Source: Octopus sinensis | Taxonomy: Eukaryota | DNA: 64,000 nucleotides | Reading direction: 5' to 3' | Assembly (NCBI RefSeq): GCF_006345805.1 | Contig: NC_042997.1 | Coordinates: 159,340,001 to 159,404,000 of the forward strand | Shown: positions 1 to 64,000 of the stretch, piece after piece | Numbering within the stretch: the first letter of the stretch is position 1 | Layout: every line of letters begins with the position of its first letter | Notes under the pieces: generated by a model | The model's input: only the letters and a program-made list of their open reading frames with translations | Told to the model about the DNA's origin: nothing | Database searches by the model: none | Made by a program: the position numbers and the translations under genes

Positions 1-61
1 TCCCTCTTCATATCAACTTTTATTTCCTCTCAACTCATTAAGATAAAAATTAATTTTACTT

Positions 62-565
<504 letters not shown>

Positions 566-1076
566 GCAAAAGAGCAAACTTATCGCATTAAAATAATTTA
601 AACAAATTTTAGATTTTTTGAAAGTGGTTAGTCTGCTTCTTTATTTTTCCTGTTTTCATTCTGAAAATGTATTCTCTGGCTATGAATTTCCATTGTATTT
701 ATATCTTCTATTTAGTATAGTAAGCTTCCCATAGTAACATTTAAGGAGGAGTTGATTGTTTTTATATGCTGCTGTCTTTTCAAAACAAATGAAAGAAATG
801 CTGGAGAGATTAATTTGAGGCTGGGATACAGACATTCATTCAGTTTAATAGTAGAGTATATGGATTAAAAAAAAAGGTGTTATATAAAAGGCTGGATAAT
901 AAGCATAAATGAAAACATGAGGAGGAGTGAAGTTGTTGAGAAGGAAAGCTAACATGAGAATGGTGAATATATTGAACATTTAACAAAAATATAGAAATTA
1001 GCTATAGAAATAACTGGCAAATATATTTATTTAAACTGTAACAAATTTTTGAAATGGGGAAAAGATATATGTTAAG

Positions 1077-1097
1077 AAAAAAGAAATTAAATATGTA

Positions 1098-1145
<48 letters not shown>

Positions 1146-1168
1146 AGTACATATTTAATTTCTTTTTT
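1077..1168. repeat. 26-bp perfect inverted repeat around a (TA)n core
   Basis: aaaaaagaaattaaatatgtacttat (1077-1102) is the reverse complement of 1143-1168. Confidence 0.9.
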
Positions 1169-1264
1169 TTTAGAATATATCTTTTTTTTAACATATATAT
1201 ATATATATATACATATTTATACACACATATATATACTACCAAAGCAGATATATATAAAAGGATC

Positions 1265-1500
1265 AAAGGTCCTTTCTGAGCTATAGGATCCTAAGATTGG
1301 TTTCCAAGATTCTGTCATGTATATATTCTCCACTGGATGGGACACTAGTCCATTGCAGCATCATACATTTTTGCCAGCTGAGTGGACTGGAGCAATGTGA
1401 AATGAAGTGTTTTGCGCAAGAGTGCAATGCATCATCCAGTCCAGGAATTGAAACCACAATTTTAAGATCATGAGTGCCCTAACCACTAGGCCTTGGGTGC
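1265..1500 (-). mobile_element. tRNA-derived SINE, family C (V/Meta-like central domain)
   Basis: Minus strand reads GGCCTAGTGGTTAGGGC...GGTTTCAATTCC (A/B boxes), then CTTGCGCAAAACACTT...TTGCTCCAGTCCACTCAGCTGG, shared with copies at 18157, 33865, 44180 and 58951. Confidence 0.75.
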
Positions 1501-1609
1501 CTGCATATGTGTGTATATATACACACACATTAATACATATGTACATATATATGCATACATGTACACAAATACAAACACATGCACACACATGTATATACAT
1601 GTGTATGTG

Positions 1610-2631
1610 TGTAACAACATCAAAAGAGGATTAACCGGGAAGATAGTTTTCATGTGCAGCAGATGCACATGGGCAATAAGCTCCACAGATGCTCAGGAAA
1701 CAGATTCCATCACATGCCAGGGGGAGAAACTAGTTGATAGCTTCTGCTACCTAGGTGACCAAGTCTGTAGTGGGGGTGGATGCTCAGAGAGTGTTACCAC
1801 TAAATAAGAATAACCTGGCAAAGTTCAGAAAGCTTCTACCCCTACTGGTGACAAAGGGTCTCTCACTCAGAGTGAAAGGTAGATTGTATGACGCATGTAT
1901 GCAAATTGCCATGCTTCACTGAAGTGAAACATGGGCCACGACTGCTGAAGACATGCATAAGCCTGAAAAAAATGAAGTTAGCATGATTCACTAGATGTGT
2001 AATGTCAGCATGCACACATGACAGAGTGTAAGCGCCCCAAGAGAAATGTTGGATATAAGAAGCAGCGGATATGGTGTACAAGATAGACGTCTGCATTGGT
2101 ATGCTCATGTACTACAGATGGATGAGGAGAGCTGTGTGAAGAAGTGCCATTCCCAAAGAGTTGAAGGAATCCAGAGTAGAGGGAGACCCAGGAAGACATG
2201 GAATGAGGTGGTGAAGCATGACCTTCGAATGTTGGGCCTCACAGAGGCAATAACAAAAGACGAGTCCTCTGGCGATATGCTGTGACTGAGAAGACCCGGC
2301 AAATAAAGTTAGTTCACAGCTGTAACCTACACCAGTGTCACATAACCAGCCCACTCAAAAGTACCTTGGATCGTAGGGCAACATGCTGTGCTTGAGGAGA
2401 CCTACTGAGTCAAATCAAAATCAAATAGAAATTGTAGTTGTGATCCCCATGCCAGTGGCACGTAAAAAGCACCCACAACACTCTCAGAGTAGTTAGCATT
2501 AGAAAGGGCATCCAGCTGTAGAAACACTGCCAGATCAGACTGGAACCTGGTGCAGCCTCCTGGCTTTCCTGACCCCAGTCGAACCGTCCAACCCATGCCA
2601 GTATGGAAAACAGACATTAAATGATGATGAT
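1610..2631 (+). mobile_element. 5'-truncated, decayed RTE-clade LINE (family of the 46.5 kb copy)
   Basis: Translates to ...VFMCSRC...KLVDSFCYLGD...RRLHWYAHV...RGRPRKTWNEVVKHDLR; ends in the shared 3' terminus and a (GAT)n tail; contains stops and frameshifts. Confidence 0.92.
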
Positions 2632-2648
2632 ATATATATAAATACACT

Positions 2649-2686
<38 letters not shown>

Positions 2687-3629
2687 AATACACACACAAA
2701 GATATCTCAAAAACTGAAAGTTGTTTCTCACAAGAAATCTCTCCCTACCTGTTTATTTCTCAAAATTTCAAGTTCAAAAACTAACTCATATAAATTCAAC
2801 GCCTGTCAATCTTTAATTCTTGAAGTAATATTTAAAACTATTCTGCAAACAATACTATTTATTTGTTAACTACTTTAAATACTAAACACCGCTTGTATAC
2901 TTTCTCAAAAGATAATATTTCCATGGTGAATAAGAAATAAAGCTAGAGGAAAACATCACTTTTTTGTTTGTATACCATAAATAAAAGGCTAGAGTAAAGA
3001 TTAGGTTTACAGTTGTCAAATAAGTAGGACTATACAATATTTTGAACAATAATAACTACTACTGCAACAGAAGTACTAACAGTTATTGTTGGTGATGCTT
3101 GAAATATTATAAGTTGTTTATTATCTGACAATGCATGACTAGTACAAAACTAGTACAAATAATTTTAAAAAACATTAAAATATTGTCTGTTTAAAGAAAG
3201 CTAAAATATAAATAATGTACAAACAACTTACATTTTTGAAATCACATTCGCTCATAAATATTTCCAAATGATTAAAATATTGTGTTAAAAAACCAATACA
3301 AAAATAGAAACATTTACTGTAAAAAAAACTCGTATAATTTTGTTGCCAAGTCACTGTCTAATTGAAAGATGAGAGTTTCTTCCCTGTCAGGATTAAGATT
3401 ATTTTCAGAATATATTCCCATTATGCATGGTTTTGGGTATTTATACCTGAAAACCTCCTATATCTCTCAAACCATTTGTCTGATTTATGCAAAACTTGTT
3501 TTATTCCATATGTATTAACATTTCAGGGTAAACTTAATTTATAGTATTTTCCCATTATGCACCAATTTGGCTGAGTAACATTGAAAGCAAGCAAGATTTG
3601 AACTAACTTTTAATGTATTATAGATATAT

Positions 3630-3930
3630 AGGCACAGCCATGGCTATCTGACTATGAAGCTAGCTTTGCAACCACATGGTATCAAGTTCAGTCTCACTAA
3701 GTGGCACCTTGGGTAAGTGACTTCTGTTGTAGCCATGGGCCAACTAATGCCTTGTGAGTGAATTAATGAATTTGGGAGACAGAAACTATGTAGAAACCCA
3801 TCTTGTGTGTGTGTGTGTGCGCGCGCACGTGAGTGCATGCATTCGCATGTGTGTGTATGTATGTTTGTCTTGTCCTGTCCTATACCACTTGACAACTGGT
3901 ATTGGTTTGTTTATGTCCCCCAAAACCTTG
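3630..3930 (+). mobile_element. Degenerate tRNA-derived SINE, family A
   Basis: Contains GGCACCTTGGGTAAGTGACTT core, central (TG)n and CTTGACAACTGGT...GTTTATGTCCCC body. Confidence 0.7.
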
Positions 3931-4169
3931 GTGGTTATATATATCTAATCACATATATATAATGACACATTATATATGTGTGACATATATATAATGACAA
4001 GAGGTGAGTGACCTTGACACTATTTGACGAAGACAAAACATGTCAAATAATTTCTCACTCTCAACTACCAGAGATCTTGTAATTTTTTCACAAATTTTAT
4101 TTTCACAGCAAGATTAATTATATCTTTATATAACACATATGATTTTTCAAATACACATTTCAATGTAGC

Positions 4170-4568
4170 TACAGTGAACAGGGCATGTTTCCAGGATAGA
4201 AACTCACTGCCTGCCTAAGACTATGTTATTTGACAAACTCTCATTGGCCATCATAGGAGAAAAGCATCAAAGAATAGTTACAAGGTTTCTCTGAAGAAAT
4301 CCTTTGATGCCTGACACACTGAGAATTACCAGTGGTCTATCATAGCCTCCAATTGCAAGGGCCAATGACACATCATTAACCAGTCTGTCTCCTCCTTTGA
4401 GAACTCAGGTAGGGTAAAAAGGGACTGAAGAAGAATTGTAAAACAGCAATGCCAAATCCAGACCAGAATTTCTTTTGCAGCCACAGTGGCCAGGCTTGTA
4501 TGCCTCCTTTTGGTAAGCCTAGTCAACAAAATCAGCTTCCTTTATGAATATTCATCTATGAAGCCAAC
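4170..4568 (+). mobile_element. Highly decayed 3' end of a second RTE/BovB-like LINE
   Basis: Conceptual fragments TGHVSR..LPKTMLF..SLKKS..VSSFE..FCS resemble the RTE C-terminal region; many disablements. Confidence 0.5.
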
Positions 4569-5362
4569 CTGTGGGGATATTTTCTAAGAGAGGCAAAACA
4601 TATGTTTATGAAACATATTGAATAGGATTTTCATTGGTGTGTGTGTGTACGTGCATGCATGTGCATTTGTGCGCATGTGTATTGTCAAATGCAGATGACA
4701 ATTAAATAACTTCTTAATGATTATCCACGAATATTTTGAAATAAACACTATCATTGCTTAGGGTGTCCTGGCTGATTGTTATTAAAAGAATGGAAATCTG
4801 GAATACATACCCAACAAGGTTAAATTCTAAATCAAATTGGAATTAACTTTCAGCTTATTCATTGAAATTAGATGAATGACCACCATGAAGTTAAGCAACA
4901 CTTTATATTTTTTGAGACCGATGCGTACAGGCCATCGCAGCAGAAGCTGGGGGTCAAGGCATGCACTGGCTTCACGCCCTTTGATTGAATATAAACGACT
5001 TTCAGTCAGGAGGAAAGGTAGTGCCCAATAAACCCTTAACGGGCCTCTAAACCTGATGGGAAGGAAGAAAGTTGGTATTTTCAAGCCAAAAGCCTGACCC
5101 ATATACTTGCAATAGAGAAGATTCCACTAAAGGCAACCAAAGGAATAACAGATTAAGCCTACTGCACAAGTAAGCCTGGAAGGATTAGAACTCTGAATGC
5201 AGAAAGCTAGGATAAATACTGTAAGATATCTTACAGTTCAGCCAATCCATTGCATAGAACAGAGAGAGACAGGACACACTCTGAAAAGTAATCTATCCAC
5301 CATTCTAACAACTCTGCCAATTTGTTTTGTGATTAACATCATCTGCATTATTTATTTATCAG

Positions 5363-5410
5363 TCAATGAGGCAGAAAGTACAACACATGAGGAAAATGAG
5401 AACTCAACAT
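5363..5410 (+). CDS. Candidate 48-nt host microexon (phase 1-1, xNEAESTTHEENENST)
   Basis: tttatttatcAG acceptor with ~70 nt AG-free zone, ctaac/ttaac branch-like motifs and upstream TGC; GTAAGT donor; length divisible by 3 and open. Confidence 0.4.
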
Positions 5411-6144
5411 GTAAGTAAGAACCCAAACTCTTCTAAAAAAAAAAAAAAAAACCTAACTGTGGTCACGTTACAAACAAAGAATACATGCACTTTTCAACCT
5501 TTTGAGGATGGTCACGCCCTTACTTTTGTTTCACTAAAGATTAAATATTTCATTAAAAGAAACATTTCTTTTTTACCATTTAAACATTATCCAGTCATAA
5601 AATAAAAGATGTTTGAGCTTACGTGTGTGTGTAAGCATTAGTGGACAGACAGAGAAAAAAAAAAGAAAGAAATCAGACACAAATATTTTGACTTAGAATA
5701 ATTTTTCAATTTATCCATAAATTGCAATGTTTTAAAATGTCATAATACACAAGTTGAACAGCATTATAAACAAAAATTTGACAAGGCTTTCCACTTTTGC
5801 AAATCTCTGAATAGCAGACATATACATTTTATTGGGTACATTCCCAATCCAAAGCAATAAAGAAAAGTAAGGAGTTATATTCCAAGAATCAGAAATTTCA
5901 GAATAAATCAGGTAAAAGATGTTCATTTTGCTACTAGGCTCTCCAGTAATAATAATCAATAGAAATATTCTGCCAAATCACGAAATACATCTCAAAAACA
6001 TTAATGGAATTTTACTATTAGGAGTATATTTCCAAACAAGTTGGCTCTGTTGTTAGTTATTCATCCCCTGAGGATTTCTTTCTCCACATGATGCAAATAT
6101 GTTGAATTGATATACAAACTCATCACAGAGTACATATGTATACA

Positions 6145-6320
6145 TGGCATGTAAAAAGCACCCACTACACTCTTGGAGTGGTTGGTGTTAGGAAGGGCAT
6201 CCGGCCATAGAAACCCTGCCAAATCAGAATGAAACTTGGCAGTCCCCTAACTTACCAGTTTTCAGTCAAACCATCGAACCCATGTCAGCATGGAAAGCGG
6301 ACATTAAACAATGATGATGA
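6145..6320 (+). mobile_element. RTE-family 3' terminal fragment
   Basis: GGCATGTAAAAAGCACCCACTACACTC...GGAAGGGCATCC...CATGGAAAGCGGACATTAAAC then (GAT)n. Confidence 0.85.
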
Positions 6321-8249
6321 CCAACATATACACAAATACACATACATGCATATATATGTGTGTGTATGAGTCGATATATATATATATATATATAAATAAT
6401 CTTTCAAAACATATAAAGAGATACATTCCAAAGCAAGAGTCTACAAAAGTGCTCAATAAACTAATGTTTAGAGCTTTATATTATGTCGACAAACTAAGTG
6501 AAATAAAACTTCTAAGACTGTGTTGATAGGCAGAGACATTACTGTCATTAACAAATTTATTTTGCAGTCACATGATTTCAAGTTCAGTTCCACTGAATGG
6601 CATTTTGGGCATGTGCCTTCTACAATAGTCCTGACATAACCAATACTTTGTGAATGAATTTGGTAAACAAAAACTGTGCTAAAGCCTTTCACAGAGTGAG
6701 AGAGAGTTCATACTACAAAGAGGGCTGCAGGGTTATTTACACATTGAGGATAAAAGTTTGCATATTTAATGCATGCATGTAAATTTTACAGCTTACACAT
6801 GTACACGGTCTATCAGGTAGTACTAGGAAGAGTCATAACCAATGACTTATGTAACAGAATAATCATCAGCTGTTACAAGAGCAAAGAAAATTTTCTGAAA
6901 AGAAGCAATTATAGGAACATAACACTAATGGAACAAGTCATTGAAAGGAACAAAAAGAATTATAGACCTGATTAGGAAGAGAATTAATTAAGGTGAATCA
7001 GTGCCAGGACAGGGGACCTTTTATATCCTCTTTCTTGTGAGACAATTACAGAAGTTCAGAGCACGCCATTATATCTTGTCAAATCTTGAGCCCTCAACTT
7101 CTAATAGTCAAAGGAGTACTAGCATCACATATAGCATGTCTTGGGACAGTTTTTAGACTGAATAGAGACTGCTTCTCACTAGGTCTGATCACAAGTAATT
7201 TCTTCCAGAAAAAGAAACAGACAGAAAGAATCAATCTCAGTGCAGTCCTAGTACTTTATCAATAGATCCTTCCCCACAAAAAAAACCCAAAAAAACATGA
7301 ACAGCTAAGTCAACTACAACAGTATTTGAACTCAGAGTACAAATAGTTGGAACAAATCTCACAAGGCAATTTATTCGATGACCTAATGACTCAATCAATT
7401 TACTATCTATCTTGAGCTCATAAACCAAATGCAAAACATCCTCCCAACATTTATTCCCTGTGTGAACCATTCATCTCTGCAACAACACTTCCACAAATTC
7501 CCATTGAAACTATAAATCAAAAAAGTAAATTTAAGAGAAACTGCCAGAGCAAAAATAACAACAATAACAATATCAAAGATGATAATAACACTAATAATAA
7601 CATAATATACAATGAAATTAAAAGATTGGTAAATAGGCAAGCACTAATTCATATTCTTTTGTTGATTTATGTGTAAGTGAATATTTTACTAACAAAACAA
7701 AATAAAGTTCATTATTTGAATGATTTCAAACTTAACAGATCGATCAAACAGTATTTAGACGTTTGGTACAAGAGTGTGAGGAAGATATTATTACATATAG
7801 TTAAAGCAAACTCAGATGCTAATTCCCTTGGTGATGATCAGTCTTCTGTGAGGAAACAAAGAGTTCTATCAAAGAGTAAAAATTTAGCAGTGTGTGCGAA
7901 CAAGAAACATCATAACCTGGAAGGAAGGAAGGAGGGGAAATTGATGGATGGCAGGATTGGTAGAATGGCAGACAAAATCCCTAATAACAGTCAGTTACAT
8001 CCTTTTCCTTTCTGAGTTCAATTCCTGCAAGAGTTGACTTGCTGTGTGGAATCTATAAATTATGTACCAGTCAAGCACTGGATTTACTGTGATTAATATA
8101 CCCCATCTCCCAAATTTCTGGCCTAGTGTCAATACAAAAAGTTATCATCATCATCATCACCCTTATTATTATTGTTATTATTATCATCATTATTATTTTT
8201 CATATTGCTATCATTATCATCATCATCATAATTATGATCATTATTATCA

Positions 8250-9172
8250 TCATCGTTTAACATCTGCTTTCCATGCTAGCATGGGTTGGATGGTTTGACT
8301 GAGGACTGGTGAGCCAGAGGCTGCACCAGGCTCAATCTGATCTGGCAAAGTTTCTACAGCTGGATGCCATTCCTAATGCCAACCCCTCCGAGAGTATAGT
8401 GGGTGCTTTTATGTGCCACCGGCATGAGGTTCCAGTCAGGTGGTTCTGGCAATGACCACTCTCAAAAGGTATTTTTACATGTTACCTGCACAGAAGCCAG
8501 TCCAGCACAACTGGCAATGACCATGCTCGAATGTTGTTTTTCACGTGCCACCAGCACATGTGCTGGCAAGGCAACGCAAGCAACGATCACGCTTGAATAG
8601 TGCTTTTCACGTGTCACCGGCATGGGAGCCAATCTGTGGCCCTTGGCAACGATCACGCTTGGATGTACTTTTAACGTTCAACTGGCACAAATGCCAATCA
8701 GGCAGTACTGTCATCGCCATGTCAGCGATTTTGATTTGTTTACATTTGCCTCAATAGGTCTTCGCAAGCAAAGTTCACTGTCCAATGAATGAGAGGTTCT
8801 CGTAAGTGTGCCAGTTACACCCCATGTTCGGATGTGCTTTTAACATTCCACAGGCATGAGTGCCAATTAGGTGGTACAGTCATTGGCCATGTCAGCAATT
8901 TTGATTTTGATTTCACTTGCCTCAATAGGTCTTCACAAGCAAAGTTTATTGTCCAATGAATGAGGGGCATCCATAAGTGGACTGGTTGCACCCACTGGCA
9001 TAGGCCATGGGCTATGGTCTCACTTGGCTTGTCAGGTCTTCTCAAGCACAGCATATCTCCCAAAAGGTTGTGTTTCACCACCTCATCCCAGGTTTTCCTG
9101 GGTCTACCTCTTCCACAGATTTCCTCAACAGCTACGGTGTGACACTTTTTCACACAGCTGTCCTCATTCATC
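8250..9172 (-). mobile_element. 5'-truncated RTE LINE: ORF C-terminus plus 3' UTR hairpin-unit array
   Basis: Minus-strand EDSCVKKCHTVAVE..GRGRPRKTWDEVVKH; five ~60-nt units; ~175-bp internal UTR duplication; tail merges into (CAT/TAT)n. Confidence 0.88.
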
Positions 9173-9519
9173 AACTAGTCCCCTCCGACCAAGATTTCAG
9201 GCCTTGTGCCTTTAGGAGAAAGGATTATTATTAGTTAAAGGAAATGGTAAAGTGGTAGCCTTCATATTTATTTACAAACCTTTATGTATTGAGTTCAAAT
9301 CCTTTTAAAGTCCACTTTCACTTTCATTATTCCAAAGAGTAGGGGATATCAATAAAATAAGTACCACCCCCAGGACTAGAGTCAGTTTCATTAACTATAT
9401 TGTTATTACTAAAATGTGGAAAGAAAGGGTGCAGTGATGGACATGTCTTGGGCATATTAAGCTTTACAGAGCCCAGCCTGCATCAAGTTTGGCCATAGCT
9501 GATTTGAGAGAGGGAGAGA

Positions 9520-9551
<32 letters not shown>

Positions 9552-10179
9552 AGCAGGAGGATTGAACTCAGTACTGGGTTTAAGGCCAAGTTGACCTAAG
9601 TAAAATCTGAACTCAAAGTATAGACCTGGAACAAATACATCAATGCATTCTAGCTAATATTCTCACAACTTCAACACAGACACGTACACACTCACAAACA
9701 TATACACATGAACATGTGCTAGGTTTTAAGAAGGTCAGTCTTGATAGCGGAAATGATATCTAGCTGTAGAAACCATGCTAACAAGGAAATGCATAAGCAA
9801 GGTGCAGCCCTCCAACGCAGATAGGTAGATAGTAATAACTCCAAATATGAAGTGACCAAGACCAGGATGAACCACCCAACGCATGCCAACATGGAAAGCA
9901 GGCGTAAAATGACGCCAATGATAAGGATGATGCATATGTTTGCATGCACACACACATGCTTGTGTAGATGTATGCATTTACATAAATACAGAGGTAGGTG
10001 AAGTCTTCTGACTTACCAGTACTTGTGGAACTGTCCAAACCATGCCAGCATGGGGAAACAGACATTAAATGATGAAGATGATGAAGATGATGATGATGAC
10101 GACGACGATGACGACGATGATGATGAAAACCACACACAATTGTGCAAATGCACAAAGACACACATACATGCACAAACAA

Positions 10180-10361
10180 GTGCAAGTGTGACTGTGTGGT
10201 AAGAAGTTTGCTTCCCAACCACATGGTTCCAGGTTCGCTTCCACTGTGTGGCACCTTGGGCAAGTGTCTTCTACTATAGCCTCAGGCCGACCAATGCCTT
10301 GTGAGTGGATTTGGTAGACGGAAACTGAAAGAAGCCCAATGTGTATATGTGTGTGTGTATG

Positions 10362-10395
<34 letters not shown>

Positions 10396-10625
10396 ATACA
10401 CACACATACATACATGTGACTGTGTCTACCACTGCTCGACATTAACCAGTGTTGATGTGTTTATGTCCCTGTAACTTAGCTGTTCAGCAAAAGAGACTGA
10501 CAGAATAAGAACCGGGCTTTTAAAAAAGAAAAGCAAATAATTACTGGGATTGATTAGTTTAACTAAAACTCCTCAAGGTAGCACCCCAGCATGCCCACAG
10601 TCTAATGACTGAAACAAGCGAAAAA
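10180..10625 (+). mobile_element. tRNA-derived SINE, family A (near full length)
   Basis: Head TGTGTGGTAAGAAG...GGTTC, core GGCACCTTGGGCAAGTGTCTT, central (TA)n, tail CAGTCTAATGACTGAAACAAG. Confidence 0.85.
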
Positions 10626-10959
10626 TAAAAGAAGATAAACATACATAGAGAAGAAAATGGAAATAAAAGAAGAGAATTATATATGTTTAGAAACAGTGGA
10701 TGTCTGTTTAACAAGGAAAGAAATAAAAGAAAAACACTTGTAATGTTGGCAATCATTAATAAACAATAGTAGAGGATTAAGAACAAACACGAGGAGTTAG
10801 AGCATACATAGATAAGCTTAAGCCAAATATACTCGGGTGTTCTGCACAGATTTGGATGGGATTAACTTCTTTTTAACTGTAATACTTTAGAATCTGTCCT
10901 GAAGTTGGTGTGGTGGATATCATCCTCAGTGTTTTCCAAAGAAATGGCAGTGATTGCGA

Positions 10960-11222
10960 CATGATGATGATGATGATGGTGAAGATGGTGGTGGTGGTGG
11001 TGGCGGCGGCGTTGGTGGTGGTGATGGTAGTGGCTGCAGCAGCAGTGGCATTCATCATGATGATGAGGAGGAACAGGAGAAGGAGGAGGATGGTGAGGAT
11101 GACAGTGATTTTAAGGAAGTAGATGATTGAGATAAGGTTGAGGAAGAGCTGGAGAGTGGTGGTGGTGGTGGCAGTGATGCTGGTGATAATGTTTAAGATA
11201 AAGATGGTGATGGTGATGATAT
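10960..11222. repeat. Degenerate (GAT/GGT/GAG)n trinucleotide low-complexity tract
   Basis: Visible triplet runs; ORFs here are poly-M/V/T artefacts. Confidence 0.85.
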
Positions 11223-11288
11223 TCACAATAGTTCCTAGCAGCAGAAATTATAAGACCGATAACAATGGATAATGTACAGATGAATAAA

Positions 11289-11331
<43 letters not shown>

Positions 11332-11615
11332 GAGAGTGTGTTTGTGTGCTTTGCCAGCTCAGGAGATTTGATGAATTGAAAATCAAATCATTTTAAGTGT
11401 TGATGAATAACAAGTATTAACAATACAAATTAAAATATGAACAATAAAGGCAGAAAATATGGTAAGGGGGACATAGACAGAGAGAAACATATATATATAT
11501 ATATATATAAGATTAGACAGAGAGATAGACAGATAGAAGAAATGCAGCAGATTTAACAGACAGCCTGAATGATAACAGGTTGGACAGATCAACAGAACTT
11601 ATGAACAATCAAATG

Positions 11616-11682
11616 CACATGTAGCCCTCCCACATGTAGCCCTCCCACATGTAGCCCTCTCACATGTGGCCCTCCCACATGT
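11616..11682. repeat. 15-bp minisatellite (cacatgtagccctcc) x ~4.4
   Basis: Tandem copies with 1-2 substitutions. Confidence 0.92.
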
Positions 11683-11955
11683 TCATTCCTCTTCACTTTT
11701 TTTTTTTGTCAGTTTAATAGTAATTCCATTGCTTCCAAAAGAATATGGATGGTTAAGTCGACTAAGACAGACTCCAAACCATACAATAGAAATTTGAAAT
11801 TAAGCTTGCCAGTTCTAGAACTTCTAGTATCCACATCAACTCAGTTGCTACTTTACTTGATTGGCTGATGAAAGAATGATTTGATAAACATGAAAATAAT
11901 CCTATGAAGGGAGAAGGAGAAGTAGCAGGAAGAGTAGAGCACCAAATTAAATACA

Positions 11956-12353
11956 TCTTTATATATAAAAGTGAAGTTGTGTGTCTGTCTCCTACAATTT
12001 AGATTCCTAACTACTCCCACCTTTTGCGGTGCAGTTTAACCAAAACTGGGTATCTTATAGTCGTGATTCATATCGAGCCCTTCTGGGTATTAGTGCGCGT
12101 CTACGATGAGTCTACGATTTTAAAAATAATTTGCCATCATTTTTTTCCATTTTAATGCATTTTTTCGCTATTATATAAGGGAAGTAACTCTCTAAAAATG
12201 TCTACGATGAGTCAATGATTTAAAAAAAAATTTACCATCATTCTTTTTCCATTTTTAATGCATTTTTTTGCTATTTTTTGGCTATAACTCTCTAAAAATG
12301 CTTATATAGTTATTTCCCTTACAAACCCGAGCAACGCCGGGCGATACTGCTAG
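11956..12353 (+). mobile_element. Non-autonomous Helitron
   Basis: Starts TC (tctttatatataaaa) after A; ends CTAG before T; subterminal hairpin cccg-agcaacgc-cggg at 12326-12341; ~100-bp internal tandem duplication at 12100-12300. Confidence 0.85.
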
Positions 12354-12417
12354 TTTTAAATATTTAATTGAGAAGCCCTGTGATCAATGTCATTCTACTT
12401 GTGACTATCCTATTTCT

Positions 12418-12653
12418 TTAACCCTTTAGTTTTTAAACCAGCCATATCCGGCTCAAATATTCTACATGTTTTATATTCAAACTGGCAATATCTAGCCTTT
12501 CACACCTACCCTACATTGACACTCTAAAAATAAATAGTGACATTACTGAAACCTCAAAGCTATAAGATAATACATGATTAATTCAATTTGATGATGATGA
12601 ATCTGAATGAAGAAGTATTACATTTAACAATAATTTAAACACTAAAGGGTTAA
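12418..12653. mobile_element. piggyBac-like MITE, family 1
   Basis: TTAA-ccctttagt ... actaaaggg-TTAA termini. Related copies at 12773-12967 (inverted), 50387-50580 (truncated) and 23720-23776 (fragment). Confidence 0.8.
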
Positions 12654-12772
12654 GGTGATGTATAACAATATTATCTAATGTAGTCCCAAAATCTACCTCT
12701 TGTTCCTGTTAAAAAATATATATCCCCCTTATTATATCTTTTTATTTATAGCACATATTTTGATCTGTATTG

Positions 12773-12967
12773 TTAATCTTTCAGCATTCAGATTGCTCTG
12801 TCAAATGTAATGCTTATTTATCTTGTAGCTTCAAGATTTCAATGATGCAATTGTATATCTTTAGAATGACATTACAGGTTAGGTGTGAAAAGCTGGATCT
12901 GGCTGGTTTGAACGTAAAACAGAAATATTTTGGCTGGATATGACCAATTTAAATGCTAAAGGGTTAA
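12773..12967. mobile_element. piggyBac-like MITE, family 1 (opposite orientation)
   Basis: Reverse-complement similarity to 12418-12653; ends gctaaagggTTAA. Confidence 0.72.
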
Positions 12968-13483
12968 TACTTATTATTCATCATGGCTTAAAATAATACG
13001 ATTTTCAATTCAGCAAATCTCCTGAGCTGACAAAGCACACACACACATACACACACATATGCACACTCACACAAGCGCCTGTTCTTGTCCTTGTGTTCAC
13101 CAAAATCATCACAATTTTACATCTATTGTTCAACAGTGGCATGAGTAAGGTGGGTTTTACATAGTCATACTATTTGCCATGGTCCTGAATCATCTACCAC
13201 AAATACACAAGTACCAGATTTAATCCACTGCCTAGCTTAACATCACCATTTGGTCCTTGGTAGTCTTTAGCAGAGATCACCCTGTTGTAAACAGTTAGGT
13301 CAGGTTTCTGGTTTATAGATACCTTCCTCTCTTCCACCAGTTTCAGGGGCCTTGAAAGGGTTATAGGCATTGCATGCACTTCCTCCCAATTAAGAGATAA
13401 CGAAGAGTTAACTTGACAAATTTGTTCTTGTTTTTTTTTTATTTTATTTTATTTTATTTTATTTTTAAAGTCGAGTACTTTTC

Positions 13484-13717
13484 CTTATTTCTTTACTGCC
13501 CACAAGGGGCTACACACAGAGGGGACAAACAAGGACAGACAAACGGATTAAGTCGATTATATCAACCCCAGTGCATAACTGGTACTTATTTAATCGACCC
13601 CGAAAGGATAAAAGGCAAAGTTGACCTCGGTGGAATTTGAACTCAGAACGTAGCAGCAGACGAAATACTGCTAAGCATTTCGCCCGGCATGCTAACATTT
13701 CTGCCAGCTCTGCCTTA
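13484..13717 (-). mobile_element. tRNA-derived SINE, family B (Nin/Deu-like central domain) with 17-bp TSD
   Basis: Minus strand has GCTGGCAGAAATGTTAGC..GAGTTCAAATTCC..GCCTTTTATCCTTTCGGGGTCGATTAAATAAGTACCAG; TSD aaagtcgagtacttttc at 13467-13483 and 13718-13734. Confidence 0.9.
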
Positions 13718-14857
13718 AAAGTCGAGTACTTTTCTTATCATTAACCATTTACAGTAGGGACTATGTGCATTTTATCATACTACCAGCACTAGAGAGCTCT
13801 GCCTTGTATCAGTTCTTATTTGGAGTTGCTGCTTTCTTAAGGTTACCATGAAACAAGTGGTGTTAATATAGTCTTCATTTATTCCTGCAAAATCAATCAT
13901 AATACTGTTCCTCTACATTCACTAGGGTTGTTTCTTTACTTTCTCGTCTCTTCATTTTCTAGGTGTTAACAAAACAGGTACCAGTCATGTATTGGGATTA
14001 ATTCATTCATTCACAGATCAGTTCCAATTTAAGAGATCAATATGCATATGACAAACGTTACAAGACTTAGAGATGCCAAAGAGAAGAACTACACAAACAA
14101 ATGTTAGATGGGGAGGTGCTATTTGATGGAGATTTGGTTGCTATATCTAACAGACTGATGGTCCTTATAGAGAGCCCATTGCTAGTTTATATAGGAAAAT
14201 GTAAATGAATCGATGAGAAAAGGAATTGAAAGAATTCATTGGTATCATATAACTGATATGATTAATGGAAATAAAAAACATATACAGACAGTAATGAAGG
14301 TTAAACAAGGTGGACTTAGACAGAAGTAGCTTGAATAAAATTTAGCTCAATAAGTGACTGAATTAAAGTGGATACTTGACCTAAGAATGAAATACTTTTC
14401 AACATTGCAGACCCACTTTACTGCATTAAACAATATTTTAAATCAAGGATGAAGAGGAAGAGGAAAAGCAATGGAGATAAACATATGCAAAGATACTAAT
14501 TCAGCTAATTGATGCCTATACCAGTTGAACGCAATCCAGATTGGACTGAACAATACCTAAAACAGTAGCCAAATCTTTCTCTCTCAAATCACATTGTATT
14601 CTTTAAAAAAAGAAATAACGAATTAAAAGTAGGAAGGACATACTGAATACTGTAGCTTGATTCAGATTAGGCCTAAAAAGATGAATTGGTCAGAGTTAGA
14701 ATGTCTCTAGATCAGGATTAACATGGCGCCAAACAAAACATCTCAAAAAAGTAAAAGTAAATAAAAAGGCAAAGTGATCGTGGTTGACCTGGTCCTAAAC
14801 AACAGTAACAACCACCTCAAAATATAAGAAGAAGTGACACAAATATAGCCTTACAAA

Positions 14858-15553
14858 TCTTTTACTCTTTTACTTGTCCCAGTCATTTTGACTGTGGCCA
14901 TGCTGGAGCACCACCTTTAGTCAAGCAAATCAACCCCAGGACTTATTCTTTGTAAGCCTAGTGCTTATTCTATCGGTCACTTTTGCCGAACCGCTAAGTT
15001 ACGGGCACGTAAACACACCAGCATTGGTTGTCAAGCGATATTGGGGGAGACAAACACAGACACACAAACATATACACACACACACGTGTATATATCATCA
15101 TCATCATCGTTTAACGTCCGTTCTCCATGCTAGCATGGGTTGGACGGTTCGACCGGGGATCTGGGAAGCCAGAAGGCTGCACCAGGCTCCAGTCTTATCT
15201 GGCAGTGTTTCTACAGCTGGATGCCCTTCCTAACGCCAACCACTCCGTGAGTGTAGTGGGTGCTTTTTACGTGTCACCTGCACAGGTGCCAGGCGAGGCT
15301 GGCAACGGCCACGGTCGGATTGGTGTATTTTATGTGCCACCGGCACGGAAGCCAGACGAGGCGGTGCTGGCATATATATATATATATATATAACGAGCTT
15401 CTTTCAGTTTCCATCTACCAAATCCACTCACAAGGCTTTAGTCGGTCCAAGGCTATAGTAGAAGACACTTGCCCAAGGTGCCACGCTGTGGGGCTGAACC
15501 TGGAACCATGTTGTTGGTAAGCAAGCTACTTACCACACACCAACTCCTATGCC
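14858..15553 (-). mobile_element. SINE family A interrupted in its central microsatellite by an RTE 3' fragment (15095-15371, minus)
   Basis: SINE tail 14858-15090 and head 15393-15553 flank the RTE terminus with its (CAT)n tail. Confidence 0.87.
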
Positions 15554-16734
15554 TTTGAGAATAAGTTATGAAGAGAGAGAGATGGGCGAAGGGAGAAAGA
15601 AGCAGAGAGGAGAGATGGAAAGAGCATAGAAAATGAATATATAAGAATTAGTTGGCAAATGGAACATAGGAAGATAAATGTTGAAAGATCTAAGATGAAA
15701 AAAATAAATAGATAGCAGCATTGGTCGATTTTTATAGAAATTCAGTGCCCTAGGTAACTTAGCATGTTTTGAATCTTAAAATATTCAATATTTCTTAGAC
15801 AAAAATCTTCAGTAAATCATCTATGAGAAAAAAAAATCCTGATTCCATAATATATCCATCAAACCAATTCCTCTGGTATTAGCTATAGTTAGAATCCTAG
15901 CCTCCAGCATCAGTCTTTCAACACCTGTTCTTTCTCCTCCACCGTCCACCCAATAAGGTTTGCTGCCTCTTTCAATGGCTTTGAAAGTGTCTTTAGCTCT
16001 AGACATATTGACGTATATGCAAATGGAGTTTCATGGAGTATATCTGATGTCTGTTATTGTTGTTGTTTAGACAAGCCAGCCCTAAACGAGTAGACTTATG
16101 TTCAAAGGTATTCCAACCATAACCATCTTCACTGAATTATATTGTCCAATGTGTCTTACCCTTTTATGAGATGACAGAACTATTTGAGAAAATTTGGCTG
16201 CTATTTCTAGCAGATCAAAGAACTATGTAGAAACCCTCTCCTAATTTCTCTATTATTTGTTGATGTTAGTAATGCAAATAGTTAGAGTATGATCAACATT
16301 TCTTTTTAGCAACTATTGCCTCTAGCAGCAAGACACCCACATATAGCATAAGCTATACAGAAAATAAAATACATATAAAGATAATTACAATGATTAACCA
16401 CCAATGAGTAATTACATCAACTATGGAAAGGCAATGATATTTGAACAACAGAATAGTTACTACCATTATTATAAATGATTTTAGTGGTAGCAATGCTCTT
16501 ATCCACCAGGCCACTTATATAGGTATGGGTGTCAATGCCTGAGTGCAAGAGTTCTCAAATTCATAGATGCCCTACCAGCCCTCAAAAAATAATATCAGTA
16601 ATGTGTTTTCTGGGTTTTTTTTTCTTTCTTTGGCTCTCGTATCATCTTTACTAATGTCACACCCTTTAATATAATAATCCTCACAAGGTACTATGGAAAA
16701 ATGTTCCCTATTACAATGAAAAGTGCTGCCAGAA

Positions 16735-16955
16735 CTAATATTGGTTTCAAATTCTGGCACAAGGCCAGCAATTTCAGGATAGGGGCTAAGTTGATTTGAT
16801 CAACCCCAGTGCTCAACTGGTATTTATTTTATCAACCCTGAAAGGATGAAAGGCAAAGCTGACCCCGGCAGCAATTGAACTAAGAACATGAAGATGGATA
16901 AAATGCTGTTAGGCATTTTGCCCAGCATGCTAAAATTCTGCCAGATTGCTGCTTT
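16735..16955 (-). mobile_element. SINE family B variant
   Basis: Same central domain with an alternative 3' end GCTGGCCTTGTGCCAGAATTTGAAACC; similar copies at 17437-17640 (+) and 63560-63765 (-). Confidence 0.75.
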
Positions 16956-17049
16956 CCTGCCACAACTAATATTATTACTTCAGAAATAAAAGTTCGTAGT
17001 TTCAATCCTGTCTGGGACTGTGTACATCTTCAACAATAAGATCTTTGAT

Positions 17050-17290
17050 GATAATCATCATCATCATCATCATCATCATTTAACGTCTGCTTTCCATGCT
17101 AGCATGGGCTGAGCGATTTGACTGAGGACTGGCGAACCAGATGGCTGCACCAGGCTCCAATCTAATCTAGCAGAGTTTCTACAGCTGGATGCCCTTCCTA
17201 ACACCAACCACTCAGAGAGTGTAGTGGGTGCTTTTATGTGCCACCGGCACAAGAGCCAGTCTGGAGGTACTGGCAACAGCCACGCTCAAT
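17050..17290 (-). mobile_element. RTE-family 3' terminal fragment
   Basis: (CAT)n then TTTAACGTCTGCTTTCCATGCTAGCATGGG...GTGGGTGCTTTTATGTGCCACCGGCAC. Confidence 0.87.
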
Positions 17291-18156
17291 GTGATCAAAC
17301 TGATTAAACAATATCTTTCATAATAAATAATTAAATAATTAAATAATAACTTGCTCCAGCATGGCCACAGTCAAATGACTGAAACAAGCAAAAGAGTAAA
17401 AGAGTAATTCCAAACCTGAACATATTTTCTTATTAAGGTGAAAAGGTGGCACACCAAGTAAAATGCTTAGCAGCATTTCATTCACCTTTATGTTTTGAGT
17501 TCAAATTCCACTGAGGTCGATTATTTCCTTTCGTCCTTCTGGGATCGATAAAATAAGTACCTGTTGAGCACTGGGATCAATGTAATTGACTAGCTCCCTC
17601 CTTCAAACTTGCTGGCTTTGTGCCAAAATTTGAAATCAATATATACTCTTTTTTTTACATAACATGGACATATATAAGTTGGTGAATCAACTGACATTGT
17701 TTGGTTATAATTCTACCAATTAGGTTTCCATCTTTAATACAAACTAGATTTACAACATATTCTCATTTTACAAATGAAGAATGTGTTGAGAAATATTCCG
17801 TTGCCATATTGGTGTGTCAAAGAACTATATAGAAGATTACTTCCTGAGTTTGATAATAATGTTTTACAATATTGTATGAAAGAGATTATTATTATCCAGT
17901 AATTTATCTAAATTATAGAATAGATTTCTGTCTGCTGTTTACCAGAGGGCAGAGTACTTTGATCCTATATGCTTAGGAATACAACAAACATAAAACACAA
18001 AAAATTCCCTCAAAAACTATCATAGTTAACTAGTTGTAGTTGTTGTTGTTGTTGTTGTTATCCTCAGGTCAGCTCTGATTCAGCGGATCTATAATCAAAG
18101 GTATTAGGTATTCAAATCATAAATATTTTATCTGAGTATGTAATACTACATTAGAA

Positions 18157-18870
18157 AATGCATGTGGCTTAGTGGTTAGAGTAGTTAGCTCACAACCATA
18201 AGGTCACAAGTTCGATTCCCAGCAGTGTGTTGTATCTTTGAGCAAGACACTTTACTTCACATTGCTCCAGTCCACTTAGCTGATAAAAGTGAGTTGTCCT
18301 AGTAATTCAAAGGGTCGGCTATGTTGCATTCTGTGAGGCAATGAATCTTCCTGAGAACTACATTAAGGCAGCAAGCTTGCAGAAACGTTAGCACGCCGGG
18401 TGAAATGTTTAGCGGTATTTCATCTGCTGTTACATTCTGAGTTCAAATTCCTCCGAGGTCGACTTTGCCTTTCATCCTTTTGGGTCGATAAATTAAGTAC
18501 CAGTTACACCCTGGTTGGGTTCGATGTAATCAAATTAATCTGTTTGTCTGTCCTTGTTTGTTTCCTCTGTGTTTAGCCCCTTGTGGGTAGTAAAGAAATA
18601 GGTATTTCGTCTGTCTTTACGTTCTGAGTTCAAATTCCGCCGAGGTCGACTTTGTCTTTCATCCTTCCGGGGTCGATAAATTAAGTACCAGTTACGCACT
18701 GGGGTTGATGTAATCGACAATCTGTTTGTCTGTCCTTGTTTGTCTCCTCGGTGTTTAGCCCCTTGTAGGTAGTAAAGAAATCTGTATGTGTTTGTGAAGT
18801 GCTCAGCTACTTGCACACTAACTTCATGAGCAGGCTGTTCTGTTGATCAAATCAACTGGAACACTTGCAT
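18157..18870 (+). mobile_element. SINE family C interrupted by a partially duplicated family B SINE (18367-18780)
   Basis: tRNA-like head TGGCTTAGTGGTTAGAG...AGTTCGATTCC; the B body GGTATTTCGTCTG...GTAAAGAAAT occurs twice in tandem. Confidence 0.82.
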
Positions 18871-19292
18871 TATCTCATGTATCCTTCTCCTCACCATTTT
18901 TTTGCAGATAATGAGATTCAAGGAGATTTAGTAGCTATTTTTAGCAAGTGAAGTGAACATGTAGAGACTATCTTGTCGGTGAGTGGACAACAAAAAGGTT
19001 TGACTTCAGTGATTCCTTGAATCAACATTTGCTCTTTACATTCCAAGTTTAAATCCTACTGAGATCAGTACAAGGGTCAATCAAGTACAAGAGGCAATGA
19101 TATTGACAAACAGCCTCTCATCAAAACTGCTGGCCTTGTGCTAAATCAGAAATCGTTATTTATAATAGTTGAAATCTAGAATAATCTGATTCTATTACAC
19201 TAAGTACTAGCAGCTTAAACCACTTCATGAAGTAAGTATTAACCTAGTCTTTCCCTCCATTACTTCTTTGAAGAGTATAGTGATAATTAACA

Positions 19293-19670
19293 GGTGCAGG
19301 CATGGCTGAATAGTTAAGAAGCTTGCTTTGCAACCATGTGGTTTTGGGTTCAGTTCCAATGTGAAGCACTTTGAGTGTCTTCTAATATAGCCCCAAACTT
19401 TATGAGTGAATCTAGTAGATGGAAACTGTGTGGAAATCTGTCGTAAATGTGTGTGTGTGTATCTGTGAAGGTGTGTATTCATGTGTGTCTATGCTTCTCC
19501 CCACTCATTACTTGACAACTGTTTACATTCCTGTAACTTAATGATGTGGCAAAAGGAATCTACAGAACAAGTACCAGACTTCAAAAAAATAAAAATGTAT
19601 TGGGGTTGATCTGTTCTACTAAAACCCTTCAAGGCAGTTCCCCAGCTTGGTTGCAGAAGTAAAAGATAAA
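19293..19670 (+). mobile_element. Degenerate SINE family A
   Basis: Head, central (TG)n and body motifs recognisable. Confidence 0.7.
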
Positions 19671-19939
19671 GATAAAACCAAATAGTAATTTTTGCAACAT
19701 TAGTCCATTGTTAACTATTAAACAGAAACCTGAAAACAGCCTTTCCTTCAGAAATAAATGCAGAATGAATTCAAAAGACCTATGCATATTTTTAAAACCC
19801 TTTTGATAGCAACTCGCCTGAGGTTTACATTACAAAAACATCTGTTTTAAAGTGATATATATACATACACACACATATATACACATATATGTATGTATGT
19901 ATGTGTATATGTATACAAGTGAACAAATGAAAGAAAATT

Positions 19940-19971
19940 GTACTCAACACATTTGGTAGGAGTTACAAGTG

Positions 19972-20004
<33 letters not shown>

Positions 20005-20036
20005 CACTTGTAACTCCTACCAAATGTGTTGAGTAC
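19940..20036. repeat. 33-bp perfect inverted repeat around (TA)n
   Basis: gtactcaacacatttggtaggagttacaagtga (19940-19972) is the reverse complement of 20004-20036. Confidence 0.95.
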
Positions 20037-20102
<66 letters not shown>

Positions 20103-20999
20103 GATAGCAATAAGAAAATGGAGGGGATCAATAGGTGGTTCATCAACTTTTAAATATAATATGTTAACTTATTTATTTATTTATTTACTAAACTGACAAT
20201 TACAAGAATATATATATACATGTATAATATATTATGCTTTACATATAAGATAATATTAATATATAAAGATATCAGTAATTATTACAATATAACATACATG
20301 ATCATAAATTGGGAAGGCACACACACATTTCGGCCTTCTAAGAATTTGTGTTCCAATCAGTAGTTAAATAATAAAGGAATGGCAGGTAAAACACCTAGCA
20401 GTATTTAGTTTGAGCACTTTATGTTCTGAGTTCAAATCTTGCAGCGGATAACCTTGCCTTCTATCATTCAGGAGTTCATGAAATACAATAGCACTGAAGT
20501 AGGAAGTGCAACTGGCCATAAAAATCTACCTAGAAAAACTCTGTCTGACCCATGCATGTGGACAAATGTGGACATTACAACGACCATAATATAACATATT
20601 TTGAGATAATTTTTCATTTCTGAAAATACATGCAATTAAATTCATAAAATGTATGCACTATTCATGTTACAACTATTATGTTACAGTTTTTATGTTCTAA
20701 CGTTTTTCACACAGCTGCCTGTGTACTTTCATATATATATATATATATACGTATGTATGTATGTATATATAGTCTTTTATTCTTTTACTTGTTTCAGTCA
20801 CTTGACTGCGGCTGTGCTGGAGCACTGCTTTTAGTCGAGCAAATCAACCCCAGGACTTATTCTAGTGGTCTCTTGTGCCAAACTGCTAAGTTACAAGGTC
20901 ATAAACACACCAGCATCAGTTGTCAAGTGATATTCAGGGGACAAACACAGATCCACACATACACACACACACACTATATATATATATGAGAGAGAGAGA

Positions 21000-21283
21000 C
21001 CACTATTATGCAATTCAAACAATGATAGACATAAACCAAATCATAAATAAAAAATAAAATATATTTTAAAACTTATAACCAGATCACAAAAAATACAAAA
21101 ATGAATAAGCAATATACAATAAGTAATATTACTTATTACTTATTATATATTACTTATTACTTATTATATATTGTTTATTCATTTTTGTACTTTTCGTGAT
21201 CTAGTTATATGTTTTAAAATATATTTTATTTTTTATTTATGATTTGGTTTATGTCTATCATTGTTTGAATTGCATAATAGTGG
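21000..21283. repeat. Long fold-back palindrome (~125-bp arms)
   Basis: ccactattatgcaattcaaacaatgatagac... pairs with ...gtctatcattgtttgaattgcataatagtgg; symmetric centre aataagtaat|attacttatt. Confidence 0.93.
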
Positions 21284-21310
21284 CTTTTCTCTAATTTATA
21301 TATATCTCTC

Positions 21311-21712
21311 TCTTTTCTCTTTTACTCTTTTACTTGTTTCAGTCATTTGACTGCAGCCATGCTGGAGCACCGCCTTTAGTCGAGCAAATCGACCCCGGGA
21401 CTTATTCTTTGTAAGCCCAGTACTTATTCTCTCAGTCTCTTTTGCCGAACCGCTAAGTGACAGCGACGTAAACACACCAGCATCGGTTGTCAAGCAATGC
21501 TAGAGGGACAAACACAGACACACAAACATATACATACACATATATACATATATACGACAGGCTCCTTTCAGTTTCCGTCTACCAAATCCACTCACAAGGC
21601 ATTGGTCGGCCCGAGGCTATAGCAGAAGACACTTGCTCAAGATGCCACGCAGTGGGACTGAACCCAGAACCATGTGGTTGGTAGGCAAGCTACTTACCAC
21701 ACAGCCACTCCT
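21311..21712 (-). mobile_element. tRNA-derived SINE, family A (full length)
   Basis: Close reverse complement of 24531-24939. Confidence 0.9.
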
Positions 21713-21803
21713 ATATATTTATATTGTGAAATTTTATTTAATACTAAATTGAATTTTTCCCTGTAAGTTTGGAGTTATACTCCCTAATATTATCATATAT
21801 ATA

Positions 21804-22362
21804 TGTTGAGGCAAGTGAAATCAAATCAAAATCAAATCAAATTCGATGACTGGCATCCGTGCTAGCAGGGTGCAAAGAGCACCATTTGAGTGTGATCATT
21901 GACAGAGCGGCTAACTGGCTTCAGTATCAGTGGCACTTGAAAGGCACCATTCGAGCATGATCGTTACCAGCGTCGCCTTACTGGCACTCAAGCCCCGTGC
22001 TAGTAGTGTATTAAGAGCACCATCCGAGCATGATCGTTGCCAGAGCGGCTATCTGGTCTTCATGCTGGTGGCACGTAAAAGATACCATTCGAGCGTGATC
22101 ATTACCAGCATCGCCTTACTAGCACCTGTGCCGGTGGCATGTGTAAAAGATTCAAGCGAGGTCGTTGCCAGTACTGCCTGACTGGCCCCGTGCCAGTGCC
22201 ACATAAAAGCACCCACTACACTCTCGGAGTGGTTGGCATTAGGAAGAGCATCCAGCTGTAGAAACTCTGCCAGATCAAGATTGAATCTGGTTCACCAGCC
22301 CTCAGTCATTCGTCCAACCCATGCTAGCATAGAAAGCAGACGTTAAATGATGATGATGATGA
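21804..22362 (+). mobile_element. RTE 3' UTR with five hairpin units and (GAT)n tail
   Basis: tgttgaggcaagtgaaatc start as in the 47.8 kb copy; repeated CACCATTCGAGC..GATCGTT.CCAG-loop-CTGGC..GTGCCGGTGGCAC units; common terminus. Confidence 0.85.
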
Positions 22363-23263
22363 TATGACGAGCTTCTTTCAGTTTCCATCTACAAAATCCA
22401 CTCACAAGGCTTTGGTTGGCCTGAGGCTTTAGTAGAAGACACTCGCCCAAGTGGGACTGAACCCAGGACCATGTGGTTGGTAAGCAAGCTACTTACCACA
22501 CAGCCACTCCTGTACCTTTATTCATTTATATGTATGTGTGTATGTGTTTACTCCCTAGTCTGTACTAATTGTTATATTCTTGTCATTTTTCAATAAACCT
22601 TCCCGTTATGTATATATATGTTTGTATATATATGTATGTTTATATATGTATATGTATGTATATATATGTAAACATATAAAATAACTAAGACCAGTGAATA
22701 ACATTAATATATACATAAAAGCAAAATACAAATTGTCACTGACTAATCAGGAGAAATGAAATGGGTGAAGGACATCAGTGAAGTAAATGGATGATATACA
22801 GTAAATATTTTAAACAAAGAATCACAATGTAAATTGGTGAAGGGGAAGCAGGGAGAAGTGATGAAAGTAGAGAGACAGGAATATGGGTGTCAACAGAAGA
22901 GGCAGATATGTTAAATACAATGAAAGACAGGCAGAAGTGAGAGATAGAAAATGAGAAAGATAAAGAAAAGAGCTACTGAATGACAGAGTGAAACACTGCT
23001 AAAGTTATGTTTTAATAACTTATCAATACAGAGGAGTTAAATATATTTTCATTTATTTGGAAATGTGGTGAATTATAGATCATTATGCTATGAAATAGAG
23101 GTCTGAAAATTTTGTTTGCTTTTACACAGATATTAGTCTAAATAAGGTAACAGCCGCTGATCAACATGAAATATATGTTCTGGGTTTAAGTTTACACACA
23201 CACATGCATATATATATATATATATATCTACATACACATAGATATGTTATCCAAAGTGTATAG

Positions 23264-23312
<49 letters not shown>

Positions 23313-24196
23313 ATGCTAGCATGGAAAACGGATGCTAAATGATGATGATGATGATATCCAATACATTTGTTTGTTTGTACTCCACCTGCCTTCGTCTTTT
23401 GTTTATTTTCATAAACCTTCCCGTTATGTATATATATGTTTGTATATATATGTATGTTTATATATGTATATGTATGTATATATATGTATGCTCATATATA
23501 TATATATGTTTATATGCAGCACGGAATTTTGTCAGTGAACAGGTCGCGGTCTCAAAGCAAAGAAACTATTTTGGCGAATTAAATTTAAATGTTGAAGTGA
23601 ATCTAACGGTTTTTGTGTGTTTTTAAATGGCTTATAAACACCTTCCATGCTGCAATTGTATTTGTTTCAGCACACGGTCTCAGATCAAGTCACTTGCTTT
23701 GCAAGTACATTTCCATAAATAGAATATTTTGGCTGGCCAAAATATTCTATGACCAATTTATATGCTAAAAGATTAAGTGGTCAAAATGCATGACACTCTC
23801 ACTGGTCACTACTGAGATAAATTTTCATCTCTCCCAACAAAATCAAAAGAGATGTCATCTCAGGATAAATACTGTGGTAACTGGCCTATCAACATCATGA
23901 CATGCATATGGCTAAGTTATTATGAGTTGCCTTATTAGAATTAGAGTAACAGATTGTTTTGAATAAGTAACCAGAAATAGATCAAACTGAACATTAACCA
24001 CACTAACTTCACAATCTTTCCATCTAGGAAAGACAGTGATAAATGAGAGTCCCTTCTTTAATCTAAGATATGATGATTAATTATTTTACCATTCATTAAA
24101 GAAAAACATTTACAAAAACTGAAAATAAATAAAAAATAATATAAGGAGGACAAGGAGAAACATAGTTGACCTCCAAAAACATATTACAAGACTCAC

Positions 24197-24301
24197 CTTT
24201 TTCTTAGTTCCAACTACAACAGTTGAACACTTAAAATATGGGTAAGGATGTTAACATCACACTGCTACAGGTTAGAAACACACTTTTGCACCTGTTGGAA
24301 T
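24197..24301 (-). other. Candidate 105-nt non-coding or poison host exon
   Basis: Minus-strand gtttatttccAG acceptor and AAG|GTGAGT consensus donor; stops in all three frames. Confidence 0.4.
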
Positions 24302-24530
24302 CTGGAAATAAACAATAAATATTATAGGTTAAAATCTGGAAATAAACAACAGATATATGTATACATATGTCACAGTATGTGAATATAGTAGATGCTAACA
24401 AATTTTAGGTAGTGAATAACAATACTTTAACCAATCTAGACTTTACTCAGTATTAGAAGTAAATACTGGATCACTGATCAAATCCACCCAAATATAAAGA
24501 GAAATAGCTCCATATATATATATATATATA

Positions 24531-24703
24531 GGCGCAGGAGTGGCTGTGTGGTAAGTAGCTTGCTTACCAACCACATGGTTCCGGGTTCAGTCCCACTGCG
24601 TGGCATGTTGGGCAAATGTCTTCTACTATAGCCTCGGGCTGACCTAAGCCTTGTGAGTGGATTTGGTAGACGGAAACTGAAAGAAGCTCTCGTCGTATAT
24701 ATG

Positions 24704-24735
<32 letters not shown>

Positions 24736-24939
24736 CATGTTTGTGTGTCTGTGTTTGTCCCCCTAGCATTGCTTGACAACCGATGCTGGTGTGTTTACGT
24801 CACCGTCACTTAGCGGTTCGGCAAAAGAGACTGATAGAATAAGTACTGGGCTCACAAAGAATAAGTCCTGGGGTCGATTTGCTCGACTAAAGGTGGTGCT
24901 CCAGCATAGCCGCAGTCAAATGACTGAAACAAGTAAAAG
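24531..24939 (+). mobile_element. tRNA-derived SINE, family A (full length, young)
   Basis: GGCGCAGGAGTGGCTGTGTGGTAAG (A box) ... GGGTTCAGTCCC (B box), CORE-like TTGGGCAAATGTCTT, central (TA)n, tail CAGTCAAATGACTGAAACAAGTAAAAG. Further copies near 6540, 20775, 22365, 30560, 34731, 52818, 54955, 57777, 59340 and 60530. Confidence 0.92.
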
Positions 24940-25403
24940 GGTGAATATATATATATAAATAAAAAAGTTTTTAATGATTTGACTACACTAAGATCTCAAA
25001 TTGTATTGCAAGATATGAATGTAGAAGTGGAAAATTGAAATGACCTTTGTTAGATATAATGACAATGCTGGATATGTATATGTATGTAGTTGGGTGTTTG
25101 AGTGTGTATGTATATGAATGTGAGTGTGAGCATGTGTGAATGATGTTATAGTCATTACAATATATAAATTACAAGTAAATTAACAGTATTTTTTTTTATT
25201 TATGTATTACAATACCATAAGAGATATCAATATATTGTATGTATAGAGTGATGCCTTACACATCAATATATAACACCTTCAATAATCAATATCTTCATGG
25301 ACGGAAAAAGAAAATGGGTCAATTGGACAAGTTTAAATCCTGTGTTGGGATTTCATCAGCAAGTGAGCAGCCTCTTTCGCTGTCTACTGAGACAAGGTTT
25401 ATA

Positions 25404-25892
25404 CAAAGGGAGCTGAAAAGTTCCTGGTTTTAAGGGTACTGTGAAAAGCCTGGTTGAAAGCCCAACCTTATGAGTTCTTTTACAGGGCTTAGGAAACTGA
25501 AGGTGAATTTTTTTGGCATCCGTCCATCTCGAGAGACGATGGTGTAGCTCGGAAAAGGTGGTGGGTTTATCTGCACTTCCTGGTGTGGCTGTGCAGACCA
25601 ATCATCGAGTGGCAGTCTCTACCACATCTGGTGTAAGTGAAAGGGGATGAGAGCTGTGGTTGCTGCTGCTGCTCCTTTTGCCTAGTTTTCTTTAGTTTGG
25701 CAGTAGTGGTCCTCAGGTTCTCTGCTGTCATGGCACCATGCTTGACACTGTGTTGCCAGGTTTAGAAAACTGAAGATACCACTGCAATGTGTGTGTGAAT
25801 GTGAGAGGAGAATATGTTGAACAAAATTATAATTAATTGATCTTCCTGTATTTTCTTTTACCTAAAGCCAGGAATTTTTCAACACCACCTTG
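25404..25892 (+). mobile_element. Mariner/Tc1-derived non-autonomous element
   Basis: TA then caaagggagctgaaaagttcctggtttt at the left; aaagccaggaatttttcaacaccaccttg at the right (imperfect TIRs); residual transposase C-terminus CVNVRGEYVE near 25792-25820. Confidence 0.75.
25503..25761 (-). mobile_element. 5'-truncated RTE-like LINE 3' end nested in the mariner element
   Basis: Minus strand TWQHSVKHG..E..K..RQKE..FTYTRCGRDCHSMIGLHSHTRKCR* (C2H2-type C-terminus); 3' hairpin plus A-run; 14-bp TSD ttag(g/a)aaactgaag at 25489-25502 and 25762-25775. Confidence 0.8.
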
Positions 25893-26139
25893 TGGACAGT
25901 GTCTCAAAAGAAAGTTAAAAAGTGAGTTGACTATTTCTAAGGTCTTACATCTTTTGATATCAATCCACTTGAGGCCACATCAAGTTCTATGATACAAACT
26001 TTACATTCAAAATTCTCAAAGTCAAAAACCTTCCATCAAAATTTTATGTTAATTTATGCCCAAATACCAGTTTATTAACAATACTTTATTTCAATGCTAA
26101 ACTAGAGCAGAAAATATATCTATAGATTCTAACAGCTTG

Positions 26140-26565
26140 GAGCGCTAACAGCTCCATCCAAGCGGGATCACTGCCAGAGCAGCTGTCTGGCATGTAAAGA
26201 GCACCATTTGAGCGCGATCGTTGTTAGTGTCACCTCACTGGCACTTGTACCAGTGGCACATGAACAAAACATTTGAGCGAGGTCATTGCCAGTGCTGCTA
26301 GTCTGACTCCTGTGAAGTTGGCACATGAAAAAGACCATTTTCGAGCGTGGCCATTACCAGTACCACCAGACTGGCCCTCGTGCCGGTGGCACGTAAAAGC
26401 ACCCACTACACTCTCAGAGTGGTTGGCGTTAGGAAGGGCATCCAGCTGTAGAAACTCTGCCAGATCAGATTGGAGCCTGGCACAGCCATCTGGTTCGCCA
26501 GTCCTCAGTCAAATTACCCAACCCATGCTAGCATGGAAAGCGGATGTTAAACGATGATGATGATG
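26140..26565 (+). mobile_element. RTE 3' UTR fragment with four hairpin units
   Basis: Same units and terminus as 21804-22362. Confidence 0.85.
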
Positions 26566-27734
26566 ACATAAATAAAGGTATTTACAATATTGACTAATAT
26601 CTATAGATATATTCAGACAAGGAAGTTTATAACATCACTGATGCCCCATCTCAACAAGGTACCATGTGGATGCCTGGGTCTTTCAGTATCTCAGCCTTGC
26701 AATCACTGCTGGGTTTTGGACTACCTCAAAAATTTACCATTCTGTGTTATTTTCCCATCCTGATGTTATTAGGTGATACAGTGTTGGAAACATGAACCAG
26801 CTGTTAATTCAATACTGTACTTGCTTTTAAATAGACACCAAATTATTTTGTTAATCAAAAGCAGTCGTAAACAAAACATGGAAAAATAGAAAAGAATACA
26901 GAGAATATATTTTACATGAAAATAAAGCTGTTATTTCATGAAATAATTAGTATTGATTATTGTCATGGTAAAATAATTACGGTCATGGCCAAAATAATAA
27001 CGGACAGCTGGTTTAGTTTCAATACAATGTTTGTCATAATTATTGTCATCATTAACAGCCTCTACATATATATTTAACTGTACAAGTATTGACTGAACAG
27101 GTCAGTAGTAAATTCACAAGCTTGTTTAACTAGTGCAAATAAGTTTATTTGTCTATGTTGTAGTTTATTCACCACTTAGTGTTGATCAAGGTATTCTAGG
27201 CATAACATCCTTTACTTTTGTAAATCCAGTGTGTCCTGCCTATGTAAAAAATTTTAAATGGCAAGGTGTGATTTGAGGGAGATTTGACAGCCATCTAAGC
27301 AGGTCAAACAAAAACATGGACACTTTCTTGTTGGTTCCTCAAGCTTAGTTCTGTGATCCACTGTTTTATCGACTTGCTTTGAGCAGGCTTCATTCACCAG
27401 ACTGACACAACCGAGATGTTGCTCCAACTGATGTTCCAATCCTCTTATACTGGAAGCCTTTTGACTGAATGCTCTGTTTTCAATCAAAAGAAAGCCAGTG
27501 ACATGAATTTAAATCATGAATGTGAAAAGCTTGAACAGATACTGAAAGGCGTCGCTTCTGACACTAACAATTCCACTAATCAATTTCAAATAAAAAGATG
27601 AAAGACAAAGATGATCTCAGCAGGATTTGGAATCAGAGTCCAGACAGATAGAACAAATACAAGAAATTAATTCTATGCAAAGCTCAAATGACTCAGCCCA
27701 ACACTACCTTTAGTGTTTGAGTGTGTGTGTGTGC

Positions 27735-28571
27735 ATATCAATTACTTCTAGTTTCTCCCCCAGGAGTGTAATGGAATCTGTTTTCTGAGATGCCCCTGTA
27801 CATCTGCCGCACACGAAAGCTATCTTCTCGGTTAATTTTCCTTTGATGTTGCTGCACCTCTTGATGCCTTTTGACTCTAAACCTAGGTTCCACACATGAA
27901 ATTTCCTCTCTAGTGCCGGTAGTGATTCTGCTACGAGGGCTAGGTCATCCCGTCTTGAATTCCTCTGTTATTGCCTGGAGGACTATGATGAATAGAAGGA
28001 GACTGGGGGCTGAGCCTTCGTGGACGCCAACTTCTACCTGGAATTTTTCACTGTACTCATTGCCAATCCTAACCTTACTAACAGCCTCTCTGTAAAGGGC
28101 TTGTACAGCCCTTATTAACTATTCGTCAATCTCCAGTTTCTGCATCGCCCACAAGATAAGGGATCAAGGGACCCTGTCAAAGGCTTTCTCCAAGTCCACA
28201 AAAGCTAAGTATAGGGGTTTATCTTTGGCTAGGTATTTCTCCTGCAGTTGTCAAACTAGAAATATGGCATCAGTTGTGCTTCTACCTGGCACAAAACTGA
28301 ACTGCATCTCATCTAAGCAGACACTCTCTCTGATGAGATGGGCTATGACCCTCTCCGTGACCTTCATTACCTGATCCAGCAGTTTGATACCCCTGTAGTT
28401 ATTTCTATCTAGAGCATCACCTTTACCCTTGCAGCAGTTGACTATGGTGCTGCTATACCAGTCGTTGGGTATGACTCCATCATGAACTACCTGGTTTACA
28501 ATGCAGGTGACTAAGCCATAGCCCACACCACTAGATGTTTTAAGCATCTCAGCAGTGATTCCTGATGGCTG
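27735..28571 (-). pseudogene. RTE LINE reverse transcriptase fragment
   Basis: MLK..GVIPNDW..TIVNCCKGKGDALDRNNYRGIKLL..MQFSFVPGRSTTDAIF..QEKYL..AFVDLEKAFDRVP..; stops and deletions; bounded by microsatellites. Confidence 0.92.
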
Positions 28572-28729
28572 ATTATATATATATATATATATATATACTC
28601 ACACACAAATATATACATACACACACATATATACACATAAGAATCAGCTACCAATAGGTACAGTATATTATTCTTATTAAAGAGGGCATAAGAAGAATAT
28701 TATCCTTATATGTATCCTATATATATCAT

Positions 28730-28767
<38 letters not shown>

Positions 28768-28770
<3 letters not shown>

Positions 28771-29210
28771 TAAACATCCACTTTTCCATGATTGCATTGA
28801 TTCATCAAAGTTTATTGAAGCAGATTTTCTACAGTCATAAGCCCTTCCTGTCACCAACCCTTACCTGTTTCCAAGCAAAGTAACATCTTCCCATATCCTC
28901 ATGGCCAAACATGCTTTCATGGAAACTGGAAATGAATGACATTGCATGTATGACAATGACAATCATTTTACAACTATCATGTGATTTAAAGACAAGGAGG
29001 CAGAAGCACAAACACTCATAAACACACACACATGCTCATGTATATGATGGACTTGTTTCAATTTCTGCCAACTAAATCCAGTCAAGCCTTGGTCAGCTCA
29101 GGGCTATAATAAAAAAAAAAACATCTGCCCAAGGTGTCAAGTAGTGGGACCAAACCCCAAAATCATGTGGCTGGGAAGCAAACTTCTCAACTACACATCC
29201 AAGCCTGCAC
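28768..29210 (-). mobile_element. SINE family E (family A head, distinct body, RTE-like tail)
   Basis: Head as in family A; body ...GGAAACAGGTAAGGGTTGGTGACAGGAAGGGC...; tail CATGGAAAAGTGGATGTT resembles the RTE terminus. Confidence 0.65.
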
Positions 29211-29563
29211 CTATCATCATCATCATCATTTAATATCCGTTTTACATGCTGGCATGGGGGTTGGACGGTTGGAAAGTGAGAAGGCTTCACATCTGATCTG
29301 GCAAAGTTTCAACAAATGGATGCCCTTCCTAATGCCATATATATATATACACACACATCATCATCATCATCATCATCATTTAGCGTCCGTTTTCCATGCT
29401 AGCATGGGTTGGACGGTTCTACTGGGGTCTGTGAAGCCAGAAGGCTTCATCAGGCCCAGTCAAATCTGGCAGTGTTTCTACGGCTGGATGCCCTTCCTAA
29501 CGCCAACCACTCCGTGAGTGTAGTGGGTGCTTTTTACGTGCCACCCGCACTATATATATATAT

Positions 29564-29852
29564 AATTTAAAGAAACCAGTAAATGGAGAACTATTGATGA
29601 ACAACAATTGACTTACATCAATTATTATTTATTAATTCAATACAAATAGAGTGCATCCCATCTAACAGCTGTTTCTGCTTACAATGTTGTAGGGTATTGT
29701 CACTGATATGATAAAAATATTTATCATAAAACATTGGAAGCAGAAACAGCTGTTAGATGGGATGCAGTCTATTTATATTGAATTAAATAAATAATAATTG
29801 AAATCAATTGTTGTTCATCAGTATTTCTCCATTTTCTGTTGTTTGTTAAATT
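29564..29852. repeat. Imperfect fold-back (~120-bp arms), possibly a Penelope pLTR remnant
   Basis: 29564-29688 is complementary to 29730-29852 (e.g. tgcatcccatctaacagctgtttctgctt / aagcagaaacagctgttagatgggatgca). Confidence 0.85.
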
Positions 29853-30013
29853 TTGATTCTTGGTAAACTCATGTTTATCCTTGTCTTTGCCTATAATTTA
29901 TGAGCATAATATGTTTGTATGTATGTATGCACATGGTTAAACATAGGTAATATATCGGTAGTGTAATGGATACTTCTATCCCTTAAAGGGTTATTTTAAC
30001 CTCTAACTCAGGT

Positions 30014-30060
<47 letters not shown>

Positions 30061-30069
30061 TATAAAGAC

Positions 30070-30500
30070 AGTACCATATGAGTGTGATCGTTGCCAGAGC
30101 AACAAACTGGCCTCCGTGCCGGTAGCACGTAAAATGCACCATTCGAGCGTGATCATTACCTGCAACACCTTACTGGCACTTGTGCTGGTGGCACATGCAA
30201 AAAACATTCAAGCGAGGTCATTGCCAGTGCTGCTGGACTGGCTCCTGTGCAGGTGGCACATAAAAAGCACCATTTGAGCATGCCCATTGCCAGTACCGCT
30301 TGACTGGCCCTATTGCTAGTGGCACGTAAAAGCACCCACTACACTCTCGGAGTGGTTGGCGTTAAGAAGGGCATCAAGCTGTAGAAACTCTGCTAGATCA
30401 GATTGGAGTCTGGTGCAGCCATCTAGTTCACCAGATCTCAGTCAAATCGTCCAACCCATGCTAGCATGGAAAGCAGACGTTAAACAATGATGATGATGAT
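30070..30500 (+). mobile_element. RTE 3' UTR fragment with four hairpin units
   Basis: Units GCCAG-loop-CTGGC..GTGCCGGTRGCAC..AAAA.GCACC; common terminus and (GAT)n. Confidence 0.87.
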
Positions 30501-31587
30501 TATCCCTCTCTCTCTTTTGGAAAGGCACTGAACAGCTATACGCACACATACACACACGGCAGTAACTTCTGCCTACCGAATTCAATCACAAAGCTCCGGT
30601 CGGCTCGGAGCTATAGTAGAAGACACCTGCCCAAAGTGCCACGCAGTGGGACTGAACCCGAAACCATGCAGCTAGGAAGCAAGCTCCCTAACCACACAGC
30701 CATGCCATATTTCTCAGATGATGGAATGGCATATACAAGCAGCCGTTTCATTTTCCACACGTACACAACCACATTTTGTGTTTTTACATAAAATATCCAT
30801 AATATTTTCTTTGCAACTCCATACGATATTTTCAAATATGTGTTAAACTGTGTAATCTGAATGCCAGTAAAACACAAATATTTATTCAAAGATAGATTTT
30901 TTTTTTTGAAAATATATATTTCATATTATGTATATTTAATATATCCAAAGATAGTTTGAATAAGAAAATATCAAGAGCTAGTAAGTTCTTAGGTGTCATC
31001 ATATCTTAGAAAATCTCTGTTCTTTCATGATTAAGATCACTTTCTTGATTACATTCAATATATTTGGCACTGTTTATCGAAGAATCTGCTGCTATTGGCA
31101 TTTCTCATAAAGTGGAAGAAATTGAAAGAATATTACATATTCATCTGCTGTTTGATGAAAATGCAAGTGATGGGTAGGATGCAGCATCAAAAGATCTACA
31201 ACAGTAACAAGTTCACGCATGAGTAGTGATGCTAGTGATTTCATGCAACAGTAGGTATGATCACTACATTATTCACATTTGAGCACAAACACATATAAAG
31301 GAAGGTTACATTAGATACTGTAGTGGTGGATGCACCATGACTGAATATAGCAATAGGATGGTTACTGTGGGAATGCCACTGATAATAGGTCTGCTTGATC
31401 AGGACTGATCTGGGGGTAAGCAACCACATTTCATAATGTAGGTAACAGAAACTATTAATTATGTCTAGTAAACTAGCAGAGCAATTCATGGAGTTCATTA
31501 CGTAACTCCTCCTGCAACAAATGCTACCACTGTGCCAATATCAGATCTGAAGTCTTGATTCACTATTAGTTTAATATAGCATTGCTT

Positions 31588-32002
31588 AAGGCATGGCTGT
31601 GTGATATGAAATTTGCTCCCTAACCACATTGTTTTGGGTGGCACCTTGGGCCAGTATCTTCTATAGCTCCAGGCCAACTAAAGCCTTATGAATGGATTTG
31701 GTAGACAGAAACTGAAAGGCAAACTAGCAGAAACGTTAGCATGCTGGGCAAAATGCTTAGTGGTATTTTGTCTGCTGTTACGTTCTGAGTTCAAATTCCG
31801 CAGAGGTTGACTTTGTCTTTCATCCTTTCGGGGTCGATAAATTAAGTACCAGTCATGCACTGGGGTCAATGTAATTGACTTAATCCCTTTGTCTGTCCTT
31901 GTTTGTCCTCTCTATTTTTAGCCCCTTGTAGGCAATAAAGAAAAAGAAACTAAAAGAAGACTGTCATACACATTATATATAGCTAATAAGCACATACATA
32001 TA

Positions 32003-32088
<86 letters not shown>

Positions 32089-32558
32089 TAGTGCAAATGC
32101 TTTACTGTTTCCTTGCTTTGCCTTCATGTGATAGTTGTAAAGCAAATATCACCATTATGCAAGTGATGTCCTTCACTTCCAATCTTGCAAAACATATCTG
32201 GTCATGGGGAATATTACCTAACTTGGAAACAGGTGAGAGTTGGTGACAAGAAGGTCATCTGGCTGTAAAAAATCTATCTCAACAAATTCCATCTGACCCA
32301 TTAATCCTTTCGTTACTGTATTTATTTTGAGATGCTCTGTGTTTCTTCCAATTACTTTAAATATAACAAAGAATTTAGTAAAATAACTTAGTTATCATTA
32401 AGCTAGTGTTAGGAACATAAATTGTGACTAAAGTTTGGAAGATTTTAATTCAAAACTTATGAAAACAAGACATTTGTACTCAGAACCAGAGCCGGTTTCA
32501 GTTGGGTTGGTAACGAAAGGGTTAACGCATGGAAAAGTGGATGTCAAATGATGATGAA
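31588..32558 (+). mobile_element. SINE family E carrying a nested family B SINE (31718-31945) and a piggyBac-like MITE (32301-32525)
   Basis: Head, (TG)n(AG)n, E body and RTE-like tail are collinear around the two insertions. Confidence 0.7.
32301..32525. mobile_element. piggyBac-like MITE, family 2
   Basis: TTAA-tcctttcgttac ... gtaacgaaaggg-TTAA; reverse copy at 63265-63493; diverged relative at 58487-58722. Confidence 0.82.
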
Positions 32559-33499
32559 GCTACTTGCATCAAGTAAATGACATTGGTTTCTTTCATACTC
32601 CCTTCCTATATTTTGAGGTCACTCTCCAGATTGGACCGGAATTTTATGTTCTCCCTTGTTAGCAAACACATGAGTCTTACCCATGTTGATCATAGTGTAA
32701 GGATGATACATGATAAACATCAGATGTTTGAAGCCATGGAATAGTGCTAAATGTAAATTTAATTTTAAAATCAGGATTTAAATTCTTTAACGTTTTATCT
32801 CACCATGATCACAAAATTTTGTTTTAATGCGGTAAACTATCAAGGTTTCTATCAATGATCAGCTTCTGCATAAGATAGGTAGTGCCTGCCAGACTAAAAC
32901 TATAAATATGAATTATTAAATATATAAAAATAGATGATTTCCAATTCATTAAAACCTTCTAATTAAATGCATGGAATTCAGTGAATAATTCAATAAAGAG
33001 CCAATACTTTGATGTTAGACAGACATTATTTCTGCTGCTTTTCAACTTCTATATATGTGTTACAATCAACCATATTAAACCCATGTTGTGTAAGTTCAGC
33101 TCCAGAAGGCATTACATACAGAATCATAGAAGCAGAATAATTTCTGATTTTGCTTTGTATCTAATGTGTACATGTGCATTTATATTGCATATTTGTTTAC
33201 ATTTTGTGCATGTGTTTGCCCTTGGTGATTGAGCTCATTCTATTCTATGTGTTTGTATAAAAAGTAGTAATGAAAATACAAATGTGTACGTGTATGCTGG
33301 CACACATCCATGTGTATGTATGTGCATATTCTTATTGCTATGTATAGCTATCTGCATCATTTGTTCTTTTCTTTAGGTTTAATTGATATATATTAAAATG
33401 GGAAAACCTGATGAAGCATTTTATTTGTCAAATGATTGTTACTAAAAATATACAAAAAATAATCGCACATGAGGAAGTGAATATTCAACATTTTGGCAC

Positions 33500-33862
33500 C
33501 ACCAACATGCTGCAACAATTAACTAGCATTCTGCTATCACTAACATACCATTATCACTACACTAACATGCTACAACCATTAAGTAATACACTACTATCAT
33601 AAACAAACTACCACCACAAACTAAAATACTATTAATACTTAAGATGCTATAATTACTAACTAATCATCACTAATACACTACAAAATCTACCATTCTAACA
33701 CACTGCCACTACAAATGCACAACAACTACTAACATACTACCAGCATTAATATATTACAAACAGGTGATACCACTACTAACACACGGCAACCAGTACAACA
33801 TACTATTATCACTTACATACTATCTGCATCAACTAATACACTACAACAGTTAAATTAATACT
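33500..33862. repeat. Degenerate A/C-rich minisatellite (actaa-cac-tac motifs)
   Basis: Recurrent actaatacactac/accact motifs; resumes at 34255-34410 after a SINE insertion. Confidence 0.6.
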
Positions 33863-33864
33863 AA

Positions 33865-34255
33865 AGGTAAAGACTCCCTTTGGTCATGAATGACCATGGA
33901 ATTGTACCTAGAAAGTTACCTTCCTAGATGAAAATCCAGGTAAGGTTGTTACGAGGTCGACTTTGCCTTTCATCCATTCAGGGTCGATAAATTAAGTATC
34001 TAATCGACTGGCCTCCTCCTCCAAAATTCCAGGCCTTGTGCCTAGAGTAGAAAAGACCAGCTGCCCATGCATACCAGACTTTCCTCTCCACACCACTAAT
34101 GTTATGCAAGGGAACAGCAAAGGCTAATACAGCTTGGCACCAGTGATGTCACAGCTCATTTCTACAGCTGAGTGAACTGGAGCAACAGGAAATAAAGATC
34201 ACAACACACAGCCCAGTCTGGGAATTGAACTCACTACCTCATGATTGAGAGCCTT
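33865..34255 (-). mobile_element. SINE family C with a nested family B fragment
   Basis: Reverse complement of the 58951-59281 type; B-domain insert at 33950-34055. Confidence 0.72.
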
Positions 34256-34904
34256 CACTAACTAATACTATAGAACTGCTAATTAACATGCTGATCTGTA
34301 TAACCATTCTACCACCTCTGACTAATACACTACAACCACTAATATATATTCTTCACCCACTAGCCTACTGAAGCAGTTTCTCTTGGTATATTCTATAACT
34401 ACTACAATAATCACCAACCATTTGAACTAAGAAGCTGTGGTCCATCACCAGATACAAACTCTCTCTTCCTCTTGTCATCCATACTATGTCTAACAGTGCC
34501 AACCACCAGGAAATACTTTTCTCAATCATTCCTTCTCAGAGCTGCAACCCCATGAAAAATCTTTCCCCTGTTCATATTGTTAACTAACTTCATATTAGAT
34601 CAGGTCAAGTAGACATATAATCAGAGGTATTCCACTCATGAACATAAACTGCTTTGATAAAAGGTGGTGCCTAAGTAGGAGGAGTGATATGAAAGAGATT
34701 TGGTTGCTATTTCACCAAGCTTAAAAATTGGCGGAGGCGTGGCTGTATGATAATAAGCTTGCTTCCCAACCACGTTTCCAGGTTCAGTATTACTGAGTGG
34801 CACCTCAGGCAAGTGCTTTCTACTCAGAATGACCAAAGCCTTGTGAGTAGATTTGGTAGATGGAAACTGAAAGGAGTCTATCGTGTGTATGTATATATAC
34901 ATGC

Positions 34905-35094
34905 TGTATACCATGATAGATCGTTAGCCACTACACACATTTTTTTCTCTCGTTTTTTTCTGTGTTCCTTTCTGTAGAAGAGCGTAGGCACGAAACGTAA
35001 AATACTTTTTCTATTCATGAGCGTTATACTAATACATCTGTTTGTCTTGTACACCACCTGTCTTCGTCTTATGTTTTTTTTTGTAAACTCTCCC

Positions 35095-35095
<1 letters not shown>
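34905..35095 (+). mobile_element. Penelope-like pLTR fragment with minimal hammerhead-like motif, inserted in a SINE (TA)n
   Basis: cttt-CTGTAGA-A-gagc-gtag-gcac-GAAAC-GTA-aaa at 34968-35002; its 3' part resembles 23360-23425. Confidence 0.5.
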
Positions 35096-35130
<35 letters not shown>

Positions 35131-37576
35131 ATACATACATACACGTGTGTGTATATATATCTGTGTGCATGTGTCTGTGTCTGTTTGTCCTCCACCACCA
35201 CTTGACAACTAGTGTTGATGTGTATACATCCCTGTAACTTAACAGTTCAGCAAATGAGGCCAACAGGATAAGTACCAGGCTTAAAAAATGTACTAGTGTT
35301 GATTAATTTGACTAAAAGCTCTTTAAGGTGGTGCCCCAGCATGACCACAGTCTAATGAGTGAAACAAGTAAAAGGCAAAAGATAACTACACAGCAGTTCT
35401 CATTATTGCCTTGTTCCAGATCAGGTTTTATCCACAGCCATCAACTGACAGAAGTACAAGGTGAACTTATATCAATCTCCCCTATTAGGGAGGACTTTGA
35501 AACTTTCATCTCCAATCATATAATTCCAATAATTTTTAAAAAATACACAATCATCATTTTTATGTCCACCTTTGAAAGCTAGCATGAGTTGGACTGTGAG
35601 GTGGTGTTTTTATAGCTACATATTCTTCCTGACACCAACTTTTTTAATCACCTTTTATGATACAAGGAAATTGTGTACTTATTCTAAACACTTAGAATCA
35701 ATAATTTTTTTTTAAATTAGAGTTATAGCTTCCTGTCTTAAACATCCTGTTACCATTTGGATGATTGCTGTATTGGAAGACAGCACCTGAGCAGCTTAGA
35801 TGACAAGTTTCAAGTTTGTAATTTTAGAGTCAGAAAAGTTCATATCAAATTGTTAGAAAAAAAAACAGGCAAAAAAAGAAAATAAAATAGCATGCTCTTG
35901 TATATTTATTTATTATTCTTTTACTAAATTAATTGTTCAATATTCATACTTGTGGCTATATACAAACGTAAGTTGGTTTAGATGTCTAACAGATTCCATA
36001 ACAAAGCAAGAAAGGTCCACAAACTAACAGCCTCTTTCCAGTGAAATAGAGAATTAATCAAGTACAATTTACCACTTTATGCTTTGGCTTCAGAAATTTA
36101 AATATAAAATAAACCAAAAAAAAAAAAGAATAATAAAGGATAAAAGAAAAATGTAAAAATAAAGCCTAACAAAAAAGATGGGGGGAAAAAACACTAAAAT
36201 GTTTTTTAGATCTATTTTTATTGTTATTTACCAGTTAATATAAATTTTTATGTTATTTCTTTTCTTTGTTAAATAAAGAAGAAAAATAAAATAAAATAAA
36301 ATTTTACAGAGCTTTTGTGAAGGAGATAAGCAGTGGTATACAATTAGATGAAGTTGATTGCAAATAAAAGATGTAGCTGAATAGGAGAAGAGCATTATAT
36401 TCAATGAAGACAATAGCTAGCTGTATCATTGCAAAAACTTGTGTTGAAATCAGGGAGAGAGAGAGAGAGAAGAAGGAGAGGGAGAGAGAAAGAGAGAGAA
36501 AGAAGGAAAGAGAGAGGGAGAGAGGGACATGGGGGTGAAAAAGAGAAGAAAAAAAAAGGGAAAGAAACATGCCACATTTCAAAAGACATTGAAGAATTTG
36601 ATGCTGAATAAATTTCAAAGGGAGTCTATTGTGTTCAGGACTGAAAACAATTTATTGTGGGGAGAAATGAAAGCAGAGTTAAGTTTGAAAACAGAAGTCA
36701 ATATGACATAGCGACTTGATGTTGCCTCTTAGGATTCTTAAGACAGACAAGCATTGTTACAAATATAGGTGGGGCAAATACAGGGGGTAGTGTTACCTTA
36801 TATAACAACAATGATAGTAAAAACTATGTTTATAATCTTACAGTAGATTCATTCTTTTTTTTTTTTTTTTTTTCATTTGAAAACCTTGTTCCATTTTGAA
36901 AAACTGTTAGTAACTACAAACTATTGTTACCTTTTCACAATTTAATTTACCTTACTTTTTGTGTGTGAGCGTTGTATTTTTATTGAATTTTCTCAATTTT
37001 CTTTTTAATCTGTAACAGGTTGCATGCAGAGGCTGCTGTGCAACAGATTGTCATCCCCTACTAAACAAATTCCATATCAGCATCCATCCAGTGGCAGATA
37101 AGATACCTTCCTTGACAATGTAAGATTCTGCAACTAAATCACACAAACACACACACACATATATATATATATATATTATATATATATATACACACACACA
37201 TGCACACACATACGTGTGCACACAAACATATACACATTTACACAATCTCTCACATACACACACACACAAGCTACTGGAAGATGAAAGATCACTTAATATG
37301 ATGAAAGTTCCAAGAATGATTACCTGGTGCGTATGACAAGAAGTATCATAAAAGAGTTAGGGCATGGAGAACAATTAGATTATATGAGATAACCTACTGC
37401 ACTCCACTGACTAATTATGTGGTTGGGGGTAAGGTTCCAGCAAGACATGGGATGATTGGAAGAAAGACATGAACAAGAAACAATATCAGGTAAAAAGAAA
37501 GCTAGAATGGCAGGTATATGTAGCAAGGAGAAAAGCTAAAAGTAAGAGGTTTGTTAATGTTTTGCAAAAAGACGAC

Positions 37577-38206
37577 CAGGAGTGGCTGTGTGGTAAGTAG
37601 CTTGCTTACCAACCACATGGTTCTGGGTTCATTCCCATTGCATGGCACCTTGGGCAAGTGTCTTCTTCTATAGCCTCAGGCCGACCAAAGCTTTGTGAGT
37701 GAATTTGGTAGACGGAAGCTGAAAGAAGCCTGTTGTATATATGTATATATCTATATGTATCTATGTGTATATGTTTGTGTGTCTGTGTTTGTCCCACAGC
37801 ATCATTTGACAACCGATGGCGGCGAGCTGGCAGAAACATTAGCACGCCAGGCGAAATGCGTAGCCGTATTTCGTCTGGCGTTACGTTCTGAGTTCAGATT
37901 CCACCGAGGTCGACTTTGCCTTTCATCCTTTCGGGGTCAATGAAATAAGTACCAGTTACACACTGGGGTCGATATAATCGACTTAATCCGTTTGCTGATC
38001 CTTGTTTGTCCCCTCTGTGTTTAGCCCCTTGTGGGTAGTAAAGAAATAGGTGGTGTGTTTACGTCCCTGTAACTTAGTGGTTCGGCAAAAGAGACCAATA
38101 GAATAAGTACTAGGCTTTCAAAGAATAAGTCCTGAAGTCGATTTGCTTGACTAAAGGCGGTGCCCCAGCATGGCCGCAGTCAAATGACTGAAACAAGTAA
38201 AAGTAA
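37577..38206 (+). mobile_element. SINE family A with nested full-length family B SINE (37818-38048)
   Basis: The A body is split at ...gacaaccgat|...ggtgtgtttacg by GGCGGCGAGCTGGCAGAAAC...GTAAAGAAATA. Confidence 0.88.
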
Positions 38207-38339
38207 GTAAGTAGTGGTGTGAAATGCCCCAGCAAAATAATACATCTGTGTGAATCAAGACATTGTTGGAAATGAAATATGAGTAGCACACTTGCACTAA
38301 TAGATACTGCAGAGAGAGAAACAAGTTGCTACAATGTTA

Positions 38340-39240
38340 CATGTCACTAGAAAAGGCTACAGAATGAAGAGAATGTGTGAGCAAAGGTTTGTCCAAAGGA
38401 ACAGTAGAATAGCTATTAAAGGTGACAATTATGTGGTTAAAAGTGTAATTAACAATACAATGACAATAAAAGCAACTGTACTATCAGGAATAGTTACTGA
38501 GATGTTGAAAATATCTGGTGAAGCAGGATGTACATTGATCACTCACATAGTCAGTTAGGTGGCCAGGGAAGTATCACCCTTAACTGCTATAAGGGCAAAG
38601 GAGATGTACTAAAAACAAGCAACTACTGAGGCATCAAATTATCAGGTTATGAAAGTAACAGAAAGTATTATAATATCTCGTTAAAAAGAGAATTCATTTA
38701 GATGTAATGCAGTTTGGATTCGTGCCAAGATAGGGTACCACAGAATGCCCCTTGCTAATGACGCAAAGAGAGTCTCACCTTAGAGTAGACCAACTATATT
38801 ATGCATTAACTGATCCAGGGAAGGCATTTGATAGGACACCATAATTTGTAGTGTGGTGGTCAGTAAAACAAAAAAGGAAATGTACCAAAATGGCCAGCAA
38901 GAGGCCCACAGAGATGTCAACCAGCAAAGTGAGAGTTTGCAATAAGTTCTAAGAATTTAGCATGCAGGAAAAGCTCAGTTTTAAGGCCCTTCTTGCTTAT
39001 TATAGGTCATAATAGAGGAATTTAAGACCAGCTGTATTAAAGGAATCAGACACAGCATGCAGAAAAGATTACACTACTAAGGGCATGTGGTGCATATGGA
39101 GGGTGAAAACTGTGTAAAGCTGACTCAAGTGAAAGAAACCTGTAGAAAAGCAAGATTGAAGATGTGTTAGATAACAAAAGATGATCTCAAGAGGCTCAGC
39201 CTTTTGTCAGAGACAAGAAAATACCAGTGCAAATGCTGAA
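38340..39240 (+). pseudogene. Heavily decayed RTE LINE RT region
   Basis: SGIVTEMLKISGEAG..LITHIV, NCYKGKGD, MQFGFVPR, KAFDR and VWWS remnants collinear with the 27.7-28.6 kb copy. Confidence 0.72.
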
Positions 39241-41726
39241 ACTGTTTACAAAAGTAAGTTCTAACACATGGAAGCATAGAAAAAATGGATGTTGTTCAAG
39301 ACCAAGTCAGCCCTGATTCTGTAGACCTCATTTTCAGTAATGACCATCTTGTCTTTTTTCCTAGGTACAATGCATCTAAGACTATATTGCCTAATGTATT
39401 CAATCTTTTCTGCAACAGTAAGGGTTGCAATTTTGAAGATTTGGTTGCTATTTCTAGCTTGAAACTGATCGTGCAGAGGCCTCCCTCGCTGGCTTGATAT
39501 TGTTATTGCTGCTGCTGTTATTGTTGAGCTCATATTGCTGATTATGAAACACCAATTGCTTCACTTGTATTTTTTTAAAACACAAGACTTTGTAATACTG
39601 TCAGAATCAACAGCAACAGCAGCACAAATATTTCTATGAACATCCTATTAAAATTAATTGACTTTAAATCTCATTATTCACATCAGCACCCATTAAAACA
39701 TTTTAATACTTGTTGAAATAATCAGTAAAATGAGAAAAACATTACTTCAAATTTGAGGAGAGAAGAGAGGCAGAAAGGGTAAAGGACCAGATGAAATATT
39801 CTTCTGCATTAAGAGTTCAAATCCCATCAAAATTGAATTTGACTTTCATCACTCAAGGGTTAACACAAAATGTACCAGGCATATACTGACATTGCTTTAA
39901 ATAACTATAATACACTCTTATAAATCTATGAGTTTATATTAAACTGAGAAATCCTTACTTCAAGTTCCACAGAGCAGTGAGTGGTCAGAAATGGTGAGGT
40001 GTCAAACAAGGAGTTAATGAAATAAGTAACAGCACCAATAATAAGCTGAATTTGACTCAATTAGTTATACTTCTTTGTCTCTGTATTGTAACCTAATAAA
40101 AATAATCTATTATTTTTATTTTCATGACAGAAGTTGCTTGTCAAATTACAAAACAAACAGAAAGGACTAATATTTTGTAGAACTCGATATATATTTATAT
40201 AAAACAACTAAAGATGAACAACAGTATTTTACAACCACTTTCCATGACAGCATGGGTTGGATGGATAGGCACAGTCTAAATCAGTTCATATTTGGAATTA
40301 TTGCACTCTAGAAAGGTCAAAGACCTTACATTTCGTTAGTATGTTCCACTTTGGTAAAATTTGTATGAATGGGTGTTTTTCCTAATATCAACCACTTTAC
40401 AGAGTGCACTGGATGCATTTTATCATAGCACCAACACTAGAAAGTTTGTCATTCCCTTGGTGAAGCTAAAGGGCCCTCATGAACATTCAATGTCTCTGCT
40501 CATTTGTCAAGCCCTTTAAAGATGGAACTTGGGTACATTTTATCATGGTACCAGCACTAGTGATGTTACCTTAAGCCTCACTCTTTCCTATCAGAAAACT
40601 AGAGAGCACTCTACAGTGTCTCTGTTCATTCAATTTTTAAATAGATGTTACAGGCATATGGAAATTGTATGATCAATATACTAGCTAATTTGACTGTTGG
40701 GTCATTGATTTAAACCTGACTGCAGCAAGTGTGACATTTCCTACTTAAGTTAAAAGCTACAAAAATTTAAAATTTATAATGGCTTGGAGTAGGCAGTAAT
40801 ATTATATTCAAAGTAAATTCAACAACCCCTCATGAACATGCAAAGCCAGAACCAAAATGAGGTTCTGTTTAACCAAAATGTTAAACATTCCATCTTCCAA
40901 ATAATGTGCAGATTGAATCACATGAAATAAACTACTGAATTAATGAAGTTTGAATATCTCATATACACAACATGTAACCTTTCCGAGACATTATTATTCA
41001 ACAACTTGTAAGAAGCTGACATAAGTTTTAATAACAGCCTACTAAATAACCCCATCATGAATAAAGAAGAAAACTTTTGTAAATCAAAGTAGATCAAAAG
41101 GTTAGGGGTAGGTAACAACAGAATGCATTACTTATGGGAGAGAGCAGTCAGAGATTATTAAGTAGCCTGGAACACAAGAGATTATTATGTAGACTGGCTC
41201 CTTGACTGGGGTTGACTTGTGGTTAAACAACAACAGTCATCTTTCCTATATGTGTAACAAATTATAGAAGGGATATTTTTTCTTCCTTTGACATCCATTA
41301 TATTATATAGGCATATCATGAACAACCAAGTCATTTGACATATCGCTAATATCTTTTAAAAAGGCTTGAATGCTACAGAATCTCACTTTCAACTTTGTTG
41401 ACAGATAAATAACTTCCTAATTTATGTAGAAACGAAGTTAGCTAACACTGGAAGTAAAAGTCACAACAGTCAGCTGTTTCTGTTAGTAAGTGCACTGACT
41501 TAACTGTGTTAGAGGCAGCGACAACTGCGGTGGTGATGGTGAGGGTGATGTGGTCGCAGGTGACGGTGGTGACGGTGGTTGTTATGACAGTTGTGACTGC
41601 TGTTTAACCTCAGGGTCAACAAAGATCCAAGAGACACATGATCAAAAGATACTTCATTAGTTCATTAGTTGTATGGTAGTGGTAGCAGCTACTAGTGAAG
41701 ATAAGCTGGTGGTTATTGGTGGTGGT

Positions 41727-41792
41727 AGCAGCTACAGTGATGACAGCAGCTACAGTGATGACAGCAGCTACAGTGATGACAGCAGCTACAGT
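41727..41792. repeat. 18-bp minisatellite (agcagctacagtgatgac) x ~3.6
   Basis: Exact tandem copies. Confidence 0.9.
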
Positions 41793-42419
41793 TGGTGGTG
41801 GTTGAAAAAGACATTAATAATTTAGTGATGAGTAACATAGACAAAGCTTTTAATGATAAAGCTATAAAAAGAAGAAATCTTCATTTACATAAGTGTTGCA
41901 GATTGATTTTTTTACCTACTGACAAGCAAAGTTTGCAATATCATATTCATCTAGACAGAATAGCTTGCCTTTAATGCTATATATAGAGATGACTTTTTTC
42001 AGTGGTGATAATTTATCACCCTTTACAAATTATAGGTTTATGTTAATTCTCTTTCTCCACATTTTCTCATTTTCAGGGATATTTTCAAGGATTTTTTTTT
42101 CTTCCTATTCCTCTAGGCCTTAGTCACTAGTGAATTTAATTAGTATAGAGGAAGAGGTGCAAGTTCAATCCCCATAGTGGTTGTTCTTCAAAGTATCTGT
42201 GTCTATGGTGCAAATGCTTTAAGACAGTGTATGTACATTGAAAATACACAGGGATTCCAGAACTACAGCCTATTATTTTGCCACTTTTGAGGAATTTATG
42301 CATATATATAATTCTGGTTTCAGTTTTGAAATTTTTCCATCAACAAGAAAAAAAAAAGTCTCCAATCCAGAAACAAGGTTCTTTCACTGAAATTTCGAAA
42401 ACATCAATTAGGTAATTGT

Positions 42420-43320
42420 GTTTGTGTGTGTGAGTGAGAGTGAATTTGTGTGTTGTGAGTGTTGTGAGTATATGTTGTGTGTGAGTGAATGTGTGTGAGT
42501 TTGTTTACATGCGTGAGAGTTTGTGTGTTTGTGTGTGTGCGTGAGAGTTTGTGTGTGTGCGTGAGAGTTTGTGTGTGTGCGTGAAAGTTTATGTGCGTGC
42601 GTGAGTTTGAGTGCATGCGTGAGAGTTTGAGTGCAAGTGTGAGAGTTTGAGTGCATGCGTGAGAGTTTGAGTGCATGCGTGAGAGTTTGAGTGCATGCGT
42701 GAGAGTTTGAGTGCGTGCTTGAGAGTTTGTGTGTGTGCGTGAGAGTTTGTGTGCGTGCGTGAGAGTTTGAGTGCATGCGTGAGAGTTTGAGTGCATGCGT
42801 GAGAGTTTGAGTGCGTGCGTGAGAGTTTTAGTGCGTGCGTGAGAGTTTTAGTGCGTGCGTGAGAGTTTTAGTGCGTGCGTGAGAGTTTTAGTGCGTGCGT
42901 GAGAGTTTGAGTGCGTGCGTGAGAGTTTTAGTGCGTGCGTGAGAGTTTGAGTGCGTGCGTGAGAGTTTGTGTGCGTGCGTGAGAGTTTGAGTGCATGTGT
43001 GAGAGAGTTGTGTGTGAGAGAGAGAGTTTATGTGTGAGAGAGAGAGTTTGTGTGTGAGAGAGAGAGTTTGTGTGTGTGAGAGAGAGTTTATGTGTGAGAG
43101 AGAGTTGTGTGCGAGAGAGAGAGTTTGTGTGCGAGAGAGAGAGTTTGTGTGCGAGAGAGAGAGAGTTTGTGTGCGAGAGAGAGAGTTTGTGTGCGAGAGA
43201 GAGAGTTTGTGTGCGAGAGAGAGAGTTTGTGTGCGAGAGAAGTTGTGTGTGTGAGAGAAGTTGTGTGTGTGAGAGAAGTTGTGTGTGTGACAGAGTTTGT
43301 ATGTGAGTGAATGAGTGTGA
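42420..43320. repeat. ~20-bp minisatellite gagagttt(g/t)(a/t)gtgc(a/g)tgcgt grading into gagagagagtttgtgtgc
   Basis: About 40 tandem units with blockwise variants. Confidence 0.93.
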
Positions 43321-43990
43321 AGGGGGTGAGTATGTGTGTAGGCATGAATGCATGTCATTGTAAGAGTGAATCTGTATGTTTTGGCTTATGTATGCATACA
43401 TACACATTTACTTCTATGTCATACATGCATGTATGTACCTACTACATATGTAAAACATCGGGAATGCTTTACATGTTTTTACAATTACATTAATGGCTTG
43501 TAATTGCAATTTTCTAATTAGCCATGTCATTTCTGTTTGTAAGGCCCAGCTTCTCAAATTTAGTTCTGAGGCATTTTGTTACATAAGAGAGTGCCCTAAT
43601 AAACAGTTATAAATTTATGCTTATATACATGAATGAATGAAAATGAGTGAACGAATAAATGAATGAATGAATGCATATGTCTTTGGTCATATGTATGTAT
43701 AAGTGTATGTATGAACGTGTGTTTGTGTGTGTGTGTGTGTGTGTGTCCCTGAATGTATCTTTTTCTTTTTTATTATTTGAATTCTTCCTTCAAAGAAGAA
43801 GCTGGCTTCTAACAAAGAAGTGAAGTTCCATTGCAAATATTCATCAGATAAGATTTATTTGATACATATCTTGTGTCTAAGCTGATGGTCAAACTCTGTC
43901 TCAAGCCACAAGCCTTTTTTGGCTAGAGACCTTAGTTTCTATAGTACTTACATAACTGAACATACAAAATTCTCTCCCATCAACAAGTGA

Positions 43991-45393
43991 TGATGTATCA
44001 CTGATAATGATAAAGTCACTACTGCTGCTGTTGATGATGATGATAATGTCACTGATGATGATGAGATGATATAATGGTTGAAATGTTATCAATTTCCCAG
44101 TAGTCAAACGAACGACCACCCAGAGACAAATTACAGTAACTCAACAGTCTGTTGAAAGGCTGATCTATTAATGCCTGAGCTTTCACTTGTAATGCTTTTC
44201 AGCTGAGTGGACTGAAACCACATGAAATGAAGTGCCTTGCTAAGGATACAACATGCTACACACTTTGAGAACTGACCTCATGACCTTATGTCCGTGAGCC
44301 CAACACCTAAACCACCATGTTATACATGTTCACAAACTTATGAATAGGTAAGGGTAAAACTTACATAAATTTAAATAGGGTTGATATCAAAGAGGGGCAA
44401 TGCAGCTTCATAGCTAACCAGATCCTGTCTGTCAAACCATCCAACCCATACCGGCATAGAAAACAGACATTAACTGATGATGATGATGAAGTGTTCGACG
44501 GGTCATTTAGAGTGATCATCAATTGCTGGAATGTGTGTCCAAAAAGATGCGTTGGTTAAATTTATGGCGCTAGCATTTGACACTATGACCAATGTATTGA
44601 GTAGAACAAGGTGGTTACGGATGGCTTTGTTAATTCATACATCTGATCAAAGTCTACAATGTAAAGAAAACATTGAGAAAACAAATATCATGATGACAAT
44701 TAAGATGATTATCAAGATGTAATGATATCATTGTTGTTTAGCTCCGGATCTCCCCAATCAGAGCTGACCTGGGGCTTACAACAATGAACCATATAGGATA
44801 GTAAGGCATGATTTAAGAAGATCTGGCTGCTATTTCTAGTGTAATGACATCATTGTTGCTTAGCTCCAGATCTCCCCAATCAGAGCTGACCTGGGGCTTA
44901 CAACAATGACCATATAGGATAGTAAGGCATGATTTAAGGAGATCTGGCTGCTATTTCTAGTGTAATGACATCATTGTTGTTTAGTTCCAGATCTCCCCAA
45001 TCAGGGCTGACCTGGAGCTTACAACAATGACCATATAGGATAGTAAGGCATGATTTAAGAAGATCTGGCTGCTATTTCTAGTTGATTGAACAATTAATTA
45101 TAATGATTATAACGATGTTGTTGTTGTTGTCATTTCCACCCAGGTGAAACAAAGACAGTAAGGTATGATTTAAAGAGATCTGGCAGCTATTTTTAGCTGG
45201 TTGAACAACCATGTATTAGGTCCCTGGTTGATGTCAAGAGTAATAGTGTTGTTGTTAATGATGTATCACTGATAATGATAATGTCACTACTGCTGCTGCT
45301 GCTGATGATGATGAGATGATATAACAGTTGAAATGTTATCAATTTCCGAGTAGTCAAACCAACGACCACCCAGAGACAAATTACAGTAACTCA
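43991..45393. repeat. Local direct duplication (43991-44143 and 45259-45393)
   Basis: tgatgtatcactgataatgataa...aacgaccacccagagacaaattacagtaactca is present twice. Confidence 0.85.
44718..45081. repeat. 121-bp tandem repeat x3 derived from dispersed repeat family D
   Basis: Units start at 44718, 44840 and 44961. They contain the gatttggctgctatttctag-type motif also found near 14130, 16195, 18930, 34700, 39440, 59890 and 62470. Confidence 0.9.
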
Positions 45394-45879
45394 TTTGCTC
45401 TTCACTTATCCATTGCAATCTAAGCTTTCAGATGGACAAGAAGTCCGGCTGTTAAAAGGAACAGATGGGAAGCTATACCCTTGATTAACCACATGAGAGC
45501 CCTGTCATTGAGAACAGATGCTGAGAAAGTACTTAAGTACACTAAATACACATGCAACATTGGCATCAAAACTGAAAACAAAACAAGCCTTTTTTGTTTG
45601 TTTTAATCGTACACATACAAATACACAAGGATGTATGCATGTAGAACTCCAAGGCCATGTGGATATTACCAAAGGACGTCCTATCTATAAAGGAGATCAG
45701 TTTTGGTGAAATCAATTTGTTGGAGGTTGTGGTAATGGTGGTGGTGGTGTTGCTGCTTAAATGATGATTGCCACCAAACAGATAAACATCACTAAATATA
45801 CACAAGTGTATTGCCATTAACTAAATAGTGCACAGCCAAAAGCAATATAAACAGACATTAAAGAATCAATACCTTTAAA

Positions 45880-45909
45880 TTAACACACATATACACACAC
45901 AAATAAAAT

Positions 45910-45940
<31 letters not shown>

Positions 45941-46086
45941 ATATACATATATACACATATATACACACATATATATATACACGCATATATATATACACAC
46001 ACATATACACACACATATATATACACACATATATATACACACACATATATACACATATATACACACATATATATACACACATATAT

Positions 46087-46122
<36 letters not shown>
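45880..46122. repeat. Compound (TG)/(CA)/(TA) microsatellite
   Basis: Visible dinucleotide mosaic. Confidence 0.93.
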
Positions 46123-46550
46123 GACAATGATGATGAGGATTGCAACAATCCTGATGATAATAGGCGGTGCTGCTGTATCAATGAGGATGGTAATGAGGAA
46201 CTGCCAAAGAATGAATTGGTGTATATTTTTTTAGTTGTTTTTTTTGGTCTTCCTACTAACAATACATTGACTTATAAGCCTTAAAATTAATCATTCAATT
46301 TTGTCTTGTAAAAGAAATAACAGGTAATACTAACTGGAAGTGGTTATTATTACTTTTGTTTCGTTGTTTCATTAAAAATCGGTCAGGATAAGAAAAATTG
46401 ATCGCAAAAGATACATTAGCAAATTACCCTTCATTAGGAGTAATTGACTATTTTTTATTTCTTATCAGTAATATCTTCATGATTTTTATCAGAAAAATGA
46501 GGAAGAAGTAGCAATAAATATATATGTGTGTGTGTATATATATATATATA

Positions 46551-47717
46551 TCCCTTATCTGGTGGTCAATGAGGAAACTAGGGATAGATGAATGGTTAGT
46601 GAGAGCTGTGCAAGCCATGTACAGAGACGCTGCTAGTAAGGTGAGGGTTGGCAACGAGTACAGTGAAGAATTCCGGGTAGAGGTTGGGGTCCACCAAGGT
46701 TCAGTCCTCAGTCCCCTCCTATTTATCATAGTCCTCCAGGCAATAACGGAGGAATTCAAGACAGGATGCCCCTGGGAGCTCCTCTATGCTGACGACCTTG
46801 CTCTAATTGCTGAGTCACTATCAGAACTGGAGGAGAAGTTTCAGGTGTGGAAACAAGGATTAGAATCGAAGGGCCTTAGAATCAACCTAGCCAAAACCAA
46901 AGTCCTAATAAGTAGGAAGGTGGACCAATGACAAACGACTTCAGGTAGATGGCCCTGCTCGATCTGTAAAAAAGGTGTAGGTAGAAACTCTATAAGGTGC
47001 ACCAAGTGTAAGCTATGGACACATAAGAGGTGCAGCAATGTCAAAGGAAGGCTAACTAGGAAAATAGTTTTTGTCTGTGGCAGATGCTCAGGAGCAATAA
47101 ACACTGGAAATGTGCAGAGACCAACTTCTACCACGTTCCAGGGAGACAAACTAGAAGTAGTTGATAGCTTCCGCTACCTAGGTGGGTGTGCTGAAAGTGT
47201 AACTGCTAGAGTAAGAATAGCTTGGGCAAAGTTTAGAGAGCTCTTACCCCTGCTGGTGACAAAAGGCCTCTCGCTCAGAGTAAAAGGCAGACTGTATGAT
47301 GCATGTGTACGTACAGCCATGCTACATGGTAGTGAAACATGGGCCGTGACTGCTGAGGATATGCGTAAGCTTGCAAGAAATGAAGCCAGTATGCTCCGAT
47401 GGATGTGTAATGTCAGTGTTCATAATCGTCAGAGTGTAAGTACCTTGAGAGAAAAGTTGAACCTAAGAAGCGTCAATTGTGGTGTGCAAGAGAGACGGCT
47501 GCGCTGGTATGGTCATGTGACGAGAATGGCTGTAGATAGTTGTGTGCAAAAGTGCTACACCCTAGCAGTTGAGGGAACCTGTGGAAGAGGTAGACCCAGG
47601 AAAACCTGGGACGAGGTGGTGAAGCACGACCTTCGAACTTTAGGTCTCACCAAGGAAATGACTAGAGACCGAGACCTATGGAAGTATGCTGTGCGTGAGA
47701 AGACCCGGCAAGAGTAG
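46551..47717 (+). pseudogene. RTE-clade LINE ORF2, C-terminal ~390 codons (RT plus PHD-like insert), one in-frame stop
   Basis: GVHQGSVLSPLLF, ELLYADDLAL, NLAKTKVL, VDSFRYLG, MLHGSETWA, RRLRWYGHV and RGRPRKTW in one frame; TGA at 46929-46931; 5' end abuts (TA)n. Confidence 0.95.
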
Positions 47718-49575
47718 TCAGGCCGTAACCCGTGGCCCCTACCTGGGACGTAGTCAGTCCACCTGTGCATACCTTCCTTCTTGTGAAACTTGTGAAGACC
47801 TGTTGAGGCAAGTGAAAGTGAAAATCAAAATAAAATAGATGATCATCAATGGAATTTGTATCTTTGTTACCAGTGCCGGTGGCACACAAGAAAACCATCC
47901 GAACGTGGCCGTAGCCAATACCGCATCGACTGGCCTCCGTGCTGTGGGCACATAGCAAACACCATCCGATCGTGGCCGTTCGCCAGCCTCATCTGGCACC
48001 TGTGTCGGTGGCACATAAACACACCATCCGAAGACCCGGCAAGACTAGTCAGGCTATAACCCGTGGCCCCTACCTGGGACGTAGTCAGTTCACCTGTGCA
48101 TACCTCCCTTCTTGTGACACTTGTGAAGACCTGTTGAGGCAAGTGAAAATCAAAAAAATCAAAACAAATCGAAATAGATGAATATCAATGGAATTTGTAT
48201 CTTTGTGGTACCAGTGCCGGTGGCACACAAGAAAACCATCCGAACGTGGCCGTAGCCAGTACTGCATCAACTGGCCTCCGTGCTGTGGGCACGTAACAAA
48301 CACCATCCGATCGTGGCCGTTCGCCAGCCCCATCCGGCACCTGTGTCGGTGGCACATAAAAACACCATCCGAAGACCCGGCAAGACTAGTCAGGCCATAA
48401 TCCGTGGTCCCAACCTGGGACGTAGTCAGTCCACCTGTGCATACCTTCCTTCTTGTGACACTTGTGAAGACCTTTTGAGGCAAGTGAAAGTGAAAATCAA
48501 AATAAAATAGATGAACATCAATGGAATTTGTATCTTTATGGTACCAGTGCCGGTGGCACACAGAAAACCATCCGAACGTGGCCGTAGCCAGTACGCATCG
48601 ACTGGCCTCCGTGCTGTGGGCACGTAACAAACACCATCCGATCATGTCCGTTCGCCAGCCTCATCAGGCACCTGTGTCGGTGGCACATAAAAACACCATC
48701 TGAAGACCCGGCAAGACTAGTCAGGCCATAACCCGTGGCCCCTACCTGGGACGTAGTCAGTCCACCTGTGCATACCTTCCTTCTTGTGACACTTGTGAAG
48801 ACCTGTTGAGACAAGTGATCAAATCAAATCAAATCAAAATAGATGAACATCAATGGAATTTGTATCTTTGTGGTACCAGTGCCGGTGGCACACAGAAAAC
48901 CATCCGAACGTGGCCGTAGCCAGTACCGCATCGACTGGCCTCCGTGCTGTGGGCACGTAACAAACACCATCCATCTGGCACCTGTGTCGGTGGCACATAA
49001 AAACACCATCCGAGCGTGGCCGTTCGCCAGCCTCATCAGGCACCTGTGTCGGTGGCACATAAAAACACCATCCGAGCGTGGCCGTTCGCCAGCCTCGTCT
49101 GGCACCTGTGTCGGTGGCACATAAAAACACCATCCGAGCGTGGCCGTTCGCCAGCCTCATCTGGCACCTGTGTGGAGACACATAAAAACATCATCCGAAG
49201 ACCCGGCAAGACTAGTCAGGCCATAATCCGTGGTCCCAACCTGGGACGTAGTCAGTTCACCTGTGCATACCTTCCTTCTTGTGACACTTGTGAAGACCTG
49301 TTGAGGCAAGTGAAAATCAAAATAAAATAGATGATCATCAATGGAATTTGTATCTTTGTGGTACCAGTGCCGGTGGCACACAAGAAAACCATCCGAACGT
49401 GGCCGTAGCCAGTACCGCATCGACTGGCCTCCGTGCTGTGGCACGTAACAAACACCATCCGATCGTGGCCGTTCGTCAGCCTCGTCTGGCACCTGTGTCG
49501 GTGGCACATAAAAACACCATCCGAGCGTGGCCGTTCGCCAGCCTCGTCTGGCACCTGTGTCGGTGGCACATAAAA
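47699..49575 (+). repeat. Five-unit tandem amplification of the RTE stop codon/3' UTR region with nested ~60-nt subunits
   Basis: Units begin gaagacccggcaag at 47699, 48030, 48371, 48702 and 49197 (periods 331, 341, 331, 495). Confidence 0.93.
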
Positions 49576-49748
49576 TCACCCACTACACTCTCGGAGTGGT
49601 TGGCGTTAGGAAGGGCATCCAGCTGTAGAAACACTGCCAGATCTGACTGGCCTGGTGCAGCCTTCGGGCTCCCCAGACCCCAGTTGAACCGTCCAACCCA
49701 TGCTAGCATGGAAAGCGGACGTTAAATGATGATGATGATGATGATGAT
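49575..49748 (+). mobile_element. RTE 3' terminus with (GAT)n tail
   Basis: CACCCACTACACTCTCGGAGTGGTTGGCGTTAGGAAGGGCATCCAGCTGTAGAAAC...CATGCTAGCATGGAAAGCGGACGTTAAAT(GAT)n. Confidence 0.93.
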
Positions 49749-50622
49749 ATATATATAGATCCCATAAGGAAAGAAGGCAGACAGTTATATTCTTAGTGCT
49801 TGTGTTCAGTTATAAATATAGAGTTTCCGTGTGTGTGCGTGTGTGTATGTGTATTAGTGTCTTAGTGTGAGTATTAAATAGCATATTAATGAGTTTGATA
49901 ATCACTTCTTTTAATATGATTCAGTCAAAAAAGGAAAGGCAGTACTCATAACCTTTTTTCAAAGCCTCTGAGGATGGTGTGAGGACAAAAGACAGTTATT
50001 CTCAGAATCAAAGACCTGACCCAAATGTGTGCAACAGAGTAGCAGCATAATTATGCAGTTAATAAGTTCGTTTTACGACTAAATGATTTTATGTTCATTT
50101 CCACTGTATTGTACTTTGGATAACTGTTCTTATCAATAGTCTCATGCATGTGACCAAAGACCACAGGTGAACTTGCATGCCTACTGATAATTCAAACATG
50201 AACTCTACACCTCAACAGTAAATGATTGCTATGGCTATTGGCTGACCGTTGGATGTAGTCAGCATTCATGAGGAACATGGTGAACTTTTAGTTTGGAGAA
50301 AGATCAACCCATCTTGGATTAATGTTGTCATAAGTACCCATAACCTCAGTGCAGCGAAAGTCTTGTATGTAAAATTTGGGACTCTATTTAACCCCTTAGT
50401 ATTTAAACCAGTTACATCTGGCCAAAATATGCCCTTGTTTTAAGTTCAAACTGGCCAGATCTAATCTCTCACACCGACACTACAATGTCATTCTACATAT
50501 ATAAACAATAACATCATCAAAATATCAAATCTATGAGATAATATATGATTAATTCAAAATAATATGAATAAATATGCTTTATGTTATGATTTGGTGTTTT
50601 CCACAGTTATATATGTGGCCAC

Positions 50623-50911
50623 TGTTGTGACTGTAGCCATGATATTTTCTTAGTATCAGATACAGTGTATCTCTTCTATTCCGGAATGGTAATACACCAC
50701 TTCGTCTATAATGCTAGACACCAAATTTGAACTGACTGTAACTCAAACTCGACTATAACACATAAGTGACACTTAACTCCAACTGAGAACTTGTACGACA
50801 ACTCTACAACAACTGACACACAACTCCCTGTACTGGTTGACATAGTCTTGCTTTATAGTGGCTCCTTCATACCACATATCCCATGGGGTGGGAACCATTT
50901 CCACTACAACA
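50623..50911 (-). mobile_element. LTR (289 bp) of an LTR retrotransposon
   Basis: Termini TGTTGT...ACAACA; on the minus strand preceded by polypurine AAAAGGGGAGA; contains TATAAA (plus-strand tttata, 50852-50857). Confidence 0.65.
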
Positions 50912-51152
50912 TCTCCCCTTTTAGTTTTTGCTTTTGGGGAAGCAAGTAATTTTATTTTATTTTATCGCCCCTCCCACCTCCCTTTGAGTTTTTTTTTTTT
51001 TTTCTACAACTTAATTTTTTCTTACATTGTTTACATTCGACGGATATTTGTCTTCATCTTGTTTGTTGTTAACGCAATGTTTTGGCTAATATACCCTCCT
51101 TCTTCAGCTGTCTTGGGGAAATTTCAAATCTGGGTTCTCATTCCTAAGGTTC

Positions 51153-51980
51153 TCATCCATACAATTCAGAATGGAAAAGGAAAAAGACAATCAGCTGGCA
51201 TTCCTGGACTTATTAATAACACGCACCAAGTATGGATTCATGACATCCGTATACCACAAGCCAAACTTTACTGGACGATACCTCAACTTCAATTCCCAAC
51301 ATCCATACAGTGTAAAGTGAGGGATTGCTCAATGCCTCAAACATCGTGCAAAGAATATAAGTAGCGATCATGATACACACCACGAAGAAATGATCAAGCT
51401 CAATAACGATCTGTTAAGCAACAACAAGTACCCCAAAAGTTCACTATCCACTCCAATTATGAAGAAGAGAGAGGATGAGGCAAATAAACTGTCCATAGTC
51501 TGTCTACCCTATGTGAAAGGCCTCTCCGAAAAGATACAAAAGATATGCAGCCCATATGACATCAGGACAGTATTCAAGAGTAATACAACACTTCACAAAT
51601 ATCTCCTTCGAGTAAAACCACCAACAGAAGAGAATATGACCAAAGACTGCATGTACTCCATCCCATGCAGCTGTGGTAGGTTATACAAAGGTGAAACATG
51701 TCGCCCCCTCAAAATAAGGGTAGACAAACCTCGCAAGGCTGTGACACAAGGAGATATTGATAAATCGGGTATAGCTGATCATGTGTGGAAAAATGGAGAC
51801 CACCTCCTCCTGTGGGATGAAGTTAAAATAATAGACAGAAAATACCACTGGAAAATACGAAAACTAAAAGAAGCAGCACATATGCTAGGATACAACAACC
51901 TCCTAAGCAGACCGAGTGCAGTTATGAGCAGCATATGGGAACCGGTATTAAGGAATGATAGGAGAATATTAGATTTATAA
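51153..51980 (+). pseudogene. Penelope-like RT C-terminus/thumb plus GIY-YIG endonuclease
   Basis: IQFRMEKEKDNQLAFLD, SVYHKPNFTGRYLNFNSQHP, LPYVKGLSE, MYSIPCSCGRLYKGETCRPL, SGIADH and RKLKEA in one frame, with TGA at 51318-51320. Confidence 0.9.
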
Positions 51981-52009
51981 GCCTTAAAATTCACTCCATA
52001 ATTGCCCAC

Positions 52010-52082
52010 GGGTATATGGCGTAGTAGTTAAGAGTGCGGGCTACTAACCCCAAGATTCCGAGTTTGATTCCAAGCAGTGACC
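52010..52082 (+). other. tRNA-derived Pol III promoter module (SINE-head-like) followed by (AAT)n
   Basis: A box TGGCGTAGTAG, 7-nt anticodon-like loop CTACTAA closed by GGG/CCC, B box GAGTTTGATTCC; acceptor stem is poor. Confidence 0.7.
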
Positions 52083-52186
52083 TGAACAATAATAATAATA
52101 ATAATGATAATAATAATAATAATAATAATAATAATAGTATTGAAAAATACCTTCGGAATGAGAACCCAGGTTCGAAATTGCCCCAA

Positions 52187-52232
52187 GACACCTGAAGAAG
52201 GCTGGAGGGTATATCAGCTGAAACATTGTGTT
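52187..52232 (+). ncRNA. Minimal type I hammerhead ribozyme-like motif in the pLTR (probably decayed)
   Basis: Stem I GACAC/GTGTT; core CTGAAGA+A; stem II GGCTGG/TCAGCT; GAAAC-ATT (one G>A from palindromic GAAACGTT). Confidence 0.65.
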
Positions 52233-54119
52233 AACAACAAACAAGATGAGGACAAATATCCATCGAATGCAATTAATGTACATAATTCCTCATCTCTTAA
52301 ATATAGAACTATAATTTTTTTTCTTTTTGGCATCTATTTTTAGGAACTCTGAGTTCTTCCTTTTTCTTCCACTTGTACACATAGTCAACCACCTGTAACA
52401 GTGTTGGTACCTGAAATGTATCATACAGCAATTCCATAGGTACTTATAATCTGTTTGGTTCATTTTCTATGAATCTCTTCTTTAATTGGTTTCTGTGTCT
52501 TTTTCCAGTACCTTTTAGCCATATATCAGTGCACCGTCTCATGTTGAATATGTTTATGTCTTGGTGTTTTTCCGTACCAAACTTTTTTTTTTTGTTTTCT
52601 TTTGTTGACCATAGTATATTTTTTTGTTTCAGTTCTTTGACTTCATTTGAGCCTTTGACCATCCCAACTACATTTTCCACAGAGACTGTTCTTTATCTCT
52701 TCTTTCATTATATTGAGAAACACTCATTCTTCAATAGTATCATTTAAGGTATGTGATGAGTAGTGTTAAATTATTGTGGTTTAAATATTACAATGATGAT
52801 GATAATGATAATTAATGGCTGTAGAAGCAACTGCATGGTTAAAAAGTTTACTTTGCAACCTTGTGTTTTAGGTTCAATCCTACTCCATAGTGTCTTCAGC
52901 AAGTGGTTTTTTGTAACAGCCTTCTACCATAGTTTTTTTCTACTATAGCTTTTAAGTACATCAAAGCCTTGCAAGTGAAATTTGGTACACAAAAATTGTT
53001 CAAAAGTCAAAATACCTTAGAAGCGATTGCTCCAGTTTTGGGGTAATAAACTAAGCTTAATGCCAACACCTGGCTCTTGAGTACTGTTAACCAACTCCAC
53101 TCTGTGGATTTGGTTATAAGTACTCAAGCAAGCATCCAAGCCAAGACTCTAGTCTGAAGGTAACTTCCTCCTACAATTCAGAGAGATCTTGAAAAGGAAC
53201 ATGGAAACTTTCCTTCCTCCCTTGACGGTAAGAGCCAGTCATCACTAGAAGCTGAGTATGGCTTGGTAACAAGTACCATGCTTTCATTAATTGTTTTAGG
53301 TGCTTCTACAACCATGAACAAACACAGACATGCTCTCATTTCTTCCACCCTTTAAACCCAACAGTGTATAACAGGTGTGACAGATGGATGGGGAGAGAGA
53401 GCTGCATAACCTTTCTCAAGGGCATATGTGCCGTCCAATTCAGGAAATGACTATGGCATTATGATTGTGAGCCAAACAACCTAACTACAAAGCCACTTTT
53501 TTTTTTATTTATGCACCCTTTTCAAGCCTAGCCAGGCCCATGAGCCCGGTTTCCCGGTTTCTGTGGCTTATGTGTTCCCCCCAGCTGGACGGGACGCCAG
53601 TCCATTGCAGCATTACTCAAGAAACAGGAAGAAAGAGTGAGAGAAATTTGGGACAAAAGAGTACAACAGGAGTCACCATCACCCCCTATAAATTAAATAT
53701 CATTGTTAGATAAAAGACAATATTAAAATCTTGATTAGCTAGAAGCATGTAAAATATTTAAGAATGTTTCCAAATGAAATTAGGTTTTATAACTAAATAA
53801 TATATTTGAAGATATTGCATGACGTGACAAAAAAGTTATAATCCTCGTGATATATGAGAAAGTATACCGGACAAATAGCATGCTGTCTTGTGATAGCATT
53901 CTATTTGCTTAAAGCTACTTACATCTGAGAAGAAAGTCTTATTGGTATTTCATGCTGAACATTGCAAATACTAATGTCAGCAACAAGAAAGTATTGTTTG
54001 AGAAAAAAAAAATAAATAAAATGCTTCAAATAATTTACTTTTATGTAATATACTTCAGATATTTAATCTGGTTTTAAGACTTTGTTTCTCTTTCTCTTCT
54101 TTCACTAACTGGATATTAA

Positions 54120-54432
54120 AATAGAGAGAGGTAGAACAGAGACGAGTAAAGAGAAGAGAAGAGACTCAGACAGACTGAGTTAGATATACGTAGAGAGAAG
54201 TGAGAGAGAGTGACAGAAAGAGAAAGCAAGGATCAGAGAGAGAGAAAGAGAGAGACACAGGCAGACTTTTAAATACACATTGAGAAAGGTGGGGGTAGAG
54301 TGAGAGAAACAGAAAGCAAGGGTATGAGAGAGAGAGAGGAAGATGGAAAGAGAGAGAAGTCTAGTGTGAGAGCATGAAAGAGAGAGAGAGAGAGAGAGAG
54401 AGAGTGCATGTGTGTGCGCGCACATGTGTGTG
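54120..54432. repeat. Degenerate (GA)n tract plus (TG)n
   Basis: Purine-rich dinucleotide mosaic. Confidence 0.8.
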
Positions 54433-55610
54433 TTTCACGAGTACTTTTTATATGATATTAGGTGACAAGTATTTCAAAGAATTTCCTCAGAAGCATTTAT
54501 AATAAATGATACCAACATACATAGCATGATAAGTGATACGAGAAATATTTCAAGTTTCTAAAGAAGAGAAAATTAATATTTCTGAATAGAACAGCATTTC
54601 ATAGAAAATTATTTGTAATGAATTGTTAAAGAAGAAAGAAAAACTTCCATTTAGAGACTACTCCACTATAGAATGTCTCCTGATAATAGCAGCTCATAAA
54701 TTGTTTGCATATGTAGTTGTCCGACTAAAATCTCTTTGATAGAAAAATCACCTTTCAATTAACCTTTATTGAGTTATTGATGTCAGTACAAAACATCTAT
54801 GATCAATGCGAACATTATCCTTAGTATATTACTGTTTACTAATGTTATATTCCTAAATTGGCCAACAAAAGAGTATATGGTCCAGTTACCTACATGTACA
54901 TACAAAATCATTTCTCTCACTCTCATTATATGTGTGTGTGTGTGCGCGCATGTGTGAGTGGTAAGAAGCTTGCTTCCTAACCACATGGTTCCAGGTTCAG
55001 TCTCACTGCATGGCACCTTCTGAGTGGATTTGTTATACAGAATCTCGAAGAAGCCCGTAATATATATATATATATTTATCTGTGTGTCTTTGTGCTCATG
55101 TTTGTGCCCCACCATTGCTTGGCAACTGGTGTTGGTGTGTTTACATCTCTATAACTTAGAGGTTTGACAAAAGATATCGATAGAATAAGTACTAGGTTTA
55201 GCAAAAAAAATTTAGTACTGGGGTTGATTCATTCGACTAAAAATTCAAGGCAGTGCCCCAGCATGGCCACAGTCTAATGACTGAAACACGTATAAGAAAA
55301 TAAAAGATATATATTATACACACACACCCCATTATTTTCTATCTACTTTCTGTGCTACAACTGAACAAGTTGTCATAACCTGAGCCAGTTCTTAACTGGA
55401 GCTTCAGCCCTCCAAGACAGATGAAAATACTGCATTTATCTTTTGCTTTTGTGAAACATAAATATTTCATTTTTGTTTTGTTTTCTATAGCCATATGTTT
55501 TTCCTATCACAGACCACTTTGCACAGTGTACTGGGTACGTTTTATGGCACCAGTACTCAAAAGATTGCCATATCACTAAGATGATTAAGAAAATGGTATT
55601 CTAAAACCTA

Positions 55611-55841
55611 GGCGGCGAGCTGGCAGAAACGTCAGCACGCCGGATGAAATACTTTGCGGTATTTCGTCTGTCGTTACGTTGTGAGTTCAAATTCCGCCAA
55701 GGTTGACTTTGCCTTTCATCCTTTCGGGGTCGATAAATTAAGTACCAGTTCCGCACTGGGGTCGATGTAATCGACTTAATACCTATGTCTGTCCTTGTTT
55801 GTCCCCTCTATGTTTAGCTCCTTGTGGGTAATAAAGAAATA
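55611..55841 (+). mobile_element. SINE family B, full length with 16-bp TSD
   Basis: TSD ggtattctaaa(a/c)ccta at 55595-55610 and 55842-55857. Confidence 0.92.
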
Positions 55842-56261
55842 GGTATTCTAAACCCTACATCATCACCATTCTTTTTGCCTGTTACTTTATAGATTGAACT
55901 GGGTGCATTTCATTGTGGTACCAGCATTACTCATAGGCACAAACTAAACAGTGGCCACAAGGCAATATGGACCCCTTAACTTTTTGTAAAACTGGTAAGA
56001 GATGTCGTCCTGAAACTTTCGAGAACCAATACAATGTTGGTAATGGATAAATGAATATATGGAGTCATTTAGATTAGTATCAAACCAATCACTTTTCTTC
56101 CCAAGATGCTAAGGTAAAATAGCAGAATGTTACTTATTAAATATTTCATTTTTGTATTTGGTTTGTAAGACTCTTGATATGAACTTATGTTGAAACAGAT
56201 TTAGTTGTATCTTGGGCGGGTCATTATGCCAATAATTTCACACAAATTCTATTTCACTTCT

Positions 56262-57097
56262 TTTATCATTATTATTATTATTTTATTATTTATTATTATT
56301 ATTATTTTATTCATTATTATTATTATTATTATTATATTCATATTCATTATTATTATTTTATATTATTATTATTATATTATTATTTTATTATTATTATTAT
56401 ATTATTATATTATTATTATTATATTCATTATTATATTATTATTATTATTATTATTATTATTTATTATTATTATTATTATTATATTCATTATTATATTATT
56501 ATTATTATTATTATTATTTTATATTATTATTATTTTATTCATTATTATTATTATTTTATTCATTATTATTATTATTTTATTTATTATTATTATTATTTTA
56601 TTTATTATTATTATTATTTTATTTATTATTATTATTTTATTTATTATAATTATTATTATTTTATTTATTATTATTATTATTATTTTATTTATTATTATTA
56701 TTATTATTATATTCATTATTATTATTATTATTTTCATCATCATCATCATCATCATCGTTTAACGTCCGTTTTCCGCGCTAGCACGGGTTGGACGGTTCGA
56801 CCGGGGTCTGGGAAGCCAGGGGCTGCACCAGGCTCCAGTCTGATCTGGCAGAGTTTCTACAGCTGGATGCCCTTCCTAACGCCAACCACTCCGCGAGTGT
56901 AGTGGGTGCTTTTTACGTGCCACCTGCACAGGTGCCAGGGGGTCCGGCATCGGCCACGATCGGTTGGAGCTTTTAACGTGCCACCGGCACGGAAGCCAGC
57001 TAAGGCGGATTATTATTATTTTATTTATTATTATTGTTATTATTATTATTTTATTCATTATTATTATTATTATTTTATTTATTATTATTATTATTAA
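56262..57097. repeat. Long (TTA)n microsatellite split by an RTE 3' fragment (56735-57008, minus)
   Basis: (TTA)n on both sides; the RTE terminus with (CAT)n tail lies in the middle. Confidence 0.92.
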
Positions 57098-58950
57098 TCA
57101 ATTTGCTAACATTTAACCAGTTAAGTAAAACATAGTTTGATTAATCATTTAGTCAATCAACCAATCAGGGTTTGTCAAAGCCCTTTCATCATTTAGTCAA
57201 TCAAACAGGGTTTGTTAAAGTCCTTTCATCACCATTCACAACCTCATCAATGACATGCCCTCCCAACCCTAAGTCAGTACAACTCCACAATTCATTTACA
57301 TAATGGTACAAGTTTGGCAACCTGATAATAGTTACTGGTGCCAATACAGTGTCATAAGCGTATTTCCTCTCATGCCTGGCACAGTTTACTTTACACTTTA
57401 ATAGAGTAACTGCTCCCATTATTTTATATCAACATCTTGGGAATTAGAGGTAAGTGATACTTTATGACCTGTAAAACATCAAAATCAGTCATTTTGATAC
57501 TCATTTCAAACTGCCAAAACAACCTTCCTAGCATAAGCTTCGGTGTCAGGCTAAATTTAGATGGATATTACTCTGTACTTTTTAGTTTGGAGAAGCAAGC
57601 TGATACAAGTATAAGTAACAAAATCACTGTTTCGCTAATATGTATGTTAAAGATATAAAGTAACAATGAACTGGAGTAATGGGAGATAAAATTTAGAAGA
57701 AACAATGTTTATACAATTCTTATCTAAATTTGATACTTGGGATTGTGCTTGAATAGATTAAAAAAACCTGTTTATAGGTGCAGGCATGGTTGCATAGTTA
57801 ATTAGCTCATTTTTGAATCATGTAACTTCCTTGCTGTGCAGCACCTTGGACAAGTGTCTTCTACTATAGCTCCAGACCACTCAATGACTTGTGAGTGAAT
57901 TGCAGAGATAGAAACTGGGAAGGCTAGTGTGTGTGTGTGTGTTCGCGTGTGTATGTGTGTGTATACGTGTGTATGTGTGTGTATGTGTGTGTGTGTGTGT
58001 TCCTGTCTGTGTCACACTCTCCAATCACTGCTTGACAACCAGTGTTGGTTTGTTTATATCCCCTTAATTCAGTGCTTCAGTAAATGAGACCAACAGCATA
58101 AATACCACACTTAAAAAAAAAAAAAAGGAAAACAAGTACCGGGATTGATTTGTTCAATTAAAACCTTCCAAAGCAGTGCCCCAGTATGGCCACAGCCCAA
58201 CGACTGAAACAAGTAGAAGATAAAAGAAATATAACAAAACCACCATAATAAAAGATACACTTTTAATTCTTTGCCAAAGACGTAGGAGTGATATATTGGC
58301 TGAAATGTCAAAATATGATTTCTCTCACTCTCTCTTTTTCTCTCACATATGAGATGATGTCAATGATGATGATGATGATGATGATAATGAAGAAAATGCA
58401 AATTGTCAATAGCAATCAACTACTTTTATGTCAGTGTATTTCATGTGGTGCACCGTTGTCTATTATTGCTCAATAGTAATAGAATATTAACTTTTTCATT
58501 ACCACATTCATATTAAAATATATGGCCTTTGTTTCAATTAATTTTGAAAATAATGAAGAACTTAGTAAAATAACTTTGTCATTATTAGTCAGGTGTTTAG
58601 AACATAAATTAACATAAAAAATTTAAACGTAAGGTTTTAAGTTGGATCACATAAAAACAGGGAGGAAATTTGTTTCGGAGAACAAAAGACAGGTTTAAGT
58701 GGATTCGTATCAAAAGCATTAACAAAGATTAAGACTAGTTAAAGAATGTCACAAGAGACAATATAAATCAATTTAAATTCCACTGTTGTCTCCTTGCTTT
58801 TCTTGTCATTGACTTCAAGACTAATTCTGCCTTTCCTAGAATTAGTCATTAAGTCAATGATACATTCTCATTACATATGTAATTTTAACTGAATAAAACA
58901 TCATGGGTCACTATAGGTATGTTTACACCCACTTTTACTATATATCACAT

Positions 58951-59281
58951 GAAGGCACATAGCTTAATGGTTTGAGTGGCGGGCCCACAATCATGAGGTA
59001 GTGAATTTGATTCCTGGACCGGGCTGTGTATTGTGTTCTTGAGCAAGACACTTTATTTCAGATTACTTCAATTCACTCAGCTGCAGAAATGAGTTGTGAC
59101 ATCACTGGGGTCAAGCTGTATCCACTTTTGCCTTTCCCTTGGATAACATTGGAGGTAAGGAGAGGAAAAGCTGGTATGCATGGGCAACTGCTGGTCTTCC
59201 ATAAACAACCTTGTCTGGACTTGTGCCTCAGAGGGGAACTTTGTAAGTGCAACCCCATGGGCATTCATGACCACAGGGGTT
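58951..59281 (+). mobile_element. SINE family C (near full length)
   Basis: GGCACATAGCTTAATGGTT..GAATTTGATTCC head; GTTCTTGAGCAAGACACTTTATTTCA..ATTCACTCAGCTG central domain. Confidence 0.78.
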
Positions 59282-60329
59282 CCATCTTCTATCTCAGACA
59301 GAGATCTTTTTTTCTGAGATTATTTTGATAAGATGTTATCCAGGCATAGCTGTGTCATTATGAAGTTCATTTTGCACCCATATGGTTTTGGGTTCAGTCC
59401 CACTGCACAGCACCAGGTCAATCAAAGTCTTGTGAATGAATTTGGTAGACAGAAATTGTGTGGAAGCCCATCAAATATATTTATATTTATTGGAGCCCAG
59501 CGCAGCCTCCTGGCTTCCCAGACCCTGGTCGAACCGTCAAACCCATGCTAGCATGGAAAATGGACGTTAAACGATGATGATGATGATGTATGCATGTATG
59601 TCTTTGTACCTGTGTTTATCCCCCAATATCAGTTGGAAACCAACAGTGGTTTGTTTATGTCTCATAACCTAGCAGTTCAGCAAAAGAGACCTGGAGAATG
59701 AAAATATTTAAAATAAGTACTAGGGTCAACTTGTTTGATAAAAAGTTCTATGAAGAATTTCCTTTCCCTAAAATATTAGAATTTCTGTCATTCTGGTATA
59801 TTGGCAATATCCATTTTTAATGTTAAGAAAACCATTTTGACCAATGTAAGAAGGAAGCCTCTACATAGTTATTTTACCTGCTAAAAATAACAGCCAAATT
59901 TCTCTCAAATCATACCTACTCTCTTTTTTTTAAAAAGAAAAGAAAATATATTGAATTATGTGGTCTAAGATAGATGCAGATTAAATTAAATGCTCTCGAT
60001 CATAGTTGTTATGTTTTTTTTTTCTCTGAGGATAAAAACTTTTATCAGATTGTAATATTTTCTATGAAACTAATATACTGAACTGAGGAAGAAAACTTCT
60101 TTCATTTCATTTTTTTTTTTTTTCTAATATATTTTTGAAGATATAAATTATCAAAACATAATACTCTTTTTTTTTATATAAAACTATATTTAGAAAAATA
60201 ATTGCTTTATAAAATTCCAAATATGCAATAACTTCAAGTGTGATAAGATATTTTTATACTATTCAATGTGTTCAAGCTTAATACACATGACTGGCATTAA
60301 AAAAGATTTCTGAAAGAGGTTTCACTAAC

Positions 60330-60350
60330 CTGAGATTATCTCAATGTAAC
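60330..60350 (-). CDS. Candidate 21-nt host microexon (phase 1-1, xYIEIIS)
   Basis: Minus strand ...ttgttttgttctgtgtataattgtattTGCgtcaaatggaatcttcAG|GTTACATTGAGATAATCTCAG|GTTAGT; ~90-nt AG-free zone upstream. Confidence 0.35.
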
Positions 60351-61052
60351 CTGAAGATTCCATTTGACGCAAATACAATTATACACAGAACAAAACAACA
60401 ATAACAAAACAAATGAGCAAATAAAGAAATTTTTGCAAGGTCACTAGATATCAGCTAAAATGAAAATAGCCACCAAATCTCCCTTAAAACTCACCCAACT
60501 ATTTTTAGCACTTGATACACACTCTCCTTTACCTTTACTTTTTTCAGTCATTAGCCAGCAGCTATGCAGCAATGCTTGAAGAATTTTTAGCCAACTGAAT
60601 CAATCTTAATACTGCTTTTTTAAGCCTGGTACTAATTATATCAGTCTCTTTTGCCAAACTACTAAGTTATAGGAATGTAAACACACCAACACTGGTTGTC
60701 AAATGGTGGTGTGGGACAAACAGACAAAAAGACACACACACACACACACACACACACATATGCATGCATGCATCCATACACCCTACATCCACAGATACAA
60801 TGAGCTTCTTTCAGTTTCTGTCCACCAAATTCACTCACAAGGTTGGCCCAAGGCTGTTGTAGAAGACACTTGCCCAAGACAAAAAAAATTAAAAAGTAAA
60901 AACAGACCACCTTAATCATAGATCTCCTCAAGAAGTGAAGAACTATAGCTAAACAATATAACAATAGTTGCTCCATGTGTTATTGTTGATGATGCTTGGA
61001 GCTGAATCAACTTTACTTCTTAAAATATAAAATAAGATTCTATATATGATCA

Positions 61053-61430
61053 TGGGCATTGCTGCGGAGTGAAGAAGTTTGCTTCCCAGCCACACATCTT
61101 AGACATGTGTCTTCCACTACAGCCCCAGGTCAAACAAAGATTTATGTATGGAACCGACAGAGAAACCGAAAGACATTTGTTGTACACTCGTGTGCACGTG
61201 TATGTTGACGTTGTATAGTAGTTATAAATGAATAATACCGTCACACAAGCCAAGTAAGCCATTTCCAATATTATGCAAAAATATGTCTAGCCAAAGGTAA
61301 ATATTACCTTTCTTAGCAACATATTAAGGCTGGCCATATGAAGGGTTTCTGGCCATAGAAAATCTGCCTCAATAAACTGTCTGACCCATACAAGCATGGA
61401 AAAGTGAACATTAAAATAACAATGTTGGTG
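61053..61430 (+). mobile_element. Degenerate SINE family E
   Basis: Family A-type head; tail CTGACCCATACAAGCATGGAAAAGTGAACATTAAA. Confidence 0.6.
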
Positions 61431-63264
61431 ATATAGTCACATGATCAATGTTTTCACCCTAAATATTGCTCCTCACTGTGAACAAATTTTTCTGATATTT
61501 AGAATATAGAAACTTTGGCTATCATTGTAAGAAAAGTTATACAAAGTGGGATACAGAAATACTATCATGAGAGGTTGTGGCATAAAGTGAATTCCTGAGA
61601 AAAAGACTACTCCAAATAAACCCAAATAAATTTATAATCCCTCCTTTTGAATTACTACAAGATTTCTGTTTCATGCAATCATTCCAGATTGATGAAGTGG
61701 CACTGTTCTGAAAAGGGGTAAATCTCCAGATAAAGAGGATATTTCTAGACCTGGATAGAACTGAGAAGTGGTGACATTGCTAAGATAAGCCCATACAAGG
61801 TATATGTAGTTGACAATAAGAGACCCATTACTCAACTAAACACAAAGTTAAAGATTTTGGTAAAGGTACTCACAAGAGATTAACTCTTCTTGTCAGTAGC
61901 AAAAGCTTGGTGGTTGGTGTAGATCAATGAGTGCATCTTTACCTTTCAGTTAAAAGACCCCTTTTTGGATATAGTCTAAGATGCTTTTGTGTGTAGCAAC
62001 AATACTACCAGGTCTTCTCCTTTACACCTTCCTTATACCTGTAACCATAAATTAACCCTTCAAACACATCTATACTTTGATGATGTCCCTGCCCCTAAAC
62101 ATTTCAACTTTCTTCTCATGACACACAAGGTTAGTTCACCATTAACATGATCATCAACATCATCATCTATTTAATATCTATCTTCCATGTTAGCTTAGGT
62201 TAAACAGTTTTGACAGAATCCAGTGAATAAAATGACTGTGATGAGCTGCAGTGTCTGTTTCAGCATGGTTTCTATGGTTGGATGCTCTTCCTGACACTGG
62301 TTTATTTTGTAAAATTTAGCAATATCTCATACTAGAGGTGTCGTTGATAAGACATGTTCTATTCAGATTATCCTAACTTTAGTCCAATCAATTCCTCCAA
62401 ACACATAAAAAAGAAAACTCCTTACAAACTAGTGACAAAGTTTTTATGAGGCTGCTCAACCTGCTAGAAATTGTAGCCAAAACTCCTTTATACTAAAACC
62501 TACTATCTTAAAAATTAACACATTGGATAATAAAAATGTAGTTCAAGAGAGACTGTCTGAGAGAAAATGAGATGTACAAAGCTGGAACGCCAAGTCAATC
62601 ACAGCTGGCCAGGAGTTAAACAAGATCATAGACCTAACTTTTTTTTCAGTCTCAAACCGTGAAGCCTGTTAAGTTTCATCAATTATACATATAACAAGAT
62701 TTCTGCAGTTTCAACTAATAGGTTTTGAATCTAGTGGTAGACACTTGCCTAAGGTGTTGTCTGTTGGATGGAAAAGGAGGGTTAAACTAATGAGTCCAAC
62801 ACTCATAGAAGATTGTTTTTCTGTACTATAAGAAAAAAAAAAAAAAAACAAGCAAGAAAATATGACTGCCATACTTAACACAGATTTTACTATGTTGATG
62901 TAAACAAGTTGTAAATCAGAAGATAGCTGTCATTGCAAAGACAGTAGGAGGGAAAACTGACAATTATGATGAATCAGGGAAATGGAAACTGTTGTATTAA
63001 AGAAGTAGTAGTAATGGTAGGATTATTGAAACATAAAGTGAGATTCATTGAAATAGTAAATAATTTATCAGGAAAGCTGATTATAAAATATAACACATAT
63101 TTCTTAGACTTTTTTTAAAAATTAATATAAAACAGAAATTGTAAGAATTTGAGTCATTTGAATTTGTGAGTCATTTAAAGATTTTCTGATCATTTAATGA
63201 CTATAACAAAAGATCAAGGCACTCAGCCATGTGATTGAGTAATTAGTTTGTAGTTGGTTGTAAG

Positions 63265-63493
63265 TTAACCCTTTCATTACCAACCCGGCTGAAACCGGCT
63301 CTGGCTTTGTAGTACAATTGTCTTGTTTTCATAAGTTTTGAATTAAAATCTTCCACCAAACCTTAGTCATAATTTATGTTCCTAACACTAGCTGAATGAT
63401 AACCAAGTTATTTTGCTAAATTCTTTATTATATTTAAAGTAATTGAAAGAAACACAAAGCATCTCAAAATAAATACAGTAACAAAAGGGTTGA
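63265..63493. mobile_element. piggyBac-like MITE, family 2 (reverse copy)
   Basis: TTAA-ccctttcattac ... gtaacaaaagggttga; reverse complement of 32301-32525. Confidence 0.8.
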
Positions 63494-64000
63494 AATATGT
63501 GTATGTGTGTTGAAGTCAACTGACAGGGAGAGATGTAAAAGAATATAAGTGGGATACATTGGTTTCAAATTTTGACACAAAGCCAGCAAGTTCATAGGAG
63601 GGGGTCTGGCTGATTACACTGACCCCAGTGCTCAACTGGTACTAATTTTATCAACCCCCACAAAAAGATAAAAGGCAAAGTCAGCCTTGGCAGAATTTGA
63701 ACTCAGAATGTGAAGAATGATGAAATGCAGCTAAGCTAAGCTAAAGACTCTGCCAGTTTGCCACCTACAAATGTGGGATATAATGAAATAGTATTTAACA
63801 AAAATATTGGTTCTAGAATCTTACATACTTTTTTTTTTTTGTAGAGAAGTTTTTAAATTGGAATAAAATTTTAGAAATAAAAGTAAAAATACTTAAACTC
63901 TAACATATACTACAGTAAGGATTTTCAAGTTTCCAACTTGTTATGAAAGCATTTATAATAATAGAAGTAATTTTTGTAGAGAACATGTTGTGTAGTACTA

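What the first reader, a model, noticed from the sequence alone, without database searches (positions are those of the whole stretch)
21850..22215. RTE LINE 3' UTR carries an ordered array of ~60-nt hairpin units with a constant scaffold and variable loops
Seen: five independent insertions (8400-8720 minus, 21850-22215, 26150-26405, 30070-30335, 47870-49575) contain tandem units of the form CACCATTCGAGCGTG-ATCGTT-GCCAG-[6-11 nt]-CTGGC-nnn-GTGCCGGTGGCAC-GTAAAA(G). The GCCAG/CTGGC stem is mostly retained while the loop changes. At 30 kb the loops are AGCAACAAA, CAACACCTTA, TGCTGCTGGA, TACCGCTTGA. At 26 kb they are AGCAGCTGT, TGTCACCTCA, TGCTGCTAGT, TACCACCAGA. At 22 kb they are AGCGGCTAA, CGTCGCCTTA, AGCGGCTAT, CATCGCCTTA, TACTGCCTGA. 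Loop classes keep a similar 5'-to-3' order, with a TACYRCCTGA-like loop nearest the terminus in four copies; the 47-49 kb subfamily uses other loops (TACCGCATCGA, CCTCAT). The 1.6-2.6 kb copy has no array. Inference: this is a modular, polarised repeat-and-variable-loop RNA array evolving inside a LINE. It could be multiplied ORF2-recognition signals, processed small RNAs, or a decoy or guide-like cassette. I know of no description of it, but cannot search.
Basis: partly seen in the sequence, partly recalled or inferred. Interest (0 to 1): 0.75.

Follow-up and report, generated by a model that had tools for sequence, protein, structure and literature searches.

The report
Self-inflating repeat tail of octopus LINE
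The tail of a very common jumping gene, likely from an octopus, carries one to several copies of a 65-base unit that likely arose by repeated copying slips next to the element's conserved end; the 'variable loops' are mutated descendants of one ancestral loop passed down in fixed order, not captured guides.

Summary
The units, loops and order are real, but the five insertions are not independent: each inherits its array from a subfamily master of an endonuclease-RT (RTE-type) LINE with about 90 tails per Mb. 1021 of 1045 units fall into 25 inherited classes. Loops are homologous to each other and, between orthologous units, diverge at the ORF2 synonymous rate (7/39 vs 13/91). The terminal 88 nt are constrained (2/87). 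The GCCAG/CTGGC stem changes about five times less than the loop, but none of its 6-7 changes is compensated and 5 of 25 masters have a broken stem. The unit likely descends from a 158-nt duplication of the ORF2 end plus UTR. The same UTR has duplicated again at periods of 25 to 331 nt; one young lineage carries 1-8 copies of a 331-bp block. Six of seven long duplications end just after one small predicted pseudoknot. Verdict: a VNTR-like expansion zone, like the SVA VNTR; guide, decoy and small-RNA readings are unsupported. This scan has already noted pseudoknot arrays and tail-derived satellites in LINE tails on other DNA of this genome.

The parts
21804..21858 (+). 5'-truncated start of the focal LINE copy: 3' UTR spacer with (AAATC)n run and a loop-less remnant of the hairpin
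21859..21923 (+). Unit 1 (loop AGCGGCTAA; stem and module decayed), class S22_d350
21924..21989 (+). Unit 2 (loop CGTCGCCTTA), class S22_d285
21997..22061 (+). Unit 3 (loop AGCGGCTAT), class S22_d212; units 3-4 are a 138-nt duplicate of units 1-2
22062..22127 (+). Unit 4 (loop CATCGCCTTA), class S22_d147
22128..22189 (+). Unit 5 (loop TACTGCCTGA, the only perfect stem of this copy), class S22_d81; likely a fusion of two ancestral units
22190..22213 (+). Terminal copy of the 25-nt module (predicted H-type pseudoknot; this copy has private changes)
22214..22346 (+). Conserved terminal domain of the LINE, likely the ORF2p recognition region
22347..22364 (+). (ATG)n tail
8240..8760 (-). Copy of subfamily S8: four full units (8427-8688), a partial distal one, module and terminal domain
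26146..26569 (+). Copy of the S30-like lineage: four units (the first two joined by a deletion) and terminal domain
30070..30500 (+). Copy of subfamily S30: four units and terminal domain
46550..47717 (+). 3' part of ORF2 of the young S47 copy (RT domain, PHD-like finger; one in-frame stop at 46929-46931)
47699..49575 (+). Five tandem 331-bp blocks (ORF2 end + spacer + units) holding 13 full units
49576..49747 (+). Terminal domain and (ATG)n tail of the S47 copy
1609..2631 (+). Copy with ORF2 end, one module (from 2449) and terminal domain but no 65-nt unit

Best explanation
The array is a variable tandem-repeat zone in the 3' UTR of a high-copy endonuclease-RT LINE; it likely grew by repeated microhomology-guided duplication of the stretch just upstream of the conserved terminal domain, which is likely the real handle for the element's enzyme. 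Shown: inheritance of unit order from subfamily masters, homology of the loops, neutral-rate divergence of orthologous units, strong constraint on the terminal 88 nt, duplications at many periods, copy-number change among near-identical young copies. Inferred: the 65-nt unit is a shortened 158-nt duplication of ORF2 end plus UTR; hairpin and module are paralogues of one ~25-nt motif; upstream units are redundant passengers with at most weak constraint on the stem; new junctions form preferentially at the 3' edge of the module.
For: 1021 of 1045 full units match 25 position-specific classes at 80% or more; window copies map to them in order. Loops: nearest-neighbour similarity 0.80 vs 0.51 +/- 0.03, 0 of 500 shuffles reach it. 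Orthologous S30-S8 units 32/260, loops 7/39, ORF2 fourfold sites 13/91 (p 0.72 and 0.60), terminal 88 nt 2/87 (p 0.005); S94-S47 units 19/127, loops 4/16, fourfold 33/145, terminal 5/86 (p 0.0008). The oldest sampled subfamily S83b has no 65-nt unit but a 158-nt duplication whose junction reads module + ORF2 end, matching the unit linker; an ~88-nt intermediate stands in L316. Other periods: 25, 98, 152, 167, 138, ~190, 331. 27 S47 copies with 0-8 differences in 450 nt of ORF2 carry 1-8 blocks, with position-specific variants and in-register gains and losses. No compensated stem change.
Against: The stem is far colder than neutral drift predicts: 6-7 changes in 10 columns against a loop rate of 3.3-4.1 per column, permutation p about 2e-4; 19 of 25 masters keep it perfect, and 0/20 stem sites differ in S94-S47 (p 0.014). 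Post-insertion mutability does not explain this (non-CpG 0.044 stem vs 0.067 loop). Fourfold sites of a LINE may not be fully neutral. Nine subfamilies were sampled, each by the best hits to one query.
Confidence: 0.68

Rival explanations
1. The units are multiplied functional hairpins kept by weak selection on the element, for example extra ORF2p-binding sites or blocks to RNA decay; the loop is free, the stem is read.
For: Stem 0.6-0.7 changes per column, p about 2e-4; of the 14 masters within 152 nt of the terminal domain only S22_d147 has a broken stem, against 4 broken and 1 wobble among the 11 distal ones; all 9 sampled subfamilies keep one or more hairpin copies near the end.
Against: 0 compensated changes; 5 of 25 master stems are broken and still amplified; 4/40 stem differences in S30-S8, not below fourfold sites (p 0.58); predicted pairing in context 0.00-0.99; the S83b lineage, best hit for 62 of 209 unselected tails, has no 65-nt unit.
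Confidence: 0.22
2. On mechanism only: all gains and losses happen in DNA after insertion (replication slippage or unequal exchange), as reported for the SVA VNTR, and the reverse transcriptase plays no part.
For: PMC4432496 (abstract, passages) found DNA-level, microhomology-driven remodelling and no change in de novo integrants. In-register block duplications occur within single S47 copies (L324, L332, L333). Short microhomologies lie at the junctions.
Against: 6 of 7 long duplications end at module positions 15-35 of a 65-nt period (binomial 0.006 with a window chosen afterwards); block number varies 3-8 among copies with 0-8 ORF2 differences in 450 nt, which needs a very high DNA-level rate.
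Confidence: 0.5
3. The loops are guides, decoys or processed small RNAs (a repeat-spacer cassette).
For: Repeat-plus-variable-segment look and fixed order.
Against: Loops descend from one ancestral loop, evolve at the synonymous rate, are 6-11 nt long, and are homogenised in young lineages; no Rfam family reaches its threshold on any unit.
Confidence: 0.03

Closest known systems
VNTR domain of SVA/LAVA retrotransposons (Lupan et al. 2015, PMC4432496; abstract and passages read)
   Same: Ordered, subfamily-specific arrays of short repeat-unit variants inside a non-LTR retrotransposon; new units made by fusion across unit borders; microhomology at breakpoints; copy-number variation.
   Different: SVA is non-autonomous, primate-specific, with a central GC-rich VNTR. 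Here the array is in the 3' UTR of an autonomous endonuclease-RT LINE, is partly built from the ORF2 end, holds a short stem, and has nested periods up to 331 bp.
Hypervariable 3' UTR repeats of Ty3/gypsy Ogre elements (Macas et al. 2009; seen only as a reference title and table row in PMC6947457)
   Same: A retrotransposon 3' UTR that generates tandem repeats.
   Different: LTR elements of plants; the paper itself was not read.
Octopus RTE LINEs of Petrosino et al. 2022 (PMC9115989; passages read)
   Same: Single-ORF endonuclease-RT LINE of the RTE clade with recent activity in octopus.
   Different: RTE-2_OV has a C2H2 finger and a 3' UTR made mostly of microsatellite, so it is another family.
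Snail/Nin-DC SINE domain (Matetovici et al. 2016, PMC4758252; section 11 part 1, passages and a supplement search)
   Same: By eye, about 13 of 16 bases around the A-rich part of the module, and a later short GT-rich word, resemble the gastropod consensus lines shown.
   Different: Short resemblance, no alignment or statistic run; there the domain is single and central in tRNA SINEs.

Membership tests
RTE-clade LINE | Single ORF with AP-like endonuclease and RT | tested here: met
   Long copy L340: Exo_endo_phos and RVT_1 in two overlapping frames; window RVT_1; no separate ORF1 among frames of 120 aa or more in three long copies.
RTE-clade LINE | 3' end in a short tandem repeat rather than poly(A) | tested here: met
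   (ATG)n tail in all nine subfamily alignments.
RTE-clade LINE | RT phylogeny places it in the RTE clade | not tested
VNTR-like retrotransposon domain (works like the SVA VNTR) | Ordered, subfamily-specific unit variants | tested here: met
   25 position-specific classes hold 1021 of 1045 units.
VNTR-like retrotransposon domain (works like the SVA VNTR) | Copy-number variation among close copies | tested here: met
   1-8 blocks in 27 S47 copies.
[quoted passage not shown]
   Needs orthologous copies in a second genome or de novo integrants.
SVA/LAVA family itself | Alu-like, VNTR and SINE-R composite, non-autonomous | tested here: not met
   The element encodes its own endonuclease-RT.
Repeat-spacer guide array | Spacers unrelated to each other, taken from foreign sequence | tested here: not met
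   Loops are homologous and drift at the synonymous rate.
Conserved structured RNA unit | Compensatory changes in the stem | tested here: not met
   0 of 6-7 changes compensated, 1 wobble; power is low. One compensated pair is visible in the terminal hairpin of S63.
Known ribozyme or small-RNA family | Rfam match at gathering score | tested here: not met
   None of 130 matches reaches its threshold; only one (E 4.9) touches a unit array.
H-type pseudoknot (25-nt module) | Two interleaved helices supported by covariation or probing | tested here: inconclusive
   The pairing can be drawn; position 5 takes all four bases in terminal copies; position 10 is G in 270 of 290 main-family copies and C in 12 of 25 older ones, which fits a slid helix border; no true compensated pair.
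Deu/Nin-DC SINE domain | Significant alignment to the domain consensus | not tested
   Resemblance by eye only.

The most novel reading that the evidence does not exclude
This LINE inflates its own 3' UTR: its reverse transcriptase repeatedly re-primes at the 3' edge of a small pseudoknot (for instance by jumping onto RNAs trimmed back to that knot), so new repeat periods are born at one structural landmark, tails grow from 0.6 to 3 kb within a lineage, and selection keeps the hairpin stems as extra protein-binding or decay-blocking sites.
Probability: 0.18. Interest if true: 0.65.

Novelty: new variant of a known kind. Interest (0 to 1): 0.36.

Why it matters
It is a well-resolved case of how tandem repeats are born, reshaped and inherited inside an autonomous LINE that supplies on the order of 10^5 tails in this genome. 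It marks the constrained terminal ~90-190 nt as the candidate ORF2p recognition signal of an RTE-type element. If the clustering of duplication ends reflects reverse-transcriptase re-priming at an RNA structure, it would tie RNA folding to satellite birth and can be tested with a tagged element. It is not a guide-RNA system.

Tried and rejected
Rfam scan of the window: nothing relevant. Exact scan of metagenome contigs for the module: 0 matches, no evidence on distribution. Sequencing runs: no RNA holder listed, all contigs, so ends, strand and small RNAs could not be read; laying four runs showed cover of the stretch in four coded organisms and the 331-bp back-joint in one contig of run X1. 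5' truncation mapping: the peak at the last module is confounded by unrepresented older families (62 of 209 best hits to S83b at 78% identity), not used for RT pausing. Naive column-pair scan: 65 'pairable' pairs, those shown dominated by near-invariant columns, no usable covariation. The first old-versus-main split was too loose and was redone. The first loop alignment misplaced the 6-nt loops; realigned counts lower the loop rate from 4.1 to 3.3-3.6 and its p to 0.01-0.08. A pooled ratio suggesting loops at 1.9 times the synonymous rate reused the same changes and fell to neutral in the cleaner contrasts. My recalled idea that the terminal domain holds the Meta-SINE domain found no support: three motifs were absent from the searchable supplement of PMC4824008 (file 1 not searchable). 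Likeness to pistol, twister, HDV or hammerhead ribozymes was considered from memory and dropped: the parts do not fit and Rfam gave no hit. Longer stretches for S37 and S94 were not obtained, so their 5' parts are unexamined.

Full report
Observation. A profile built from 708 seed units finds 34 hits in the window and none in five shuffled windows. The focal copy has five units of 62-66 nt (21859-22189), a last 24-nt module, a terminal domain and an (ATG)n tail. Perfect GCCAG/CTGGC stems occur in 6 of 17 units of the four older copies and 8 of 13 at 47-49 kb.

The element. Upstream of the 47-kb array lies an RT fragment (RVT_1, E 3e-16); a long copy has endonuclease and RT domains. In 100 evenly spaced 10-kb stretches of large contigs there are 91 terminal-domain hits, 54 of which reach the array junction; scaled to 2.72 Gb this is roughly 10^5 copies, older sister families included. 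The organism is likely an octopus (inference from genome size and repeat types; not established). The label RTE rests on architecture; no RT tree was built.

The five copies are not independent. Nine searches of the genome gave nine subfamily sets of 10-28 copies (my labels S30, S22, S94, S83, S8, S47, S37, S63, S83b). Each set shares one array; 1021 of 1045 full units match 25 position-specific classes at 80% or more, and the window copies map onto them in order. On the unit tree the units of S30, S8 and S22 group by position. The loop order is therefore inherited.

The loops are homologous. The 21 distinct master loops have nearest-neighbour similarity 0.80 against 0.51 +/- 0.03 in shuffles, 0 of 500 reaching it; the 6-nt loops are deletions of the 11-nt ones. 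Between orthologous units they change at the rate of ORF2 fourfold sites: 7/39 vs 13/91 (S30-S8) and 4/16 vs 33/145 (S94-S47). Whole units give 32/260 and 19/127, while the terminal 88 nt give 2/87 and 5/86 (p 0.005 and 0.0008). The constraint sits at the end of the element, where one compensated pair is visible in S63.

The stem is the open point. On 25 master units it shows 6-7 changes in 10 columns, the loop 36-41 in 10-11, the linker 1.7-1.9 and the 4-nt tail 4.5-5.5 per column; the stem is low at p about 2e-4 by column permutation. Post-insertion mutability is similar across regions at non-CpG sites (0.044-0.093). But no change is compensated, one gives a wobble, and 5 of 25 masters carry broken stems, four of them distal. 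In S30-S8 the stem is not below fourfold sites (4/40); in S94-S47 it is (0/20, p 0.014). Predicted pairing in context ranges from 0.00 to 0.99, because the two arm words recur in both orientations. The test is partly circular. I read this as weak constraint at most.

Origin. The oldest sampled subfamily has no 65-nt unit; it has a 158-nt duplication of ORF2 end plus UTR whose junction reads module then ORF2 sequence. The unit linker matches that junction and its 3' half matches the post-stop hairpin; locus L316 holds an ~88-nt intermediate. Shortening by deletion is inferred. In S83b the hairpin itself looks like a copy of the 25-nt module, and an older sister family repeats the module alone two to four times. 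Further duplications have periods 98, 138, ~190, 152, 167 and 331. Among 27 S47 copies (dropped: L326 no anchor, L336 mis-anchored, three duplicates) the 331-bp block stands 1-8 times and the 3' UTR spans 0.6-3.0 kb, though 450 nt of ORF2 differ by only 0-8 bases; variants are position-specific, with in-register gains and losses in single copies. The block junction also occurs in one contig of an independent run, so it is not an assembly artefact.

Mechanism. Six of seven long duplications end at module positions 15, 15, 24, 28, 28 and ~35; the seventh ends at the unit end. Binomial p is 0.006 with a window chosen afterwards. The module can be drawn as an H-type pseudoknot; evidence is inconclusive. 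[quoted passage not shown] I cannot separate the two here. I commit to microhomology-guided duplication with a preferred 3' end, the upstream units being redundant, and give RT re-priming at the knot under one chance in five together with selected stems.

Known and new. The closest described case is the SVA/LAVA VNTR; Ogre 3' UTR repeats are a second (title and table row only). Nine searches listed no paper that describes this array. Read: PMC9115989 (passages), PMC4758252 (passages, section 11 part 1, supplement search), PMC4824008 (passages, supplement search), PMC5786205 (part 1 of 5), PMC13282606 (part 1 of 3), PMC4432496 (abstract, passages), PMC6947457 and PMC8857657 (passages). Repbase and Dfam were not searchable. 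Earlier notes of this scan (none by sequence) describe a pseudoknot-module array, a 69-nt tail repeat grown into satellites and a 140-nt ORF-end repeat in LINE tails elsewhere in this genome; they are unchecked and fit the same tendency. Verdict: real, new variant of a known kind, moderate interest.

Noticed in passing
L330 and L340, about 4.0-3.4 kb upstream of the ORF2 end: The 5' UTR of long S47 copies also carries a tandem duplication of roughly 0.6 kb (by eye), like promoter monomers.
   Followed up: no
window 46956-47087: PHD-like finger inside ORF2 after the RT core (Pfam 23.3 bits, just under the cut-off of 24).
   Followed up: no
S63 set (L271-L295) versus S94 set (L186-L205): Terminal 88 nt differ at 1 of 87 sites although ORF2 fourfold sites differ at 33 of 68, which suggests a tail swap between subfamilies.
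   Followed up: partly
L003, L026, L085, L331: An older sister family has ~99-nt duplications that end just after the second stem-plus-A-rich module of the terminal domain, the same pattern as at the first module.
   Followed up: partly
L189 (+ strand, near 2900-2970): Three tandem 25-nt modules whose core reads like the hairpin loop of the 65-nt units, supporting a common origin of module and loop.
   Followed up: partly
window 51023-52280: A 219-aa open frame (51321-51980) with no Pfam hit, between inverted repeats at 51023-51166 and 52133-52280; from memory it resembles the endonuclease end of a Penelope-like element.
   Followed up: no
window 44718-45082 and 18414-18781: Tandem repeats of period 121 (3 copies, 95%) and 182 (2 copies) of other repeat families.
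   Followed up: no
window 21557-21712 and 22366-22512: Two similar copies of another short repeat flank the focal LINE fragment (by eye).
   Followed up: no
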